Below, in pieces: positions 1 through 64,000 of a stretch of DNA of 64,000 bases; the first letter of the stretch is position 1; each line of letters begins with the position of its first letter. Below the pieces are notes generated by a model. That model did no database searches, was not told where the DNA came from, and saw only the letters and a list, made by a program, of their open reading frames with translations. The translations under genes were made by a program, and so were the position numbers. Origin of the DNA: a virus (Duplodnaviria; Heunggongvirae; Uroviricota; Caudoviricetes); IMG/VR virus record IMGVR_UViG_3300027852_000034, positions 33,461 through 97,460 of that record. One strand, written 5' to 3'.

Positions 1-266
1 CCGCCAGTCGGGACACGACCCAAGAGGATGACAACAGTAGCAGCAGGATTTGGAATACGTCCGAAAGCTTTCTGCATACGATCATTCAGACTCTCAGGGG
101 TACTGACCTTGTTATGTACCAACAGATCAACCACCTTCTCAGCAAATTCACCGGAACCGCCATTCAGACGAGAACGAAGAAACTGGATACCTGCTTTGCT
201 GTAGTCATCAGCATGCTTTCCCAGCTTTTTTGACACCTGCTCATTTGTGTAACGCATTTTAGCCAT
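1..266 (-). CDS. hypothetical protein (5'-partial in window; start codon at 264-266)
   Basis: Reverse-complement reading gives MAKMRYTNEQVSKKLGKHADDYSKAG... with GGAGAAAG RBS 8 nt upstream; runs off window start. Confidence 0.4.
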   Translation of the reverse strand, partial: MAKMRYTNEQVSKKLGKHADDYSKAGIQFLRSRLNGGSGEFAEKVVDLLVHNKVSTPESLNDRMQKAFGRIPNPAATVVILLGRVPTG

Positions 267-446
267 AATACTTTCTCCAGTTATTTCTAAGATTTTATGC
301 TACAGCAACGATTATGTATTGCTGTTATATAAAGCATAGTTTTATCTAAAGGAGTTTGCAATACAGGCAAGGTACAATCTATTACACTAATACCTTAGGT
401 AGGAAGAGCATAGATCTTTATCAGAAACTATGCTCTTTGTTGAGAT

Positions 447-800
447 TTAAGCAATACGTTGAACTAAGAGCTTATCTCCTTCAATATCATATTCAATGCC
501 GCACTTAGAACAGACATTACCATAAGAATCTAAGACTACAAGTTCTCCGCAATCACACTGACCTATAGCTGCGGCAGTGTAATCCATACGCATCTCTTCC
601 ACATAAGGATTGGAAACTTCCAGATCACCTGAAAGACACCTTTCATAGGTAGCAAAGGCAGTATCACTCAACTGATCTACGAAAACGTTTCCCTCGATAT
701 CGCAAAGATACCTGTAATAGGAATCTGGCTGGTCAATGAGATCGAAGATCAAGAAATACTCTACTTTCGATACCTTTTGTGACCTATTTAAGATTTTCAT
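447..800 (-). CDS. hypothetical Zn-ribbon protein
   Basis: ORF track 447..845 (-); start trimmed to MKILNRSQ with AGGAGACAGCC RBS; CxC...CxxC motifs. Confidence 0.5.
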   Translation of the reverse strand: MKILNRSQKVSKVEYFLIFDLIDQPDSYYRYLCDIEGNVFVDQLSDTAFATYERCLSGDLEVSNPYVEEMRMDYTAAAIGQCDCGELVVLDSYGNVCSKCGIEYDIEGDKLLVQRIA

Positions 801-1012
801 TTGGCTGTCTCCTCTTACGGACAACTTTATATATAACACAAGCATACTACAAATCTTAAGAATAGCAAACTTAAGATCACGGGATTCCTGTCCTTATTGC
901 TATGGATCAAGCAAAAAGTATAATCGTAGAAAATGTTGCGGTTTTCTTTTAAGTTTTATATAATATAAGTATATCGTTATTATCCAATAACTTAGCTGAA
1001 GGAGTTAATGTA

Positions 1013-1327
1013 GTGACTACAAAAAACGAAGAATCCGTAGCCCAATTAGTCAATGAAGAAATTACTAGAATACGAAAAAATCCTGAAGAATCTATCAAAA
1101 GTCTATTCTTTCAATCCACAGATATGATTATGGAAGAAATACAAAAAGACAATAATCTTTTAGTCGCAGTAGGTAGTGCCGTAAATCTGATCGTCAAAAT
1201 TAATGGTCTGTTAATGATGAACACACCGAAAGAATCATACCTTCCAATCAGTGAAGAGATCATCAAATACTTACTAGGTTTACAAGAACTTAATAAGAGA
1301 GACAATTCCGATACACCTCAGCATTAA
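1013..1327 (+). CDS. hypothetical protein
   Basis: ORF 104 aa, GTG start, GAAGGAG RBS at ~1000. Confidence 0.5.
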   Translation: MTTKNEESVAQLVNEEITRIRKNPEESIKSLFFQSTDMIMEEIQKDNNLLVAVGSAVNLIVKINGLLMMNTPKESYLPISEEIIKYLLGLQELNKRDNSDTPQH

Positions 1328-1354
1328 TACCTTAATTTTGTTGTATACAGCTTA

Positions 1355-1378
1355 GGTATACTTTATATTATATATATG
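1355..1378 (+). promoter_or_regulatory. class-A phage promoter-like motif GGTATACTTTATATTATATATA
   Basis: One of >=11 near-identical copies of this motif located 25-45 nt upstream of RBS-ATG of + strand genes. Confidence 0.55.
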
Positions 1379-1404
1379 ACAACACACAACAAAAGGAGAT
1401 AAAC

Positions 1405-1626
1405 ATGCCTGCGCCTTTCGTAGTAACTTTTGATGGCCCTGTATCTGAAGGAGTTCTAGTTCTTTCAGATGTCAATGAAACAGTCGCTAAACAAAGAGCG
1501 GAAGCTAAGATTACAGACTACTTTAAAAACTATAAATATCAAGTCGTAGTCAACGTCCTGAACAGCATTAAAATCAGACATATGAAACCCGGAGAAATAG
1601 TCTTTGTATTTGTAGGGGATCTATAG
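1405..1626 (+). CDS. hypothetical protein
   Basis: ORF 73 aa; AAAAGGAGATAAACATG RBS; downstream of class-A motif. Confidence 0.55.
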   Translation: MPAPFVVTFDGPVSEGVLVLSDVNETVAKQRAEAKITDYFKNYKYQVVVNVLNSIKIRHMKPGEIVFVFVGDL

Positions 1627-1991
1627 TGGAGAAGTTTCCCACACTCCCTACAAGCGGTGAAGGTATTTGGTCTGATAGAATCACTGAAATACCGGTAATA
1701 GGTATAGAAATTGATTGGATCAACGATGAGAACACATACGGTGATCTATGTGTGTACTTCAATAAGAAAGATTGGGATGTTACACAAGACGGACTTATCT
1801 ACACTGACCCACTATTCCTCGAATGTCTGAAGGCCTATCTACAAGAAAATGGAATTACCACAGCCGACATGGACTACAGTGAACAAGGTATGCAAGGTAG
1901 AAACTTTGTTCATTTTGATATTGATGAACTTTTCCTAGCTACAGCACCAGAACTTGTAGCTGACTATGAATTTAAAAAACAAGGAGATTGA
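1626..1991 (+). CDS. hypothetical protein
   Basis: ORF 121 aa, start overlaps previous stop (operon packing). Confidence 0.55.
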   Translation: MEKFPTLPTSGEGIWSDRITEIPVIGIEIDWINDENTYGDLCVYFNKKDWDVTQDGLIYTDPLFLECLKAYLQENGITTADMDYSEQGMQGRNFVHFDIDELFLATAPELVADYEFKKQGD

Positions 1992-1992
1992 C

Positions 1993-2175
1993 ATGGATCT
2001 GGTAATTGATACCTTAATAGTACTTGCTACTATTTGGGCAGTATGGATTATACCTTTCGCTGTTGGTGCATCTGACACCAGTCCTTTAGCAACTAAAAGT
2101 GCTGTATTTGTAGGATCAGTAGTAATCGGTATTATCTGGCCTTTCTTTGTCGCTAAACGTATAATGGATGCCTAA
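1993..2175 (+). CDS. small hydrophobic membrane protein
   Basis: ORF track 1966..2175 trimmed to MDLVIDTLIVLATIWAVW with AAGGAGATTGACATG RBS; single TM helix. Confidence 0.5.
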   Translation: MDLVIDTLIVLATIWAVWIIPFAVGASDTSPLATKSAVFVGSVVIGIIWPFFVAKRIMDA

Positions 2176-2502
2176 ATGGACACTAGAACCTTAAAAGCTT
2201 TAAGAGGTGCAATAGCCAAATGGCATCGCATCGTATACTACGGTGGTATAGATAACGGATCAGAAAATTGTCCTTTATGCAGAGAGTTTCCAACTACTGA
2301 TTGTTTTGGATGTCCTGTAGCCATAAAAACTGGAATTGATTCTTGTAGTAACACTCCTTATCAAGATTTTATACAATACCGACACACAAACAAAAGACAG
2401 GCAATAGCAAAAAACTTCCTAAAATGGTTAGTCTTGTTACTACCAGAAGGTGAAACAGCTAAAATGTCAGATGGATGGATTTGGTATTGGGAATGGCTAT
2501 AG
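2176..2502 (+). CDS. Cys-rich hypothetical protein
   Basis: ORF 108 aa, CPLC...CFGC motif. Confidence 0.55.
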   Translation: MDTRTLKALRGAIAKWHRIVYYGGIDNGSENCPLCREFPTTDCFGCPVAIKTGIDSCSNTPYQDFIQYRHTNKRQAIAKNFLKWLVLLLPEGETAKMSDGWIWYWEWL

Positions 2503-2511
2503 GAGAACGAC

Positions 2512-3024
2512 ATGTTTGATAGATCCCCTAGCGTTTGTGTCGGAATTCAGTTTGAACACGTTGAAGGATTGGCCAGTATTGAATGGTTAAATTTGGATGA
2601 CTACTCTGATTCCGATGAATTCAATCAAGCTTGTTTAAACCTTTACGAAAAGCTTGATGAAAAAGATGAAGATCCAGAATTTTTGTTTCAAAGCTGGGAC
2701 GGTATACCAGATAGATACATCAGTGAAGAACATATAGACGAAGAGTACTGGGATTACCAAAATTTTGTAATGATCTCTAATTTAAGTTCTGATGTATTTG
2801 AAGCTGGTGCTGACTTGGACATAGATTACTATAATGTTGAAGAACGCTATGTAGGTAAGTTTCCATCAGATTTAATGTTCGCTATGAATCATGCAGAAAG
2901 TACAGGTGCGTTGGATAATCTAGCAGAATGGCCTCATAGTTGCATTGATTGGGATCATGCCGCTACAGAACTTATGCAAAGAGGTTTTATAGACAGCAAT
3001 GATTACTACTTTACAGAGTGCTAA
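2512..3024 (+). CDS. acidic hypothetical protein
   Basis: ORF 170 aa, D/E-rich. Confidence 0.6.
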   Translation: MFDRSPSVCVGIQFEHVEGLASIEWLNLDDYSDSDEFNQACLNLYEKLDEKDEDPEFLFQSWDGIPDRYISEEHIDEEYWDYQNFVMISNLSSDVFEAGADLDIDYYNVEERYVGKFPSDLMFAMNHAESTGALDNLAEWPHSCIDWDHAATELMQRGFIDSNDYYFTEC

Positions 3025-3034
3025 AAAGGTTTGA

Positions 3035-3256
3035 ATGAAAATTAAAATTGGAGATAAGGTACAATTAACAGGACGTACAGCTAAAGGGAAACAAAGAATC
3101 AAGCAGTGGGGAGGAGAAGGTGAAATAATAAAGGTATCAAATAGTGTACAATTCTCCCAACAACGAGGACTTTGGTTACTGATTAGTGCTGCTGATCCTT
3201 GTAGTAGATGGATACTATTCCAAATTGACAAAGATTTTGAAATAACCATTCTCTAA
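3035..3256 (+). CDS. hypothetical protein
   Basis: ORF 73 aa. Confidence 0.45.
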   Translation: MKIKIGDKVQLTGRTAKGKQRIKQWGGEGEIIKVSNSVQFSQQRGLWLLISAADPCSRWILFQIDKDFEITIL

Positions 3257-3278
3257 AGAATACCAACAATGGAGATCA

Positions 3279-3539
3279 TTGATGAGCAAAGAATGGGTTG
3301 TGACACACGGCAACAAAACCTACACATTCCAATTCACTTACACCACGCCTGGAGTTCCTGACAAGTGGGCAGTTCTTATTACAGAAGGAGATAAGACAGT
3401 ACAAGGTACTATGGACGACTTCTATCAATTAGCTAGATTTTACGGCCCTGAAGATTTAGTTGTATTTTACAACAAGCGCAATGATTACGCCTCTGCTAAG
3501 GTAAGAGGTTACAACAAAAAGTCTTTATTTGATGACTAA
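3279..3539 (+). CDS. hypothetical protein
   Basis: ORF 86 aa. Confidence 0.55.
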   Translation: MMSKEWVVTHGNKTYTFQFTYTTPGVPDKWAVLITEGDKTVQGTMDDFYQLARFYGPEDLVVFYNKRNDYASAKVRGYNKKSLFDD

Positions 3540-3747
3540 AAAAGACGATATTGCAATCTGTTATTGTTGTGGACAAAAAAGACCATACCCAACAAAACAA
3601 GGTCGTTGGAAATATAAAGAAACTACAGCAAAGAACTGGACTTATGTAACAGTTAGAGAGGTTGAAGAAGGGCTTGAAATGACTATAGATGGTGATAGTG
3701 AACCTTCTTGGTGGCCTAATAACGCACAATGGAAAAAAGTCACATAA
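3529..3747 (+). CDS. hypothetical protein
   Basis: ORF 72 aa, CYCCG motif. Confidence 0.5.
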   Translation: MMTKKDDIAICYCCGQKRPYPTKQGRWKYKETTAKNWTYVTVREVEEGLEMTIDGDSEPSWWPNNAQWKKVT

Positions 3748-4025
3748 TGACTAACCTTGCTAACTTAATCTGTACAGCCGAAAATATCAAACCCTCAATG
3801 GGGGACCCCTGTAATCACTGTGGCTGGTGTTGCATGACAGAAGTCTGCATTATAGGTAAAAAATTACTCAAATCAGAGAGTATCCCTTGTGAACTATTAA
3901 TCAAAGTAGATGGAAGATACTACTGCTCAATAGCTTCCATTGATTCCAACAAAAAACAATTAGGTATTGGCACCGGATGTTGTGCCCAAACACAAAAAGA
4001 AATGATTGCTTTATTCTCATCCTAA
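3729..4025 (+). CDS. Cys-rich hypothetical protein
   Basis: ORF 98 aa, CNHCGWCC motif. Confidence 0.5.
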   Translation: MEKSHIMTNLANLICTAENIKPSMGDPCNHCGWCCMTEVCIIGKKLLKSESIPCELLIKVDGRYYCSIASIDSNKKQLGIGTGCCAQTQKEMIALFSS

Positions 4026-4058
4026 ATATTAATACCTCAATTTTATTGTTTGCTAATA

Positions 4059-4086
4059 AGGTATACTTTATAATATACATAATAGA
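4059..4086 (+). promoter_or_regulatory. class-A promoter-like motif
   Basis: GGTATACTTTATAATATACATAATAG upstream of gene 4117. Confidence 0.55.
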
Positions 4087-4116
4087 AAACAAAATCCAAC
4101 AATGTGAGGTAGTAAC

Positions 4117-4386
4117 ATGTCGGGTACAATGCATTGGAGTAAAAAACGCAGAACCAGCTATAAGGAGTACCCTTTTACTACTATCTCCGTGTTTGAGGTC
4201 CCTTACAGTGGAGAAGCTACTGTCGTTAAGGTACAAGCTGCACTAGATGCTAAAAACATAACAAAGAGCACTACAGGGAACAGCTTTGGAGATACCATAT
4301 ATAGTCTTCTAGAGATAGATACCGTCCGTAAAATTCTTACAATAGAAACCCAATACTTCATAGGAGATAAACATGGAGCTGTCTGA
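4117..4386 (+). CDS. hypothetical protein
   Basis: ORF 89 aa, GAGGTAGTAACATG RBS. Confidence 0.55.
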   Translation: MSGTMHWSKKRRTSYKEYPFTTISVFEVPYSGEATVVKVQAALDAKNITKSTTGNSFGDTIYSLLEIDTVRKILTIETQYFIGDKHGAV

Positions 4387-4651
4387 CAACCTACGGTACG
4401 CAATGGATGCCCAATGGGACATGATTGGAATGGATTGCTTGCAAGGAATAAAGGATATGACAGGGACTGTCAATCCAACAATGTCAAAAGAAGAAGTAAT
4501 CGAAATGGTATTGGACGCTTCACGCCTAGAAATGGCTGCTGAATTTAATCCTGAACTTCTGTCAGAGATCAAAGAATTTCGGGAACTTGGTTATGAAGAG
4601 CAAAAGAAATTGGCGGGTGAAGTATTCACCTTTGAACTTTATGGTTATTAA
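4373..4651 (+). CDS. hypothetical protein
   Basis: ORF 92 aa. Confidence 0.55.
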   Translation: MELSDNLRYAMDAQWDMIGMDCLQGIKDMTGTVNPTMSKEEVIEMVLDASRLEMAAEFNPELLSEIKEFRELGYEEQKKLAGEVFTFELYGY

Positions 4652-4665
4652 TAAGGAGAAGTGAC

Positions 4666-5055
4666 ATGGCAAAAGCTCCACTTAATGTTAAAACTGGTAT
4701 GGCTCTTTCAATCAAAAACGCACTATTGGAAATTAAAGCCAAAACTGCCAAACAACTTGCTGAAGAACTAGGGGAAAAATCACCAAGTGTATCCTCTATT
4801 CTTTCTGCACTGTACTACGCTGGATATGCCAACCGTACAAAAAAAGGCATGGAATTCTTTTACACCCTTTCAAAAAGACGGACACCTAGACAACACCCCA
4901 TCAGACGTAACAGTTGCAATCAAGAAGCTGCTGATGAAACTCTAATCGATATCAATTCGTTGACTGCCGCATTAGAACAGCACGAAACCTACAGAGCCAC
5001 CCTAGACCTCATCGTAGATATGCTTGAGGAAATAGGGATGTGCAAAAGGATTTAA
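4666..5055 (+). CDS. hypothetical protein, possible winged-helix DNA-binding
   Basis: ORF 129 aa, AAGGAGAAGTGACATG RBS; ILSALYYAGYANRTKKGMEFFYTL resembles wHTH recognition region (weak). Confidence 0.5.
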   Translation: MAKAPLNVKTGMALSIKNALLEIKAKTAKQLAEELGEKSPSVSSILSALYYAGYANRTKKGMEFFYTLSKRRTPRQHPIRRNSCNQEAADETLIDINSLTAALEQHETYRATLDLIVDMLEEIGMCKRI

Positions 5056-5056
5056 T

Positions 5057-5323
5057 ATGCAAGCAGATCTAAAAAACAAACTAGATCAAGCATTCAGAAA
5101 TAACGACTATGCTGAGATCACTCTACTAATCTCTAACTACTTAGATCAAGTGCTACCATTTCGACCTGGGTTCTCTGATTTTAGTGAAATTGTGATCGAC
5201 TATCTTGTTAGTGGAATGTTTTCAACTCCTTTAGATCACCTACAGCACCGTTACGAGATCACTGAAAAACAAGCGGTCTCACTGTATGACACCTTAAAAC
5301 TATTCGCAGCTTATAGGGAGTAA
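5057..5323 (+). CDS. hypothetical protein
   Basis: ORF 88 aa. Confidence 0.5.
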   Translation: MQADLKNKLDQAFRNNDYAEITLLISNYLDQVLPFRPGFSDFSEIVIDYLVSGMFSTPLDHLQHRYEITEKQAVSLYDTLKLFAAYRE

Positions 5324-5326
5324 GCC

Positions 5327-5740
5327 ATGTTAAAACTCAACTCCGCAAATGTAGAAAAGATTTTCAGAGAATGCCTTTCTAACACCGAAAACTATGATGC
5401 CGTAGGCAACACTGTCATATCAGGAATCACCTTTGATTTCGCTGTAGATAATGGTAAAATCAAAAAGGCAACCTCTGAAATTAACGAATTACTAAGTCAA
5501 TTGCCTGATCCTTTCTATGAGAGTAACGGTGGAGGCTGGAGTTTCTTAAAAGCCTGTGACAATAACGAAGGACAACTATGGACTGGTGAGCATCGTATTA
5601 TGGAGATGTTAATGATTTTAGGTATTGCTGTCGGATCCCTTAAAATATTAATGCCAAAAGACACATGGAAGATGTTACCTGGAGGGATGCCATACTTTGT
5701 AATCTCTGATGATGTGTTGAACACTGAAAATATCACCTAG
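5327..5740 (+). CDS. hypothetical protein
   Basis: ORF 137 aa. Confidence 0.55.
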   Translation: MLKLNSANVEKIFRECLSNTENYDAVGNTVISGITFDFAVDNGKIKKATSEINELLSQLPDPFYESNGGGWSFLKACDNNEGQLWTGEHRIMEMLMILGIAVGSLKILMPKDTWKMLPGGMPYFVISDDVLNTENIT

Positions 5741-5760
5741 TAACACTTGTTTGGTGCAAA

Positions 5761-5784
5761 GGTATACTATACATTATATATAGC
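5761..5784 (+). promoter_or_regulatory. class-A promoter-like motif
   Basis: GGTATACTATACATTATATATAGC upstream of gene 5811. Confidence 0.5.
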
Positions 5785-5810
5785 GACACACGACACAAGA
5801 GGATAACACT

Positions 5811-6131
5811 ATGATAATGGTATATCACAGCAAAGATTTTAGTAAAACCTGCAACTATGGTTATCCACCGCACCTAACTATAGATTCACTTCTACAAGGA
5901 CTAGATGATAGTTCACTATATGAACATGTAGCGGACATTGATTCTGATGATCTAGAAACAGCTTACCATCTTACAAATCATATAACTTCTAACTGGACTG
6001 AAAACGCAGGTGTTGATGCGGCACATTCTGAAGTGCGCAGTTCCTCAATAGGTGATCTCTTTATAGCACCTGACGGAATCTATGTAGTTGCACGTTGTGG
6101 TTTTGATAAAATTCGTAACCTCGATAACTAA
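5811..6131 (+). CDS. hypothetical protein
   Basis: ORF 106 aa. Confidence 0.55.
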   Translation: MIMVYHSKDFSKTCNYGYPPHLTIDSLLQGLDDSSLYEHVADIDSDDLETAYHLTNHITSNWTENAGVDAAHSEVRSSSIGDLFIAPDGIYVVARCGFDKIRNLDN

Positions 6132-6154
6132 AAGATCTTTGCTGAGGAATTGAA

Positions 6155-6343
6155 ATGAGAATCACTCTATACATAGGTAGTAAAGAAAAACGAATATACT
6201 CTGATCCTAGCCAAGCATGGTTAGAGGCTAATGACTTATCACTTGAATTCCCTGACACTCCGATACGAGGAGTTATGACAGGAGCACCTAAAAGGAATCA
6301 CGCTCCTTATACCTTTTTAAATGGTGCAGTGGAAATAGGATGA
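6155..6343 (+). CDS. hypothetical protein
   Basis: ORF 62 aa. Confidence 0.45.
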   Translation: MRITLYIGSKEKRIYSDPSQAWLEANDLSLEFPDTPIRGVMTGAPKRNHAPYTFLNGAVEIG

Positions 6344-6347
6344 TGAA

Positions 6348-6668
6348 ATGAGCCGCTTGCCAAAATGGACAATGAGTAAAGACGGTGTTAAAAGATGCAC
6401 CGTTAAATTTGAAAGGCGTGTAGGTCTTGATGAATGCACCATAGGTTTAGCTTACATAATCTACTGGGACAATGAATGCAATTTTGGAAATGATTTTGAC
6501 GCTGATAGATACAAAGATCGCTACAGCAAAAAGACTATCATTGATGTGGTTAAACAAGAACTTAAAGAGCAAGGTGAACATTTCTACTATCAAGAGGATA
6601 TTACTCAAGAAATCTTAGAATTCGCAGGAGAAGAAGCTATCCGAATCTTTATAAAGGAGTACAGATAA
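6348..6668 (+). CDS. hypothetical protein
   Basis: ORF 106 aa. Confidence 0.55.
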   Translation: MSRLPKWTMSKDGVKRCTVKFERRVGLDECTIGLAYIIYWDNECNFGNDFDADRYKDRYSKKTIIDVVKQELKEQGEHFYYQEDITQEILEFAGEEAIRIFIKEYR

Positions 6669-6892
6669 TGGGGGAAGCTAAACGTAAAGGTACTTTCGAA
6701 GAACGTAAGGCTAAGGCTATTCTCCGCGATGAGAAAGAACATAAAAAAATCCTAGCTTTGCATAAAGCCTCAACCGGTGTTCCTTTAAAAAGGAAATCAA
6801 GTAGTTTATTAACCCTTGCATTAGGCATGGCTGCTGCATCTTCACACCACGTAATTGCGTATAAAAGGAAACAACCGAAGGAACCAGAATAA
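6668..6892 (+). CDS. small basic protein
   Basis: ORF 74 aa, K/R-rich. Confidence 0.45.
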   Translation: MGEAKRKGTFEERKAKAILRDEKEHKKILALHKASTGVPLKRKSSSLLTLALGMAAASSHHVIAYKRKQPKEPE

Positions 6893-7054
6893 TGAGTAAA
6901 GTACCTGCTAAACATTTTGTTCAGATGCTCGCTGGTAACGTTGATAACAACAAACTCAGCCATGAGAGTTTTCGCGCCTTTGTTAGAAATACTCTGCCTA
7001 TAGTAGAAGGTGGAGAAAACTATAAAACTCCAAAAACTAAAAAGGATAAGGAAG

Positions 7055-7471
7055 ATGGGGACTAATTTTTACATAGAAGGTACTGGTGAACACATTGGTA
7101 AAAGATCCGCAGCAGGTCTGTACTGTTGGGATTGCAATGTCACCTTATGTGTAACAGGTGAAGCTGGTGTACACACAGGCGAGTCTAGTTGGTTTTATCA
7201 TTGCCCTAAATGCGGTAAAGCTAAAGTAGAAGAGGATATGGAAAACTCTGCAAGTGGTAGAGAACTTGGCTTCAATAACAATAGACCTAAACGAAAAACT
7301 GGTGTGCGCTCTTGTAGTTCTTTTACTTGGGCACTGATGCCGTGTCATATAAATCTAGATGCAGGCGTTACGGATGAGTATGACAGATACCTAACCAAAA
7401 AAGAATTTGAATCAGTACTAGAAGAATGCCCTGTCCAATTCTTTAACCTTATAGGTGAGGAGTTTTGCTGA
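7055..7471 (+). CDS. Zn-finger hypothetical protein
   Basis: ORF track 7010..7471 trimmed to MGTNFYIEG (GGATAAGGAAGATG RBS); CWDC...CPKCG. Confidence 0.5.
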   Translation: MGTNFYIEGTGEHIGKRSAAGLYCWDCNVTLCVTGEAGVHTGESSWFYHCPKCGKAKVEEDMENSASGRELGFNNNRPKRKTGVRSCSSFTWALMPCHINLDAGVTDEYDRYLTKKEFESVLEECPVQFFNLIGEEFC

Positions 7472-7722
7472 TGAAAGGTGAAATCGCAGATAAAATAGTG
7501 TACACGCTAACCTCTGCTCCTGGTGGAGTAGATGGCAGGGATCCTAAAGATAAAGGTGGTAGGATACTTTTTGCCTCTTTTGACAAAGTAAAAGCTGAAA
7601 AGAAAAAAGGTAGTGATACTCGCTACATCCTGAAAGCAGTGGTAGTAGATACAACTGAACGAAGGAAGTTGGCTTTAAAAAAGTTAGATCCGATAGATAA
7701 ATTAATTATGGGATGGAACTAA
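7465..7722 (+). CDS. hypothetical protein
   Basis: ORF 85 aa. Confidence 0.5.
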   Translation: MLMKGEIADKIVYTLTSAPGGVDGRDPKDKGGRILFASFDKVKAEKKKGSDTRYILKAVVVDTTERRKLALKKLDPIDKLIMGWN

Positions 7723-7943
7723 TGTCTGGATTATACATATATGACGAAGAATCAGAAGATCTATTCTTCCTTAAAGATGAAACAAAAGAATCTTTCCTCT
7801 CTAAAATTAAAAAAGATTACGTACATACTTACGGAGATGGAGAAGAAATAGACATGGACCAATGGGCTGAAGAAAACCGTATGCAATTTATTGAATTTGA
7901 TAAGGTAATACCTGCAGATTACGCAGAATTTACACAATGGTAA
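7713..7943 (+). CDS. hypothetical protein
   Basis: ORF 76 aa. Confidence 0.5.
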   Translation: MELMSGLYIYDEESEDLFFLKDETKESFLSKIKKDYVHTYGDGEEIDMDQWAEENRMQFIEFDKVIPADYAEFTQW

Positions 7944-7975
7944 TCTGACATAGGTTACTTGTTTTTAACGTATGA

Positions 7976-8000
7976 TTATTATACTTTATATATAACTAAA
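7976..8000 (+). promoter_or_regulatory. class-A promoter-like motif
   Basis: TTATTATACTTTATATATAACTAA upstream of gene 8023. Confidence 0.55.
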
Positions 8001-8022
8001 CACACAACAAAAGGAAAAGAAT

Positions 8023-8379
8023 ATGGGTGACAGAGCACAGGTAGTTTTTGTAGATAGGGACAGTATTTCACCTGCTGTATATCTACATTGGAATGGTAGT
8101 GAAGTAAAAGGTTGGCTTAAAGAAGCTGGACCTACACTACGCGGAGGGGATTCATTTTATGCCTGTGCAAGATTCATAGGATTTTGCCATACTCAAATAT
8201 CAGGTAGTCTGAGTTTAGGGGTTATGAACATTAATCCCGATGATGTTGACTTTAAAGATATGGCAGACGGAATGGATTCAGGTGCATTTGTTGTCAATGT
8301 CGATACAGGTAACGTGGTACACTATACAGGTTATGGTGAAAAGATCCCTGATTTCAAAATTGAGTTGTTCAGTGGCTAA
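8023..8379 (+). CDS. hypothetical protein
   Basis: ORF 118 aa, AAAAGGAAAAGAATATG RBS. Confidence 0.55.
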   Translation: MGDRAQVVFVDRDSISPAVYLHWNGSEVKGWLKEAGPTLRGGDSFYACARFIGFCHTQISGSLSLGVMNINPDDVDFKDMADGMDSGAFVVNVDTGNVVHYTGYGEKIPDFKIELFSG

Positions 8380-8526
8380 CCCTACAGAATTTGTGTTAAG
8401 GCAGGAATGTCGAGTCCTTCAGAAAATGAATGATTCTAAAACTGAAGAGGCTAGACGCTATGCTGCCTTACTCAAACAATATCAGGAAGATCTACGCAGC
8501 ATGTATCAACTATGGAGAGATCAAAA

Positions 8527-8858
8527 TGGATAAGGTTATAGCAGAAACAGACCTAATTCCTTTTTCGTACTATCTAGGTGAAGGACGTGTAGGTCATGTA
8601 GCTTACTGGGACGGTGAAAAATTTATAGCAATCAGTCCAAGCTGCGGTTACTGGGGTGCAGATTTTATGGCATACGGTTCCGCAGGTTTTGATCCTTTCA
8701 AATCTCTTATAGACAAATGCAAAAGGTGTCCGTTAATAACAATGAAAAAAGCATCAGGTAGAAAAAAGTTTTCACCATACTGTTCTAAAGCTGAAAAATA
8801 CCTAAATTCCGATAACAGGATGCCTGCTTGGTGTCCTATTGTTAAAGAAGGAAAATAA
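8527..8858 (+). CDS. hypothetical protein
   Basis: ORF track 8430..8858 trimmed to MDKVIAETD with GGAGAGATCAAAATG RBS. Confidence 0.5.
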
Positions 8859-8859
8859 A

Positions 8860-9156
8860 ATGAAGATGGAAATATGGAAGTACTCAATAAGCAACGGAAT
8901 TGGTTATCAAACTATTAGTATGCCTAAAGGTTCGAAAATCATATCCGCAGCAACACAACGCAACCGCATTTGTGTATGGGCTGAAGTAGATCCTGATAAC
9001 CAAAGTCTAGAAGCACATAACATCGAACTTGTACAAACTGGTCCTCCAGGTACACCCTCTGATACAAACCGACGCTTTATAGATACCGTAATGCTGTACG
9101 ATGGAGATTTAGTACTGCACGTTTATGAACATATACCACAGGAGAATAACACATGA
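8860..9156 (+). CDS. hypothetical protein
   Basis: ORF track 8839..9156 trimmed to MKMEIWKY (AAGGAAAATAAAATG). Confidence 0.5.
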   Translation: MKMEIWKYSISNGIGYQTISMPKGSKIISAATQRNRICVWAEVDPDNQSLEAHNIELVQTGPPGTPSDTNRRFIDTVMLYDGDLVLHVYEHIPQENNT

Positions 9157-10157
9157 GTCATTTCACAGTACTGGTGATAGGAGATACTCCAGAAGAGCAG
9201 TTAATGCCTTACCAAGAGAACAACATGGGAGACTGTCCTGGAGAGTTTTTAGAATTCAACGAAACGGAAACAGAAAATAAAGAAGAATATGAAAACGATT
9301 TTACTGAAAAGGTCATAATGCCTGATGGTAGAAAGCTTAACAAATGGGATAATGAATTCCGTGTACAAGGTGCAATGGGCATCGGTTCTGGCACACATGA
9401 AGTACCTGAAAACCTGGAAATTCAAAAAATACCATTCACAGAACTCTACGCTACTTTTGAAGAATACATGGAGAAATGGTGTAGTTACGATGAACGTGAT
9501 GAAAAAATGGGATTATACGGATATTGGGAAAATCCTAATGCAAAATGGGATTGGTTTCAATTAGGCGGACGTTGGACAGGTTTCTTTGAATTGAAGCCAG
9601 GTAGTACTTGGAGCAGCAACAAAAGTTTAGGTGAACCTGGTCTTATGACTGCACCAGCAAAATGCGGACAAGCTGATCAAGCACGGAAAGGTGAAATTGA
9701 TTGGGAATCAATGATGAAAAAGGCTGGTGAAGAAGCAGATAAAACCTACACCAAGTTTATAGAAGTCACAAAAGATATTGAATTGCCTAAACGTTGGGAA
9801 GAAATAAGAGAATCAATGTTTCCTGGAGATATCCAAGCAGCCAGAGAATACTATAATGCACACCCTTTTGTGCAAGCTGTAAGAAAAGCTGATCTAGATC
9901 CTTTTATGGATGAGACTTTAGATTACTACTGTGTAAACAACGGCGGAAGAGAAACCTTTGTTGCTAACCAAATGGCAAATTCCATAAGTACCTTTGCTGT
10001 ACTTAAAGATGGTAAATGGTACGAAAAAGGATCAATGGGTTGGTGGGGACTTGTTTCAGATGAAAAAGAACAAAATAAATGGAATGAAGAGTACCTGAAA
10101 CTGATACAAAATCTACCTGATGATACTCTAGTCTCTGTATACGATTGTCACATATAA
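9153..10157 (+). CDS. hypothetical protein (334 aa)
   Basis: Long ORF, Trp-rich (WDWFQLGGRWTGFF); no family recognised by eye. Confidence 0.6.
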   Translation: MSHFTVLVIGDTPEEQLMPYQENNMGDCPGEFLEFNETETENKEEYENDFTEKVIMPDGRKLNKWDNEFRVQGAMGIGSGTHEVPENLEIQKIPFTELYATFEEYMEKWCSYDERDEKMGLYGYWENPNAKWDWFQLGGRWTGFFELKPGSTWSSNKSLGEPGLMTAPAKCGQADQARKGEIDWESMMKKAGEEADKTYTKFIEVTKDIELPKRWEEIRESMFPGDIQAAREYYNAHPFVQAVRKADLDPFMDETLDYYCVNNGGRETFVANQMANSISTFAVLKDGKWYEKGSMGWWGLVSDEKEQNKWNEEYLKLIQNLPDDTLVSVYDCHI

Positions 10158-10166
10158 GGAACTGAA

Positions 10167-10370
10167 ATGTTTAAACCTTCTAATGTAAATCTATTTATGG
10201 GAGGGCAATTCAGATTAGATCCACATATAGAAACTGCTGAAGATTTAGCCGACTTATTTGATGCTTGGTCTAAGGAAGTTAAAACGTGGAACAAGGAAGA
10301 ATTGTCAGAAGTTGAAATTGTAAAAGGAGAAATAGTGGTCACATTAAAAGAAGGCATACCATTGTGCTAG
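10167..10370 (+). CDS. hypothetical protein
   Basis: ORF 67 aa. Confidence 0.45.
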   Translation: MFKPSNVNLFMGGQFRLDPHIETAEDLADLFDAWSKEVKTWNKEELSEVEIVKGEIVVTLKEGIPLC

Positions 10371-10564
10371 GAAAAGACAAGGAAACTGTTGAAAATCTTA
10401 AACTTGAACTACAGCACCTACGTCAAATTATTGAAAAGATTCAATTGACTGTAACACTAGCAGAAGATTGGTCAGACCGACAACTGATGCCAGAATCTAG
10501 TATTACAATGTCGGCTCTAAAAGACATCAGGCGCATTGTACGAACATCGAAACTTGATTCCTAG
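10364..10564 (+). CDS. hypothetical protein
   Basis: ORF 66 aa. Confidence 0.45.
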   Translation: MLGKDKETVENLKLELQHLRQIIEKIQLTVTLAEDWSDRQLMPESSITMSALKDIRRIVRTSKLDS

Positions 10565-10571
10565 TTACATA

Positions 10572-10608
10572 GGGCAGCCGCTCCCCAGTTTAGGCTGTCC
10601 TTTTTTTT
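10572..10608 (+). terminator. rho-independent terminator
   Basis: GGGCAGCC...GGCTGTCC hairpin followed by T8. Confidence 0.7.
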
Positions 10609-10644
10609 GGTTAAAATACAAGGAGTTACTTGTAAGATCAAATA

Positions 10645-10668
10645 GGTTATTATATACTTTATATAGTA
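10645..10668 (+). promoter_or_regulatory. class-A promoter-like motif
   Basis: GGTTATTATATACTTTATATAGTA upstream of gene 10709. Confidence 0.55.
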
Positions 10669-10708
10669 GCAAAATAACTACCAGTTACAACGTCACAGGA
10701 GACGATGA

Positions 10709-10912
10709 ATGACTACTATAATCGACACACCTGAAAAAATTGATGCTTTTCGTATCTTAACCTTGAAGTCCGCATTAAAGCTAGAGATCAAAGGAATGAA
10801 ACGCAGAGGACGATCTGTGTATTCCATAGTTAAAGAGGAGTTTGGATTTACAGGCAGCAAACAAAAAGTCTATGACCAACTCTGTGAATACGTGGACAAC
10901 AACTTACTATAA
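10709..10912 (+). CDS. hypothetical protein
   Basis: ORF 67 aa, CAGGAGACGATGAATG RBS. Confidence 0.5.
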   Translation: MTTIIDTPEKIDAFRILTLKSALKLEIKGMKRRGRSVYSIVKEEFGFTGSKQKVYDQLCEYVDNNLL

Positions 10913-10924
10913 CAAGGAAAGATA

Positions 10925-11146
10925 ATGAGTGTACTAGCATGTAATAGAGGTAATTGTGACCATGTCATGTGTGATAGACATTCTAACGAATATGGTTACA
11001 TTTGTTCCGACTGCTTCAATGACCTCATAAAACTAGGAATACATACGGATATAGCCGCATTTATGCGTACTAACCCTCCTAAACCTGGGGACCTAAAAGA
11101 AGAGTATCCGTATGAACTGTTTCACTCTCTTTTCCCCTTTGCATAA
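10925..11146 (+). CDS. Zn-finger hypothetical protein
   Basis: ORF 73 aa, CNRGNCDHVMCDRH...CSDC. Confidence 0.5.
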   Translation: MSVLACNRGNCDHVMCDRHSNEYGYICSDCFNDLIKLGIHTDIAAFMRTNPPKPGDLKEEYPYELFHSLFPFA

Positions 11147-11156
11147 AGGTAACAAT

Positions 11157-11618
11157 ATGAAAACCTTACACAGTTGGAATGATTTAAAACCTTTCGGTAT
11201 CAACATACTCACTGGAGAAGCATGTTCTTACAGCATGAGACTTCTATGTGATCTTAACGAAGATGGTGTAGAAATCTTCGAACACTTTCTTTCCGTAAGA
11301 CGTGAAGGATTTGCAGATAACTGGAACACTTATGTAGGTGAAAAAGCTGCAATAGCCAGCATAATGATACCTTACACCATTTTCAGAGATCTTACAACCT
11401 TCATACTACTGTACAAAGGACATGATTATGTAATGTCCACTGAAACCACTGTCATAGGTATGACTACAGAAGAATACAAAAAACATTCTGATGATCTAAA
11501 AGATTCCTTTCTATCAGAAACAGGTCAGGTACAAACCTCAATAAACCCTGCAACATTCAGCAAGGCTCCGAATGTTGGTGGCCGTAACGTTCATTCATTC
11601 ACAGGAAGGATAGAGTAA
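11157..11618 (+). CDS. hypothetical protein
   Basis: ORF track 11112..11618 trimmed to MKTLHSW (AAGGTAACAATATG). Confidence 0.5.
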   Translation: MKTLHSWNDLKPFGINILTGEACSYSMRLLCDLNEDGVEIFEHFLSVRREGFADNWNTYVGEKAAIASIMIPYTIFRDLTTFILLYKGHDYVMSTETTVIGMTTEEYKKHSDDLKDSFLSETGQVQTSINPATFSKAPNVGGRNVHSFTGRIE

Positions 11619-12055
11619 TGAAAAAGATTACCAAGTATGTAGCCGATGATGGAGCAGAATTCAATACCCTCGAAGGATGTTTACTCTATGAAAAGCACAC
11701 CCTCGAAGTTGAAGCCGTTGTTATGCGACTACCAGAAGTACCAGATATACCTGCATGCGGCTTTGCAAACGGAGCAGGTTATATCCAACATGATAAAAAT
11801 ACCTTTCTGTCTGTTCGTAAAGAACTACTAGAACTAACAAAACAGCATACCAGCCATAGATGGATACAAGAAAGTATTGATGATAATTCCGTACACCCCA
11901 GCTATGCAGGACGCATTATTGATGAATTGAGATTAAAAGCACTACGAAATGCTTGGTTTAGAATCTCTTGTACAGATGAATCTTTTAGAGAGTGGGGACA
12001 ACCTTTCTATGCTGCCAATCCAGACAAAGCAAAACAGATACAACTAAACCCATAA
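11618..12055 (+). CDS. hypothetical protein
   Basis: ORF 145 aa. Confidence 0.55.
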   Translation: MKKITKYVADDGAEFNTLEGCLLYEKHTLEVEAVVMRLPEVPDIPACGFANGAGYIQHDKNTFLSVRKELLELTKQHTSHRWIQESIDDNSVHPSYAGRIIDELRLKALRNAWFRISCTDESFREWGQPFYAANPDKAKQIQLNP

Positions 12056-12108
12056 ATGTCCTCAATGCTAATAATAACTAGCACACATCACACACGATTA
12101 CTTAGATT

Positions 12109-12151
12109 TGACGCTATATAACGCTGTTTAAGCTGCGTTCTTAACAAAGTA
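12109..12151. repeat. 43-bp inverted-repeat copy A (partner at 32856..32898)
   Basis: TGACGCTATATAACGCTGTTTAAGCTGCGTTCTTAACAAAGTA is the reverse complement of 32856..32898 with one mismatch; both copies intergenic. Confidence 0.8.
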
Positions 12152-12241
12152 ATAGCAGTGTACAACTTGCACATTACCTCAGCGTACACAGCATGTAAAC
12201 AGCAAGGTACTAATTACAAATTCCTGTTGTGAGATCATATA

Positions 12242-12267
12242 GGTTGCTATATACTTTATATAGTACA
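12242..12267 (+). promoter_or_regulatory. class-A promoter-like motif
   Basis: GGTTGCTATATACTTTATATAGTACAAAA; ~45-bp block near-identical to 17915..17960. Confidence 0.55.
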
Positions 12268-12303
12268 AAACGCACTACCAAGCAACTATCACAGGATATA
12301 ATC

Positions 12304-12522
12304 ATGCTAATTACACGTAGATCTATATTAACCCAAATAGAAAGAACTTTGGAGATACCTGTAACTCGTACACAATTGACTGCTTGGATAAATGGTACCT
12401 TTATTCAAATCGCTATGCCTAATCTAACAGCTAACGAAAGAGAATTCCTAATGACAGGGGTTGTCCAGGAAGAATGGGATGAATTTTTCATAGAAGAAGA
12501 TGGAATAGATGCACTGTCATGA
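12304..12522 (+). CDS. hypothetical protein
   Basis: ORF track 12229..12522 trimmed to MLITRRS, the first ATG downstream of the promoter motif. Confidence 0.45.
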   Translation: MLITRRSILTQIERTLEIPVTRTQLTAWINGTFIQIAMPNLTANEREFLMTGVVQEEWDEFFIEEDGIDALS

Positions 12523-12553
12523 CAGATTTTACCATAGTAGTAAGGGTAGCAGT

Positions 12554-12718
12554 ATGAAATGTACTGGTTGTCAACAAAAGAAAAAGGAACTAGATCTACT
12601 CAAAAAACGTATAGAGGAGTTAGAGATAGCCCTCACAGCTATGAATCATCCAGTACAAAATTATATACCAAAATTAGATAAAACTGTGGATGAAATTTTA
12701 CAAAAAGGTGAAAAATGA
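12554..12718 (+). CDS. small coiled-coil protein
   Basis: ORF track 12509..12718 trimmed to MKCTGCQQKKKELD (AGTAAGGGTAGCAGTATG). Confidence 0.4.
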   Translation: MKCTGCQQKKKELDLLKKRIEELEIALTAMNHPVQNYIPKLDKTVDEILQKGEK

Positions 12719-12945
12719 ATCTACAAATGAAAAAAATTGAAGAATGGGAAATAGTAGGTAACGCCCATCATGATCGTAAATTGTTTGATCTTGTACATGA
12801 AGTTCTGATGTCAGAAGACTTTGACATGCTTGACAAAATCAAAGCTCTTAGAAAGCTAGATGCAGCTATGGGAGAAAGCGGCGTAGTTACTGCAAAGGAT
12901 ATTGAAAATTATATCAGAGTTGAATCAGGAGAAGTACCAGTATGA
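12715..12945 (+). CDS. hypothetical protein
   Basis: ORF 76 aa. Confidence 0.5.
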   Translation: MNLQMKKIEEWEIVGNAHHDRKLFDLVHEVLMSEDFDMLDKIKALRKLDAAMGESGVVTAKDIENYIRVESGEVPV

Positions 12946-13163
12946 AAAATGTCGGCGTAAGAATACACTTATGGGAAAAAGGAGACAGAGTACATACGTA
13001 TGAAGGAATAGGAACGGTTATGGAAGATGAAGAAATTCCAAACCTACCTAGCGATGTCTATTACCGAATCGTAAAAGTTAAATTGGATGAAGGCACATCT
13101 AGCCATCCTAACGGAATCATTGACATTGAAAGCCCTGAATCAATATTTTTAATAAATGAATGA
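12942..13163 (+). CDS. hypothetical protein
   Basis: ORF 73 aa. Confidence 0.5.
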   Translation: MKNVGVRIHLWEKGDRVHTYEGIGTVMEDEEIPNLPSDVYYRIVKVKLDEGTSSHPNGIIDIESPESIFLINE

Positions 13164-13470
13164 GAAGGATCCAAAATGTGTAAGGTGCGGGTACTGTTGT
13201 AGCAAAATACCATGCCCCTATGGAAAAAAAGGCACAAACTCTGATGCCTGCATCTACTTAAAAGAAAGTTACACAAATGGAGAGGTTACTATCTATGAGT
13301 GCGAAAGATATGACTACATCAAGCAACAGCCAGGAAGTGACTGGTGCCCTGCGTTCGGAGCTGGATGCAGTTCGTCCCTATTCAACGACAGAAGAGCCAA
13401 TGTCCTGTCTGCTGTCAGAAGAGGAACAGATTCAGTTATTGTTTCTCTTGTTGAAAGCACTGGCTCATAA
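13156..13470 (+). CDS. Cys-rich hypothetical protein (overlaps next ORF in another frame)
   Basis: ORF 104 aa, CVRCGYCCSKIPC; ~190-nt out-of-frame overlap with 13277..13630. Confidence 0.4.
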   Translation: MNEKDPKCVRCGYCCSKIPCPYGKKGTNSDACIYLKESYTNGEVTIYECERYDYIKQQPGSDWCPAFGAGCSSSLFNDRRANVLSAVRRGTDSVIVSLVESTGS

Positions 13471-13630
13471 TGTCCTGTCACGAGATCAATGGATGCTGTC
13501 TATGTACAACATGATCGACACAGCAAAAGCAAAAGGATTTTCTGAAGAACATATAGTCCAATTCGCAAATGATACATTGGAAAAGGTGTTCTCAGAACAA
13601 AAGAAAAACCCTATGAGTACCATGTTCTAA
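13277..13630 (+). CDS. hypothetical protein (start uncertain; possible frameshift partner of 13156..13470)
   Basis: ORF 117 aa; internal starts at ~13295 or ~13400 possible. Confidence 0.4.
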   Translation: MERLLSMSAKDMTTSSNSQEVTGALRSELDAVRPYSTTEEPMSCLLSEEEQIQLLFLLLKALAHNVLSRDQWMLSMYNMIDTAKAKGFSEEHIVQFANDTLEKVFSEQKKNPMSTMF

Positions 13631-13641
13631 AGGAGAATGAA

Positions 13642-14055
13642 ATGGCTGCTGATCTACATATACATGCAATGAAAGATGTTACTGAACATGATTTAAAAGT
13701 GTTCTTTTCACATACTTTAGGTTCTAAATGGTTCGATCTAACCATAGATTCTAAGTATGATGGACCTGGAGAAAAGGCTGTTGCAAAGAGTCCTTCTGTA
13801 TGGATATGTGAAGTATCCTGGTTAAAAGCTGCTCTGTTTGAAGATGCTGAAGAGTTCATTCCTGATCTAGCCTCTGAAATTAGTGATCTTATAGGAGAAG
13901 AATTACCTATAATCGATGACAGTATGATTAAAGCTGTAGAACTAATTTTCAAAAACATGAAAGAACATGAATTTTACAATCAAGCCGATGAAGCCCCTGT
14001 ACTTGATTTCTTGAAAGCGCATAAAGGGCTACGTGCATTTACGGTTAGTTGGTAA
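13642..14055 (+). CDS. hypothetical protein
   Basis: ORF 137 aa, AAGGAGAATGAAATG RBS. Confidence 0.55.
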   Translation: MAADLHIHAMKDVTEHDLKVFFSHTLGSKWFDLTIDSKYDGPGEKAVAKSPSVWICEVSWLKAALFEDAEEFIPDLASEISDLIGEELPIIDDSMIKAVELIFKNMKEHEFYNQADEAPVLDFLKAHKGLRAFTVSW

Positions 14056-14066
14056 AGGAGAATTAA

Positions 14067-14300
14067 ATGTTACCTAAAAAAGGACGTAAAGAAATAACTG
14101 TAGATGGTGTTCTTTACCATTATATGGTTAAAGACCACACTAGAGTAACAATCAGAAACAATGAAACAGGTGAAATTATTAAATGGTATGAAGATCATAA
14201 ACCAAAATGGAATGTTCAAATAAAACCTAGTGATATAGCACAGATTATTAGGATAGAAAATCCTGGCCTTATGCCTAAATTACAAAGGAAACAAAAATGA
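14067..14300 (+). CDS. hypothetical protein
   Basis: ORF 77 aa, AAGGAGAATTAAATG RBS. Confidence 0.5.
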   Translation: MLPKKGRKEITVDGVLYHYMVKDHTRVTIRNNETGEIIKWYEDHKPKWNVQIKPSDIAQIIRIENPGLMPKLQRKQK

Positions 14301-14713
14301 CCCGTGATACTAAAGGCTGGATTATATCAATTACCCTCAGTATACTGGCTGCAGGTTTTGTACTGGCTATTGTAAAAATCATTTCAGACCATATGATCAA
14401 AACCGATAAAACCCTAGCATATTACGAGAATCATAAAGTTCGCAACTTGATTGTTCCAGCTAAATCAAAAGACGGAGTACCATTAGAAGTAACAATTGCA
14501 CACCCTGGTAAATTTAGTGAACAACGCACTTTACTGGTTAGGCGTATAGCTCGTCAAATAGCATCAGAGTTTGTATATAAGGATACAGTTTACGCAGAAA
14601 TTAAGCTTGAAAGGAAGCTAGAAAAGAAAAACATTCCAATTAACATAACCACCATCAAAAAACCACGTAAAGTTTATTTGTGTGACGAGCGTGGCTGTGA
14701 TTTCGTCAACTAA
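14297..14713 (+). CDS. membrane-anchored hypothetical protein
   Basis: ORF 138 aa, N-terminal TM helix. Confidence 0.55.
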   Translation: MTRDTKGWIISITLSILAAGFVLAIVKIISDHMIKTDKTLAYYENHKVRNLIVPAKSKDGVPLEVTIAHPGKFSEQRTLLVRRIARQIASEFVYKDTVYAEIKLERKLEKKNIPINITTIKKPRKVYLCDERGCDFVN

Positions 14714-14724
14714 GGAGAATTCAA

Positions 14725-15033
14725 ATGGGAATCTATATTAATCCTAGCGATACCTTAAAAGAAGATTGGTTACATGAGAATGCTACTAAAGAGCATGATT
14801 TTTTAACCCGTATTGTATGGAACAAAATTCCTAAAAATCATCTACCTGTCTGTCTAGTAGATAACGGAGCATTCACTGCTGCTGGTGTAGCTTTCAATGA
14901 AAAAGAATTTGATCATTTTGATGATCCTTCAGACAGACGTTTAAAACTTTGGTTCATAGTTGAAATTAAGAAACTTCTGGAAGTGCTAGATTCTAATGAT
15001 TGCGAATGTCTTTTGAAAAGACTAAAGGAGTAA
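14725..15033 (+). CDS. hypothetical protein
   Basis: ORF 102 aa, AAGGAGAATTCAAATG RBS. Confidence 0.55.
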   Translation: MGIYINPSDTLKEDWLHENATKEHDFLTRIVWNKIPKNHLPVCLVDNGAFTAAGVAFNEKEFDHFDDPSDRRLKLWFIVEIKKLLEVLDSNDCECLLKRLKE

Positions 15034-15036
15034 TCA

Positions 15037-15477
15037 ATGGTTATAGAAGAATGGGAAACAGAACCTAACTTTTTAGAAGGTGATTTCTACGGTCTACATT
15101 GTCGAATAGTGCGAAATGATCTGGGAACCTTATGTGGATATGTAGCTGTACCTAAAAAACATCCATATTTTAAATACACTGATTACTATGAACCGCCCGT
15201 ATGTGATCTGAAAGTACATGGAGGAATCACGTATTTAGAAATACATAAAGGTCCTGTAAAAGTGTACGGATTTGATTGCGGCCATTTTGGTGACATCTGT
15301 CCTAAATTTCCAAGAAACTTTCCACAACATGGCACATACAAAAATATAGAGTATGTTAAGCAACAGGTCGAAAATTTAGCAAAACAACTTGCAGGGAACG
15401 CCAAAGAAAAAGAGAAAAAGAAAAAAGATATCTGGTTACCTAAACTTTCCTTACAGGAGAACCTTCAGACTAACTAA
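15037..15477 (+). CDS. hypothetical protein
   Basis: ORF 146 aa. Confidence 0.55.
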   Translation: MVIEEWETEPNFLEGDFYGLHCRIVRNDLGTLCGYVAVPKKHPYFKYTDYYEPPVCDLKVHGGITYLEIHKGPVKVYGFDCGHFGDICPKFPRNFPQHGTYKNIEYVKQQVENLAKQLAGNAKEKEKKKKDIWLPKLSLQENLQTN

Positions 15478-15496
15478 ACATGTTGCATTTTTATAA

Positions 15497-15518
15497 GGTA
15501 TAAATTATATATAATGTA
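15497..15518 (+). promoter_or_regulatory. class-A promoter-like motif
   Basis: GGTATAAATTATATATAATGTA upstream of gene 15546. Confidence 0.5.
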
Positions 15519-15545
15519 AGCATGTAACAACACAAGAGGTGCAAC

Positions 15546-15995
15546 ATGATTACTTCAGCAAGTGATCTATTTGAAGAATGGTTGGGAAGTATAAAATATT
15601 CTGCTGATTCTACTGCAGGTAAAAGCTATCCATTCTTTGTACGTGTAGGCTGTGTAAAAATGGCTGCACCACGACATGGAAGATTTCAATACATATTGAA
15701 CTTAGGATATACAGATATAGATAGGATTTTTTCTGGTGCTCCTTTTAAAAAATCTGAGCTTACTTTTGTTTTTCCTGAACGCTATATGGGTGTGCATGAA
15801 CAACGAGGGTTTATGGATACTCTAACCAAACATCCTGACGTTGTATCAATCAAAACAGTGGATATAATTACCTCATCTCCTTTAATACTAGGTGACTTTT
15901 ATAAAGAACAAATCCGTATAATAACTTGGGATGATGATGCAAAGCACAACGGTAATCCTAATTTTGGTAAGGTAAAGATAGAGAAGGCTGTATGA
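15546..15995 (+). CDS. hypothetical protein
   Basis: ORF 149 aa, AAGAGGTGCAACATG RBS. Confidence 0.55.
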   Translation: MITSASDLFEEWLGSIKYSADSTAGKSYPFFVRVGCVKMAAPRHGRFQYILNLGYTDIDRIFSGAPFKKSELTFVFPERYMGVHEQRGFMDTLTKHPDVVSIKTVDIITSSPLILGDFYKEQIRIITWDDDAKHNGNPNFGKVKIEKAV

Positions 15996-16684
15996 TTGCA
16001 TGGCGACATAAGAAAACAGGTAGATGGTTAGTAATTGATGATCGACATACCCATACAAAATTGAGTACCACGTATTCATTTACGGACAACATAAATGCGG
16101 CTTCTACAGGTCTACCTTCTTTCGAAATTAGAAAAGAAGTGGAACCAATAGAAGTAAAGATCACTAGAACAGTAGAAATTATTGAGGAGAAACATATGGC
16201 TACAAGTGATGTACCAGGAGCAAAGAGTGTCCATAACGATGTATTAGCTATGGGGTGTTGGGCAGAACATGAAGATGGCAGTCTTATCCTTGTAGAGTCT
16301 ACAGAAAACGGACGTATTATTTTCTCCGTGTTTGATGTAGCAACAGACCCCATTACTGAATACAGAGATTCGATGCCTGATTCTGGATTCAAACAAAACT
16401 TTTCATGGGATCCTAAAAAGAAAGATTCACTACACTGGACTTGGCACGATAAAACACCTTTCCCCTGGAGCCGTGTTATCAAAGACGGTGCTAAAGATGG
16501 TCTACGCCATGTCCATGCAGATGATCTCCTTAACGCTGCACAAAAAGTAGCAAGATCACGCAAAATGAGATCACAAGATTTTGATCCTGAAAGTATTGAT
16601 CATATGCAGGATATTCAACGCAATAAACCTGCACGTTCTATCATTACTAGAATCCAAAATGCTATTGATCAATTAAGAGGATAA
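15992..16684 (+). CDS. hypothetical protein (230 aa)
   Basis: Long ORF in + operon; preferred over antisense 201-aa shadow ORF 15958..16563. Confidence 0.6.
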   Translation: MIAWRHKKTGRWLVIDDRHTHTKLSTTYSFTDNINAASTGLPSFEIRKEVEPIEVKITRTVEIIEEKHMATSDVPGAKSVHNDVLAMGCWAEHEDGSLILVESTENGRIIFSVFDVATDPITEYRDSMPDSGFKQNFSWDPKKKDSLHWTWHDKTPFPWSRVIKDGAKDGLRHVHADDLLNAAQKVARSRKMRSQDFDPESIDHMQDIQRNKPARSIITRIQNAIDQLRG

Positions 16685-16686
16685 AT

Positions 16687-17010
16687 ATGACTGACGTACC
16701 TATTGCCTCTGAGCATAAAAATACAGGCAAAGTTAAAACAGATCTGCACTGTACCGATTGCAGTAAAAACTTTATTGCCACTATAGATTATGACATAGAT
16801 GGCGACCATGTAATTGTATGCCCTTACTGTGGACATGAACATTGTAGAGTAATAGAAAACGGCATCGTTACCGGACAAAGATGGTCATCCAGAAACAGTA
16901 ATCCTACAGAAGCTAGAACACAAAAACTATGGACAGATGATAGTAGAAAAATACAAACCTCTAGTGCCTCTCATTTCCTACGGGAAAGATGGTTGAATAT
17001 GGGAGTATGA
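16687..17010 (+). CDS. Zn-ribbon hypothetical protein
   Basis: ORF 107 aa, CTDC...CPYCGHEHC. Confidence 0.55.
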   Translation: MTDVPIASEHKNTGKVKTDLHCTDCSKNFIATIDYDIDGDHVIVCPYCGHEHCRVIENGIVTGQRWSSRNSNPTEARTQKLWTDDSRKIQTSSASHFLRERWLNMGV

Positions 17011-17011
17011 T

Positions 17012-17770
17012 ATGGCAGTCATTAGAAGTGATCAAAATCTTACAACCAAACCTATAAAAACTAAACAACATAATAACTGGGTTACTTCTACCAGAAATGC
17101 TACCACTACCTCCAGCACTACTGGAACCTATATTACAACAAGTTCTGCTTCAGGAAGTTATACCACTGCTATAGATGTTTGGTATGATTCTGGTGATATG
17201 AACGATGATGTATATGAATACATCTTAAACGACCACAGACATCAAATAAGTCGAGAAGAATTCCGTCAACAAATCGAAAGGATGTCTCCTGATGAATTAA
17301 CCAAAATACTTGCAAAATTAACTACTCTCAAATTAACCTCAGCAATTAAAATCCACTTAAAAGATGGTTCAGTAATTGATGTAGATGCAACAGGTAATTA
17401 TAAAATCTTAGATAATGACGCTAAGGTTACGTACAAAGCTAATAGACAAAGGGAATTTAATAAATACGTCAATGCCTCTGATCTATTAGAGGACTTTATA
17501 AAAGATTTAGGTAAGTTAGGTGCAAGACAAAAAGATGTGTTAGATACACCTATAGAATTGTTTATCACCTGGTTAATCTTAAGAGCAGCAGAACAAGACG
17601 GTGATGTATCACCAGACTTACCTAAACTAGAATCGCAGATAAACAAACAACCACACTGCAAATTCTGTGGACGCTTCATTAAGAATGCCCTTGTACATCA
17701 AGGATTTAATTTCTGCAATCCGTTCCATGCAGAACGCCATTTCAACAAACTAATACCGCAAATATCATGA
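17012..17770 (+). CDS. hypothetical protein with S/T-rich N-terminus
   Basis: ORF 252 aa. Confidence 0.6.
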   Translation: MAVIRSDQNLTTKPIKTKQHNNWVTSTRNATTTSSTTGTYITTSSASGSYTTAIDVWYDSGDMNDDVYEYILNDHRHQISREEFRQQIERMSPDELTKILAKLTTLKLTSAIKIHLKDGSVIDVDATGNYKILDNDAKVTYKANRQREFNKYVNASDLLEDFIKDLGKLGARQKDVLDTPIELFITWLILRAAEQDGDVSPDLPKLESQINKQPHCKFCGRFIKNALVHQGFNFCNPFHAERHFNKLIPQIS

Positions 17771-17925
17771 TTCCTTTAAATCTAACTGACGAAGATTTTG
17801 AATACCTATTAGAGAAGTTAGGAGAAGTAGAAGATGAAGGACCGCCTGGTTACGGATGGAAAAGTCTAAAACTTATAGATTTCATTAGGTACTTGGAAGA
17901 AATGAAACGAGAAAACTTGTGAGAT
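17767..17925 (+). CDS. small acidic hypothetical protein (52 aa)
   Basis: ATG overlaps previous stop; below ORF-track cutoff; read manually. Confidence 0.3.
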
Positions 17926-17931
17926 CATTAA

Positions 17932-17957
17932 GGTCACTATATACTATATATAGTACA
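17932..17957 (+). promoter_or_regulatory. class-A promoter-like motif
   Basis: GGTCACTATATACTATATATAGTACAAAA; near-duplicate of 12242 copy. Confidence 0.55.
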
Positions 17958-17988
17958 AAAGCATAACTCTACACAGGAGAACATAGGT

Positions 17989-18297
17989 ATGAAAATGTTG
18001 ACACAAGCCCTGATCAAGAAGATCCCGCCCCTATACACGCATGAAAAAAGCCATCCTGAAGATGTCCCTGTTGTTGTGAAATTCTTCACACCCTGGTCTA
18101 ACTGGACTTGGTACGTAACTGAAGGTGAAAAACAAGAAAATGGGGATTGGTACTTTTTCGGTTATGTAAAAGGCTTTGCAAACGAACTAGGTTATTTCCT
18201 GCTTTCTGAACTTACAGGAGTAACTGGTCCTGCTGGTCTCAAGATAGAACGAGACATTCACTTTGAGGGCAAAACTCTCGCTGATATAATGGATTAA
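17989..18297 (+). CDS. hypothetical protein
   Basis: ORF 102 aa, CAGGAGAACATAGGTATG RBS. Confidence 0.55.
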   Translation: MKMLTQALIKKIPPLYTHEKSHPEDVPVVVKFFTPWSNWTWYVTEGEKQENGDWYFFGYVKGFANELGYFLLSELTGVTGPAGLKIERDIHFEGKTLADIMD

Positions 18298-18312
18298 TAC
18301 GGAGAAGTAGCT

Positions 18313-18522
18313 ATGTTATTTGGAGAGTATATTCATCTGCTGAGAAAATTTGTTGAAGATAATCCTGAGTCTATTCATAAAGAGGTTGTCACAAGTGGAG
18401 ATGATGAAGGGAACTTCTTTAATCGAGTGCATTACGCACCTTCACTTGGCATCTTAGATGAAGATGATGAATTTACCACTGCTTCAGATTCATCCAAAGC
18501 TAATTGTGTTTGCTTAAATTAG
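18313..18522 (+). CDS. hypothetical protein
   Basis: ORF 69 aa. Confidence 0.45.
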   Translation: MLFGEYIHLLRKFVEDNPESIHKEVVTSGDDEGNFFNRVHYAPSLGILDEDDEFTTASDSSKANCVCLN

Positions 18523-18531
18523 AAGCACAAT

Positions 18532-18738
18532 ATGGTTAAATTGATATATGGTTACACAGGTATAGGTTTGCCTGTACCTAAAATCTCTTTCATAACCTGT
18601 AAGCGTTGTGGAAATAATTTAACCAATGCCCCGCACTATCTTAAATACTATGGTTGCAATATATGTGATGCTTGGGTAACTGAAGTGGATATCAAATCCA
18701 AACTTTTAACAGCCCTAAACACGGAAGATGTTAATTAA
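18532..18738 (+). CDS. Zn-ribbon hypothetical protein
   Basis: ORF 68 aa, CKRCG...CNIC. Confidence 0.45.
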   Translation: MVKLIYGYTGIGLPVPKISFITCKRCGNNLTNAPHYLKYYGCNICDAWVTEVDIKSKLLTALNTEDVN

Positions 18739-18921
18739 ATGAGTATATCGAAAGTAATCAGTATTATATGCGATCAATGTTCAAATCATTTTACTGGTGT
18801 TTCATACGAACAGTTGTCAGTAAAAGAGGCACGAAGAGCAGCTACTAAAGCTGGATGGAAATGTACTAGACCAGGAACAAAAACCTATGATCTTTGTCCT
18901 TCTTGTATAAAGGGCAATTAA
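18739..18921 (+). CDS. Zn-ribbon hypothetical protein
   Basis: ORF 60 aa, CDQC...CPSC. Confidence 0.45.
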   Translation: MSISKVISIICDQCSNHFTGVSYEQLSVKEARRAATKAGWKCTRPGTKTYDLCPSCIKGN

Positions 18922-19215
18922 ATGTACCGTGAAGATTTAATGAAAATGGCTGCTGAAAAAGCCATAAATGAATTAGATTGGAAAAGTATTGAATGGCTTT
19001 TTAAACCTGTTGATCAATTTACATTACTTTTAAGATTAGATTTCAAAGGAATGAAAAGTAAAATATATGATTGGATTCTTGATGATTCACCTAGTGCTAT
19101 GCCACACAGATTCAGACCACCATATACAAAAATTATGTTAAGAGCAATTGAAGCAGAAGAATTTTACAGGGTACTTAAAAAATTACATGACAACGAGGAG
19201 CAACGAAATGCCTAA
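18922..19215 (+). CDS. hypothetical protein
   Basis: ORF 97 aa. Confidence 0.5.
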   Translation: MYREDLMKMAAEKAINELDWKSIEWLFKPVDQFTLLLRLDFKGMKSKIYDWILDDSPSAMPHRFRPPYTKIMLRAIEAEEFYRVLKKLHDNEEQRNA

Positions 19216-19411
19216 ATGTAAATATCCAGATATAGAAGTACAGTTAGTCGGCAATGATGGAAATGCTTTTTCTATTATAGGTGCAGTGTCAAAAGCCTTA
19301 AAAAGGGCAAATGTACCTATAGAAGAAGTTAAGTTATTCCAAGAAGAGGCTATGTCAGGAGACTACGACAACGTCCTTAGGACCTGTATGAATTGGGTGG
19401 ATGTGACGTAA
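19208..19411 (+). CDS. hypothetical protein
   Basis: ORF track 19148..19411 trimmed to MPKCKYPD (GGAGCAACGAAATG). Confidence 0.45.
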   Translation: MPKCKYPDIEVQLVGNDGNAFSIIGAVSKALKRANVPIEEVKLFQEEAMSGDYDNVLRTCMNWVDVT

Positions 19412-19662
19412 TGGGTGATATAGCAGACATGATGTTGGATGGTACACTTTGTCAATTTTGTGGAGACTTTATGGGCGGAGAAGGTGACGGATTTCCTGTA
19501 ACGTGTTCTGCTTGTCAAGTAGAGAATAATTGTAACGAATTTGGACTACCTAAAAAACCTCCAGCTAAAAAAGTTAAATGTCCTCAATGTGGGAAAAAGG
19601 TGAAAGAAGCTGGATTAGAAATGCATCAAAAAGACGTACACGGGACTATTAAAAATGACTGA
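19393..19662 (+). CDS. Zn-finger hypothetical protein
   Basis: ORF 89 aa, CQFCG...CSAC...CPQCGKK. Confidence 0.5.
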   Translation: MGGCDVMGDIADMMLDGTLCQFCGDFMGGEGDGFPVTCSACQVENNCNEFGLPKKPPAKKVKCPQCGKKVKEAGLEMHQKDVHGTIKND

Positions 19663-20011
19663 AGAAAGATGGCAATACACATGCCCTAAATGCGGACAAG
19701 GTGGTGCTGGTCCACCTAACATGACATATAAATGTCATAGACCAAAGTGTGATGGTATTATGAAACATTCTCATAACGGTACAATCTTAAAAACAAGATT
19801 ATGTGATGAGGACTGTAATCATTGTCCTATAATAATGCATCCTAATTACCGTCTAGTGACCTTAATATTAAATGAGGCATTAGAAACCTTTGGTAACGAC
19901 TTTTATGGTATAGTTCAAAAGCATTGTCCTAATATGACTGTTTGTGCAGAATGTCGCATTGATGATTTTTGTCACGTAGAAGATTGTACAATTATGAAGG
20001 AACTGAAATGA
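19655..20011 (+). CDS. Zn-finger hypothetical protein
   Basis: ORF 118 aa, CPKCG...CHRPKCDG...CAEC. Confidence 0.5.
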   Translation: MTEERWQYTCPKCGQGGAGPPNMTYKCHRPKCDGIMKHSHNGTILKTRLCDEDCNHCPIIMHPNYRLVTLILNEALETFGNDFYGIVQKHCPNMTVCAECRIDDFCHVEDCTIMKELK

Positions 20012-20292
20012 AAAGATTAGAAAATTGGGCATTGGTAACAACCAACTCAGATCCATATAAAGCTCCTGAATTATGTTCTTATAAATTATCAGGAGAAGTC
20101 TATGGACACCCCAAATTTGAAGATGGTACAAAAGTAACTACATCTATCATTATTAGAACAATCTGCAACACTGAAGAACAAGTGGTACGGACCATATCTG
20201 GTTCTATCTACGAATTAGGTGATCCTGATCCTGAATATGAGGCAATGTTTCCTGATGCTAAGGCAAGATTTTTTAAAGCCAATTATTTATAG
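20008..20292 (+). CDS. hypothetical protein
   Basis: ORF track 19969..20292 trimmed to MKRLENW (AAGGAACTGAAATG). Confidence 0.5.
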   Translation: MKRLENWALVTTNSDPYKAPELCSYKLSGEVYGHPKFEDGTKVTTSIIIRTICNTEEQVVRTISGSIYELGDPDPEYEAMFPDAKARFFKANYL

Positions 20293-20300
20293 GAAATCAA

Positions 20301-20789
20301 ATGAGAGAATGTGGTGATTGTGGTTTATGTTGCAAGTTACTCAGTGTTAATGAGATTGAAAAACCTGCAGGTGTGTGGTGCCAACATTGGAAAAAAGGTG
20401 AAGGGTGCACCATACATGAGGAACGTCCTGAAGCCTGCAAATCTTTTCAATGTGGATGGATTCAACTTGACAGTGTGCCTGATAACCTACAACCTAATAA
20501 AACCAAATGTTTTATCGGTAGTACACAAAATGAAGGACTCGTAATCTATGTTGATCCTCCTTATCCTTATGCATATCGTGAAGGCAAGTTTGGTAATTTC
20601 CTAGCAAGTACTGTAAGTCAACCCGCTATGGATGGTAAAGCTGTATATGTTGTTATAGGAGATAAACGGAAAAAATTAGTTGATACTACACCAGAAGCAT
20701 CCCCCAACTATCAGCCCAATATACATGGCACCATAACTCTAAATCCCAACAATCATATTTTAAAATGTTGTGAAAAAGATCAGCCATAA
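20301..20789 (+). CDS. Cys-rich hypothetical protein
   Basis: ORF 162 aa, CGDCGLCC...CQHW...C..H...C..FQC. Confidence 0.55.
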   Translation: MRECGDCGLCCKLLSVNEIEKPAGVWCQHWKKGEGCTIHEERPEACKSFQCGWIQLDSVPDNLQPNKTKCFIGSTQNEGLVIYVDPPYPYAYREGKFGNFLASTVSQPAMDGKAVYVVIGDKRKKLVDTTPEASPNYQPNIHGTITLNPNNHILKCCEKDQP

Positions 20790-20796
20790 CAGTACA

Positions 20797-21132
20797 CTAC
20801 TTTTGGATAAATTTAACTGTTAAATCGGGAGGAGAGATATAAGGAAGGTTGTATGCTTTGGAAAAACTTTTATTCGCTTTCAGTCGCCAAGTACACATCG
20901 GTTGTACTGTTATTGATTCTACTATACCTGTCTGTTTATTAATCTTGGTTATTGTAATATTTGATCGTGCTATGAAAGTGTCAATGTAATTTTTAATCTG
21001 ATCGAAATACCATCCTGTGAATCCTAACTCATCTCTTAAATATGGTAAAGTAAGATGAACATAAATATCATCTATATAAGTTTGATATTTAATTGAGTCT
21101 AAAAAGCAGTCCCTCAAAGCATCCATATCCAT
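20797..21132 (-). CDS. hypothetical protein (downstream of rep, same strand)
   Basis: ORF 111 aa on - strand. Confidence 0.5.
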   Translation of the reverse strand: MDMDALRDCFLDSIKYQTYIDDIYVHLTLPYLRDELGFTGWYFDQIKNYIDTFIARSNITITKINKQTGIVESITVQPMCTWRLKANKSFSKAYNLPYISPPDLTVKFIQK

Positions 21133-21207
21133 GCCCTTCTTATTTGTTAATTTGACTACCCGAGTATAAGCAGTGTAATAAAAGGGGCCATAAAAAGCTA
21201 GTCCAAC

Positions 21208-22176
21208 TTAACGACTTTTTCTATCAAGTTCCTTAGCAGTCATGGATAATATATCCCTATAAGTAATACCTTGGTTATGTGACATAAGGATATGTAAAAG
21301 TTTATCGGGACCACCTTCATGACCTACAATTTCAGGTACCTTTTCAGATAGATAGGTTTCCACTTTATCCTTTAAATTTTTATCCTGTACAGAAGAGTGT
21401 TCTATAACACCTGAAAGGATGTCCTCTTCTTTTTTTGCATCGTAGTCAAACAAAAAAGTTATACCTATAACCTTCCTACCTGATTTCTTCAACTCCATGG
21501 AGATATTATAAATAGGTAAAGAAACAGCTTGAATCTCTTTTATAGATTTTTCTAGTACCTTAGACTTAAAATTTCTAAAATCTTTATAACTAACATTATC
21601 TTGAACATCCATCAATCTATGCAACTCTATCAATTCAAAATATCTAGATTTATGATTACTGTTTTTATATTGATATAAAAGCTGGTATAATCTTATCGCA
21701 TGTTTAGATCGAAGTGGTGCCAACATATACATCTGCCATTTGGTATATTGGGAAAGATCTTTCGCTTTCTCCCACAGATCATAATTCATACGCATATTAA
21801 ATTCTTTAGTAACAGGATCATAACCTATTCTAGTAAATACAGGATATTGATCCCATCTTCCATGTTCGTTAAGTTCCTCAAAATAAACATCCCGAAGCTT
21901 TCCAACTAATACAGAATTGCGCACAGTCAAAGCCTTAGTACTAGAAATATGGAATTGTTCTACTAACTCATGGATAGGGAAACATATCAAAGACTTTTCT
22001 ATATAAGAATCTTGTTTTTGTAATTTAGAGATATACACAGCAAAGAACTTTAAAGCTATTGGTGAATACCTGCGTAACATCATCTCATTTAGAGAATTAG
22101 GCATACAAACACAAGAAGATTTTGTACCTACCCTCAGATTATTTTTTTGCATAAAAACACCCCAAATTAAGGACAC
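21208..22176 (-). CDS. rep: Rep_3-family replication initiator (iteron-binding Rep)
   Basis: LRSKHAIRLYQLLYQYK...YKDFRNFKSKVLEKSIKEIQ...KKSGRKVIGITFLFD matches the Rep_3 signature (LRSKYSIRLYELL / kkGRkv.gieF); iterons immediately upstream of its start. Confidence 0.7.
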   Translation of the reverse strand: MSLIWGVFMQKNNLRVGTKSSCVCMPNSLNEMMLRRYSPIALKFFAVYISKLQKQDSYIEKSLICFPIHELVEQFHISSTKALTVRNSVLVGKLRDVYFEELNEHGRWDQYPVFTRIGYDPVTKEFNMRMNYDLWEKAKDLSQYTKWQMYMLAPLRSKHAIRLYQLLYQYKNSNHKSRYFELIELHRLMDVQDNVSYKDFRNFKSKVLEKSIKEIQAVSLPIYNISMELKKSGRKVIGITFLFDYDAKKEEDILSGVIEHSSVQDKNLKDKVETYLSEKVPEIVGHEGGPDKLLHILMSHNQGITYRDILSMTAKELDRKSR

Positions 22177-22329
22177 TTTTTGTATATGTTTAGGAGACTA
22201 TACACTAATTTAACTATCGTATAAACTCCTATATTAACGAAACGTATTGTAACCTTCTTTACACATTACACATAACACTTCAGTATACCTTAGTACACTA
22301 TGACAACCCTAAAATGCCCTGATCTAGAA

Positions 22330-22407
22330 CCTCCTTTACACATTACCGTAACCTCCTTTACACATTACCGTAACCTCCTTTACACATTACCGTAACCTCC
22401 TTTACAC
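22330..22407. repeat. iterons: 3.5 tandem copies of 22-bp CCTCCTTTACACATTACCGTAA (plus a degenerate copy at ~22252-22270)
   Basis: Perfect direct repeats, unit length about two helical turns, located 150 bp upstream of rep start. Confidence 0.85.
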
Positions 22408-22439
22408 GTATGGAGCTAAAACTTCTTTAAATTCAACAA

Positions 22440-22660
22440 CTTCCTAGGTCTAAAATATTAAAACTTTAAAGTTTTAAAAGAGTATTTCAGAACATACATA
22501 TATTCTTCATACAAAATCTACAGCAGATCTAAACGAAAGAATCTACTTTATTCTTTTAGTTTATAGTCTTATAAGAATACAATAGGCTTCGCCTATTTGA
22601 TCCATCATGATCTACTGCGTAGATCTATTCTGTATCAATTTTAATTTTTCTTTGAGAGTA
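22440..22660. other. AT-rich putative DNA unwinding region of an iteron origin
   Basis: ORF-free very AT-rich stretch with palindromes (AAACTTTAAAGTTTTAAAAG; GATCTACTGCGTAGATC) adjacent to iterons. Confidence 0.5.
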
Positions 22661-22678
22661 CAGGTATAACTATTGACA
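22661..22678 (+). promoter_or_regulatory. class-B promoter-like motif CAGGTATAACTATTGACA
   Basis: Same AGGTATAACTATTG core as the promoters of the Y-RNA arrays; upstream of gene 22717. Confidence 0.5.
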
Positions 22679-22716
22679 CAGAAAACTGAAATTAGAAAAC
22701 TGAGATTTGAGATTGA

Positions 22717-23181
22717 ATGCCTAAAGGAACTAAATTTTCTTTCGTTGATAAGAACGTATTACTGGCTCTAAGAAATGCCGACTTCATTACCTTCAACAAC
22801 ATAGAAAGAAAAAAATCTAAAATAATCTGTACTAAGGAAGTAGATGGTAGAAAACTGAACTACGAATTTGATGTGAACAGTGATCTTGAAATACCGAATC
22901 TGATACCTGAATTTTTGAAACTTACGAAAATCGTATATGCAAAGTACATAGCTCTATATGTACCTTATGACTGGGAAATACAATCTGTTTTTGGACTCTT
23001 GCAACTGAATGACGAATTAGAACTTATTTGGCAACCTGATGTACTCAGTGATCCTAAAAATGATTCACACTTAGATGCTCTGAAGTTAATCATTTATAGA
23101 AAGGAACAACGGTTCCATTTTAAATTAGGATTTTTTCTAAGCAACTCTAAGGATAGAATGATAAAGATAAATAATGAATAG
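22717..23181 (+). CDS. hypothetical protein
   Basis: ORF 154 aa. Confidence 0.5.
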   Translation: MPKGTKFSFVDKNVLLALRNADFITFNNIERKKSKIICTKEVDGRKLNYEFDVNSDLEIPNLIPEFLKLTKIVYAKYIALYVPYDWEIQSVFGLLQLNDELELIWQPDVLSDPKNDSHLDALKLIIYRKEQRFHFKLGFFLSNSKDRMIKINNE

Positions 23182-23785
23182 GAGAATAATTATGGGAACT
23201 AGACACCTTATTGCAGTTGTAAGCAATAATGAATATAAAATTGCTCAATATGGACAATGGGATGGTTATCCAGAAGGACAAGGAATTCAAGTGTTAGACT
23301 TTTTACGTTCAAATGATCTCAATGAATTTAAAAAGACCTTAGAAAATGTAAGATTTATCACACAAGAAGAATGGGATGAGATCATAAGAAATCATACAGA
23401 TGATGGTAGTGTAATCTATGATAGTGAACATGCTAAGTATTGGGACACTCATCTTAGACATTTCAGTAGAGATGCAAGTTCTGAAATACTACACCTAGTA
23501 AATAATATAGGAATAACTGTAGTACGAAGTTCTTTACCATTTGCAGGAGATTCTTTATTCTGTGAATGGGCATATGTTATAGATTTAGATACAGATACCC
23601 TAGAAGTGTATAGAGGTTTCAATAAAGAACCTATAACAACAGGTAGATTTAAATCAGATGATCCAGAACTTGATACTTCTAAAGATTATGAACCTGTAAA
23701 ACTCATAAAAGAATACAAGTTAAATGATCTTCCTACAGAAGAGCAGTTCCTAGAGGATCTTACAGAAGAGGAAGAAGCAGCTTGA
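23174..23785 (+). CDS. hypothetical protein
   Basis: ORF 203 aa. Confidence 0.55.
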   Translation: MNRRIIMGTRHLIAVVSNNEYKIAQYGQWDGYPEGQGIQVLDFLRSNDLNEFKKTLENVRFITQEEWDEIIRNHTDDGSVIYDSEHAKYWDTHLRHFSRDASSEILHLVNNIGITVVRSSLPFAGDSLFCEWAYVIDLDTDTLEVYRGFNKEPITTGRFKSDDPELDTSKDYEPVKLIKEYKLNDLPTEEQFLEDLTEEEEAA

Positions 23786-24270
23786 TGATTAAAGTCATTT
23801 CTGGAGGACAGACAGGTGCAGATCAAGGAGGTCTGCTTGCAGCGACAATTTTAGGAATACCTACAGGTGGTACTGCACCTCATGGATTTAAAACTGAAAC
23901 TGGAAACGACCCTGAATTACTTCGTGGTGTGTATAAATTAAAACAGAACAAGTCTACGGATTATAGAGCTAGAACATATGCCAATTGTAAAGATTCAGAG
24001 ATTACGCTTTGGTTTGGACATGTTCAAACACCTGGATATTATTGCACTGAACAAGGATGTGTTTTAGGTAATTCTATTTTCAGAATAATTTTAAAACCTC
24101 AAGAAATATACGGAGTTGAATATCAAAGATTAATAACTGATCTTAAAGCTTTATTAGAGGTGCAAGACAATCTTGTGATTAATATAGCGGGTAATAGAGA
24201 AAGTGGAAATCCAGGACTTTCGACAACTGTTACGGCTTACATGCTTGAGGTATTGCAGGAGTTTTTGTAG
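23782..24270 (+). CDS. SLOG-superfamily protein (MoCo-carrier/LOG-like, GGQTGAD motif)
   Basis: ISGGQTGADQGGLLAA resembles the SGGQTGADRAAL motif of MoCo-carrier/SLOG proteins; family assignment by eye only. Confidence 0.45.
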   Translation: MMIKVISGGQTGADQGGLLAATILGIPTGGTAPHGFKTETGNDPELLRGVYKLKQNKSTDYRARTYANCKDSEITLWFGHVQTPGYYCTEQGCVLGNSIFRIILKPQEIYGVEYQRLITDLKALLEVQDNLVINIAGNRESGNPGLSTTVTAYMLEVLQEFL

Positions 24271-24320
24271 GTACTTGTTACAATAAACCACATTAATATA
24301 TTGTAAATCCTTTTCATTTT

Positions 24321-24338
24321 CTATATTATATATAGTGT
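24321..24338 (+). promoter_or_regulatory. class-A promoter-like motif
   Basis: CTATATTATATATAGTGT upstream of gene 24371. Confidence 0.45.
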
Positions 24339-24370
24339 AAAACTAATAACATTTGAAAAGGAGAAGTGAT

Positions 24371-25288
24371 GTGACTACACTTGCAAAAGAAGAATTGTTA
24401 CACCTTAAAGTTAATGAGGTTGCTATAGTAGAAGGTCGTAACAAAAGGTTTGATGAAGGTGATCTAAATGAACTAGCTGATAGCATCGAACATAACGGTG
24501 TTTCAAATCCTATAAAGGTTCAGAAAGTAGCTGGTAAATATCAGCTAGTAGATGGTCATCGCAGACGTGCATCCTGTGAAATTCTACGCAAACGATATGT
24601 TGGTAAAAAAGTACCTGTAGTAAATAACTACCCTATCACCTCACTCCCCGCAAGAATTATAAACTCTGATGCATCCGAAACAGATATCGTTATCAGCATG
24701 TTGGTATCGAATGACGGCAAACCTTTTCTTCCTCTTGAAGAGGCTCAGATGTTTCAAGATCTACATAACAGCGGAATGAAGAATGATGAGATTGCAAAAA
24801 AGATAGGCAAGTCCGTAGCTCATGTATCTGACAGGTTATCATTGTTAAACGCCTCAGATGCGGTTAAGAACGCCGTAGAAGATGGATCTATTTCTACAAG
24901 GGATGCAGTAGCTATATCTCGCCGCATCAAAGATGAGGGCGCACAAGGGGATATGGTGAAACGTATTCAAACAGAAGGCAATAGCGTTATCAATACAGAG
25001 TTATTGAAAGGACGCTTGAAAAAAGAACAGTGGGAGACAGCAGAAGTCTTATATGAAGACTTTATGGCAAGCAAAATGCATCCTGAAGTAACAGCGCAGC
25101 TCAAAAAACCTGGCAATGATATTGATAAAGTGCTCTTACAGATTATAAAGCGTCCTGATTTCGAGTACATTTATAACTTGGGACGTATGGCAGGAGCCGG
25201 TGCTATGGCGCATCTAAACATTACCGAAATACTGAACAAACTGCACACTCGCAACGGTGGTATTGAAGGTATTTATAAGGAGAAGTAA
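24371..25288 (+). CDS. ParB-like nuclease-domain protein
   Basis: ORF track 24353..25288, GTG start after AAAAGGAGAAGTGAT; NPIKVQKVAGKYQLVDGHRRRAS is a ParB/Srx N-terminal domain motif. Confidence 0.65.
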   Translation: MTTLAKEELLHLKVNEVAIVEGRNKRFDEGDLNELADSIEHNGVSNPIKVQKVAGKYQLVDGHRRRASCEILRKRYVGKKVPVVNNYPITSLPARIINSDASETDIVISMLVSNDGKPFLPLEEAQMFQDLHNSGMKNDEIAKKIGKSVAHVSDRLSLLNASDAVKNAVEDGSISTRDAVAISRRIKDEGAQGDMVKRIQTEGNSVINTELLKGRLKKEQWETAEVLYEDFMASKMHPEVTAQLKKPGNDIDKVLLQIIKRPDFEYIYNLGRMAGAGAMAHLNITEILNKLHTRNGGIEGIYKEK

Positions 25289-25289
25289 C

Positions 25290-25700
25290 ATGGCTAAAAA
25301 CAGACTGCCGGGATATAAAACACTCATAGATCGTTATGCTCAAATTGCTGTCCAAGTAAAGGAGTTAAATAATCAAAAGGACGCATTAAAAGCAGATATT
25401 CTAATAAAAATGGAAGATGTAGATCCAGAGTCTTTTATTGCACTTCAAAATGAGCCTGACATACTTATAGATTTATATGGTAAGACACATATGATTACTA
25501 TTAGCAGTCAAGCTAAGAATACAGTAATTCCTGATATGCATAAGGTACGTAAAAAACTTAGTGCTAAGGATTTTTGGGATAACACCACTATTCCTATAGG
25601 TACCTTAAAAGAAATTATGTCTCCTAAACAAGTAAAAAGTGTTACAGGCATTGAAAGAGGTTCCAGAAAATGGAACGCAAAAATCTTACCTGAAAATTAA
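25290..25700 (+). CDS. hypothetical protein
   Basis: ORF track 25257..25700 trimmed to MAKNRLPGYK (AAGGAGAAGTAACATG). Confidence 0.5.
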   Translation: MAKNRLPGYKTLIDRYAQIAVQVKELNNQKDALKADILIKMEDVDPESFIALQNEPDILIDLYGKTHMITISSQAKNTVIPDMHKVRKKLSAKDFWDNTTIPIGTLKEIMSPKQVKSVTGIERGSRKWNAKILPEN

Positions 25701-25781
25701 AGTCTACACAAGTTTTAAGAAGTAGAGGTATTGTGTATGCTAATAACAATTAATAAAATAGCAATAAAGTTGAGGTGAGGT

Positions 25782-26330
25782 ATGTTTGATACTCCTTACG
25801 GGGATAGCACAACAAAAAAGGTGTTAGGTAGAGGAATCACATCTTTTTCTGTAAATGGTGAAGATCATGTGCATTTGATGAAGTCTATGAATAACAAAGT
25901 ACCGAAACCTTTCAGAAGTAAGAATGGTTGGTACACTCCTGTAGGATCTGCAATTTTAGCCTTACTTTTTCCTAACTCTTTTACTGCTAAAGAACATGTT
26001 CAAAGTGACAAATATTTTAGAGAAAATTTCCCTGATGTATTAGAAGAAATTAAAGGTATAGTATATTTACCCACACTATTCACATCCAAAGCAAAACATA
26101 AAAACAGATTCTTCCATCAAAATAAAAACAACTATATAGAGTTAGAAACTTGGACTGATGAGGACGAAAATGTCCCACTCGGTACTGTCTTAATCAAAGC
26201 AGCTTTAGGAGGCGATCCTGAAAATCACATCACATACTTTCAAGTAAATGAGGTTGAATATATTACAAAAACTACGATGTATGGATTCGTGTGTATTTTA
26301 GGATTGCATGAGGAAAGAGAGTTATCGTGA
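25782..26330 (+). CDS. hypothetical protein
   Basis: ORF 182 aa, GAGGTGAGGTATG RBS. Confidence 0.5.
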   Translation: MFDTPYGDSTTKKVLGRGITSFSVNGEDHVHLMKSMNNKVPKPFRSKNGWYTPVGSAILALLFPNSFTAKEHVQSDKYFRENFPDVLEEIKGIVYLPTLFTSKAKHKNRFFHQNKNNYIELETWTDEDENVPLGTVLIKAALGGDPENHITYFQVNEVEYITKTTMYGFVCILGLHEERELS

Positions 26331-26352
26331 AATAAGCGTTGTTTCAAAATAA

Positions 26353-26378
26353 GGTATACTTTATAATATATATAAGTA
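26353..26378 (+). promoter_or_regulatory. class-A promoter-like motif
   Basis: GGTATACTTTATAATATATATAAGTA upstream of helicase gene. Confidence 0.55.
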
Positions 26379-26434
26379 CAAAAGCAAAATCGTACCTACA
26401 TAATTTACTTTAATCTGAGAATCAGGAGTCTAGC

Positions 26435-28978
26435 ATGGCGACTTTCGTAAAAATCTCAAAAGACCAGTTTTCAGAATGGGCTGATGGTCAATTTGGGTTT
26501 AACAATTGGGAATATAAGAAACCAGATTTCGGCATAGAACTAGTACTTGTAGCTGCTGCCAATATCCCTCAATTTGAATATCACATATACACCACTTTAA
26601 CTGAAGAAGCTGGTGAAACCAGAGACAGTGGCACAGATGCCATCCGTTGTGTACTACTTGATACTGAATGTAATAAACCTGCTGGACATACAAAGAAGGT
26701 CCTTCGTGTAATAGGTAAAACAACTGTATGGGAACGTCTTGAACAAAGATTGCAATCTTTAAATGAAATTATGGAGGACTTGGAGTTTTGTAACAAATGC
26801 GGTTCTCATATGGTAGAACGTGAAAACAGAAAAACTGGTCATAAGTTTATGGGATGCAGTGCATACCCTAATTGTGGAAAAGAAAAAAGAGAATATCCTC
26901 TTATCACTAAAAAAGAAGAAGAGGATATAATCCTACAGGATAAAAACCTATCTGAATATGAGGAGCCCTGTGATTCGGAAAATTTTGCAGGGACCAAAAA
27001 CCCCAATTGCAATTTAGTCTCTGAGGCAGAACTTGTTTCTACTTCAGACTATCCTCATGTACAGTTTCCGTTTCCTAGTTTCAATCGTATGCAAAGTACG
27101 ATCATGAAACACGGTTACTGGAACCAGGATATAAATCTTGTGCTTGGTACTACAACATCATCAGGTAAAACTGTTGCTGCTGAAATGTTTATGGCAGAGA
27201 CATTAAAACAAGGAGACACAGTAGTATACGTTTCGCCTCTTAAATCATTGACACAGGAAAAGTATGATGAATGGAGCGAAAGATACTCAGACTACAGCAT
27301 TTGCATATTAACAGGTGACTATACCCTGACAGATAAAAGAACAAAAGAACTAAACGATGCCGATATAGTCTGCTTAACATCTGAAATGATTGATAGCAGA
27401 ACCCGTAATCATCAATCAGAAAAGTCAGACTGGATGTTTGATGTTAAGTTGGTGATTGTTGATGAAACCCACATCATTAGCACAAACAGAGGACATGCTG
27501 TTGAAGCTGGTCTTATGCGATTTGCTAAATTGGTACCAGCAGCTAGATTACTGTGTTTATCTGCTACGATGCCTAATGTTACAGATTTCAAACAATGGCT
27601 AACAGCACTGAACAACAAAGAGACTGCTGTAATTAACAGTGATTGGCGTCCTGTTCATCTTGAATGGCATTATGTAAAACATCAGACACAAGGTTCCTAC
27701 TACGAGTGTCAGGCTAGTAAACAAAATCTAGCAATGCAGCTAATTGAATCAAAACCTAATGAAAAATTCCTAGTCTTTGTACACGACAAAAATACTGGTC
27801 GTCAACTTACCAGCAAGATTCAAAGTTCTGGTATAGAGACTTACTTTCATAATGCTGACCTTGCATTAAATGATAGATTGGAAATAGAAACCCAATTTGC
27901 TGACAAAAAGACAGGTATCAGAGTAATGGTATCTACTTCGACACTTGCTTGGGGACGAAACTTACCTGCAAAAAACGTTATCATAACTGGTGTACACAGA
28001 GGTCTAAATGATGTAGACGAATTGGATATCATCCAGATGGCTGGTCGTGCAGGTCGTGCCGGAGTTGATAAAGAAGGTGATGTATTCCTAATTTGTGACA
28101 ATCCTCACTTTTGGGAACACACAGTCAACAATCCTCGTAGAGTGACTAGTACATTATTAGATGAAGGCATACTAGGATTCCATATACTTGCAGAAGTAAA
28201 GAACAACCAAATTTGGAATCACAGTACTTTGATGAAATGGTTTGAAAGAACCTTAGCTACTCTGCAAATGGAAGTACAAAGTGATCTTATAAATAAGGTT
28301 ATAGCATCCTTACAGCAGATGGGTATGCTAGTAATAGATAATGATAAATATAAGATTACACGTTTAGGTCGTGTGTCAGCTACGCTATACTATCTGCCTG
28401 ATGATATTTATCATTGGTCTATGAACTTCAGTAAGATAAGCGAAAATAACCTGTGGGATAGTGATCTAGCAGTGTCATATGTATTAGGTACAACACCGTC
28501 ATTAGATTTAGGTTATGTACCCCGCGCAATGGATGACGATGTTGCAGAGTACACAGCTCATGTAAACAGGATATGGCCTGGTGATGCACACTATGTAAAA
28601 CGTTCCGTAATAGCCACACAACTGTATGATCTACTTACACAAGGAAAATCTTCAGCTTATGTCAGGACTGCTCAGTACGATGTAGAAAGAATATCGCAAG
28701 CACTTACTTGGATTGATGGTATCAGACATTGGAATAACAGAAATTTCTGGAAAGCTTTACCGATACGTATTAAATACGGTGTAGGTAAAGAACTTGTAGA
28801 TCTTTGTATGCTGCCAGGTGTAGGTTCTGTCAGAGCGAAAAAACTCTATGCTGAGAACATTCGATCTCTTAATGATGTAATGAAAGCAGAACATGTTAGA
28901 CTAAAGCGTGTATTAGGTGAAGCGGGAGCAGCAAAAGTTAAGACTGCTGCAAAGAAAATGCTAGGTGAGGTTGCATGA
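26435..28978 (+). CDS. SF2 DEAD/DEAH-box helicase with N-terminal topoisomerase-type Zn ribbon
   Basis: 847 aa; CNKCGSHMVER...GCSAYPNCG Zn ribbon; Walker A TTSSGKT; motif II VIVDETH; motif III SATMPN; motif VI QMAGRAGRAG. Confidence 0.8.
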   Translation: MATFVKISKDQFSEWADGQFGFNNWEYKKPDFGIELVLVAAANIPQFEYHIYTTLTEEAGETRDSGTDAIRCVLLDTECNKPAGHTKKVLRVIGKTTVWERLEQRLQSLNEIMEDLEFCNKCGSHMVERENRKTGHKFMGCSAYPNCGKEKREYPLITKKEEEDIILQDKNLSEYEEPCDSENFAGTKNPNCNLVSEAELVSTSDYPHVQFPFPSFNRMQSTIMKHGYWNQDINLVLGTTTSSGKTVAAEMFMAETLKQGDTVVYVSPLKSLTQEKYDEWSERYSDYSICILTGDYTLTDKRTKELNDADIVCLTSEMIDSRTRNHQSEKSDWMFDVKLVIVDETHIISTNRGHAVEAGLMRFAKLVPAARLLCLSATMPNVTDFKQWLTALNNKETAVINSDWRPVHLEWHYVKHQTQGSYYECQASKQNLAMQLIESKPNEKFLVFVHDKNTGRQLTSKIQSSGIETYFHNADLALNDRLEIETQFADKKTGIRVMVSTSTLAWGRNLPAKNVIITGVHRGLNDVDELDIIQMAGRAGRAGVDKEGDVFLICDNPHFWEHTVNNPRRVTSTLLDEGILGFHILAEVKNNQIWNHSTLMKWFERTLATLQMEVQSDLINKVIASLQQMGMLVIDNDKYKITRLGRVSATLYYLPDDIYHWSMNFSKISENNLWDSDLAVSYVLGTTPSLDLGYVPRAMDDDVAEYTAHVNRIWPGDAHYVKRSVIATQLYDLLTQGKSSAYVRTAQYDVERISQALTWIDGIRHWNNRNFWKALPIRIKYGVGKELVDLCMLPGVGSVRAKKLYAENIRSLNDVMKAEHVRLKRVLGEAGAAKVKTAAKKMLGEVA

Positions 28979-29139
28979 TATTAGTACGGGCAATAATATT
29001 CGGAATTCTTTTCGTAACAATTATGGATTTACAAGGTTTGTCGATCCCTCAATTATTTGTATTGGCTGTAATATTGTCAGGATCGACAGACGTTGTTTAC
29101 ATCATTATCCTATTGATAACAAAACAAAAAGAGGATTGA
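28975..29139 (+). CDS. small hydrophobic membrane protein (54 aa)
   Basis: ATG overlaps helicase TGA (ATGA); MILVRAIIFGILFVTIMDLQGLSIPQLFVLAVILSG; preferred over ORF-track 28965..29174. Confidence 0.4.
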   Translation: MILVRAIIFGILFVTIMDLQGLSIPQLFVLAVILSGSTDVVYIIILLITKQKED

Positions 29140-29221
29140 AATTACCAGTATTTTGTATTATAATAAACCTATAAATTGCTTGAGGATTTAACCGCTACAT
29201 CACAATAAGGGGACATTCAAA

Positions 29222-29812
29222 ATGGATTATCTTTCCATTTATTCCTTCGAGGGTCCAATCGAAGGATACGTAATCAATTTCCTACAAAAAAATTACTGGA
29301 GGGTAAAAAATTATTTTGATTATGAAGATGCGGTACAAGAAGCACGGTATACTTTCACGCTTCTTTTAAGGAGAATGGAGAGAAACAATTCATTGATTGA
29401 AAATGCAAAGCATCTTATGTCCTTATTTAAAAGTGCTTGGACACGTCATTTTCACACTCTATCTAATCGTGATACCAAACGTATAGATTTTGCAATTTCT
29501 AATTACACAACTGAAGATCATGATGATTGGATATTAGACTCAATTAATCTAGATGCAAGTTCCCATAACTTAGGATATTTAGAAGTAGTAATTGATCAAG
29601 CACCTAAAGAAGTACGACAAGTTTTAAATCTTTTACTTACAGCACCTAAAGAGATGTTAGGAATGGCTGTAGAAAGTTGGGGTAACAACAACAAAAGAAA
29701 CTCTACTATAACCAATGAATTTCTGTGTCGCATGTTAGGTTACAATCATAAAGAAATAGATTTAATAAAGAACGTACGGAACTACTTACTGACAGATCAA
29801 ACACAGGTATAA
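29222..29812 (+). CDS. hypothetical protein (possible regulatory/sigma-like, unverified)
   Basis: ORF 196 aa, AAGGGGACATTCAAAATG RBS. Confidence 0.5.
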   Translation: MDYLSIYSFEGPIEGYVINFLQKNYWRVKNYFDYEDAVQEARYTFTLLLRRMERNNSLIENAKHLMSLFKSAWTRHFHTLSNRDTKRIDFAISNYTTEDHDDWILDSINLDASSHNLGYLEVVIDQAPKEVRQVLNLLLTAPKEMLGMAVESWGNNNKRNSTITNEFLCRMLGYNHKEIDLIKNVRNYLLTDQTQV

Positions 29813-29820
29813 TTTACACG
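29803..29820 (+). promoter_or_regulatory. class-B promoter-like motif ACAGGTATAATTTACACG
   Basis: AGGTATAAT core upstream of gene 29848. Confidence 0.45.
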
Positions 29821-29847
29821 TAATACAAACCTATAGGAGTAATACAC

Positions 29848-30444
29848 ATGAGTACTGTTTTAAAGCAGCTAGAAGATTTAACAGGTGTCACGTACACTGG
29901 CACTGAAGCCCAGGACTTCCTGAATAGCATGATTCGGGCAGTAAATGATTTATCTGAAGAGGATTGGAACAAACTTCCTGCTGAAGGTCAGCAATGGTTC
30001 AATGACGCAGCCAAGGTAATCAGTGAAGATGATGATGCTGAGATTCCCAGCATTAAAGGCATGGAAGAAGTAAAGGAGCCTAAGAAGGAAGAAAAGAAAG
30101 ATGATAAACCAGAAAAAAAGAAGGAAAAGGAGAAAGTTAAAAAAGATCCTGAACCAGCTAAGAAAGGGGAATCTGAAGAATCAGAGGATGAACCAGAAAA
30201 GAAAGAACCCAAGAAACGGCGTGTAGGTCCGTCTGCTGGTTCAATCGTGCGTTCTATCTTACTGGATAACAAAGACCTCTCACTTGACGAAGTGATGGAA
30301 GAACTTAAAACCCGTGATGTAGATATGAAACGATCATCTGCTCAAGTTATCTATCAAGGCACTACCAGGACTATCGAAGCCATTATCGAACATGGTGATG
30401 TGAAAGGAAAAGATGGTAAGGTGGTTGTTAGTAAAGCTGGTTAA
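29848..30444 (+). CDS. lysine/glutamate-rich histone-H1-like protein
   Basis: ORF 198 aa, KKEEKKDDKPEKKKEKEKVKKD low-complexity basic/acidic tract. Confidence 0.5.
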   Translation: MSTVLKQLEDLTGVTYTGTEAQDFLNSMIRAVNDLSEEDWNKLPAEGQQWFNDAAKVISEDDDAEIPSIKGMEEVKEPKKEEKKDDKPEKKKEKEKVKKDPEPAKKGESEESEDEPEKKEPKKRRVGPSAGSIVRSILLDNKDLSLDEVMEELKTRDVDMKRSSAQVIYQGTTRTIEAIIEHGDVKGKDGKVVVSKAG

Positions 30445-30449
30445 ACTAT

Positions 30450-30560
30450 AGGCATCTAGTGTACGCTTCCGGAAATACCCAATACCGGGCCTCGCAAGGG
30501 CAGGAGTATCACGCAGCCGCAAGCTGAAAGTCAGGGTTCGACTCCCTGAGATGCCTACCA
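30450..30560 (+). ncRNA. tRNA-like small RNA (~110 nt) with 7-bp acceptor-like stem, T-arm and 3' CCA
   Basis: 5' AGGCATC pairs with 3' GATGCCT; CAGGGTTCGACTCCCTG T-arm; ends A-CCA; two CGCAAG hairpins internally; too long for a canonical tRNA; followed by terminator. Confidence 0.4.
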
Positions 30561-30562
30561 TA

Positions 30563-30598
30563 AGGCCAGTAGAGTACTATTTTTACTGGCCTTTTTAA
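30563..30598 (+). terminator. rho-independent terminator
   Basis: AGGCCAGT...ACTGGCCT hairpin + T5. Confidence 0.7.
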
Positions 30599-30822
30599 TG
30601 GAGAACATAATGTCATATCCAAAACCTAAAAGTACTGAATCAATTACAATTCTTCCTACTAATAACGGCTTCAGTGTACAACCAGAAATGAAGGCACATG
30701 AATGTTCACCAATTTCAGATATTAATGTATTCAATAGATTTGAGGATCTAGTACTCTTTTTAGAGGAGTTGTATTTTCCCAAGGATTCTAATAAAAAATC
30801 TAAAGGCCCTGGAATAGGTTGA
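30598..30822 (+). CDS. hypothetical protein
   Basis: ORF 74 aa. Confidence 0.4.
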   Translation: MENIMSYPKPKSTESITILPTNNGFSVQPEMKAHECSPISDINVFNRFEDLVLFLEELYFPKDSNKKSKGPGIG

Positions 30823-30847
30823 AAGTGCTGGTAATGCATAAAGCAAA

Positions 30848-30893
30848 TGCTTTACAAACCGTATTTTGTAAGTAAACTTACAGTTGTAAAGCA
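30848..30893. promoter_or_regulatory. palindromic operator/parS-like candidate upstream of parB
   Basis: TGCTTTACAA ... TTGTAAAGCA inverted repeat enclosing the GTAAGTAAACTTAC palindrome, 40 bp upstream of ParB start. Confidence 0.4.
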
Positions 30894-30929
30894 ATTGTTT
30901 TATATCACACAAAATTACTGGAGAAGGGC

Positions 30930-31766
30930 ATGAACGACAATACACAAAATGAAAACTTAGATTATGTAGCTATGCAAAGGATACAACCTAACAGATTTCA
31001 ACCTCGTACAGACTTCCAACAAAAAGAACTTGAAGAACTTGCAGATAGTATTGAACAGCAAGGTCTTATTCAACCAATTATTTTGCGTCCTATTGATGAC
31101 GGTGCTGAAGATATTGATTTTGAATTAGTAGCTGGTGAAAGACGCTGGCGCGCTATGCAGCTATTAGGTAAACGGCGTATACGAGCCATTATAAAAGAAG
31201 ATTATAATGATGAGGATTCAATGCAGGCAGCACTTATCGAGAACCTGCAACGTGAAGATCTAAACCCGATGGAAGAAGCTGAATCCATTAAAAGTTTTAT
31301 GACCAAAATGAATCTGACTCAGGAACAGGCTTCCCAACGTTTAGGTAAGTCTCGTTCTTACATTTCAAATATCACTCGTATAGTCAAACTTCCTGATGAA
31401 GTTAAAGCCTCAATTAGGTCAGGTGAACTTGAAAAATGGCATGCAATGGTATTAGTAGGAGCACCAAAAGAAGAGATTACAACACTGGCTACGAAAGTTA
31501 TTAAGGGTAGTTGGTCTGTGGATACTCTGAAGAAAAAGGTTGCTTCGCTTGATCCAAAGAAAGCAGCAAAGAAGGCTAAGAAAGAGAAAATATCTCCACG
31601 CCAGCCCAGTACTAGAAATCTACTTTTGATTGAGGCTCCTTCGGCAGCAGCATTGAAAGCATTGGAAGAACAGTTGAAAGCTGAAGATGGTTACCATATC
31701 TGGCACGGTGTAACTGCATTAAAACATGCAAAAGGTCTGCTGGATATTAAGAAAGAAGATAAGTAA
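30930..31766 (+). CDS. parB: ParB/Spo0J-like partition protein
   Basis: LIQPIILRP...ELVAGERRWRA ParB box; HTH RLGKSRSYISNITR. Confidence 0.75.
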   Translation: MNDNTQNENLDYVAMQRIQPNRFQPRTDFQQKELEELADSIEQQGLIQPIILRPIDDGAEDIDFELVAGERRWRAMQLLGKRRIRAIIKEDYNDEDSMQAALIENLQREDLNPMEEAESIKSFMTKMNLTQEQASQRLGKSRSYISNITRIVKLPDEVKASIRSGELEKWHAMVLVGAPKEEITTLATKVIKGSWSVDTLKKKVASLDPKKAAKKAKKEKISPRQPSTRNLLLIEAPSAAALKALEEQLKAEDGYHIWHGVTALKHAKGLLDIKKEDK

Positions 31767-31786
31767 CCGTTACTACGAGGTAACTA

Positions 31787-31980
31787 GTGTGACTATACAA
31801 ACTACAGACTTGATTGGTATGCTTAGAGATAAAGCAGAAGAGTTTGAACTTGCAGGAGATTTAGAACTGTTCGCACTTCTTGATATAGCATCCGATAGAT
31901 TGCAGGGTGCTATGACTTTGTTAGCACAACTCCAGTATGATATAGAAACAGGTACGGATTCAATAGAAAGAGGGTGTTAA
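31787..31980 (+). CDS. hypothetical protein (start uncertain)
   Basis: ORF track 31726..31980 overlaps parB; trimmed to a GTG/ATG after the parB stop. Confidence 0.35.
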
Positions 31981-32181
31981 TACTTTTTAGAATCTCAAGT
32001 CCTTATTTTGTTGCAGGTGTAGTTGTACAGTATAGAAGAGTTGTACGTGCTGCACCTATTCTGCATTACATGAAGGGTTGGAGTGTGCGACAAGTTAAAG
32101 ATTACTGCTTGTATAAGCACTGGAAAATAGAACGTTACTAGCACTTGGTACAGACGTTACACAAGAAACAGGAATTTGATA

Positions 32182-32811
32182 ATGGCTAGATTAAATGGTG
32201 CCCCTCCAGGATTTGTATTTGAACCTCCACCGTTACCAAAAACAAAGACTAAACGTAAAGCAAAAGCAGATAGAATATGTGCAGGTTGTGGTTACATAAG
32301 CAAAACAAAAAATCATTTCAAATCTTTAAATTCAAAAGAATTCAATGAAAAGGAAATGTGGTGTAAAGGTTGTAGACTATATTTTAATATAGATCAACCA
32401 TTTGGTTCAGCTCCTATGTACCCTGATAAAGCTTTAAGAAAGCTTGAAGTATTGAAAGAAAAAGGATATTTATTAGCAACAAAATCAGGAAAGTTCGGAA
32501 CTCCTGAAGGTCTATCTGTACAAATAGATGCATGGGATATTTTCAAACCTATACGAATAGGTTCAACTAAGAAAGGTGATAATACTACAAAAGGAAGTAT
32601 GGCTTTTTTTACTGTGGATATATTAATTGGCAATGTACCACTAACACTTCATCCCTGGGAGTTTGGAACAATAACTTGGATAGACCTTATGCAATTTAGA
32701 AAAGAAGGAGCTTACATAGAACAATATGTTTCAACTGATGATGTTGGAGGATACTGGGCACCTACAAAAAAATTTAGAAAAAAACTGAATGAATTGTTTG
32801 GAGAAAGGTAA
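32182..32811 (+). CDS. hypothetical protein
   Basis: ORF track 32176..32811, ACAGGAATTTGATAATG. Confidence 0.55.
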   Translation: MARLNGAPPGFVFEPPPLPKTKTKRKAKADRICAGCGYISKTKNHFKSLNSKEFNEKEMWCKGCRLYFNIDQPFGSAPMYPDKALRKLEVLKEKGYLLATKSGKFGTPEGLSVQIDAWDIFKPIRIGSTKKGDNTTKGSMAFFTVDILIGNVPLTLHPWEFGTITWIDLMQFRKEGAYIEQYVSTDDVGGYWAPTKKFRKKLNELFGER

Positions 32812-32855
32812 AGTACGTTTCACACTAGGAAAACAACAAAGCTATAACTATATAC

Positions 32856-32898
32856 TACTTTGCTAAGAACGCAGCTTAAACAGCGTTATATAGCGTCA
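32856..32898. repeat. 43-bp inverted-repeat copy B (partner at 12109..12151)
   Basis: See copy A. Confidence 0.8.
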
Positions 32899-33002
32899 CA
32901 GACAATAAACCTCATGTGCTGTTACATAAAATAAACGTATTGCAAAAGGTATGTTTACATTGCAAACCCTTAGGCGTACAATAACAGTCAATTCTTATTT
33001 AA

Positions 33003-33671
33003 ATGACAACGGGGAATAACATGAGTAGTGATTGTAAAAAAGAACCAGAAGATGAATCTATTGCAGACTCTAAAGATAGAAAAACTCTTGCTACTGACTC
33101 TATTACAAATTTGTTAAAATTCGTAGGTGAAGATGTAACAAGAAACGGTCTTATTGAAACCCCTAAAAGAGTAGTTAAAGCCTACGAAGAATTGACCTGG
33201 GGTTTAAGGGTATCAGAAGATGAATTTTTCGACTCCATTGCGAAAGAGTTTGAACTTGCCTACGACCAAATGGTGGCAGTACGTTCTATTAGGTTTACCT
33301 CTATGTGTGAGCACCATTTGCTTCCTTTTATTGGTACTGCTACTGTCGCTTACATACCAGACGCGAAAAAGAATGGCATGGTAATAGGTATTAGCAAACT
33401 TGCTAGACTAGTAGAATATTATGCAGCTAGACCTCAAATTCAAGAACGTATGACCACTCAAATTGCAAAAGCATTAGAGACTTTAATGTCTCCGTTAGGT
33501 ACAGGTGTATGGATTGATGCTGTCCACACATGCATGTCTATCAGAGGTGTTAAAGCCGTGGGCGCCTCTACTGTAACCTCTGATTTACGTGGTGTGATAA
33601 GAGAAAATCCTGAAACTCGTAGTGAATTTTTATCCCTTGCAAGAAGTAACATGTTCCAAGGTATACAATGA
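33003..33671 (+). CDS. folE: GTP cyclohydrolase I
   Basis: [10 protein letters not shown] signature, LIETPKRV, length 222 aa. Confidence 0.8.
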
Positions 33672-33950
33672 ATGACGTACCCTTACCGATGCACTACAAG
33701 AAGTTGTCGGAAATATGTCACCTTAAAAAAGAAAAAAGAAGAATACATAAGAACACCCCATTGTAAAGATTGTGGAGGCAATTTAAGTTACTCACCACAA
33801 ATGAGAAAAAAGGATAAGAAAAGAACGTGTACTTGTGATGCTTACCCTTTTCCTCATAAAAAAACTACGTCTGTTTGGTGTAAGTATCATCCTACAGGGC
33901 CTACTGAAGAAGATTGGGAAGAACGTTATAGCAGTGTTCCTAAATTTTAA
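33672..33950 (+). CDS. Zn-ribbon hypothetical protein
   Basis: ORF 92 aa, CTTRSC...CKDCGG...CTCD. Confidence 0.5.
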   Translation: MTYPYRCTTRSCRKYVTLKKKKEEYIRTPHCKDCGGNLSYSPQMRKKDKKRTCTCDAYPFPHKKTTSVWCKYHPTGPTEEDWEERYSSVPKF

Positions 33951-33954
33951 AACC

Positions 33955-34377
33955 ATGGCAAAAAGACATAAATTTAGATTGTGTGTTTCATATCCTGATG
34001 ATAGGGACAAAACAAAACGTCCTCCATTGCCCGTATGGTTAGCTCCTGATAAAGATTTAACTAATGCTACTATAGGTCAACTAAGGAGTTATGAATACTG
34101 GACTCAAATTTATTGGGCTACACCTCCCTGGATAACAAAAGAAATGATATTAGAAATGAAAGGTATATATGAAACAGCTACAGCATCAGAGCACGTTGAT
34201 CATACGGTACCTTTGAAAGGGAAAACAGTTTGTGGATTACATGTACCCTGGAATTTACAAAAACTACCTGAAAAGACTAACCTTGTTAAGTCTAATGATA
34301 TGTGGCCTGATAGTTGGTTAGAACCTATGGCATTAGAACTAGAACATAATCCTCATCAACTTAGTTTAGGAATTTAG
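33955..34377 (+). CDS. HNH endonuclease
   Basis: ORF track 33835..34377 trimmed to MAKRHKF; SEHVDHTVPLKGKTVCGLHVPWNLQ is an HNH motif. Confidence 0.6.
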   Translation: MAKRHKFRLCVSYPDDRDKTKRPPLPVWLAPDKDLTNATIGQLRSYEYWTQIYWATPPWITKEMILEMKGIYETATASEHVDHTVPLKGKTVCGLHVPWNLQKLPEKTNLVKSNDMWPDSWLEPMALELEHNPHQLSLGI

Positions 34378-34378
34378 A

Positions 34379-35548
34379 ATGAGACGGATAATTTATTTAC
34401 CTCTTGAATCATACGAAGCACGATACACTAAACAACTATTGGATTGGAATGTAGATAGATTCAAAGAAAAAGAAATTCCATATATCTTGGTAGAAGGAAC
34501 TAGATTAACAGATGATGAGGATATAAATGTAGGCAAAGTTTTAGATGCACATGGACGTACATACTATTCGCTTACCCAAATAGCTAAATTAGTCAAACTT
34601 TTACAATCTGGAATAATCACTTACACAGATGTAATTTTTACTGAGGACATGTTCGCACCTGGTTACGAAGCACTTCCCTATATTTTTGAGCAACTTCCTG
34701 TTACACATAGACCCAGTTACTTTACCAGATGTCTAGCCCAATCTATCGACCCTGATGATTTCGTATTCCCCTGGCGAAATTGGATGCGCCATTATGAAAA
34801 ACTTGTAAGTACTACTGCTACAGGTATCATGATGGCTAATGATGCTATGGGATTACATATGGAAATTGCAATGGTAGATGATTGCCCTCTTTACGTTACA
34901 GGATTACCATTTGATAAAATTGAGGTTAGAAAACGCGCAGGGTACGTAACCTCTTTAAGAGCTAGAAAAAATCAAGTTATATTCAGTTCACGTTGGGATA
35001 CAGAAAAACAACCTGATTTCTACATGGATTTAATTGAGGCTTGTGCAGAAGAATGCCCTAAAATAGAGTTTTGCATATGCACAGGTAATAAAGAATTACG
35101 AAGCAATGACCGTACATATGTTCAACGTGCAAAGAAGTTGGAACAAGAAGGGAAGCTTAAAATTTATACAGGTCTTAAAAAGAATGAATACTACATGGTC
35201 CTTGCAGATTCAAAGGTACAGTTTAATTGTGCATTACAAGATTGGCAAAGCAACACACTGAATGAGGCTTCTGCTTTAGGTACTCAAAGTTTATGTCCAG
35301 CTTATAGATCTTTTCCACAAGCATTGAACAACAACAGTAAATATTTATATGTGCCCTGGTCTATTGCTGATGCAAAACAGAAACTCTTAGCGTTACTTGA
35401 TAATATTGAAGCAGATGATGATGTTTCATATCCTGCTGATGATCAGCATGAAACAATTAATCGTACTATAGATATTTTGATGGGTAACGGTTCTAAGTAT
35501 TTGTATAAACCTTACCATTATGAAACACCTGTTAAAGGTGCCGTATGA
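34379..35548 (+). CDS. hypothetical protein (389 aa) in 7-deazaguanine locus
   Basis: Long ORF; no PP-loop (not QueC); possible nucleotide/base-modifying enzyme; family not recognised. Confidence 0.55.
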   Translation: MRRIIYLPLESYEARYTKQLLDWNVDRFKEKEIPYILVEGTRLTDDEDINVGKVLDAHGRTYYSLTQIAKLVKLLQSGIITYTDVIFTEDMFAPGYEALPYIFEQLPVTHRPSYFTRCLAQSIDPDDFVFPWRNWMRHYEKLVSTTATGIMMANDAMGLHMEIAMVDDCPLYVTGLPFDKIEVRKRAGYVTSLRARKNQVIFSSRWDTEKQPDFYMDLIEACAEECPKIEFCICTGNKELRSNDRTYVQRAKKLEQEGKLKIYTGLKKNEYYMVLADSKVQFNCALQDWQSNTLNEASALGTQSLCPAYRSFPQALNNNSKYLYVPWSIADAKQKLLALLDNIEADDDVSYPADDQHETINRTIDILMGNGSKYLYKPYHYETPVKGAV

Positions 35549-35604
35549 TAATCTTAGGGCTTTCAATCCCGGCGATGTAGGTTCGATTCCTACCGGCACC
35601 TCCA
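35537..35604 (+). ncRNA. tRNA-like 3' fragment (acceptor stem + T-arm + CCA, no proper D/anticodon arms)
   Basis: GGTGCCG...GTAGGTTCGATTCCTAC-CGGCACC-T-CCA; overlaps last 12 nt of upstream CDS; 64-nt body too short for cloverleaf. Confidence 0.35.
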
Positions 35605-35630
35605 CATAGTATTAACAAGAGTGTATATAT

Positions 35631-36017
35631 ATGAACTTTCAAGGCATAGAAATAACGGAAGATCGTCCAGAAATCATTACACTCGTTGGTTCATCCAGAT
35701 TTTGCGGACATATGGCAGTAATGGCCTGGGAGTTTGAAAAAGCTGGTAAGATTGCACTAGGGCTACATCTCCTGCCACAGGAGTACTGTGAAGAAAAAGG
35801 TATGGTGCCTGATGAAAATGGTCATATACACCATATCGGTGAGCAGGAAGGAGTTGAACATCAAATGGATACCCTTCATTTTAAAAAAATAGAGATGGCT
35901 GATTCTATTTATGTGATGAATGTTACTGGCTATATAGGTGAGTCTACTGCAAGAGAAATTGCATATGCCAAGTATCTTAAAAAACCAATTTCATATTACG
36001 AAGATGCGAACACTTAA
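35631..36017 (+). CDS. hypothetical protein, possibly nucleoside 2-deoxyribosyltransferase-like fold
   Basis: ORF 128 aa; C-terminal ESTAREIAYAKYLKKPI resembles NDT-family C-termini (weak). Confidence 0.35.
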   Translation: MNFQGIEITEDRPEIITLVGSSRFCGHMAVMAWEFEKAGKIALGLHLLPQEYCEEKGMVPDENGHIHHIGEQEGVEHQMDTLHFKKIEMADSIYVMNVTGYIGESTAREIAYAKYLKKPISYYEDANT

Positions 36018-36110
36018 GGAGGTAAGCATGAATAACTGAATGCAATAAAGACCCACCGTAATTCTTTGGAGTTTATTTAACCCTAAATTAATTTCCAAGA
36101 GGATTACATT

Positions 36111-36446
36111 ATGAGCATTTATTTGAAAATCAAACTGAAGTCATTGGCCGCTGAAGCCTGTATCATTCGTCAACAGGAACAGAAGATGCGAGGTCCTATA
36201 TGGGGGCCAAAGAGTTCGGGACTTACTTTACATCGTAAAGGAGTAGTAAGATCAGAAGCTAGACACACCCATCTTGCCTATGGATATATTCGAGGTAAGA
36301 AGTTATCAGAGATAGAGGCATTTAGCCACACTGTTCCTGACTGGTCTAAAGTCTATCGTATGATTTGCAAATACGATACTACTACTGAAAAGGATTTTAA
36401 AGAGTGGAAAAGTGAAGATAGAGTTCCGAGGAAAAAAGTAGCATAA
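36111..36446 (+). CDS. hypothetical protein
   Basis: ORF 111 aa. Confidence 0.5.
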   Translation: MSIYLKIKLKSLAAEACIIRQQEQKMRGPIWGPKSSGLTLHRKGVVRSEARHTHLAYGYIRGKKLSEIEAFSHTVPDWSKVYRMICKYDTTTEKDFKEWKSEDRVPRKKVA

Positions 36447-36460
36447 TTTGACTTGAAGTA

Positions 36461-36506
36461 TTGCCCCAGGTAAGATTAACAACTGGGGCAATATAGTTAC
36501 TTTATT
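36461..36506 (+). terminator. possible terminator hairpin
   Basis: TTGCCCCAG...CTGGGGCAA 9-bp stem, weak U-tract. Confidence 0.4.
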
Positions 36507-36529
36507 GTTACAACTAAAGGTATATTTAA

Positions 36530-36892
36530 ATGGAAACTAACATCATTATCAACACCGTATTTTCTGCGCTTCATCATTGGGGAACTATTCCTGAAGATCA
36601 TTCACAGATTTACTTAAAATCTCCACACAGGCATACATTTCACATCCAATTGAAAATACCTGTAAGACATGATGATCGTGATATTGAATTCATCGAACTT
36701 AAAAGGAAAGTGGATAAATACTTAAATACTAGATTTGTTAAGGAAGGATGGATCACTCCTGATTTAGGTGCTATGTCCTGTGAAATGTTTTGTAAAATAT
36801 TGTTGGTAGAATTCGATGCTGTTTATTGCAAAGTTATGGAAGATGGCGAAAATGGCGCAGAAGTAATTTCAGACATAAGAGGACTAAGATGA
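36530..36892 (+). CDS. QueD-like (6-carboxytetrahydropterin synthase / T-fold) protein
   Basis: IEFIELKRKVDKYLNTRF and SCEMFCKILLVEF align with the QueD blocks IDFAELKAAFKP and SEVLAKWIWDQV; the C-x3-HGH catalytic motif is replaced by SPHRHTFH, so activity is uncertain. Confidence 0.45.
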   Translation: METNIIINTVFSALHHWGTIPEDHSQIYLKSPHRHTFHIQLKIPVRHDDRDIEFIELKRKVDKYLNTRFVKEGWITPDLGAMSCEMFCKILLVEFDAVYCKVMEDGENGAEVISDIRGLR

Positions 36893-37404
36893 AGCAAGAA
36901 ATGCCAGCAATGAATTCAGTTCTTTATTCAGCTAGTACAGTTGATCCTTCTTCACTTACAAATATTATAACCACTACTAGTGCAGGTACTGTTTTAGACC
37001 CTGAACAACCCCTTGATAATATGATGTATCAAACACCAGATCCGTCTGTAAGAACTTTTACTTCACCTAAAATGCCCAGTAACCCCTCACTTGAAAAATT
37101 AGCTAAATCATTAGCAAAGGAGATAGACATGTCAAACCGTCGTTATGTACAAGTATTCTTAGTTGATCCAGATGAAAAGATGCCTTTAAACAAAGCTGTA
37201 TTATACAAAGGTGAACCTGAACTTACGGACATGTCAGATGATGAATTGTTCTTTTCTATCCCTGTCATGGAGTTATTAAAAACTCACAATGCAGAAAGAG
37301 GAACAACGAAAGACGAAGCTACCTCAGGTTCAAAAGCCAAGTGTTTAAAACCTATAAGAATCAAAGACCTGTCAATGACAGTGGTTACTATAGCGTCTTT
37401 CTAA
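36889..37404 (+). CDS. hypothetical protein
   Basis: ORF track 36826..37404 trimmed to MKQEMPAMN (AAGAGGACTAAGATG). Confidence 0.5.
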   Translation: MKQEMPAMNSVLYSASTVDPSSLTNIITTTSAGTVLDPEQPLDNMMYQTPDPSVRTFTSPKMPSNPSLEKLAKSLAKEIDMSNRRYVQVFLVDPDEKMPLNKAVLYKGEPELTDMSDDELFFSIPVMELLKTHNAERGTTKDEATSGSKAKCLKPIRIKDLSMTVVTIASF

Positions 37405-37421
37405 ATACTTTAAGTACTTTT

Positions 37422-37445
37422 AGGTATATATTATATTATATATAA
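37422..37445 (+). promoter_or_regulatory. class-A promoter-like motif
   Basis: AGGTATATATTATATTATATATAA upstream of gene 37473. Confidence 0.5.
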
Positions 37446-37472
37446 CGTTTGAAGTAAGAGACTGGCTAACTT

Positions 37473-37691
37473 ATGAGAAATAAACTAGCAATAGGATTGG
37501 TAATAATCGTCGGGGGGTTCATAGGTAGCATGGCTTATAAAGTATGGACTCTTGGTGGAGACCCTGACGATTACAACATCATGTGTCTAGGCGGACACTC
37601 ATACTGGCGCGCCAATTTTGCGACTAAAGGTTTTCTTGCTGTGAAGCTAAACGATGATGGTACACCTGTTAGCTGCATTAACGGTAATTAA
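37473..37691 (+). CDS. small membrane protein
   Basis: ORF 72 aa, N-terminal TM. Confidence 0.45.
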   Translation: MRNKLAIGLVIIVGGFIGSMAYKVWTLGGDPDDYNIMCLGGHSYWRANFATKGFLAVKLNDDGTPVSCINGN

Positions 37692-37692
37692 T

Positions 37693-37950
37693 ATGGATGA
37701 AAAAACAACACCACAAACGAAATTAATTTTAACAGCAGACGATGGTGTAGAACATACAGTTCTTTCTCCTCGACTGGCTGAGTTAATGAATCGAGACTGT
37801 AGTACTGCTGAATTACAAGCCGCACTGGTACACCTTATAGAACTATACAATGAACAAGGAAAAAGAATGCAGACAGCCATTCATGAGCTGCAAGATTACA
37901 AAGAAAATAAGAGTCTCCAGGATCTGCTAGGTGAGCCGTTTACAATTTAA
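37693..37950 (+). CDS. hypothetical protein
   Basis: ORF track 37654..37950 trimmed to MDEKTTPQ. Confidence 0.45.
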   Translation: MDEKTTPQTKLILTADDGVEHTVLSPRLAELMNRDCSTAELQAALVHLIELYNEQGKRMQTAIHELQDYKENKSLQDLLGEPFTI

Positions 37951-37961
37951 CAGGAGTATAA

Positions 37962-39113
37962 ATGTCTACATTTGTCCAATCCCATGCTTTACCAATACTA
38001 TACGGTTATTCTTCTGATAAAAAAATAAAACATTGGAAAATAAAAGCTACCTGTGAAGATGGTGCAGCTTTATTACACACTGCACACGGTTTTATGAATG
38101 GTGCAGTACAAGAAACCAGCAAAGAGATTAAAGGTAAAAACATAGGTAAAGCTAATGAGACTTCTCCTTTTAGTCAAGCCTGTAAAGAAGCTAAATCAGC
38201 TTGGAAGAAAAAGTTAGATTCCAATTACAGAGAATCTATAGAAGAATTAGAAGACCTACCTCTATTACCTATGCTTGCACATCCTTATGAAAAGCGTAAG
38301 CATGATATCCGATGGCCTTGTTTCGTACAACCTAAACTAAACGGTGTACGATGCCTAGCTACTAAAAAATCTAATGATGTAATTATCTATATTTCTCGTA
38401 CAGGAAAGGTATGGGAAACATTAGATTACATGACACCTTACCTTCTACCCTTAATGGAGATAGGCGAAACACTTGATGGCGAGATATTCAATCCTGATTT
38501 GACCTTTCAAGAGATCACTAAACGTGTAAAAAGGGTTAAAACCTCACGCTTCAATATCAGCCATGACCCTCTTGAATACCATATCTTCGACATTGTTAAC
38601 GAACATAGAACCTTTGAAGATAGATTCGGTTCTTTTGTTTTACGTTACACCGTGTACTGTAAAGATTCAATGGTAGCTACTGATAAAGTAAATCCTATTG
38701 TCATAGTACCTACAGTTGAGGTAGGTGATGAAGATCAAATGCTCAAACTTCATAAAAACTGGACAAGAGATGGCTATGAAGGTACAATTCTTCGTAATCA
38801 TAAGGGTATGTATGTAACTGATAACAGGTCTAAAAATTTACAGAAGCATAAGGATTTCATGGATGAAGAATTTAAAGTTGTAGGTGGACATGAAGGTATA
38901 GGGCATGATAAAGGTACTGTTATCTTTACGTGTGTAACTAAAGATGGTCAAAACTTTAATGTCCGTCCTAAAGGTACCCGTGCTGATAGAGCTAATTGGT
39001 GGAACAATCTAGATAGATTTGTAGGTTCACTGCTTACTGTCAAATTCCAAAATTACAGTGACGATGGAATACCTATCTTTCCTGTAGGTTTAGGACTACG
39101 TAATTATGAGTAG
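37962..39113 (+). CDS. ATP-dependent DNA ligase (nucleotidyltransferase, atypical KLNGVR motif I)
   Basis: Motif I KLNGVR, motif III DGEIF, motif IV EGTILRN, motif V KHKDF...K; 383 aa. Confidence 0.65.
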   Translation: MSTFVQSHALPILYGYSSDKKIKHWKIKATCEDGAALLHTAHGFMNGAVQETSKEIKGKNIGKANETSPFSQACKEAKSAWKKKLDSNYRESIEELEDLPLLPMLAHPYEKRKHDIRWPCFVQPKLNGVRCLATKKSNDVIIYISRTGKVWETLDYMTPYLLPLMEIGETLDGEIFNPDLTFQEITKRVKRVKTSRFNISHDPLEYHIFDIVNEHRTFEDRFGSFVLRYTVYCKDSMVATDKVNPIVIVPTVEVGDEDQMLKLHKNWTRDGYEGTILRNHKGMYVTDNRSKNLQKHKDFMDEEFKVVGGHEGIGHDKGTVIFTCVTKDGQNFNVRPKGTRADRANWWNNLDRFVGSLLTVKFQNYSDDGIPIFPVGLGLRNYE

Positions 39114-39438
39114 GCCCTGTAAAAGGCCACCTAAACAGACTCTAATTAAACAACTATTAGAAAAGGAATATACACAAGTAGCCGCTATTTACGGTGTACG
39201 TGTAGATACTCTGTTTAAATGGAAAAGGTATTACCACATACCTGGGTTCTTTAAAAATTCAGGTTCTAGACACCATTCTGCAAAACTTACCGAACATGAT
39301 GTGAGACTTATCCGTAAATTGCATAAAGAAGGTGTAACAAGTGAAGAACTAGCTAAAAAATTTAAAGTAGCAAGTTGTACAATTTCAGGTATAACTTTAT
39401 ATTACACTTGGAAAAACGTAAGAGGAATCACTACATGA
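39106..39438 (+). CDS. HTH DNA-binding protein
   Basis: ORF 110 aa; VAAIYGVRVDTLFKWKRYY helix-turn-helix-like. Confidence 0.45.
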   Translation: MSRPCKRPPKQTLIKQLLEKEYTQVAAIYGVRVDTLFKWKRYYHIPGFFKNSGSRHHSAKLTEHDVRLIRKLHKEGVTSEELAKKFKVASCTISGITLYYTWKNVRGITT

Positions 39439-39746
39439 ATCTTTCATTTCAACCCATGCAATTAATTGTACTGGTGGCACTTTTGTTCCTGATCATAGGA
39501 ACGTGGAAATCCAAAAACATATATATTAGAGTGTTCTTTATAGCAGTCTTTTTGATTGCTTTTCTAGTCAACCCTTTTCGTATGAAACAAGAAGGAGGTG
39601 CAAGTTTAGAAACTACTGTAGATAGATTTTCGGAAGTACCTGAAAAAGTGATAGTAACAGAAACACCATTTGAAGAGCATCAACAACAAAAGATGCGTAA
39701 TCTTAAACAAGACTCCTTGAGGATGAAAGATGATATACATGATTAG
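39435..39746 (+). CDS. membrane protein
   Basis: ORF track 39375..39746 trimmed to MNLSFQPMQ; two TM helices. Confidence 0.45.
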   Translation: MNLSFQPMQLIVLVALLFLIIGTWKSKNIYIRVFFIAVFLIAFLVNPFRMKQEGGASLETTVDRFSEVPEKVIVTETPFEEHQQQKMRNLKQDSLRMKDDIHD

Positions 39747-40608
39747 AAATTTAATAGTATTGGGACTGATACTTATGGTAACAGGCTGTGGATTTTACAC
39801 AGTCCCGCCTACAACCAAAGGAAAAATTCTTACAACAGCAGGCTATGGAAAAGAAGTGTTAGAACCGGGGAAGTACACTTTATGGGGCCGGGACGACATG
39901 ATCTTGCTTCAGACAAACACCAAAACTTATAAAGAAGCAGTGCAAATTATACTGGCTGATAAGTTAACCTTAGGTGCTGAAATTAGATTTAGAGGTCGTA
40001 TTGCAGGTAACGAAAAGGTTATCAATTCTATGTTCAACGACATCAGCGCAGGTGAAGATAAAGTTGTTTCCTTTAATGAGGTCTATGCAGTTTATGGACG
40101 AATGGCTGTAAGAAACAAAACCAGAGAAATTATCAGCCAGTATAATGTTGAAGATGTTCATAAAAACTATGGTCGATTATCTAAAGAAATTGCAAAGGTA
40201 CTGGAAGAATCCTTGAAAGGAACACCTCTAGAAATATCAGATATAGCCCTAGGCAATATTGCATATCCTCCTGTAGTAACCAAAGCTATTGATGATGCTA
40301 AGAAAAGGAGAATGCAGATAGACAAGGAAAAAGCTACTGCTAAGATTGATCTGCTGAAGAAAGAAAATGAACGCTTATTGGAAGAGGCTAACTATCAGAT
40401 CAGGATAACCAAAGCTAAGGCTATTAGGGACTCTAACAAGATCATAGGTGAAGGTATCACTCCTGCATTACTGAAATTAAGAGCCTTAGAAGTACAAGAG
40501 GCTATGGCTAGTAATAAATCAGCAGTGTTTATGCCGTATGAAGCCTTGACCAGTACTGGAGCACAGATACGTATGTTCCAGGCAAATCAATCAAGTCAAG
40601 TCAAGTAG
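39730..40608 (+). CDS. SPFH/band-7 domain lipoprotein
   Basis: Lipobox LMVTGC; prohibitin-like core and coiled-coil tail. Confidence 0.6.
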   Translation: MIYMIRNLIVLGLILMVTGCGFYTVPPTTKGKILTTAGYGKEVLEPGKYTLWGRDDMILLQTNTKTYKEAVQIILADKLTLGAEIRFRGRIAGNEKVINSMFNDISAGEDKVVSFNEVYAVYGRMAVRNKTREIISQYNVEDVHKNYGRLSKEIAKVLEESLKGTPLEISDIALGNIAYPPVVTKAIDDAKKRRMQIDKEKATAKIDLLKKENERLLEEANYQIRITKAKAIRDSNKIIGEGITPALLKLRALEVQEAMASNKSAVFMPYEALTSTGAQIRMFQANQSSQVK

Positions 40609-40624
40609 ACTACAATTAAGTAAA

Positions 40625-40651
40625 GGGGTGCGTTTTCGCACCCTTTTATTT
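40625..40651 (+). terminator. rho-independent terminator
   Basis: GGGGTGCG-TTTT-CGCACCC + TTTTATTT. Confidence 0.7.
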
Positions 40652-40662
40652 AGGAGATTCTC

Positions 40663-40959
40663 ATGAACAAAAAACTTACTATTATGATTACCATTACATT
40701 TCTTGTCCTTGCATTTGCTATAACCGGACACGCAGGTATGTGGGAAAAATATACAACTTTAGGTAAGAAAAAAATAAAACCTAATGCTCAATATAAGTTA
40801 GCTACATCAGGATGGTCTGTTCGTGTGTACGAATGGACACCTGCTTATAATCCTAATTGGAGGTGTCTATTTGTAGGAGGTACACAAAAAGGCGGAGGAG
40901 GTTGTTACCCCGTACAACAGAAATTAAAAATAAAATATTCAAAGGATACTGAAGAGTAA
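40663..40959 (+). CDS. secreted small protein
   Basis: ORF 98 aa; signal peptide MNKKLTIMITITFLVLAFAITGHA. Confidence 0.5.
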   Translation: MNKKLTIMITITFLVLAFAITGHAGMWEKYTTLGKKKIKPNAQYKLATSGWSVRVYEWTPAYNPNWRCLFVGGTQKGGGGCYPVQQKLKIKYSKDTEE

Positions 40960-40973
40960 TGGTATAAGTACAC

Positions 40974-41231
40974 ATGACAGAGAACGAATGGCAAGCAATT
41001 ATTAAAAGGGTACAGATCAGCTGGCGTAAGCGTTGGTTACCAGGCTGGAAAAAAAGATCTACTGTTTTCAATCTCGGGTGTATCTCAACCAAATGCTTAC
41101 AATGGAAAAACAAATCTTGTATACATGCTTTATTGATATCCCCTTCTGATATAGAATCAGTCTCCCAAGTTGAGATCGTTTCAATTTGCAAAGACTTTAA
41201 ATCTATATCAGAAGGAGAGAACGTTGTTTGA
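40974..41231 (+). CDS. hypothetical protein
   Basis: ORF 85 aa. Confidence 0.4.
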   Translation: MTENEWQAIIKRVQISWRKRWLPGWKKRSTVFNLGCISTKCLQWKNKSCIHALLISPSDIESVSQVEIVSICKDFKSISEGENVV

Positions 41232-41409
41232 TTCACCCAGTTTCCATGCTTTATACGATGAAGAACAAAGAAAGTATGTATGCCATATTTATGGTGATTT
41301 TTGTATTACAAAAGGAGAACGTCCGTTGATGCACACTACAGCCGGACCTTCTATTAAATTGGCTTTACACAATGCAAAGTCATGGGCAGCTAAAAGAGTA
41401 CGTAAATAA
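41170..41409 (+). CDS. hypothetical protein (start uncertain)
   Basis: ORF 79 aa overlapping previous. Confidence 0.3.
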   Translation: MRSFQFAKTLNLYQKERTLFDSPSFHALYDEEQRKYVCHIYGDFCITKGERPLMHTTAGPSIKLALHNAKSWAAKRVRK

Positions 41410-42981
41410 ATGTATGAACAGTTAAAACCCAAAAATCATAATGTAAAAGAGCCTGTACATTTCAAAGATTTTAGAATTGCTTTAGATAGTGGAGCGCACA
41501 CTCTCTATACCCAAATCTTTGTAGGTGTAGATAACGCCAAGGGTAAGCAAATGAAAAAGCTTTCCCAAGCAGACTACTCTTATATGGAAAGCGATGGATT
41601 CAAATCTTATTTAGAGGATTACATCCAATTCTTACTTGAACATGGTGATAAATATGATTTCTATGTAACACTGGATATTATCGGTGATGCAGAAAAATCC
41701 TGGGAAGTAACCGAATACATAGAGTCCTTTGGTCTTAAACCTCTTCCTGTGTATCACTGGGGAGAGACAACCTATTGGCTAGAAAAAATGGTCGAAAAAT
41801 ATGACTACGTAGGGATAGGTGGTCTAGGTCAAGAAGTCTCGAAAGAAAAATTCATCCCGTTCGCTGATAACGCTTTCAAGGTTGTGTGTGATAAATACGG
41901 ACATCCGAAAGTAAAGACCCACGGATTTGCTGTAGCCAGTCCTGAACTAATTGCCAAGTACCCCTGGCATACGTGTGATGCCAGCACATGGACTGCGCTA
42001 TCACGTAATGGTACTGTGTACATACCCAAGCCTATTATGAAAGGAAAGGAAGTAATTGATTTTAATTACCTTACTCCTCCTATGTCACTCCCTGTAACAG
42101 TTAGACGCTCCAATCATACCAATCACATGGATCATAAATCTCCTTTGTACTCTGATCTATTAGAAAAATACTTTGGTCAATACGGCTATACTTTTGAGGA
42201 TGTCAAACGTAGATATGACGCTAGGGATGTACTGAACATTAAATTCTTTAAACAGATGGAAGCTGCTGCAAAAGAAGTCCTTGAAAAAAATAACGGATAC
42301 GGAGAAGGTGCAAACATTATTCTTGCCGGAACTCCTAGTGGTGCTTCTACTAATCTATCACGTTTCGTAGATCTCTTAGGTGAAATAAATGAACCTGAAA
42401 CCTATTGGTTCGGAAGTTATTACTACAAACGACACAACCAGAATCTAATGGATTTACAAGAGAAGCATCTTGCAGGTGAAGATGCACGATTACTACAACT
42501 GCTTCCTAGACGCAGACGAAATGTTACGGTGATTGAGCCTACAGAACTTGTACATGATGAATTCCCTTTTACTAGGAAGGTTCCTGAGCAAAGTAAAGTT
42601 GCAGTTACAGGATCACCTACTTCTAAAATAACAGACAGGGAAGTACCTACCGATAAACCGATACAACGGAGAAAGTTATCTGTAAAACCAAGATCCCTTA
42701 CAAATCATGACTCTGACACATCAGCATGGCCGGATGCTTTAGAAGAACCAAAAAAGAACAAGCACATAACTGAGGCTGCTAAGACTGTAAACACTTTGAG
42801 GGAAGCCTTAAGTATCTCAAGTTTCGGTGCTGCGCATTTAACAGATGAGCAAATTGAAATAGAGGTACAACGTAGTATGATTAAGATTATTAATTCAATT
42901 AAATATATGGTATGCAAAAATACTAAAGCTTTTGCTACTACTGAAGTATCCATCAACGTAAATGGGAAGATCTATGAATAA
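41410..42981 (+). CDS. dpdA: DpdA-like DNA-guanine transglycosylase (TGT family)
   Basis: 523 aa; N-terminal region with TGT/DpdA-like pattern (DSGAHTLYTQIF..., FYVTLDIIGD, YVGIGGLGQ); co-located with folE/queD-like/queE. Confidence 0.6.
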   Translation: MYEQLKPKNHNVKEPVHFKDFRIALDSGAHTLYTQIFVGVDNAKGKQMKKLSQADYSYMESDGFKSYLEDYIQFLLEHGDKYDFYVTLDIIGDAEKSWEVTEYIESFGLKPLPVYHWGETTYWLEKMVEKYDYVGIGGLGQEVSKEKFIPFADNAFKVVCDKYGHPKVKTHGFAVASPELIAKYPWHTCDASTWTALSRNGTVYIPKPIMKGKEVIDFNYLTPPMSLPVTVRRSNHTNHMDHKSPLYSDLLEKYFGQYGYTFEDVKRRYDARDVLNIKFFKQMEAAAKEVLEKNNGYGEGANIILAGTPSGASTNLSRFVDLLGEINEPETYWFGSYYYKRHNQNLMDLQEKHLAGEDARLLQLLPRRRRNVTVIEPTELVHDEFPFTRKVPEQSKVAVTGSPTSKITDREVPTDKPIQRRKLSVKPRSLTNHDSDTSAWPDALEEPKKNKHITEAAKTVNTLREALSISSFGAAHLTDEQIEIEVQRSMIKIINSIKYMVCKNTKAFATTEVSINVNGKIYE

Positions 42982-44056
42982 AAAAGACCTAAGTGTTAAG
43001 CTGAATCATGCAAAGCCTTTCTTAATAAGTCAGGACTTTATTCCTATTCTGACCCATTTCTGTTTTGACAATGATAGTGTTGTGGCTTACAACGATATTG
43101 CAGGCATCTCTATATCTATGGAGAGTGAATTGAATTGCGCCGTACCTGGTAGCTTGCTATTAAAAATGCTAGGTACAATGACAGCAGAAACCGTAAGAGT
43201 CGAAATGCCTAATGATAGAAACATCAATCTATTATCAGGTAAAACAAAATTACGATTACCTATATTGTCACCTGAAGAATTTGTTTTCGACATACCGAAT
43301 ACTGATGATCTTAAGTCTATTCAGATACCAAAAGAATTTCTTGTAGGTTTGAAAAAATGCTTGACATCAGTAGGCATTGATCCATCTCATCCTGAACAAA
43401 CTGGTATTACTTGGTCATTAGAAAAAGATAGAATGACCATATTCTCTACTGATAATAAATCTATCTCTATGTTCTTTTCTGAAGTAGAGGTTGATGTAGA
43501 AGAAACAACCAAAATAATTACACCTGCATTTTTCTGTAATCAAGTAATTGAACTTTCAGAATACTATGCAGAAAATATGGATAGCATCACACTCCATTTT
43601 GATGAATCTGTAGTAGTTGCTGAATTAGGCGAAAACAGTTCCTGTAAAATCTTTTCTAGATTAATCAATGCTTCAAATCTAATGGATTACAATGTAATTA
43701 TAGGTAATATGATTGAAGGTATTGAAGATACCGATTTTGTAGAAGCTCCAGAAGATTTAGACTCTACATTAGAACGTGCTTCGGTGCTGTTAACTACAGG
43801 TGATATCACTACTTCTGAAGTTACCATCAATAATACAGAAGCAGTATTCAATACAGAAAGTCCTTTTGGTAAAGCTATAGATACCGTAGGATTTTCTAAT
43901 GACTTAGGTTCTTTTAGATTCGAAGTTGATCCTGCTTTGATTCAGCGCGGTTTTAAAGTAGCTGACAGTATTGCTATTGTATCGAAGTTGATTGTCATGA
44001 AAGATGCTGACAGTACATTTATCCAATTAATCAGTCACTCAAACACCGGAGTTTAG
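42962..44056 (+). CDS. DNA polymerase sliding clamp (DnaN-like beta clamp)
   Basis: 364 aa; N-terminus aligns with E. coli DnaN (LLKPLQQVSGPLGGRPTLPILGN... vs LNHAKPFLISQDFIPILTHF...); directly upstream of the polymerase. Confidence 0.55.
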   Translation: MGRSMNKKDLSVKLNHAKPFLISQDFIPILTHFCFDNDSVVAYNDIAGISISMESELNCAVPGSLLLKMLGTMTAETVRVEMPNDRNINLLSGKTKLRLPILSPEEFVFDIPNTDDLKSIQIPKEFLVGLKKCLTSVGIDPSHPEQTGITWSLEKDRMTIFSTDNKSISMFFSEVEVDVEETTKIITPAFFCNQVIELSEYYAENMDSITLHFDESVVVAELGENSSCKIFSRLINASNLMDYNVIIGNMIEGIEDTDFVEAPEDLDSTLERASVLLTTGDITTSEVTINNTEAVFNTESPFGKAIDTVGFSNDLGSFRFEVDPALIQRGFKVADSIAIVSKLIVMKDADSTFIQLISHSNTGV

Positions 44057-44057
44057 T

Positions 44058-46634
44058 ATGGGGTTCTTCTTCCCTGATTCAGGTGGAACAAACAAAAGAT
44101 CCAACAAAAAAATTCCACTGCACACTGCAAAGGAACTTGGATGTAAAGTTTGTCCTAGAGCTAAACTTAAAGGATTTACTCCAAAGATGGAACCACAAGG
44201 AAGTGACAAACCTGTAATCTATATACTTAGAGGTGCTCTAAGTAAAGAGGAAGATAAATTTGGAGATCATTTAAGTGATCCTGGGGGAGAATTCTTATTA
44301 CAACAGTACGGACCTAATTGGGATGAACTAATCCGCTACAACAACACAGTGCGTTGCCACTCTTCAAAACCCCCTGATGAAATAGAAATAGAGTGTTGTA
44401 AAGGATATTTGGAAAAGGACATTGAAGATACTAAACCTGAAGTAATAATAGGTGCAGGACAACTTCCTCTTTCATGGCAATTCCAAACTGGTAATGTAGC
44501 AAAATGGAGGCGTAGATTAGTCCCTGTAAAAATAGGGACACATGTATGTTGGTACTACCCAATATATGATCCTGAATTTGTGTTGGAAAAAAGGCGCTTC
44601 AATAAAAAAACAAATAAGAAAGATATCAAAACAGAGTATGACCATATCTTCGAAAAGGATATGGAACACATTCTACATCTAATTGAAAATGATCTATTAC
44701 CTGAACCTAAAATCTATGACAACTACATGGAAGGTATTGTATGGACTGAGGGTAATAAATCTGATAAAGAATTAAATAAAGTACTAGATTGGTTAAAAGA
44801 ATTTACTAATTTAGAAGAACCTCATGCAGTTGATATTGAAACAAATGGATTACGTCCTTACATTGAGGACGCTAAAATCATAACAATATCTATAGGTACC
44901 TATGATCGAACAGTTGCATTTCCAGTTCACTATCCAGGTGCTTGGACACCGCAACAACTAAAAATAATTGATGCAGCAATAAAAGAATACTTAGTTAAAT
45001 CTGCTACCAAAATAGCGCACAACACCAAGTTCGAATTAGAGTGGCTAGCCTTTGAAAATTTTTATGGTGAAGATGTACTAACACAAACTAATTGGGGGGA
45101 TACCCAAGGACAAGCCTATGTTCTTGATGAACGTAGAGGCATGATGAGTCTGGATATACTTGTAAGACTATACTTCGGTTTTAACTTAAAAGAACTTTCT
45201 AATATAGATACTTCAAGAATAATAGACTATCCGTTATCCAAGGTATTACCTTATAACGGTCTTGATACTAAATGGACACACAAGCTGTACTTAGAACAAC
45301 ACAAAAAATTAAAGAAAGTACCTTCATTATTACAAGTGTACTATGAACTATGCAAAGCTATACCGACATTAACAAAATGTCAGCAAATAGGTATACCTAT
45401 AGATTATGAATTACGTGATGAGGTTGAAAAAGAACTTACAAAAGAAATAAAGGGTATTGAAAAAGAATTAAAAGAATCTTCTGAAGTAATAGATTATGAA
45501 TCTCGGTATGGTCCATACAACCCTGAATCACCTCACAACCTCATGCGTCTACTGAAAGAAGTTTGTGGATTAGACGATGAATTACGCACAAAAGAGGGCG
45601 GTTATACTACAGGAGAAGATGTACTATCAAAACTAAAAGATGTTCCTATAGCCCCCCTTACACTGCGTTACAGAGCACTTCAAAAGAAAATGGGGACCTA
45701 CATCACACCTCTTATAAAGCATTGTTATCATTCAGATGGAAGATTACATACTAACTTTAATCTATATGAAACTGCAACTGGTCGTCTTTCTTCTAATAAC
45801 CCCAACATGCAAAACTGGCCTAATAGAAAAGGCAAAGAAATTAGAAGGCTAATCGTACCACCAAAAAATCATTGGATTGTATCTGCTGACTACGGACAGA
45901 TCGAAGCACGTATCATTGGTGTAGCTTCTCAGGATAATAATTTCTGTGATGCCTTATGGCATGACCTAGATGTGCATATGGATTGGGCTATTAAAATTGC
46001 AGAAGAGTATCCGCAAGTAGTTGGTGGAGTACGCAACATTGATAATCTAGACAAAATGAAGAAGTTCAGAAAGGATGTAAAGAATCAATGGACCTTCCCT
46101 GCATTTTATGGAGCTTCACCTTATTCGATTGCTAGAGCACTAGGTGTACCTACTGACATTGTCCTAGACCTATTTAAAGAATTTTGGAACACTTTTAGAG
46201 GTGTGAAGAAATGGCAAGACTGGGTTCAGAATTTTTATCAAAAACATGGATACGTAGAAACATTAACAGGTCGAAGAAGATATGGACCTCTTGCAATGAA
46301 CAAAATTATCAATACACCTATTCAAGGAACGGCCTCTGATATATGTGTAAATGCTATGAATAGACTTACAAATGAAGGGATTCAAGTTGTGATGAATATT
46401 CACGATGATGTAACCAGTTTCGTACCTGATGATGAATTAGAAGATCAGATAGAATTTATTGCTCAAGAAATGTGTTGTGTACCTTATAAATGGATTAACG
46501 TACCTATTGCTATTGAAGTGGCAGTTGGTGAAAATTGGTGTGACCAAGAAGAGGTTGGTACTTTTACTTCTACAGAATTTATGAAGGTAGAAAAAGGATT
46601 ACGACCTATTGAAGCTTATACGGAGTTACAGTAA
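44058..46634 (+). CDS. DNA polymerase I (family A) with 3'-5' exonuclease
   Basis: Exo I DIETNGL; pol motif A DYGQIEARI; motif B K...FPAFYG; motif C IHDDV; 858 aa. Confidence 0.9.
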   Translation: MGFFFPDSGGTNKRSNKKIPLHTAKELGCKVCPRAKLKGFTPKMEPQGSDKPVIYILRGALSKEEDKFGDHLSDPGGEFLLQQYGPNWDELIRYNNTVRCHSSKPPDEIEIECCKGYLEKDIEDTKPEVIIGAGQLPLSWQFQTGNVAKWRRRLVPVKIGTHVCWYYPIYDPEFVLEKRRFNKKTNKKDIKTEYDHIFEKDMEHILHLIENDLLPEPKIYDNYMEGIVWTEGNKSDKELNKVLDWLKEFTNLEEPHAVDIETNGLRPYIEDAKIITISIGTYDRTVAFPVHYPGAWTPQQLKIIDAAIKEYLVKSATKIAHNTKFELEWLAFENFYGEDVLTQTNWGDTQGQAYVLDERRGMMSLDILVRLYFGFNLKELSNIDTSRIIDYPLSKVLPYNGLDTKWTHKLYLEQHKKLKKVPSLLQVYYELCKAIPTLTKCQQIGIPIDYELRDEVEKELTKEIKGIEKELKESSEVIDYESRYGPYNPESPHNLMRLLKEVCGLDDELRTKEGGYTTGEDVLSKLKDVPIAPLTLRYRALQKKMGTYITPLIKHCYHSDGRLHTNFNLYETATGRLSSNNPNMQNWPNRKGKEIRRLIVPPKNHWIVSADYGQIEARIIGVASQDNNFCDALWHDLDVHMDWAIKIAEEYPQVVGGVRNIDNLDKMKKFRKDVKNQWTFPAFYGASPYSIARALGVPTDIVLDLFKEFWNTFRGVKKWQDWVQNFYQKHGYVETLTGRRRYGPLAMNKIINTPIQGTASDICVNAMNRLTNEGIQVVMNIHDDVTSFVPDDELEDQIEFIAQEMCCVPYKWINVPIAIEVAVGENWCDQEEVGTFTSTEFMKVEKGLRPIEAYTELQ

Positions 46635-46933
46635 TGCCTTTATGTGAATGGCGAAGCAACCCTCCAGCTTTTCCAAAAAGCAGTTCTAAAATCTGTGAAA
46701 TTTTACCTGATCTATGTAAAGCAACAGATAAAAAATGGTTTGTAGATGAACATATGATAGAACCTGCTAAATTAGGATTCTTTAGAAAAAAAGAACCTGT
46801 GTATGTTTATGATTTATTACTTGAAATATATGAAGGATTTGAATACCAAATTATAAATGGAGTAAGTACAGAACGTGAAGTACTTGCTTTCGCGTACGGT
46901 GCTATAGGTACTAAATTAAACAAGGTTACGTAG
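46634..46933 (+). CDS. hypothetical protein
   Basis: ORF 99 aa. Confidence 0.5.
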   Translation: MPLCEWRSNPPAFPKSSSKICEILPDLCKATDKKWFVDEHMIEPAKLGFFRKKEPVYVYDLLLEIYEGFEYQIINGVSTEREVLAFAYGAIGTKLNKVT

Positions 46934-46934
46934 A

Positions 46935-47363
46935 ATGAAAAAATTAATTTTGTTAGTGTTTTTATTTTTTATTGCAATCCAAGCCCATGGATATGAAGCT
47001 AATGTTATAAGAGTTATAGACGGTGACACCATTGAAGTGTCCGTGCTTGTGTGGCCTGATCTTCATGTTACCACAAGATTGAGATTAAATGGTGTAAACA
47101 CACCTGAAACTCGTACTAGATCAAAATGTGAAAAAGAAGCTGGTTTACGTGCTAAAGAACTTACCACTAAATTTGTGTATCAAAATGAAGGTGAAATAGA
47201 AGTTGCAGAAGTCACTCCTGGTAAATATGCTAGGCGTATTTTAGGACTCCTTTATGTAGATGGTATAAGTCTTTCCCATGTCCTGCTACGTGCAAATTTA
47301 GCAAAACCATATTCTGGTGGTAAACGAGAACCATGGTGTGTTGATTCTGTAGAACCGCAATAA
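46935..47363 (+). CDS. secreted thermonuclease (SNase-like)
   Basis: Signal peptide; VIRVIDGDTIEV...LRLNGVNTPE SNase motifs. Confidence 0.7.
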   Translation: MKKLILLVFLFFIAIQAHGYEANVIRVIDGDTIEVSVLVWPDLHVTTRLRLNGVNTPETRTRSKCEKEAGLRAKELTTKFVYQNEGEIEVAEVTPGKYARRILGLLYVDGISLSHVLLRANLAKPYSGGKREPWCVDSVEPQ

Positions 47364-47382
47364 TTTTAAACATTTAATAAAA

Positions 47383-47405
47383 ATATAGGTATATATAGTT
47401 ACAAG
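47383..47405 (+). promoter_or_regulatory. class-B promoter-like motif
   Basis: ATATAGGTATATATAGTTACAAG upstream of clamp-loader gene. Confidence 0.4.
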
Positions 47406-47438
47406 CTATATTCTCAATCTCCCTTAAGGAAATCAATA

Positions 47439-48383
47439 ATGAATGAAGATCTACATGTTGCCTATAGACCTGAAATATTTGATGAGGTAATTGGACAAGA
47501 CCATATTATTGATTCTTTAAAACACATCCAAGAAAAAAATGTTTGGCCTCATGCTTACCTGTTAGTAGGTCCAAGTGGTTGTGGTAAGACTACTGTAGGT
47601 AGAATCATTGCTAATGAATTAGGATGTGAACCTTCTAGTCTTGTAGAAATTGATGCAGCCTCACATTCTAGTGTAGATGGTGTACGCCAACTTTCTGCTT
47701 CTTTACAATACACAGGCTTTGGTGAAACACCTACAAGAGTAATTATAATTGATGAATGTCATTCACTCTCTAAACAAGCATGGCAAGCATTATTAAAACC
47801 TATTGAAGAACCACCTGCTCATATTTATTTTATCCTGTGTACTACTGAAGAGGATAAAGTACCTGAAACAATCAAAACAAGATGTAGTCAATATAACTTT
47901 AGATCAGTACCTTCCGATATTTTAGCTGAATTAGTGGATGTAATAGCTGAGTTAGAAGAAATCCCTATCACCGAAAAGATGGCTACTCTAATTGCTCAAG
48001 AAGCTGACGGGAGTCCTAGAAAAGCTTTGACTCTGCTTTCCAAGGCTAGAGGTGTAGAAAATATAGAAGATCTTAAAGATATTCTTGAAAGTGCTAGTGA
48101 CAATAAATCTATTATTGAACTGTGTAGGCTGTTGTTAAAAACACCTAATTGGAAACGTGCAATTAGATTGATTAATGATATGGAAGAGTTACCACCAGAA
48201 ACAATAAGGCTTACTATTGTAAGTTACATGTCCAAGGTACTATTAAACACAACTGATGAACGTAAGGCAATTAAAGTTCTTACTGTTTTAGAATCTTTTT
48301 CTGAACCGTTCAATTCTTCAGAGAAAAAAGCACCCTTATTGTTAGCAGTAGGTAATTTATGTTTTGGAGCAGATGATGAATAG
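47439..48383 (+). CDS. clamp loader AAA+ ATPase (DnaX/gp44-like)
   Basis: Walker A GPSGCGKTT; Walker B IIIDECH; SRC-like TRC; 314 aa. Confidence 0.75.
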   Translation: MNEDLHVAYRPEIFDEVIGQDHIIDSLKHIQEKNVWPHAYLLVGPSGCGKTTVGRIIANELGCEPSSLVEIDAASHSSVDGVRQLSASLQYTGFGETPTRVIIIDECHSLSKQAWQALLKPIEEPPAHIYFILCTTEEDKVPETIKTRCSQYNFRSVPSDILAELVDVIAELEEIPITEKMATLIAQEADGSPRKALTLLSKARGVENIEDLKDILESASDNKSIIELCRLLLKTPNWKRAIRLINDMEELPPETIRLTIVSYMSKVLLNTTDERKAIKVLTVLESFSEPFNSSEKKAPLLLAVGNLCFGADDE

Positions 48384-48888
48384 CATTACAGATTTAAAAG
48401 AATATTTACAGATTGATAAGTTTAGTCTTGATACAGATATTGAACGTCAAGCACACTTTTTTCACCGAGTAGCTGAAATTACAACCGCAGCTATAGATGC
48501 AAGAGATCATGCAAAGAATGACCTGGCTACAATAGAAGCAGAAATTAATACTGATTATAGAACAGGCCATCTTGAGGATAAAGTAAAGTTCACTGAAAAA
48601 TCCTTGGACAGTGAAGTTCACTTAACAGAGGACTATCAAAATGCCTATAAGCACTTCTTACATTGTAAGATGAAAGCCGATGAAGCTTTGGCTTTGAAAG
48701 AAGCCTTCATACAACGAGGTTTCATGTTGCGTGAACTGGCTAGCTTATATGTATCAGGATATTTTGCTGAATTTTCTACTAAGAGTACTGATGATAAAGA
48801 TGAATTAGATTCAGCTAACAGAAGGCAAAAGGTATCAGAAAAACGTAGACCTTTAAGAACCCGTGAAAGGAAAACGGCTAAAGATTGA
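48364..48888 (+). CDS. hypothetical protein (possibly clamp-loader accessory subunit)
   Basis: ORF 174 aa overlapping clamp-loader stop. Confidence 0.45.
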   Translation: MEQMMNSITDLKEYLQIDKFSLDTDIERQAHFFHRVAEITTAAIDARDHAKNDLATIEAEINTDYRTGHLEDKVKFTEKSLDSEVHLTEDYQNAYKHFLHCKMKADEALALKEAFIQRGFMLRELASLYVSGYFAEFSTKSTDDKDELDSANRRQKVSEKRRPLRTRERKTAKD

Positions 48889-48889
48889 C

Positions 48890-49039
48890 AATGTTCAAAT
48901 TATTCGATTACTTAGGACAAGCCTTACTTATAGTGCTTGCCATAGCCGCAACAGCCTTCATTATTTATATAATTTTTAAGGTAGCTACCACGGCTATTCT
49001 GCAGGCAAAAAAAGACTTTGAAACTCGAAATAAACCCTA
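48890..49039 (+). CDS. small membrane protein (49 aa)
   Basis: MFKLFDYLGQALLIVLAIAATAFIIYIIF; below ORF-track cutoff. Confidence 0.3.
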
Positions 49040-49057
49040 ACCCTTTGAGGATTTTTA

Positions 49058-49078
49058 AGGTATAATATAACTGCAACT
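49058..49078 (+). promoter_or_regulatory. class-B promoter-like motif AAGGTATAATATAACTGCAAC
   Basis: AGGTATAAT core upstream of SSB gene. Confidence 0.45.
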
Positions 49079-49124
49079 TGTACACTTTTGTACGTCATGC
49101 ATAAACAAATCGGAGATTAGAAAA

Positions 49125-50213
49125 ATGGGAAAAAGAAAATTTTCTTATACAAAACGTTCTTATGACAATGCTCGTAAAAGAGCAGAACAATCAGCAGGTT
49201 CCCGTGATGTTTACATCAATGAGGATATCAAATTATATAAACCTTCTGAAGGACAGAACTTACTACGTATTTTACCACCTTCTTGGGACGATGCAGAACA
49301 TTACGGTCATGATCTGTATGTTCATTACAATATCGGTCCTGATAATGCTGCCTACACATGCTTAAACAAGATGAAAGGGGAAGCATGCCCGATATGTGAA
49401 GAACGTATGAGGGCAGAACACGAAGGTGATAAAGATTACGCTAGAAAGTTAAAGCCTACCAAGCGTGTTCTTTTCTATCTGATAGATCGTGATAGAGAAG
49501 GTGAGGGTGTAAAAGCTTGGGCTGCTCCATGGACTGTAGATAAAGAGATCATGATCCAAGCTACTGATTCACGTTCAAGGGAATTTTTTCCTGTAGACGA
49601 TCCAGAAGAAGGCTTTGACGTTAAGGTTACACGCACAGGTTCAGGTGAACGTACTGAATACTCTGTATCCATTGCTCGTAGACCTAGTGAACTGGAGTTG
49701 GATGATGATATGGTTGATCTCTTAGAAGATTTACCACTCCCTGAGATAGTCAAATACTACGAATATGATCGCATTAAGCAAGTATTCGAAGGTACTGCAC
49801 CTGCTACTACTACGCCCGATGATGATAAGGATGATAAGGATGATAAGGATGATGATAGTCGTTCTTCACGTAGAGGTTCTGAACGTGCTGAAAAAGAGGA
49901 TCAACCACAGTTTGATATGTCCTATGAAGAAGTCCAAGGTCTACAAGGTGATGATCTAGATACAGTTGTAGAGGAAACAGGTTTAGATATTGATCCTAGT
50001 AACTATGATAGTGATGGTGAATTAGCTGATGATATCTGTGATGCACTAGGTTTGAAACCTGCTCGTTCTCGTAGGAAACTGAAAGAGAAAGAGCCTGAAA
50101 AGGAAGATGATCCAGAACCTAAGAAAGAAGAGGACGATGATGGAGGAACTTCTACCCGGCGTTCTAAAGTGACCGATAAGTTATCAGGGTTACGTAAACG
50201 TAGAGGTAAGTAA
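49125..50213 (+). CDS. gp32-like single-stranded DNA-binding protein
   Basis: RILPPSWDD...CLNKMKGEACPIC resembles the T4 gp32 RFLPS...C..C Zn region; acidic C-terminal tail with DDKDDKDDK repeats. Confidence 0.6.
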   Translation: MGKRKFSYTKRSYDNARKRAEQSAGSRDVYINEDIKLYKPSEGQNLLRILPPSWDDAEHYGHDLYVHYNIGPDNAAYTCLNKMKGEACPICEERMRAEHEGDKDYARKLKPTKRVLFYLIDRDREGEGVKAWAAPWTVDKEIMIQATDSRSREFFPVDDPEEGFDVKVTRTGSGERTEYSVSIARRPSELELDDDMVDLLEDLPLPEIVKYYEYDRIKQVFEGTAPATTTPDDDKDDKDDKDDDSRSSRRGSERAEKEDQPQFDMSYEEVQGLQGDDLDTVVEETGLDIDPSNYDSDGELADDICDALGLKPARSRRKLKEKEPEKEDDPEPKKEEDDDGGTSTRRSKVTDKLSGLRKRRGK

Positions 50214-50225
50214 TACCTATAGGTA

Positions 50226-50254
50226 GGGGTGCTTAACGCGCCCCTATTCATTTG
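50226..50254 (+). terminator. terminator hairpin
   Basis: GGGGTGC-TTAAC-GCGCCCC 7-bp stem then TATTCATTT. Confidence 0.45.
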
Positions 50255-50265
50255 AAGGAGTTTAA

Positions 50266-51321
50266 ATGTCAGAACGCGCAGCACTAAAACCAGCAGACAA
50301 ACCAGCTACTGGTAGTTACTTCACTAAAGTACATAAAGGCAAATTAAAATTTATTCCTAGTGGTTGCAAACTACTTGATTGTGTATTAGGTGGCGGTTGG
50401 CCACTTGGTCGTATTTCAAATGTAGTAGGTGACAAAAGTAGTGGTAAAACATTACTCGCAATAGAATCCTGTACCAATTTTAATATGGAATATCCTGATG
50501 GATTAATTTACTACATGGAAGCTGAAGCTGCATTTGATCAAGATTACGCTGCTGCACTAGGTATGCCTATTGATGCTATAGATTTTCTTGAAGATCGAAA
50601 TGAAAACACCATTGAAGAACTTTTTGAATTGTTGGATACTATTATTGAGGTACATGAAAAGAATAAACTACCAGGACTATTCATTGTAGATAGCTTAGAT
50701 GCCTTATCTGATAGAGCAGAGCTGGGTCGAAAAATAGATGAAGGTTCTTACGGTGGGTCTAAACCAAAAAAGATGTCTGAAATGTTTCGTAGACTTGCCG
50801 CAAGGTTGGAAGAAACGAATATTCATTTAAAGATTATTTCTCAGGTAAGAGACAACATAGGTGCTATGGTAGGTGCCAAACACACCCGTTCTGGTGGTAG
50901 AGCTTTAGATTTTTATGCTTCTCAAGTTCTATGGTTGAGAGAGGTTAAAAAACATAAGAAAACCTCTAAAGGTATTCAACGCATAATAGGTGTTCAAGTA
51001 AGAGCACAATGTAAGAAAAATAAAGTAGGATTACCATTTAGAGAGTGTGAGTTCCCCATTTATTTCGGATATGGTGTAGATGATCTAGCTGCACATATAG
51101 AGTTTTTAAATATAGTAAGTGAACTTAAACTCGCCTCAGATGTGTTAGGAACTGACATTGCTGACACACTTGACAGTAAGAAGCAAGGAGCCCTTATACG
51201 CAAGATGAGGGGCTTACGAGGGAAGGAAATGCGTGATGCTAGAAAAGTTTTGGATGTAGCTGTTGTTGAGGCATGGGAAAAAATAGAAAAAGCCTTTATG
51301 CCGGTAAACAGCAAATATTAA
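50266..51321 (+). CDS. RecA-family recombinase (UvsX/RadA-like)
   Basis: Walker A GDKSSGKT; RecA-like core; 351 aa; AAGGAGTTTAAATG RBS. Confidence 0.7.
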   Translation: MSERAALKPADKPATGSYFTKVHKGKLKFIPSGCKLLDCVLGGGWPLGRISNVVGDKSSGKTLLAIESCTNFNMEYPDGLIYYMEAEAAFDQDYAAALGMPIDAIDFLEDRNENTIEELFELLDTIIEVHEKNKLPGLFIVDSLDALSDRAELGRKIDEGSYGGSKPKKMSEMFRRLAARLEETNIHLKIISQVRDNIGAMVGAKHTRSGGRALDFYASQVLWLREVKKHKKTSKGIQRIIGVQVRAQCKKNKVGLPFRECEFPIYFGYGVDDLAAHIEFLNIVSELKLASDVLGTDIADTLDSKKQGALIRKMRGLRGKEMRDARKVLDVAVVEAWEKIEKAFMPVNSKY

Positions 51322-51454
51322 CGCTTGCATAACCTTTGTAATTTTATACAATATGTATAACAATTTAATAAGCAGTTGCCAATTGTCAGTTAGAGTTTAT
51401 CACTCCTGTGATACTGTGATGTTGTCATTCGATAGACACTAATTGACACGTCCG

Positions 51455-51478
51455 GCCCACGTTACGGGCTTTTTTTAT
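51455..51478 (+). terminator. rho-independent terminator
   Basis: GGCCC-ACGTTAC-GGGCT hairpin + T7. Confidence 0.5.
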
Positions 51479-51490
51479 GGGAACTGAAAA

Positions 51491-51988
51491 ATGAAAAAAT
51501 TACGGTTATTACTTTTTGAAAAGTGTGATAGGAGTTGTACAGGCTGTTGTAACAATGATTGGGATTTACAATCACTACCAGTAGAAAAAGATTTTAGTCA
51601 ATACGATATAATCATGCTTACAGGTGGTGAACCTATGCTAGAACCACAGATTGTAATAAACACCATAAGAACAATTAAAAAAACCTCTAATGCTGTAATT
51701 TATATGTACACCGCTAAATGCACACACCTCATAGACTTATACAATGTGCTTTCTTATCTTGATGGACTTACTCTTACTTTACATCACCAAGACGATGTAG
51801 CACCTTTTGAAATTTTCAATTCTAAACTTTCAAAATTTTGCCTATCACCGCTATTTAGTTTTAGATTAAATGTCTTTAAAGGTATTGATATTTCACACAT
51901 TGATATCTCTGCATGGAAAGTAAAGGACAATATAAAATGGATAAAAAATCTACATTTACCTACAAATGAAACTTTTAAAAGGTTATAA
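51491..51988 (+). CDS. queE: 7-carboxy-7-deazaguanine synthase QueE (radical SAM)
   Basis: CDRSCTGC CxxxCxxC cluster motif; LTGGEPMLEP; 165 aa compact QueE. Confidence 0.7.
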   Translation: MKKLRLLLFEKCDRSCTGCCNNDWDLQSLPVEKDFSQYDIIMLTGGEPMLEPQIVINTIRTIKKTSNAVIYMYTAKCTHLIDLYNVLSYLDGLTLTLHHQDDVAPFEIFNSKLSKFCLSPLFSFRLNVFKGIDISHIDISAWKVKDNIKWIKNLHLPTNETFKRL

Positions 51989-51990
51989 AA

Positions 51991-52539
51991 ATGCGAAGAG
52001 GTGGTCAAAAGCACAAAGGTAATAATTTTGAGAACGCCGTAGCTAAGAAACTCTCAATGTGGATTACATATGATCAACGAAAGGAGGTGTTTGATCGCTC
52101 TCCTGCATCAGGTGCAAAAGCTACTGCTCATGCCAAAAAAGGTGTGCTTTTTAAAAATCAAGCAGGTGACATTATTGCTCTTGAAGATATAGGGTACACT
52201 GTCACTAATAGATTCATAATCGAATGTAAGCACTACAAAGATTTAAATCTTAATGGTCTTGTCTATGACAGTAAAACAGGTGTTCTAGAATTTTGGTTAA
52301 AACTATTAAGAGAATGTGAAGAATTTAAAAAACAACCTATGTTAATAGCTCGACAAAATAACAGGCCTATCTTACTAGGCTTTAATAAATTTGGGATAGA
52401 CTTTTTCGATTGTTTTGATTTAGTTAGAGCTGTATATCCAAGGTACGGATTACATTTAATCAAATTAGATGAATTCATTGCTGTTAAAGATCCTGCAGAA
52501 TATTTAGAAATAAAAAGACAGCGCAGGACTATAACCTGA
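51991..52539 (+). CDS. PD-(D/E)xK-fold nuclease-like protein
   Basis: GDIIALEDIG...FIIECKHYKD fits a D...E.K nuclease core (weak). Confidence 0.4.
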   Translation: MRRGGQKHKGNNFENAVAKKLSMWITYDQRKEVFDRSPASGAKATAHAKKGVLFKNQAGDIIALEDIGYTVTNRFIIECKHYKDLNLNGLVYDSKTGVLEFWLKLLRECEEFKKQPMLIARQNNRPILLGFNKFGIDFFDCFDLVRAVYPRYGLHLIKLDEFIAVKDPAEYLEIKRQRRTIT

Positions 52540-52544
52540 GAAAC

Positions 52545-52562
52545 ATAGGTATAATTTAGTGC
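52545..52562 (+). promoter_or_regulatory. class-B promoter-like motif CATAGGTATAATTTAGTG
   Basis: Upstream of gene 52595. Confidence 0.45.
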
Positions 52563-52594
52563 ATACACAGCATTAATCATCTTTGGAGATTCTC

Positions 52595-53425
52595 ATGCAA
52601 CTGACAGCAAATGATCCTATTTGGACACAACCGATACAAACAATTCCTCTTATACAGGCTTTCCCTGAATTGGGACAGGTCGAAGAGTTCAATGAAAAGC
52701 AGGTAGTTCTTACTGAAGACCATAAAAGGCTGTTCAGTGTAATTTCTGCTAAGTCTGTAGTAAAACACCATAAAGAAGCAGTTGAACTTGTTGCAAATGC
52801 TCTTGAATCAGCATACGGTTCAGAACCTAGAGTAGATGTAAAAACTTTTAAACAAGGTGCTCAAATGAAGGCTAAGTTCACTATGCCTGATGAACCTGTA
52901 ATCGACTTAGGTGGTAACGATACAAGTAGCCTTCATGTAATACTCTATAATTCTTATGACAAAGCACTACCTTTCAAAGTACGTGTAGGAGCATATCGGT
53001 ATGTATGTGATAACGGTATGGTAATCGGTGATGATATTGCACAGATACAAGGTAGAGAGTTATTAGAAAACTGGTCACCTGAAGGTGTAGCAACAAACAT
53101 TCAAAACATGATGGAACAAGCTAAAACCGTTACTGATGTATGGAAAGCTTGGCGTAGAATTGAGGTACCTTTCCATATAGCTGTAGATGCTTGTGCCCGC
53201 CGTTTTCCTAACTTCATGCTGAACAAGTTAGATGCATTAGAAGATAGTTTTCCTATGTCCATGTGGGATTTATATAACCATTTCACTGCTATGGTTACAC
53301 ATGAATCAAAGAGCGAAAGAGCCCAACACACTTTCGACAGTGTGGTTTCTACTGTTTTTTACAAGGCTAGAAGTCCGATGTACCAGCACTATGCTAAAGA
53401 AGCAGGTTTAATAGAAGCCGCTTAA
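52595..53425 (+). CDS. DUF932-like phage/plasmid protein
   Basis: ORF track 52583..53425 (ATG at 52595, GGAGAT RBS); YRYVCDNGMV resembles the DUF932 vCsNG motif. Confidence 0.45.
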   Translation: MQLTANDPIWTQPIQTIPLIQAFPELGQVEEFNEKQVVLTEDHKRLFSVISAKSVVKHHKEAVELVANALESAYGSEPRVDVKTFKQGAQMKAKFTMPDEPVIDLGGNDTSSLHVILYNSYDKALPFKVRVGAYRYVCDNGMVIGDDIAQIQGRELLENWSPEGVATNIQNMMEQAKTVTDVWKAWRRIEVPFHIAVDACARRFPNFMLNKLDALEDSFPMSMWDLYNHFTAMVTHESKSERAQHTFDSVVSTVFYKARSPMYQHYAKEAGLIEAA

Positions 53426-53437
53426 TCAATAATCAAG

Positions 53438-53462
53438 TAGCGGGTGTAGTGCCCGCTATTCT
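53438..53462 (+). terminator. possible terminator hairpin
   Basis: TAGCGGG-TGTAGTG-CCCGCTA, weak U-tract. Confidence 0.35.
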
Positions 53463-53473
53463 ATAGGTGCATC

Positions 53474-54496
53474 ATGCCAACAGCATTCCTTATCAGTGAT
53501 TTACATTTAACCGAAAGTAAACGTGACCGTTATAAATGGAGTGTTTGGGAATGGACTAGAAATGTAATTGAAAAACATAAAGTAGATGTTCTATATATAC
53601 TAGGTGATGTCCTCGACAAAAAAGATAGACATCCTTCTGAATTGGTAAATGATATTGCTTTAGAAATAAAAAAATGCGCAGCACTTGTACCTGTGATTAT
53701 ACTGAAAGGAAATCACGATTACTTAAAACCTGACCATCCATTTTTTAAATTTGTTACATGGTATGCAAATGTTACTTTCATAGACACTCCTAGTAGATTA
53801 GGAAATTCTTATTGGTTACCACATAGCAGAAACCCTGAAGAAGAATGGGCAGATATAGATTTTACTGATGATTCTATAGACTACTTTTTTCTGCACCAAA
53901 GTGTAATTGGTAGTGTTGTATCTAATTACCATGAAATGAAAACAGGTCTAAGTACGGCTATATTTAAAGGTTGTACAGCAAAAATATTTTCAGGTGATAT
54001 CCATGTACCGCAAGATATAAACATAAGAGGTGTAACTAAACCTTTAACCTACGTAGGAACACCTTACCCTGTAGCATTCGGTGATGATTATCTAGGTAGA
54101 GGGTTACTATTAGATCAAGAAACTGGTGAAACAACTGAATTAAATATGGACACAATTCAAAAATTACATGTCCGAATAAATTCTCTTGATGAACTAGAAA
54201 AGATCAGTGTAAAAGAAAATGACCAGTTAAAAATAACACTTACCTTAGCAAATGCAGAGTTACATGATTGGCCTGTACACAAACAAGAAATAAAGAACAT
54301 GTGCGAAGATGCAGGTGTGGAGTTATGTGACCTTAAATTACAGAAAGAACCAAATACACGTTTAGAAAAGGCGCAACATAAAACAGGGAAGGATGCTTAC
54401 AAATCTATAAGCAAAACTGAGGTGTTGCATAAATTTGCCGAGCAAGAAAAGCTTAGTGAAGACTTTCTTAAAATAGGGTTGGAGCTTATAGAATGA
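53474..54496 (+). CDS. Mre11/SbcD-like nuclease (calcineurin-like phosphoesterase)
   Basis: ISDLHL, ILGDVLD, LKGNHD, FFLHQSV phosphoesterase motifs; 340 aa. Confidence 0.75.
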   Translation: MPTAFLISDLHLTESKRDRYKWSVWEWTRNVIEKHKVDVLYILGDVLDKKDRHPSELVNDIALEIKKCAALVPVIILKGNHDYLKPDHPFFKFVTWYANVTFIDTPSRLGNSYWLPHSRNPEEEWADIDFTDDSIDYFFLHQSVIGSVVSNYHEMKTGLSTAIFKGCTAKIFSGDIHVPQDINIRGVTKPLTYVGTPYPVAFGDDYLGRGLLLDQETGETTELNMDTIQKLHVRINSLDELEKISVKENDQLKITLTLANAELHDWPVHKQEIKNMCEDAGVELCDLKLQKEPNTRLEKAQHKTGKDAYKSISKTEVLHKFAEQEKLSEDFLKIGLELIE

Positions 54497-55335
54497 AAAT
54501 TTTAGTAATAATAGATTTTCTAAACACACTCATGAGGTCTCTAGCTGTTAACCAAGAACTTGAATACGGAGGAGTTCCTACAGGTGGTATCTATGGATTT
54601 TTCAATCAGTTAGTGAAATTGATTCATATCCATCAACCTACACACTACCTAATTTGTAAGGATAAAAAACCTTATCTTAGAGAAGAACTATTCCCTAATT
54701 ATAAAGGTGATAGAAAAAAGAAAAAAAGAAACGATGACTTTGATTTTGGTAATGCTTTAACAGTTAATACAGATCTTACTAACACATTATTAAAAGAACT
54801 AGGGTTACCTACGTGGGCAGTCCAAGGTCTTGAAGCTGACGACTTAATAGCCTTTGCAGTTGATATGCACCAAGATGAATTTGATAAGATTATAGTGCTT
54901 TCAAATGATACTGATCTAAATCAATTACTGATATACGATAACGTTAGACTTTATAAAAAATCTAAATTCAGTGACAGTGATGGTACATACGGTATAGAAG
55001 GATTTAACGAAGAATTTGGGGTCCCTATAGAAACATGGACTGAATACACAGCCCTTGTTGGTACCCATAATGGAGTACCAGGGTTTCGTGGAATAGGTCC
55101 AAAAACTGCCGCTAAAATATTACTTGATACAAATAAGCACGAGGCTTTCAAGGACGAGAATAAAGAAGAGTTACAAAAGAAAGTAGATTTAATTACACTA
55201 CCTTTCCCATTTTATGAGAGAAAAGTTAGAATGCCTAAAGTAGTTCCCATGGATGCTAACTACAGGAACGTTATTTATTTACTGGAAAACTTAGGTATAA
55301 CTTTTACTAATAAAATGAGAGAGGCGATTGAATGA
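54493..55335 (+). CDS. 5'-3' exonuclease / flap endonuclease (RNase H-like)
   Basis: PIN-like N-terminus, LEADDLIAF, H3TH GIGPKTAAKIL. Confidence 0.8.
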   Translation: MKILVIIDFLNTLMRSLAVNQELEYGGVPTGGIYGFFNQLVKLIHIHQPTHYLICKDKKPYLREELFPNYKGDRKKKKRNDDFDFGNALTVNTDLTNTLLKELGLPTWAVQGLEADDLIAFAVDMHQDEFDKIIVLSNDTDLNQLLIYDNVRLYKKSKFSDSDGTYGIEGFNEEFGVPIETWTEYTALVGTHNGVPGFRGIGPKTAAKILLDTNKHEAFKDENKEELQKKVDLITLPFPFYERKVRMPKVVPMDANYRNVIYLLENLGITFTNKMREAIE

Positions 55336-56921
55336 GTACAGCCGATAATAATATTCATGGCGCCTTAGCTGAAAATATTCTAACGTTACTCTGCTTTGAT
55401 GATGATGCAGCAGGCATCATAGTAAACACTGTAGATGTAGGATTATTTGAATCTGATATCTATAAGGATATTGCTCAACAAGTAGTTGCCTATTATACCA
55501 AGTTCAAAGAAACTCCGAAAGAACACCTTGCTGACCTTTTAGAAGAAAAACTAGAGGATAAAAAGGATAAACGGAAAGCTGATTTATATCAAAAAATCTT
55601 ATTAAATCTATATGAGTTCCGTGACTCTATTAATCAAAAATATGTACTGGATCAAGTACGTACCTTCGTTAGACAACAAAAATTAAAATCAGCTATTGTT
55701 GATGCTACTACTTATGTACGTGATGGTGATTTAGACAAAGCGGAAACCGTATTAACCAGTAGTTTAAATAGTCAGATAGAATTATTTGAACCTGGTATTT
55801 TCTTTGCTGATTCCGAACAAAGTCTACGCTTCTTCGATGCTATCATACCTACGTATTCTACAGGTATACCTCCCTTAGATAAAATGGGGTTTGGACCTGC
55901 TCAAGGTGAGTTGCTTGTTATATTGGCACCTGCTAACAGAGGTAAAACCTGGATGATGATACATTTAGGTAAGTTCTGTGCTATGCAGCGTTTAAAGGTA
56001 CTTCACATATCCTTGGAAATGTCAGAATTAAAAATGTCACAACGGTATATGCAGACCTTTTTCTCATTCAGTAAACGTGCAGGTGAAAACCCTTACCGAA
56101 GTATTAAACGTGATGAAATGGGGCGTTTTATAGATACACAAGGTGAACTTATAGAGCGTCCATCTTTAGATAATTTAGATGCAGAAGTTTCACTTGGTAA
56201 AAAAATAAAAAGACTTGAAAATAGATTAAAATTATGGGTAAAACGTTTCCCTACAGGCGCTTTAACAATGCAAGGATTGGAAGCGTATTTAGATGCCTTG
56301 GATAGATTCGAACACTTCCATCCTGATGTCATTATTGTTGACTATGCTGATCTGATGAAACTAGATTCAGCAAATCTTAGAGTTGATACAGGCAACATAT
56401 ATAAGAATTTACGTAGAATTGCTGTAGAAAGAAATTGTGCCGTGGTTACAGCATCACAAAGTAATAGACTAGCTGAGGATGCAAAAGTTATCACTCTGAA
56501 ACATTTAGCTGAAGATTATTCAAAAGCTGCTACCGCTGATAACATAATTGCCTATTGTCAGACTAGTCAGGAGCAACGCTACGGGCTTGCAAGATTATTC
56601 ATAGCTAAAGCCCGTGATGAAGAAAGAGAACAGTCAGTGGTCATTACACAGAACTATAGAATAGGTCAATTCTGTATGGATGCTGCAAAATTGGATAATA
56701 GGTATTGGGATACTTTAGAAATGCTACCTACGGATGGTAGTAATACAGGCACTAGTCAATCTAGTTCACGCACTAGAATGATTACAAATCAAACATCTGA
56801 AAAAGAGGAAGAACAAGAAGAAAAACCTGAGAAGGAAAAAACTACACGTAGAAAGGTTACAAAGTTTGACCGTTCTAAAATACGTAGAAAGAACAAGAAA
56901 AAAGAAGAACCTGAAGAATGA
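55332..56921 (+). CDS. DnaB-like replicative helicase
   Basis: DnaB N-terminal domain; Walker A ILAPANRGKTWMM; 529 aa. Confidence 0.8.
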   Translation: MSTADNNIHGALAENILTLLCFDDDAAGIIVNTVDVGLFESDIYKDIAQQVVAYYTKFKETPKEHLADLLEEKLEDKKDKRKADLYQKILLNLYEFRDSINQKYVLDQVRTFVRQQKLKSAIVDATTYVRDGDLDKAETVLTSSLNSQIELFEPGIFFADSEQSLRFFDAIIPTYSTGIPPLDKMGFGPAQGELLVILAPANRGKTWMMIHLGKFCAMQRLKVLHISLEMSELKMSQRYMQTFFSFSKRAGENPYRSIKRDEMGRFIDTQGELIERPSLDNLDAEVSLGKKIKRLENRLKLWVKRFPTGALTMQGLEAYLDALDRFEHFHPDVIIVDYADLMKLDSANLRVDTGNIYKNLRRIAVERNCAVVTASQSNRLAEDAKVITLKHLAEDYSKAATADNIIAYCQTSQEQRYGLARLFIAKARDEEREQSVVITQNYRIGQFCMDAAKLDNRYWDTLEMLPTDGSNTGTSQSSSRTRMITNQTSEKEEEQEEKPEKEKTTRRKVTKFDRSKIRRKNKKKEEPEE

Positions 56922-58507
56922 TCTCTAAAAGAGCAATAGATGATTACCTTGCAAGAGATTTAGAAAGTTTTAACTGGATCAAAGAAGCTTCACATAAAGA
57001 AATGGATGAAGCTATTGCCCAGTTACCTGTTGAAGTAACTCTTAAACACCCGCCTTTTCGCCATCAAAAAGCTTCTTACTACATAGGTGCTTCCTTATCT
57101 AATTTTATGTATTTTTTAGATATGGGTTTGGGTAAAACTTTTATATCCTTAATGCTGATGTCTTATTATTTGCAGTTGAAAAAAATAGAAAAGATTTTAG
57201 TTGTAGTACCTAACGTAATCAATATAGAAGGTTGGGAAGAACAAATTCTAGAACATACTAACTTCGATTATGTATTATTGCATGGAAATAAAAATGAAAG
57301 AATGGAACTGCTAGATCAACATGCTCATATCTACGTAATTAATTATGACGGTCTTCAAACCATGATGACTGAATTACAACCAGCTAAGAAAAAAAAGAAA
57401 GGTAAAAAGGTAAAAGAAAGAACCCCTGTACCTGCATTAGTAAAAAATTTCACCTCAAAATTTCAAATGGTTGTATTTGATGAAATTCACAAAGCGAAAA
57501 ACACTACCTCTTTAACCTACTCACTTTGCCATTCCATTTCTAAAAAATGTGAATATAGATACGGATTAACAGGAACACCGTTTGGAAGAGACCCTATAGA
57601 TTTATGGGCACAGTTTCAATTAATAGATCACGGTGAAACATTAGGTCTTAAAGGTATGTACCAATCTGCATTTTTCACAACAAAGAAAAATTTTTGGGGA
57701 GGGTGGGAGCACAAATTTAAAAAGGCTATGGAAGAAGAGTTACATACCACTCTACAAAATAGATCTCTTAGATACGAGGATATTGAATGTGAGGATCTTC
57801 CTAAGCGTGTACATAAAGTAGTTCCTGTGTCCCTATCCTTAGATGCAATTACATATTATCGAGATATGTTGCAACAGGCTGCGGATACTAAGGACAATGA
57901 TGTACGGAGACAAGAAAATTTCTACATCAAAATGAGGGAGATAGCATCAGGTTTCGTATATGAAAAAGATGAGGACGGTAAAAAATTTACAATAACATTC
58001 TCCAATAATGAAAAACTTGATGCCTTAGATAATCTAATAGAGGATATGCCTAAAACCTCTAAGATGGTTATTTTTCATGTGTTCAATAGCAGTGGTGAGG
58101 TAATCTGTAATCATCTGAAGAAAAAGAAAATATCTTATGCAGCATTAAATTCTACAGAGAAGGATACAGCAGGGCAGTTACGTAAATTTAAAAATCAGAA
58201 AACCTGCAAGTTTCTTGTGCTAAATATAGCTACAGGTTCTACAGGATTAAATTTACAGATTGCAAATTATTGCGTATTCTATGAACCTACTGATAGACCT
58301 ATATGGCAACGTCAAGCCGAGAAACGAGTACATAGACAAGGACAAACAAAACGAGTTTACTATTACCACTTCGTAACAAAAGGTACTGTAGAAGAACGCA
58401 TCAGAACATTTTTAAAAGAAGGCAAAGATTTATTCGGTGCATTGATTGAAGGTAAGCAAGGGTATAAACAATTGATGGGTTTATGTGACAGTAAAACAAA
58501 ACCATAA
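56918..58507 (+). CDS. SNF2-family helicase
   Basis: Motif I DMGLGKT; motif II VFDEIHKAKN; C-terminal helicase domain; 529 aa. Confidence 0.8.
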   Translation: MISKRAIDDYLARDLESFNWIKEASHKEMDEAIAQLPVEVTLKHPPFRHQKASYYIGASLSNFMYFLDMGLGKTFISLMLMSYYLQLKKIEKILVVVPNVINIEGWEEQILEHTNFDYVLLHGNKNERMELLDQHAHIYVINYDGLQTMMTELQPAKKKKKGKKVKERTPVPALVKNFTSKFQMVVFDEIHKAKNTTSLTYSLCHSISKKCEYRYGLTGTPFGRDPIDLWAQFQLIDHGETLGLKGMYQSAFFTTKKNFWGGWEHKFKKAMEEELHTTLQNRSLRYEDIECEDLPKRVHKVVPVSLSLDAITYYRDMLQQAADTKDNDVRRQENFYIKMREIASGFVYEKDEDGKKFTITFSNNEKLDALDNLIEDMPKTSKMVIFHVFNSSGEVICNHLKKKKISYAALNSTEKDTAGQLRKFKNQKTCKFLVLNIATGSTGLNLQIANYCVFYEPTDRPIWQRQAEKRVHRQGQTKRVYYYHFVTKGTVEERIRTFLKEGKDLFGALIEGKQGYKQLMGLCDSKTKP

Positions 58508-58510
58508 AAA

Positions 58511-58556
58511 CATAGGTATAACTATTGCAAGTAAGCAAATATTATATATAATGTAA
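58511..58556 (+). promoter_or_regulatory. bipartite class-B promoter of Y-RNA array 1 (AGGTATAACTATTGCAAGT + ATATTATATATAATGTAA)
   Basis: Almost identical to the 61425 promoter; precedes first Y-RNA unit by ~20 nt. Confidence 0.6.
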
Positions 58557-58574
58557 TACAACAATTTTAGAAAA

Positions 58575-58684
58575 GCAGAACCGAAGAGACTGGATTATCT
58601 ACTGACAAGAAGTACGGGCAATAGTAACAGTCCTTTATTGTTGAAAGACAATATAAATTAAACCAGTATCATAACTTGTTCTGT
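58575..58684 (+). ncRNA. Y RNA-like unit 0
   Basis: Closing stem CAGAAC/GTTCTG; CCGAA-GAGACTGG-ATTATC; 3' AACTTG; followed by T-run. Confidence 0.7.
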
Positions 58685-58699
58685 TTACTTTTTTGAATG

Positions 58700-58825
58700 T
58701 AGGGCCGAAGTAATTAGGTTATCACACACTGTGGTACGTAGGTTCGAATCCTGCCTCTTCTAACGAAGAGTGGTCGAGTGGTTAGACAATAGTCCAAAAT
58801 GCCTACTTACAACAACTTGCCTTAC
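58700..58825 (+). ncRNA. Y RNA-like unit 1 with embedded tRNA-half-like module
   Basis: Stem AGGGC/GCCTT (G-U); CCGAA-GTAATTAG-GTTATC; internal GTAGGTTCGAATCCTGC T-arm, CTCTTC-TAAC-GAAGAG hairpin, D-loop-like GTCGAGTGGTTAGAC; 3' AACTTG. Confidence 0.7.
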
Positions 58826-58841
58826 TACTAGTTTTAGAATA

Positions 58842-58974
58842 TAGGACCGAAGTAATTAGATTATCGCGGAGCTGTTATACATAGGTTCGAATCCTGTCTC
58901 CCCGACACTAACGGGGAGTAGCCGAGCGGAGCAGGCGGCAGCAATATAACTCTATTTGCAATCAACTTGTCCTA
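58842..58974 (+). ncRNA. Y RNA-like unit 2 with embedded tRNA-half-like module
   Basis: Stem TAGGAC/GTCCTA; CCGAA-GTAATTAG-ATTATC; T-arm ATAGGTTCGAATCCTGT; CTCCCCG-ACACTAA-CGGGGAG hairpin; 3' AACTTG. Confidence 0.7.
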
Positions 58975-59099
58975 TTTTATTTTATGAGATTTTTAAATGA
59001 AGTCGTATAAACTTTTACAAAATTATTTAGGATATCTCAGAACCTTTGCAATGAAAACTGGGACTCCTATAATCACTGCTACACAAAAAGAGGCTAGAA

Positions 59100-59408
59100 A
59101 TGACTGTTTCAAAAAAAGAAGAACTTCAAAAGAAAGCACTTGAGGTTTTTAATAAACTCTCTGCAAAAAAGAAGTTTAAACGTTTGGCTAAAAGAGATTT
59201 TAAAATCTCTCTGTGTGAAACACATGATAACTATACCACAGTTATATTGTCCACAGGAAAAATCAGTTACGTAGGGACTGCAAAATGTAATCCTAATTTT
59301 GATGAAGTCGATCAAGATAGAGGTACATCTATTGCAATGTCCAGAGCCTTGTCACGTATGTTAGATACGAAAGACTCAGGTGTTCCAAAGTTATCTGTCT
59401 CACCGTAA
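59100..59408 (+). CDS. hypothetical protein
   Basis: ORF 102 aa between Y-RNA array 1 and tRNA-Leu. Confidence 0.5.
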   Translation: MTVSKKEELQKKALEVFNKLSAKKKFKRLAKRDFKISLCETHDNYTTVILSTGKISYVGTAKCNPNFDEVDQDRGTSIAMSRALSRMLDTKDSGVPKLSVSP

Positions 59409-59413
59409 TATTT

Positions 59414-59499
59414 GCGGAGATGGCGGAATTGGTAGACGCAAGGGATTTAAAATCCCTCGATCTTAGATCGTGAGGGTTCAAGTCCCTCTCTCCGCACCA
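59414..59499 (+). tRNA. tRNA-Leu(TAA), CCA encoded
   Basis: Acceptor GCGGAGA/TCTCCGC; D-arm GCGGAATTGGTAGACGC; anticodon arm AGGGA-TTTAAAA-TCCCT; long variable arm; T-arm GAGGGTTCAAGTCCCTC; ACCA. Confidence 0.85.
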
Positions 59500-59521
59500 T
59501 TTACTTTTACAGGGGATTCAC

Positions 59522-59788
59522 ATGTTAAAACATAAGTTTAAGCATAAGTTAGGTGCTGAGGCAAAAGATATAATCACAGGTTTTGAAGGTGTCATATATA
59601 GCCGTACTCAATGGTTACACAACTGTAACACCTACGGTTTGCAGCCTAAAGAATTGAAAGATGGTGTACCTCAAAAGTTAACCTACTTTGATGAGCCTCA
59701 ATTAAAGGTTATAAAAGCTAAGGTTATAAAACCTAAAAGGGATACAGGTGGACCTGTACGAGAAGTACCTGCTACTAATAGAGAGTAG
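59522..59788 (+). CDS. hypothetical protein
   Basis: ORF 88 aa, CAGGGGATTCACATG RBS. Confidence 0.45.
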   Translation: MLKHKFKHKLGAEAKDIITGFEGVIYSRTQWLHNCNTYGLQPKELKDGVPQKLTYFDEPQLKVIKAKVIKPKRDTGGPVREVPATNRE

Positions 59789-59794
59789 AAAAAA

Positions 59795-59869
59795 GCTCCA
59801 TTAGATCAGCGGTTAGATCCCAACCCTTTCAAGGTTGTAACTCCAGTTCGATTCTGGGATGGAGCACCA
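59795..59869 (+). tRNA. tRNA-Glu(TTC), CCA encoded
   Basis: Acceptor GCTCCAT/ATGGAGC; D-arm GATCAGCGGTTAGATC; anticodon arm CAACC-CTTTCAA-GGTTG; T-arm CCAGTTCGATTCTGG; ACCA. Confidence 0.85.
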
Positions 59870-59886
59870 ATTAAAGAAGATGGAAC

Positions 59887-60054
59887 ATGTACTACTATGT
59901 GATTCATTTAACAGAAACAGATGGTGACTGTATGGCACACTGTTGCCAATCTCCTAATGAAGTTAAGAAATATGTAAAAAAGCATCGCTTTGATAAAGAC
60001 GATTATATTCTTATTAAAGGAATGAGAACTAAATTAAACGAATGTGAAAACTAA
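59887..60054 (+). CDS. small Cys-containing protein (55 aa)
   Basis: Manually read ORF MYYYVIHLTETDGDCMAHCCQSPNEVKKYVKKH...; below track cutoff. Confidence 0.3.
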   Translation: MYYYVIHLTETDGDCMAHCCQSPNEVKKYVKKHRFDKDDYILIKGMRTKLNECEN

Positions 60055-60191
60055 GAACATGTGGCAATGGTTTCGTAAATTATTAGGTGGTACTTGGTAT
60101 TTAGTAGACAATGAAGGATGCCATTGTTCTTATTGGACACGTAAGAAACCGACTAGTAGTTGGTACTATATACGAAAGACAGAGAAATACT

Positions 60192-60270
60192 AGGGGCATG
60201 GCGAAGCTGGCCTAACGCACAAGGTTTTGATCCTTGCATTTCGATGGTTCGACTCCATCTGCCCCTTCCA
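60192..60270 (+). tRNA. tRNA-Gln(TTG), CCA encoded
   Basis: Acceptor AGGGGCA/TGCCCCT; D-arm GGCGAAGCTGGCCTAACGCA (like E. coli tRNA-Gln); anticodon arm CAAGG-TTTTGAT-CCTTG; T-arm GATGGTTCGACTCCATC; TCCA. Confidence 0.8.
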
Positions 60271-60275
60271 ATTTA

Positions 60276-60346
60276 GGTGTTAGTAGCTTAATGGCAAAGC
60301 TGCTCCGAGCGGAGTGAAAAGGAAGTTCGATTCTTTCTCTAACACA
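60276..60346 (+). ncRNA. aberrant tRNA-like element (good acceptor, D- and T-arms; anticodon arm with 4-nt loop)
   Basis: GTGTTAG/CTAACAC acceptor; D-arm GCTTAATGGCAAAGC; GCTCC-GAGC-GGAGT hairpin in place of anticodon arm; T-arm GGAAGTTCGATTCTTTC; no CCA. Confidence 0.4.
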
Positions 60347-60349
60347 AGG

Positions 60350-60815
60350 TTTAACAAGGTGGGAATACTGGAACATTGGAGATGAAAGTATTCTTTAAGA
60401 CGGGTGCCGGAGCTGACCAGGTCGTTAAATATTGTTTCTCAGCTTACGCTCCTTCTCGTAATCGGTGTGAATCCGATCATCTTGACCCAGACAGCGGTGA
60501 ACCGGACATGGATTGAGGGATAACTTAGTGACACCTACAATTCACGGTTATGCACTAATGGCCAATCCTGCTTCAAGGTTTGAATCCTTGCACCGCTTAT
60601 TAAATGAGGATATATGCCCGAATCCCTGTATGGTTAAGACATATATTCAATAGTCCAGAGGACCACAGAACGGTGTATGTGGAGCTAAAGCCCTGTCGCT
60701 ATGAAACATACACTTGCCGTAAGGATTGGGATGTTCGAAGCCGGAACTGATCGAGGCTCAAACCTGGCAAGTAGGTGGAAAGCCTACACTTATTTAACAA
60801 TCCTTTAATTTTTTA
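60350..60815 (+). ncRNA. ~460-nt ORF-poor structured non-coding segment within the tRNA cluster
   Basis: Multiple stable hairpins (GAATACT...AGTATTC; ATCGGTGTGAATCCGAT; CAAGGTTTGAATCCTTG T-arm-like); AGCGGTG ... CACCGCT long-range acceptor-like pairing spanning ~115 nt; no ORF >=60 aa. Confidence 0.35.
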
Positions 60816-60825
60816 GAGGTGGAGA

Positions 60826-60968
60826 TGACTGCTTTTCAAGAAGGTGTAGAAGCATACCATCGCGGAGATGATTTCAATAATGACAATCCGTTTGATGAAG
60901 AAGATTACCAACATGCAGAATGGCGGGCTGGCTGGGAAGCTGGCGCAGAATGTGAAGAGGAACTTTAA
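60826..60968 (+). CDS. small acidic protein (47 aa)
   Basis: Manually read ORF MTAFQEGVEAYHRGDDFNNDNPFDEEDYQHAEW...; AGAGGTGGAGATG RBS. Confidence 0.3.
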
Positions 60969-60970
60969 AA

Positions 60971-61282
60971 ATGCTTACTAGAAGAGATGTTCTAAAAGGT
61001 TTGATAGCACTGGCAGCAGCGCCTGCTATTGTAAAAGCTGAAAGTATTATGAAGATCAAACCTCTAATCATACCAGCAGGTTTTACCTGGGATGAACACA
61101 CCGTTGCAACCGTATCATTAGAGATCACTGACGGTATACATGCAGGAGATTATCTGCGTATCTATAATGCAGACACTGGAGAAATACTAGTAAACCAGAT
61201 TTTTAAATGTGATGAGGACATTATAACCTTGTCACCTCAGAGAAACCCTATAATCGTAACATCAGTTAGAACAATATGGTAA
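60971..61282 (+). CDS. small secreted protein with twin-arginine (Tat) signal
   Basis: MLTRRDVLKGLIALAAAPAIVKA: RRxVLK Tat motif + hydrophobic region + AxA cleavage site. Confidence 0.55.
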   Translation: MLTRRDVLKGLIALAAAPAIVKAESIMKIKPLIIPAGFTWDEHTVATVSLEITDGIHAGDYLRIYNADTGEILVNQIFKCDEDIITLSPQRNPIIVTSVRTIW

Positions 61283-61294
61283 ATTATCGCCTCC

Positions 61295-61369
61295 GCCAGC
61301 TTAGTTTAAGTGGTATAACAGTAGATTTGTAATCTTCCATCATCAGTTCGATTCTGATAGCTGGCTCCA
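61295..61369 (+). tRNA. tRNA-Thr(TGT), CCA encoded
   Basis: Acceptor GCCAGCT/AGCTGGC; anticodon loop TTTGTAA; T-arm ATCAGTTCGATTCTGAT; TCCA; one mismatch in anticodon stem. Confidence 0.65.
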
Positions 61370-61424
61370 ATTAACAACAGGAAAACCAATGGTTAATTAA
61401 AACAATTAATTAAAACACAAAAAC

Positions 61425-61480
61425 CACAGGTATAACTATTGCAAGTTTAGAAATATTATATATAATATAAGTTATATAGT
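61425..61480 (+). promoter_or_regulatory. bipartite class-B promoter of Y-RNA array 2
   Basis: CACAGGTATAACTATTGCAAGT...ATATTATATATAATATAA, near-duplicate of 58511..58556. Confidence 0.6.
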
Positions 61481-61489
61481 GTTTTGAAA

Positions 61490-61583
61490 GATGAACCGAA
61501 TATTAAGGGTTATCGCCGATGAAAGTGGCTACATGCCATTTGTAGGTTCAACTCCTACACTCCTTAATGAATACTTGTTCATC
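61490..61583 (+). ncRNA. Y RNA-like unit 3
   Basis: Stem ATGAAC/GTTCAT; CCGAA-TATTAAGG-GTTATC; internal T-arm-like GTAGGTTCAACTCCTAC; 3' TACTTG. Confidence 0.7.
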
Positions 61584-61595
61584 CACAGATTTAAA

Positions 61596-61664
61596 TGATG
61601 AGCCGAATGCTGGTAGGTTATCTTTTTGGGAGCTAATCCCTACAAGCGCGTTACTTGCTCATTT
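61596..61664 (+). ncRNA. Y RNA-like unit 4 (minimal)
   Basis: Stem ATGAGC/GCTCAT; CCGAA-TGCTGGTA-GGTTATC; TTACTTG 3' block. Confidence 0.7.
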
Positions 61665-61678
61665 AATGTTTTAAAATT

Positions 61679-61805
61679 ACGGACCGAATTGGATTGGGTT
61701 ATCCATGCAAGGAGGATGTCAGGGGTTCGATTCCCTTCTTATCTGAAAAGATAAGTAGCTCAGTTGGCAGAGCGCCTAAACCCCAATCCTAAATAACTTG
61801 TCCGT
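61679..61805 (+). ncRNA. Y RNA-like unit 5 with permuted-order tRNA-like insert
   Basis: Stem ACGGAC/GTCCGT; CCGAA-TTGGATTG-GGTTATC; insert order T-arm (AGGGGTTCGATTCCCTT) - CTTATCT-GAAA-AGATAAG acceptor-like hairpin - TA - D-arm GCTCAGTTGGCAGAGC; 3' AACTTG. Confidence 0.7.
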
Positions 61806-61840
61806 ATATCATTTAAGAGGAGTTTAAAATTAAGGGCCGA

Positions 61841-61938
61841 ATTGTTATGGGTTCTCTGACTGTTTATCAGGCAATATGGGTTCGACACCCATCTAGTGTG
61901 TGGACATAGCTTCCCCCAAAACTAATAACTTGCCCTTA
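61841..61938 (+). ncRNA. Y RNA-like unit 6 with anticodon-arm(GTT)+T-arm module
   Basis: Stem TAAGGGC/GCCCTTA; CCGAA-TTGTTATG-GGTTCTC; TCTGA-CTGTTTA-TCAGG and ATGGGTTCGACACCCAT hairpins; TTCCCCC tract; 3' AACTTG. Confidence 0.7.
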
Positions 61939-61952
61939 TACCGTTTAAATAT

Positions 61953-62056
61953 ATGGACCGAATTTAATTAGGTTATCATTAGTTCGACTCTAATCTACTG
62001 CTTAGGTAGTAGAGCCCTATAGGTAGGGCACCCCTAGTTATATGCAACTTGTCCAT
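61953..62056 (+). ncRNA. Y RNA-like unit 7
   Basis: Stem ATGGAC/GTCCAT; CCGAA-TTTAATTA-GGTTATC; T-arm-like ATTAGTTCGACTCTAAT; CACCCCTAG tract; 3' AACTTG. Confidence 0.7.
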
Positions 62057-62065
62057 ATTGTTTTA

Positions 62066-62138
62066 TATGAGCCGAATGTGTTGGGTTATCTCTCGGACTT
62101 ACACTCTGATCACCCCCGATACAGATCACTCGCTCATT
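62066..62138 (+). ncRNA. Y RNA-like unit 8 (minimal)
   Basis: Stem ATGAGC/GCTCAT; CCGAA-TGTGTTGG-GTTATC; N8-GG pairs with CCCGATACA; CACCCCC tract. Confidence 0.7.
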
Positions 62139-62150
62139 TTAATTTGTAAT

Positions 62151-62215
62151 TATGAGCCGAATAGGTTTAGGTTATCCTTCTAAGATACCCCCTAGACCTG
62201 ATTAACTTGCTCATT
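62151..62215 (+). ncRNA. Y RNA-like unit 9 (minimal)
   Basis: Stem ATGAGC/GCTCAT; CCGAA-TAGGTTTA-GGTTATC; AGGTTTAGG pairs with CCTAGACCT; TACCCCC tract; CTGATT-AACTTG. Confidence 0.75.
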
Positions 62216-62228
62216 TTAAGTTGAAATT

Positions 62229-62295
62229 GTGAGCCGAAAAGTGCAGGGTTATCTAACCTTCCAATGAACCCCTGTCTCTGATTAACTTGCTCACA
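62229..62295 (+). ncRNA. Y RNA-like unit 10 (minimal)
   Basis: Stem GTGAGC/GCTCAC; CCGAA-AAGTGCAG-GGTTATC; AACCCCTG tract; CTGATT-AACTTG. Confidence 0.75.
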
Positions 62296-62308
62296 CATAT
62301 TTAAAATG

Positions 62309-62336
62309 AGCCTTGCAATTTTGCAGGGCTTTTTTG
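62309..62336 (+). terminator. rho-independent terminator ending Y-RNA array 2
   Basis: GAGCCTTGCAA-TT-TTGCAGGGCT hairpin + T5. Confidence 0.7.
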
Positions 62337-62357
62337 TGAAAGAAAGGAGAATCAAAA

Positions 62358-64000
62358 ATGGCTGCACCATATGGCGACATTACTTCTAAAAAGAAGACCG
62401 CACAATCTCAAGCTATCCCAGGTAGAGAAGCAGAGATGGAAAAAAACAACGCAGGTGGATACACCTTTTTATCTAATGATTGGGATCAATTACTGCGATT
62501 CCTTATCATCGGTTCCATAGGTGGGACATACTATGTGACTCAGAATAAACTGACTTTGGATAACACAAGCCATATCAAAGGACTTGTCAAAGAAGATGGA
62601 ATTCGGGTTGTCAATGAAGTTGTCCGTGTATCTGATGAAGGTTTAGCCCTGCGTAATGACCCTGCACTGTTTGTACTGGCAATATGTGCTGCTGATGGAA
62701 ATATAGATGTACGCCAGCATGCTTTAGAGAACTTACCTAAAGTAGCTAGAACTGCTACCCATCTGTTTACTTTTATCTCATATGTAAAAGAAATGAGAGG
62801 TTGGGGACGTGCGTTAAAGAACGCTGTAGCAAACTGGTATCAAAAACGTAAGGCTCCTAGCTTGGCATATCAGATTGTCAAGTATCGTAACAGAGAAGGT
62901 TTCACTCACCGTGACGTACTTCGGTTAACAAAGCCTAAGCCAAAGGATGATGAGCATGACTTCCTGTACGGCTATGCTGCTAACAAAGTAGTCTTTGATG
63001 ATGGTAAGTTTATCAAATCTGAAAAAGATGCTAAGGATACTGTAATTCAATTACCTGCAGGATTAGATATCATCAAAGGTGTCGAATTAATAAAGCAGGA
63101 AGGTTTGTCTCGTACTCAAGTAGTTAATCTGATTTCAGATTATAATCTGACACATGAGATGATTCCTAACGAGTACAAAGGTGAGCCTGTTGTTTGGGAA
63201 GCACTGTTAGAGCGTATGCCACTTACTGCTATGATTCGTAACTTAGGTAAAATGACATCTATAGGTCTTTTAAAGCCTATGTCTAATGCATCTAAGCTGG
63301 TTGTAAACAAGTTGCGTGACCAGGAATACTTGCAGAAAAGCAGAGTACATCCAATTGCTGTACTTATTGCATTAAAAGTATATGCAAACGGTGCTGGTAT
63401 TAAAGGTAGCTTGGCTTGGAATCCAGTCCAAACTATTAATGATGCTCTTGAAGGTGGATTTTATAAAGCTTTTAAGAATGTAGAGCCTACTGGTAAAAAT
63501 ACATTACTTGCATTGGATGTATCAGGTTCTATGGGTTGGAATGATGTGATGGGCATTAACTTTATGAAATGCTCTGAACTGACAGCAGCTATGGCTTTGG
63601 TAACCGCAAATGTGGAGCCTAACTATATGATCTTTGGGTTCTCTGATCGGTTTAAAGCGTTGGATATTTCTGCTTCTGACTCTTTGATAGACGCTACTAG
63701 AAAAGTAGCCAATCGTACATTCGGACGTACAGATTGTGCATTACCTATGGAGTACGCTAAGCAGCAAAAATTGGATGTAGATTCTTTCTTTATTTATACA
63801 GACAATGAAACTTGGGCTGGTCGTATTCAACCATCACAAGCTTTGATTGCATACCGCAAAAAGTCTGGTAATGATGCTAAGCTGGCAGTAATTGCAGCAG
63901 CAGCAACCCGCTTTACAATTGCAGATCCAAAAGATCCTGGTATGTTAGATGTCTGCGGATTCAGTTCAGATACACCCAAAGTGTTAAGCGGGTTGCTGCT
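62358..64000 (+). CDS. rsr: Ro60/Rsr ortholog: TROVE domain + C-terminal vWA (MIDAS DVSGSM); 3'-partial at window end
   Basis: GAAAGGAGAATCAAAAATG RBS; N-terminus QLLRFLIIGSIGGTYYVTQNKLTLDN...LRNDPALFVLAICAAD aligns with human Ro60 [26 protein letters not shown]...KQEPMLFALAIGCAAD; HRDVLRLTKPKP vs HKDLLRLSHLKP; MIDAS LALDVSGSM. Confidence 0.85.
   Translation, partial: MAAPYGDITSKKKTAQSQAIPGREAEMEKNNAGGYTFLSNDWDQLLRFLIIGSIGGTYYVTQNKLTLDNTSHIKGLVKEDGIRVVNEVVRVSDEGLALRNDPALFVLAICAADGNIDVRQHALENLPKVARTATHLFTFISYVKEMRGWGRALKNAVANWYQKRKAPSLAYQIVKYRNREGFTHRDVLRLTKPKPKDDEHDFLYGYAANKVVFDDGKFIKSEKDAKDTVIQLPAGLDIIKGVELIKQEGLSRTQVVNLISDYNLTHEMIPNEYKGEPVVWEALLERMPLTAMIRNLGKMTSIGLLKPMSNASKLVVNKLRDQEYLQKSRVHPIAVLIALKVYANGAGIKGSLAWNPVQTINDALEGGFYKAFKNVEPTGKNTLLALDVSGSMGWNDVMGINFMKCSELTAAMALVTANVEPNYMIFGFSDRFKALDISASDSLIDATRKVANRTFGRTDCALPMEYAKQQKLDVDSFFIYTDNETWAGRIQPSQALIAYRKKSGNDAKLAVIAAAATRFTIADPKDPGMLDVCGFSSDTPKVLSGLL

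What the first reader, a model, noticed from the sequence alone, without database searches (positions are those of the whole stretch)
60276..60815. Aberrant tRNA-like gene plus ~460-nt structured ORF-free segment inside the tRNA cluster
Immediately after tRNA-Gln there is a tRNA-like element with proper acceptor, D- and T-arms but a 4-nt loop where the anticodon loop should be (GCTCC-GAGC-GGAGT).

Next comes about 460 nt with no ORF of 60 aa or more. It is full of strong local hairpins and T-arm-like motifs (CAAGGTTTGAATCCTTG, GGATGTTCGAAGCC). It also has a long-range AGCGGTG...CACCGCT pairing that would bracket a ~115-nt tRNA-like structure.

Possible identities: intron-containing or degenerate tRNAs, a self-splicing element, or additional regulatory RNAs of the Ro/Y island.
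Basis: seen in the sequence. Interest (0 to 1): 0.5.

Follow-up and report, generated by a model that had tools for sequence, protein, structure and literature searches.

The report
Uncatalogued phage RNA family among tRNAs
The gene-free stretch is a head-to-tail string of four small RNA genes inside a phage's tRNA cluster, and the last one belongs to a widespread, strongly conserved family of phage RNAs that no database names and whose job is still unknown.

Summary
60277-60346 folds as a complete tRNA cloverleaf, but a 4-nt loop replaces the anticodon loop (ARAGORN 'tRNA-???'; Rfam tRNA 27.4 bits, cut-off 29). The next ~470 nt hold no ORF above 54 aa.

The segment is composite. Two longer elements (60355-60484, 60493-60597) each end in a T-arm-like hairpin stacked on a 7-bp acceptor-type helix. 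Such composites are about 20 times more frequent on this strand than in shuffles, but no homologues were found.

The main result is 60600-60798. It is a full-length member (78 bits, E~1e-20 with a model I built) of a structured RNA family that Rfam 15 does not contain. I found it on 35 IMG/VR contigs, at least 80 metagenome contigs and about 160 cultured phage records (Ackermannviridae, Acinetobacter, Vibrio and N4-like phages), almost always unannotated. Only 4 of 185,579 species genomes have it.

Covariation is strong: 91% of cells paired against 56% shuffled, and 26 of 28 pairs show compensatory changes. About half of the copies lie near same-strand tRNAs, and 17 of 88 abut a tRNA 3' end. 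Neighbouring genes vary and no partner protein recurs.

It is not an intron, a tRNA, a Y RNA or a peptide gene. Its function is unknown.

The parts
60192..60270 (+). tRNA-Gln(UUG) with encoded CCA. Context only: it is the 5' neighbour of the string.
   Evidence: ARAGORN. Rfam tRNA 52.5 bits.
60277..60346 (+). Anticodon-less tRNA-like RNA. It has a full cloverleaf with U8, A14, G18G19 and a T-loop UUCGAUU. The anticodon stem is capped by the 4-nt loop GAGC. No CCA is encoded.
   Evidence: ARAGORN 'tRNA-???'. Rfam tRNA 27.4 bits, below the 29-bit cut-off. MFE cloverleaf at z=-2.1. No homologue was found.
60355..60489 (+). Elongated tRNA-like unit #2 (tentative). Acceptor-type helix 60355-60361 / 60478-60484. 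T-arm-like hairpin 60461-60477 with loop UGUGAAU. 3' tail ACCCA. Two long hairpins replace the D and anticodon arms.
   Evidence: The composite feature is enriched over shuffles. The MFE gives a four-way junction but z=+0.23. There is no Rfam hit and no homologue.
60493..60597 (+). Elongated tRNA-like unit #3 (tentative). Acceptor-type helix 60493-60499 / 60591-60597. T-arm-like hairpin 60574-60590 with loop UUUGAAU. It ends 2-3 nt before the next RNA.
   Evidence: enrichment. (the 7-bp closing helix is in the MFE, z=-2.14). No Rfam hit. Genuine tRNAs occupy the same position next to the family RNA in 17 of 88 other copies.
60600..60798 (+). Full-length member of the uncatalogued phage structured-RNA family, long-insert 'type B' form.
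   Evidence: Model R1 gives 78.4 bits, E~1e-20, covering model positions 1-145. 71% identity to an unannotated gap in the tRNA cluster of Aeromonas phage TSW001.
60609..60647 (+). P1 helix (60609-60616 / 60640-60647) capped by the near-invariant 23-nt L1 (60617-60639): CCCGAAUCCC-UGUA-UGGUUAAGA.
   Evidence: 9 of 10 P1 pairs show compensatory changes. L1 is invariant in the 81 aligned sequences, which were ascertained by it. The N1/N4 pair is 100% complementary with 5 pair types. Rare variants change 19-43 and 20-42 on both sides.
60648..60654 (+). Conserved junction J1/2, CAAUAGU.
   Evidence: Column conservation in A4.
60655..60767 (+). P2 (60655-60658 CCAG / 60764-60767 CUGG) encloses the variable central domain. 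The domain holds a long hairpin (60671-60680 / 60706-60715), a GUAA hairpin (60717-60724), helix AGCC/GGCU (60739-60742 / 60755-60758) and the conserved CAAAC (60759-60763).
   Evidence: All 4 P2 pairs covary and 97.7% of cells are paired. The central hairpins come from RNAalifold on 8 type-B sequences, where 23 of 42 pairs have compensatory changes.
60768..60787 (+). Junction CAAG plus the P5 hairpin (60771-60775 / 60783-60787) with the 7-nt loop UGGAAAG. Loop G60778 makes a covarying long-range pair with C60763.
   Evidence: 5 of 6 P5 pairs covary. Tertiary pair counts are C-G 56, U-A 6, G-C 5.
60601..60796 (+). Possible closing helix P0 (60601-60608 UAAAUGAG / 60789-60796 CUUAUUUA). It is 8 bp in this copy but is not supported across the family.
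   Evidence: The sequence shows the pairing. The family-wide test is marginal: mean best helix 4.53 against 4.31+/-0.11 with swapped partners, and 51% of cells paired.

Best explanation
Window 60277-60798 is a tightly packed, same-strand array of four non-coding RNA genes. It continues the phage's tRNA operon (Leu, Glu, Gln ... Thr), which lies between two blocks of Y-like RNA genes upstream of a Ro gene.

Shown:
- Unit 1 is an L-shape-competent tRNA body without an anticodon loop.
- Units 2 and 3 carry the T-arm/acceptor minihelix of a tRNA on otherwise unrelated bodies.
- Unit 4 (60600-60798) is a member of a large phage-specific RNA family with a covariation-supported fold.
- That fold is: P1 with an irregular, almost invariant 23-nt extension; conserved junctions; a 4-bp P2 enclosing a replaceable central domain; a P5 hairpin whose loop makes a covarying long-range pair with the CAAAC strand.

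Inferred:
- The array is transcribed with the tRNAs.
- It is cut into separate RNAs by the host tRNA-processing enzymes (RNase P 5' of each tRNA-like minihelix; RNase E, RNase Z and exonucleases 3' of it).
- The tRNA or tRNA-like unit directly upstream would then define the 5' end of the family RNA.
- Some copies instead have their own promoter (L043).

Committed but weak: the family RNA acts as an autonomous, compactly folded trans-acting RNA. I expect it to engage something common to all bacterial hosts, most plausibly the tRNA or translation apparatus. The reasons are that it needs no co-encoded protein, it occurs in phages with motif-region GC from 38% to 68%, it keeps its core sequence, and it travels with tRNA genes. 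Its biochemical activity is unknown.
For: Identity of unit 4.
- Model R1 scores the window 78.4 bits.
- The family has 88 distinct copies in the first three scans.
- About 160 cultured phage records carry it, nearly all unannotated. Full-length or partial matches were confirmed in Acinetobacter, Gamaleyavirus, Kuttervirus and Miltonvirus phages.

Structure.
- On the model-fitted alignment, 91.2% of cells pair against 56.0% shuffled and 34-45% slid. 26 of 28 pairs have changes on both sides.
- On a MAFFT-only alignment the figures are 82.2% against 57.3%.
- An independent RNAalifold run recovers P1, P2, P5 and the central hairpins.
- Two further covarying contacts were found, and L1 variants are compensatory.

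RNA rather than protein.
- L1 is invariant at all three codon positions across this GC range.
- In-frame stops and frame changes occur between members.

Strand and tRNA linkage.
- 43 of 88 copies have a same-strand tRNA within 1.5 kb, and none has an opposite-strand tRNA.
- 17 of 88 copies begin within a few nt of a tRNA 3' end.

No partner and no fixed target gene.
- The largest neighbouring protein cluster occurs in 4 of 88 loci.
- Downstream genes are unrelated to one another or are tRNAs.

Phage specificity: 4 hits in 185,579 species genomes.

Lineage conservation: the related contig L139 (helicase 52% identical) keeps the RNA in the same island.

tRNA-likeness of units 1-3.
Against: - No transcript data were available. 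Co-transcription and processing are inferred from spacing (2-8 nt between units), strand, and the lack of a promoter-like site directly upstream.
- Units 1-3 have no homologues. The related contig L141 has the same four tRNAs but nothing after tRNA-Gln. They could therefore be decaying tRNA genes.
- Unit 2 folds no better than shuffles.
- About half of the family copies have no tRNA in the DNA held, so tRNA linkage is not obligatory.
- The proposed target (tRNA/translation machinery) rests only on context and on an invariant UGGU that could pair with a 3' ACCA. UGGU could equally pair with the internal ACC of the conserved GGCUACC. Neither pairing is testable by covariation because the bases do not vary.
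- The closing helix P0 is not supported across the family.
Confidence: 0.6

Rival explanations
1. The family RNA is a self-cleaving ribozyme. It would cut at or near its conserved 5' edge (WUGAG), separating the upstream tRNA or mRNA from downstream genes and leaving a structured 5' cap on the downstream message.
For: - It is autonomous: no partner protein recurs.
- It is independent of host type and is intergenic and co-directional with its neighbours.
- Upstream sequence is unconstrained up to a conserved 5' boundary.
- A start codon often lies 13-40 nt downstream.
- It has near-invariant nucleotides in an irregular helix and in junctions, with replaceable peripheral domains.
- Two conserved C.A mismatches become Watson-Crick pairs in variants.
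Against: - Rfam 15 gives no match above its cut-offs to any family, so none to a known ribozyme class.
- At 145-270 nt it is larger than most small self-cleavers.
- No cleavage data exist.
- Copies followed directly by tRNAs would not need it, because RNase P already cuts there.
Confidence: 0.15
2. The family RNA is a cis-acting 5' leader, either a riboswitch or a protein-binding leader. In the window it would control the ORF that follows, the 47-49 aa RMF-like ORF at 60819/60825-60968.
For: - In roughly half of the 27 copies examined an ORF starts within about 40 nt of P5.
- The fold is compact, with conserved unpaired bases.
- P5 followed by a U-rich tail scores as terminator-like in the window.
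Against: - Downstream genes are unrelated to one another: ThyX-like, a terminase-like protein, assorted small ORFs.
- In several copies the next gene is a tRNA.
- No conserved expression platform is present.
- The Shine-Dalgarno sequence of the window ORF lies outside the fold.
- Short intergenic distances are the norm in phages.
Confidence: 0.1
3. Units 1-3 (60277-60597) are decaying tRNA pseudogenes or duplicates with no function. Only the family RNA is a real gene.
For: - No homologues were found in phage, viral, or related-contig DNA.
- Unit 2 folds at z=+0.23.
- Units 1 and 3 lack an encoded CCA, whereas all four cluster tRNAs have one.
Against: - Unit 1 keeps every tertiary-interaction base of a tRNA and four intact stems, which is unlike random decay.
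- The composite T-arm plus acceptor features are far above chance.
- Unannotated, elongated or aberrant tRNA-like elements also sit beside the family RNA in Ackermannviridae.
- Phage genomes rarely keep 320 nt of junk.
Confidence: 0.25
4. The segment belongs functionally to the Ro/Y RNA system: additional Y-like RNAs or Ro substrates.
For: - The window has at least 10 Y-like genes flanking the tRNA cluster and a Ro ORF from about 62358.
- The related contig L139 keeps the family RNA between Y-like RNAs and Ro.
- Units 2 and 3 contain CCGGA(N)...GG motifs reminiscent of the Y 5' strand as it appears in L139.
Against: - Of 135 other loci, one has a single Y-like 5' strand and one a weak Ro-like match.
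- Rfam YrlA does not hit 60347-60815 even at E<=10.
- The 3' hallmark AACUUGYCC is absent from units 2-4.
- Ackermannviridae and the other carriers examined have no Ro next to the RNA.
Confidence: 0.08
5. The segment is an intron-containing tRNA or a self-splicing group I/II intron, or it encodes small peptides.
For: - tRNA-like ends bracket insertions of 100-135 nt.
- A WUG triplet precedes P1 in 53 of 81 members.
Against: - No intron, tmRNA or RNase P model hits at E<=10.
- The insertions are too short for group I/II cores.
- There is no anticodon-stem context.
- Reading frames are broken and shifted between members, there is no Shine-Dalgarno sequence, and wobble positions are invariant.
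Confidence: 0.03

Closest known systems
GOLLD (RF01998) and ROOL (RF03087) RNAs
   Same: - Both are phage- or prophage-encoded structured RNAs of unknown function, 'often near tRNA islands', with no known protein partner (PMC12286853).
- Both have a conserved core plus variable regions.
   Different: - No sequence or structure match: Rfam finds neither in the window or in 12 family loci.
- This RNA is far smaller (145-270 nt against about 580-800+ nt).
- Homo-oligomer cage formation is not shown here. The quasi-palindromic tetranucleotide in L1 gives no statistical support for kissing dimers (my calculation).
Phage T4 stable RNAs species 1 and 2 (rnaC, rnaD)
   Same: - They are small stable RNAs of unknown function encoded at the end of the T4 tRNA cluster on the same strand.
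- rnaC ends in a tRNA-like T arm, like units 2 and 3 here.
   Different: Model R1 finds nothing in the T4 tRNA region, and the sequences show no L1, P2 or P5 signature.
YrlA / bacterial Y RNAs (RF02553)
   Same: - They are present in the same island (61680-61807 scores 40 bits, below the 69-bit cut-off).
- They combine tRNA-like modules with other RNA domains.
- L1 (CCGAAU...GGUUA) superficially resembles the Y 5' strand.
   Different: - In Y RNAs that sequence is the 5' strand of a long terminal stem that pairs with AACUUGYCC. Here it is an irregular hairpin extension closed by P1.
- There is no YrlA hit.
- The family is not linked to Ro elsewhere.
mascRNA-type tRNA-like processing signals and the mitochondrial 'tRNA punctuation' model (from my own knowledge)
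   Same: They are tRNA-shaped elements with a defective or absent anticodon loop. They recruit RNase P and RNase Z to define the ends of a neighbouring non-coding RNA. Unit 1 and the minihelices of units 2 and 3 fit that role.
   Different: Those systems are eukaryotic or organellar. Processing was not tested here.
T-box antiterminator bulge (UGGN) and RNase P L15 (GGU), which pair with the tRNA 3' NCCA (from my own knowledge; a lead only)
   Same: An invariant UGGU in L1 is complementary to ACCA, and the family has a tRNA-rich context.
   Different: There is no homology and no specifier or S-domain equivalents. The pairing cannot be tested by covariation, and an internal ACC partner is equally possible.

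Membership tests
tRNA (RF00005), unit 1, 60277-60346 | 7-bp acceptor stem, D arm with G18G19, T arm with a UUCRANY loop | tested here: met
tRNA (RF00005), unit 1, 60277-60346 | 7-nt anticodon loop with an anticodon | tested here: not met
   The loop is 4 nt (GAGC), and ARAGORN reports a 2-nt 'anticodon'.
tRNA (RF00005), unit 1, 60277-60346 | Score at or above the Rfam gathering cut-off (29 bits) | tested here: not met
   27.4 bits.
tRNA (RF00005), units 2 and 3 | Cloverleaf recognised by the covariance model | tested here: not met
   No hit at E<=10 over 60353-60600. Only the T-arm plus acceptor geometry is present.
   60616-60640 matches exactly, and N1/N4 is U-A.
   All elements are present in order. 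The full-length model match scores 78.4 bits.
YrlA / Y RNA (RF02553) | Terminal stem formed by 5' GGNCCGAA... and 3' ...AACUUGYCC; Rfam score | tested here: not met
   No hit in 60347-60815 at E<=10. The 3' hallmark is absent.
Group I / group II introns, tmRNA, RNase P, 6S RNA | Match to the Rfam covariance model | tested here: not met
   No hit at E<=10. ARAGORN finds no tmRNA.
GOLLD / ROOL | Match to the Rfam covariance model | tested here: not met
GOLLD / ROOL | Phage-encoded, near tRNA islands, no partner protein | tested here: met
   PMC12286853 supplies the defining context.
GOLLD / ROOL | Homo-oligomeric RNA-only assembly | not testable with these tools
   Needs native gels or cryo-EM.
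Self-cleaving ribozyme (any class) | Site-specific self-scission | not testable with these tools
   Rfam 15 gives no match above its cut-offs to any family, so none to a known ribozyme class.
Riboswitch / cis-regulatory leader | Consistent functional class of downstream genes and an expression platform | tested here: not met
   Downstream genes are heterogeneous or are tRNAs.

The most novel reading that the evidence does not exclude
The 60600-60798 RNA represents a new functional class of phage RNA that works on its own. One version is a new self-cleaving or processing ribozyme that punctuates tRNA-containing transcripts. The other is an RNA that docks the 3' CCA end or elbow of tRNAs (through its invariant UGGU and irregular L1 helix) to protect, sequester or reprogram tRNAs during infection. 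On this reading, the anticodon-less tRNA body next to it is a decoy or processing handle and not a dead gene.
Probability: 0.2. Interest if true: 0.85.

Novelty: new variant of a known kind. Interest (0 to 1): 0.66.

Why it matters
Phage tRNA islands are now seen as counter-defence and translation-takeover modules. They also hold orphan RNAs (T4 species 1 and 2, GOLLD, ROOL) whose roles have stayed open for decades.

This is a further, much smaller and very widespread orphan, with four useful properties:
- It has a well-defined fold.
- It has a 23-nt core that barely changes between phages with motif-region GC from 38% to 68%.
- It has no co-encoded protein.
- It is present, unannotated, in well-studied cultured phages. 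Full-length copies occur in Aeromonas Ackermannviridae, Acinetobacter baumannii phages, an N4-like coliphage and probably Vibrio phage YC. The P1-L1 hairpin module occurs in Kuttervirus, Limestonevirus and Miltonvirus.

Because cultured hosts exist, its function can be tested directly by deletion, RNA-seq, self-cleavage assays, pull-downs and cryo-EM. It should also be added to annotation pipelines, since it explains part of the 0.5-1.9 kb 'empty' gaps next to phage tRNAs.

Tried and rejected
- **Exact 16-mer ACTTGCCGTAAGGATT in IMG/VR:** 11 hits, all chance matches inside coding regions.
- **Gapped pattern GACCACAGAA...TTGCCGTAAGG:** no hits. It targeted the variable insert and not the core.
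- **The search for related loci with the SNF2 helicase:** no close relatives in IMG/VR. A protein search later found relatives at 48-58% identity. Only L139 carries the RNA.
- **RNase P idea:** I noticed similarity to the E. coli M1 5' end (AGCUGACCAG) and to CCAC-ACAGAA. I dropped it because no Rfam RNase P hit appears at E<=10, and ACAGAA lies in a subtype-specific insert.
- **Group I intron S-element resemblance (AAUAGUCC):** dropped, because no intron model hits and the core is too small.
- **Small-ORF hypothesis from the conserved WUG before P1:** rejected.
- **Closing helix P0:** not supported across the family.
- **Kissing-dimer idea from the quasi-palindromic NNNN:** N2/N3 complementarity (75%) equals the expectation from base composition (73%).
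- **Homology to T4 rnaC/rnaD:** none.
- **Literature searches:** searches by sequence strings and by topic found no description. The 10,006 unnamed candidate RNAs of PMC10690425 could include it, but the supplements are not held.
- **Conserved neighbouring protein:** none.
- **Whole-segment folding energy:** uninformative.
Full report
**1. What is at the coordinates**

The window carries a + strand tRNA cluster: Leu-UAA at 59414, Glu-UUC at 59795, Gln-UUG at 60192 and Thr-UGU at 61295. Small ORFs are interspersed among the tRNAs.

Directly after tRNA-Gln, ARAGORN reports 60277-60346 as 'tRNA-???' with a 2-nt anticodon. Rfam's tRNA model gives 27.4 bits against a cut-off of 29. The minimum-energy fold is a textbook cloverleaf whose anticodon stem (GCUCC/GGAGU) is closed by the 4-nt loop GAGC (z=-2.1). 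U8, A14, G18G19 and a UUCGAUU T-loop are all in place.

No ORF longer than 54 aa overlaps 60347-60815 on either strand. Two details are not:
- The whole 469 nt are not thermodynamically more stable than shuffles (z=-0.15).
- 'GGATGTTCGAAGCC' is not a T arm (see section 4).

**2. The 3' 200 nt are one conserved RNA gene**

The first lead was a blastn search of the region against GenBank phages. It gave a single non-tRNA hit: window 60616-60799 is 71% identical to an unannotated 412-nt gap between tRNA-Tyr and tRNA-Ser in Aeromonas phage TSW001.

The alignment shows blocks of identity separated by indels and by stems with compensatory changes. The TSW001 gap in turn matched Aeromonas phage phiA8-29 and, over one hairpin, Serratia Miltonvirus phages. 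All of these matches lie in unannotated stretches of tRNA clusters.

The shared hairpin loop gave the search pattern GCCCGAATCCCnnTnTGGTnAAGAC. The pattern, or a one-position relaxation of it, found:

| Collection | Result |
|---|---|
| IMG/VR viral contigs | 35 contigs |
| 185,579 species-representative genomes | 4, all metagenome-derived assemblies (three labelled MAG) |
| GenBank phages (blastn with a 54-nt query) | 169 records |

The 169 GenBank records are almost all Ackermannviridae (Kuttervirus, Limestonevirus, Miltonvirus, Tedavirus, Ag3-like). The rest are ~80-kb Acinetobacter baumannii phages, Vibrio phage YC, N4-like Gamaleyavirus and a few chance hits. The feature under the match is 'none' in nearly every record.

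In Salmonella phage SFP10, Acinetobacter phage fJoAci01 and Escherichia phage KKP 3715, the element sits in unannotated gaps of at least 1.4-1.9 kb beside tRNAs.

**3. It is not a known family**

- Rfam 15 (4,227 models) reports only tRNAs at gathering thresholds, both in the window and in 12 family loci.
- At E<=10 nothing relevant overlaps the element, either in the window or in a minimal member.
- Full-text searches for the core sequence strings and for topical terms found no description.
- The unnamed candidate set of PMC10690425 could not be checked because its supplements are not held.

**4. Structure**

The first three scans gave 88 distinct copies. Their lengths cluster at about 160, 180 and 210-270 nt, because a central domain is replaceable.

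I built a covariance model (R1) from ten minimal members with a hand-derived structure. It finds the window copy at 60600-60798 with 78.4 bits, E~1e-20, covering the full model length.

Covariation support:

| Alignment | Cells paired | Shuffled | 3' partners slid | Further support |
|---|---|---|---|---|
| A4, 81 sequences, fitted to the model | 91.2% | 56.0% | 34-45% | 26 of 28 pairs changed on both sides; 690 compensatory cells against 186 expected |
| A2, 22 sequences, MAFFT only, not fitted | 82.2% | 57.3% | 32-42% | - |

RNAalifold on eight long-form members independently recovers P1, P2, P5 and the central hairpins of the window's subtype.

The fold, in order:
- P1 of about 9-10 bp (8 bp in the window copy), carrying a 23-nt extension, L1.
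- A conserved junction, AAUAGU.
- A 4-bp P2 (CCAG/CUGG in the window) enclosing the central domain. The domain starts UGG...ACC and ends CAAAC.
- The junction CAAG.
- A P5 hairpin with the loop UGGAAAG.

Two further contacts covary:
- The first and fourth bases of the NNNN in L1: U-A 46, G-C 27, C-G 5, A-U 2.
- The last C of CAAAC with the second G of the P5 loop: C-G 56, U-A 6, G-C 5.

More divergent members were collected with a looser pattern and from a related contig. They change L1 positions 19-43 (G-C to A-U) and 20-42 (C.A to G-C or C-G) on both sides, and change 22 from C to U opposite A40. L1 is therefore probably an irregular continuation of P1 with two conserved C.A mismatches and a GAAU/UYA internal loop. 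It is not an open loop.

A closing helix P0 is 8 bp in the window copy but is not supported across the family.

**5. It is an RNA, not a peptide**

A WUG triplet precedes P1 in 53 of 81 members. Four observations rule out a peptide:
- Reading frames hit early stops or shift between members.
- There is no properly spaced Shine-Dalgarno sequence.
- P1 covaries in ways that scramble the putative peptide.
- All three codon positions of L1 are invariant across members with GC from 38% to 68%.

G.U pairs also occur on the given strand.

**6. Genomic context across the family**

- Of 88 distinct copies, 43 have a same-strand tRNA within 1.5 kb, and no copy has an opposite-strand tRNA.
- In 17 copies a tRNA ends 14-29 nt before L1, that is, within a few nt of the RNA's 5' edge.
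- Other copies follow promoter-like sequences. L043 has TTGACT-N17-TATAAT just upstream.
- Downstream genes are unrelated to one another (a ThyX-like protein, a terminase-like protein, assorted small ORFs), or the next gene is a tRNA.
- All-against-all clustering of 1,693 neighbouring ORFs finds no family in more than 4 of 88 loci.
- Ro and Y-like RNAs are essentially absent from the other loci.

The RNA therefore has no dedicated protein partner or target gene encoded nearby. It is phage-specific and travels preferentially with tRNA genes. This is the description given for GOLLD and ROOL (PMC12286853), but it shares no detectable similarity with them.

**7. The window's own lineage**

The SNF2 helicase 2 kb upstream has relatives at 48-58% identity. 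In these relatives the gene order Metallophos, 5'-3' exonuclease, DnaB, SNF2 is conserved.

- L139 (helicase 52% identical) carries the family RNA at 14569-14795 (64 bits). It sits between Y-like RNAs and a Ro gene, and the contig has no tRNAs.
- L141 (helicase 48% identical) has the same four tRNA species plus RtcB. It has neither the RNA in the DNA fetched nor anything after its tRNA-Gln.

The family RNA is thus retained in the lineage's RNA island. The three units upstream of it are not.

**8. Units 1-3**

Unit 1 is described in section 1. Units 2 (60355-60484) and 3 (60493-60597) each end in a 5-bp hairpin with a 7-nt loop. The loops are T-loop-like (UGUGAAU and UUUGAAU). Each hairpin is followed directly by a 7-nt strand that pairs with a strand 100-130 nt upstream. 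This is the tRNA T-arm/acceptor geometry.

With a T-loop-like loop required, such composites occur 8 times on the + strand, against 0.4 expected per strand in shuffles (maximum 4 in 200 shuffles). The eight are the five called tRNAs, units 2 and 3, and a further element at 30451-30555. Without the loop constraint the geometry is common by chance.

The weaknesses of units 1-3 are:
- Unit 2 folds no better than shuffles, while unit 3 folds at z=-2.1.
- Neither unit 2 nor unit 3 hits the tRNA or YrlA models.
- No homologues of units 1-3 were found.

They remain plausible but unverified. They are either tRNA-derived scaffolds that act as processing handles or decoys, or decaying tRNA genes.

**9. 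Mechanism: shown and inferred**

Shown:
- The fold.
- The family's breadth and phage specificity.
- The strand and tRNA linkage.
- The absence of a conserved neighbouring gene.

Inferred from spacing (2-8 nt between units), from common strand, and from the absence of a promoter-like site directly upstream (the nearest upstream sites that fit are at 59045/59046):
- The four units are co-transcribed with the tRNAs.
- They are separated by RNase P and the 3' tRNA-processing nucleases.
- The upstream tRNA or tRNA-like unit sets the 5' end of the family RNA.

The activity of the mature RNA is unknown. I commit, weakly, to an autonomous trans-acting RNA that engages a universally conserved host component, most plausibly the tRNA or translation machinery. 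The main rival is a self-cleaving or processing ribozyme, followed by a cis-acting leader.

**10. Verdict**

The finding is real and more interesting than proposed. It contains a previously uncatalogued and very widespread phage RNA family, with strong comparative support for its structure and with cultured hosts available for experiments. It is not an intron, a tRNA, a Y RNA or a coding region.

Noticed in passing
window 58578-58985 and 61493-62340 (+): There are at least 10 Y-RNA-like genes, with 5' GRRCCGAAK...RGGUUAUC and 3' AACUUGYCC. Several have permuted tRNA-like modules. They flank the tRNA cluster. Only 61680-61807 approaches Rfam YrlA (40 bits against a 69-bit cut-off). Rfam tRNA hits with 76-nt 'insertions' (58764-58905, 61749-61900) arise from the D-arm half of one unit and the T-arm half of the next.
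   Followed up: partly
window 62358-64000 (+): A Ro/TROVE-like ORF runs off the window end. blastn matches the 'Ro-like RNA binding protein' genes of Streptomyces phages. Relatives of this phage carry TROVE or RtcB at the same position.
   Followed up: partly
window 30451-30560 (+): This is a third elongated tRNA-like element, far from the cluster. It has acceptor GGCAUCU/AGAUGCC, a perfect T arm CAGGG-UUCGACU-CCCUG and a UACCA tail, about 105 nt in all. Neither ARAGORN nor Rfam calls it.
   Followed up: no
window 60819-60968 (+): A 47-49 aa ORF lies directly after the RNA. It resembles ribosome modulation factor weakly (Pfam RMF E=1e-4, 22.6 bits, below the 27.9-bit cut-off).
   Followed up: no
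window 58525-58552, 59046-59073, 61439-61466 (+): Three identical-type promoter-like sites (TTGCAA-N16-TATAAT) could drive the Y-RNA and tRNA blocks. The total count of promoter-like sites is not above shuffles.
   Followed up: no
window 35537-35604 (+): An isolated second tRNA-Glu(UUC) lies 24 kb from the cluster. It is short (68 nt) and barely above the Rfam cut-off (31.7 bits).
   Followed up: no
L139 14804-14935 (+): In the related contig, a tRNA-like RNA (acceptor GCGGUGGG, D arm, T arm GUGGGUUCGAAUCCCAC) carries a Y-like module (GAGCCGAAUAGGUUGGAUUAUC) where the anticodon arm should be. It is a non-permuted tRNA/Y hybrid.
   Followed up: no
L136 (Salmonella phage SFP10), L137 (Acinetobacter phage fJoAci01), L138 (Escherichia phage KKP 3715), L014 (Serratia phage phiMAM1): Unannotated ORF-poor gaps of at least 1.4-1.9 kb lie next to tRNAs in cultured phages. 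They hold the family RNA or its P1-L1 hairpin, and probably further unannotated RNAs. In Kuttervirus and Miltonvirus only the hairpin module matches, followed by a rearranged 3' part (UGGAAAG directly after P1).
   Followed up: partly
L013 582-734 (Aeromonas phage phiA8-29): An unannotated 153-nt match to the Rfam tRNA model (35.2 bits, above the cut-off) suggests a tRNA with a long insertion. Aberrant tRNA-like elements also precede the family RNA in TSW001 and phiA8-29.
   Followed up: no
L135 3909-4172 (-) (phage T4 rnaC, rnaD): T4 species 1 RNA ends in a canonical T arm (CCGGGUUCGAAUCCCGG). It resembles the elongated tRNA-like units here in design but not in sequence.
   Followed up: partly
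P0004, P0006 and the DnaB-like genes of L139 and L143: In relatives of this phage, the replicative and SNF2 helicase genes are interrupted by inteins or LAGLIDADG homing endonuclease domains. The window's copies are intein-free.
   Followed up: no
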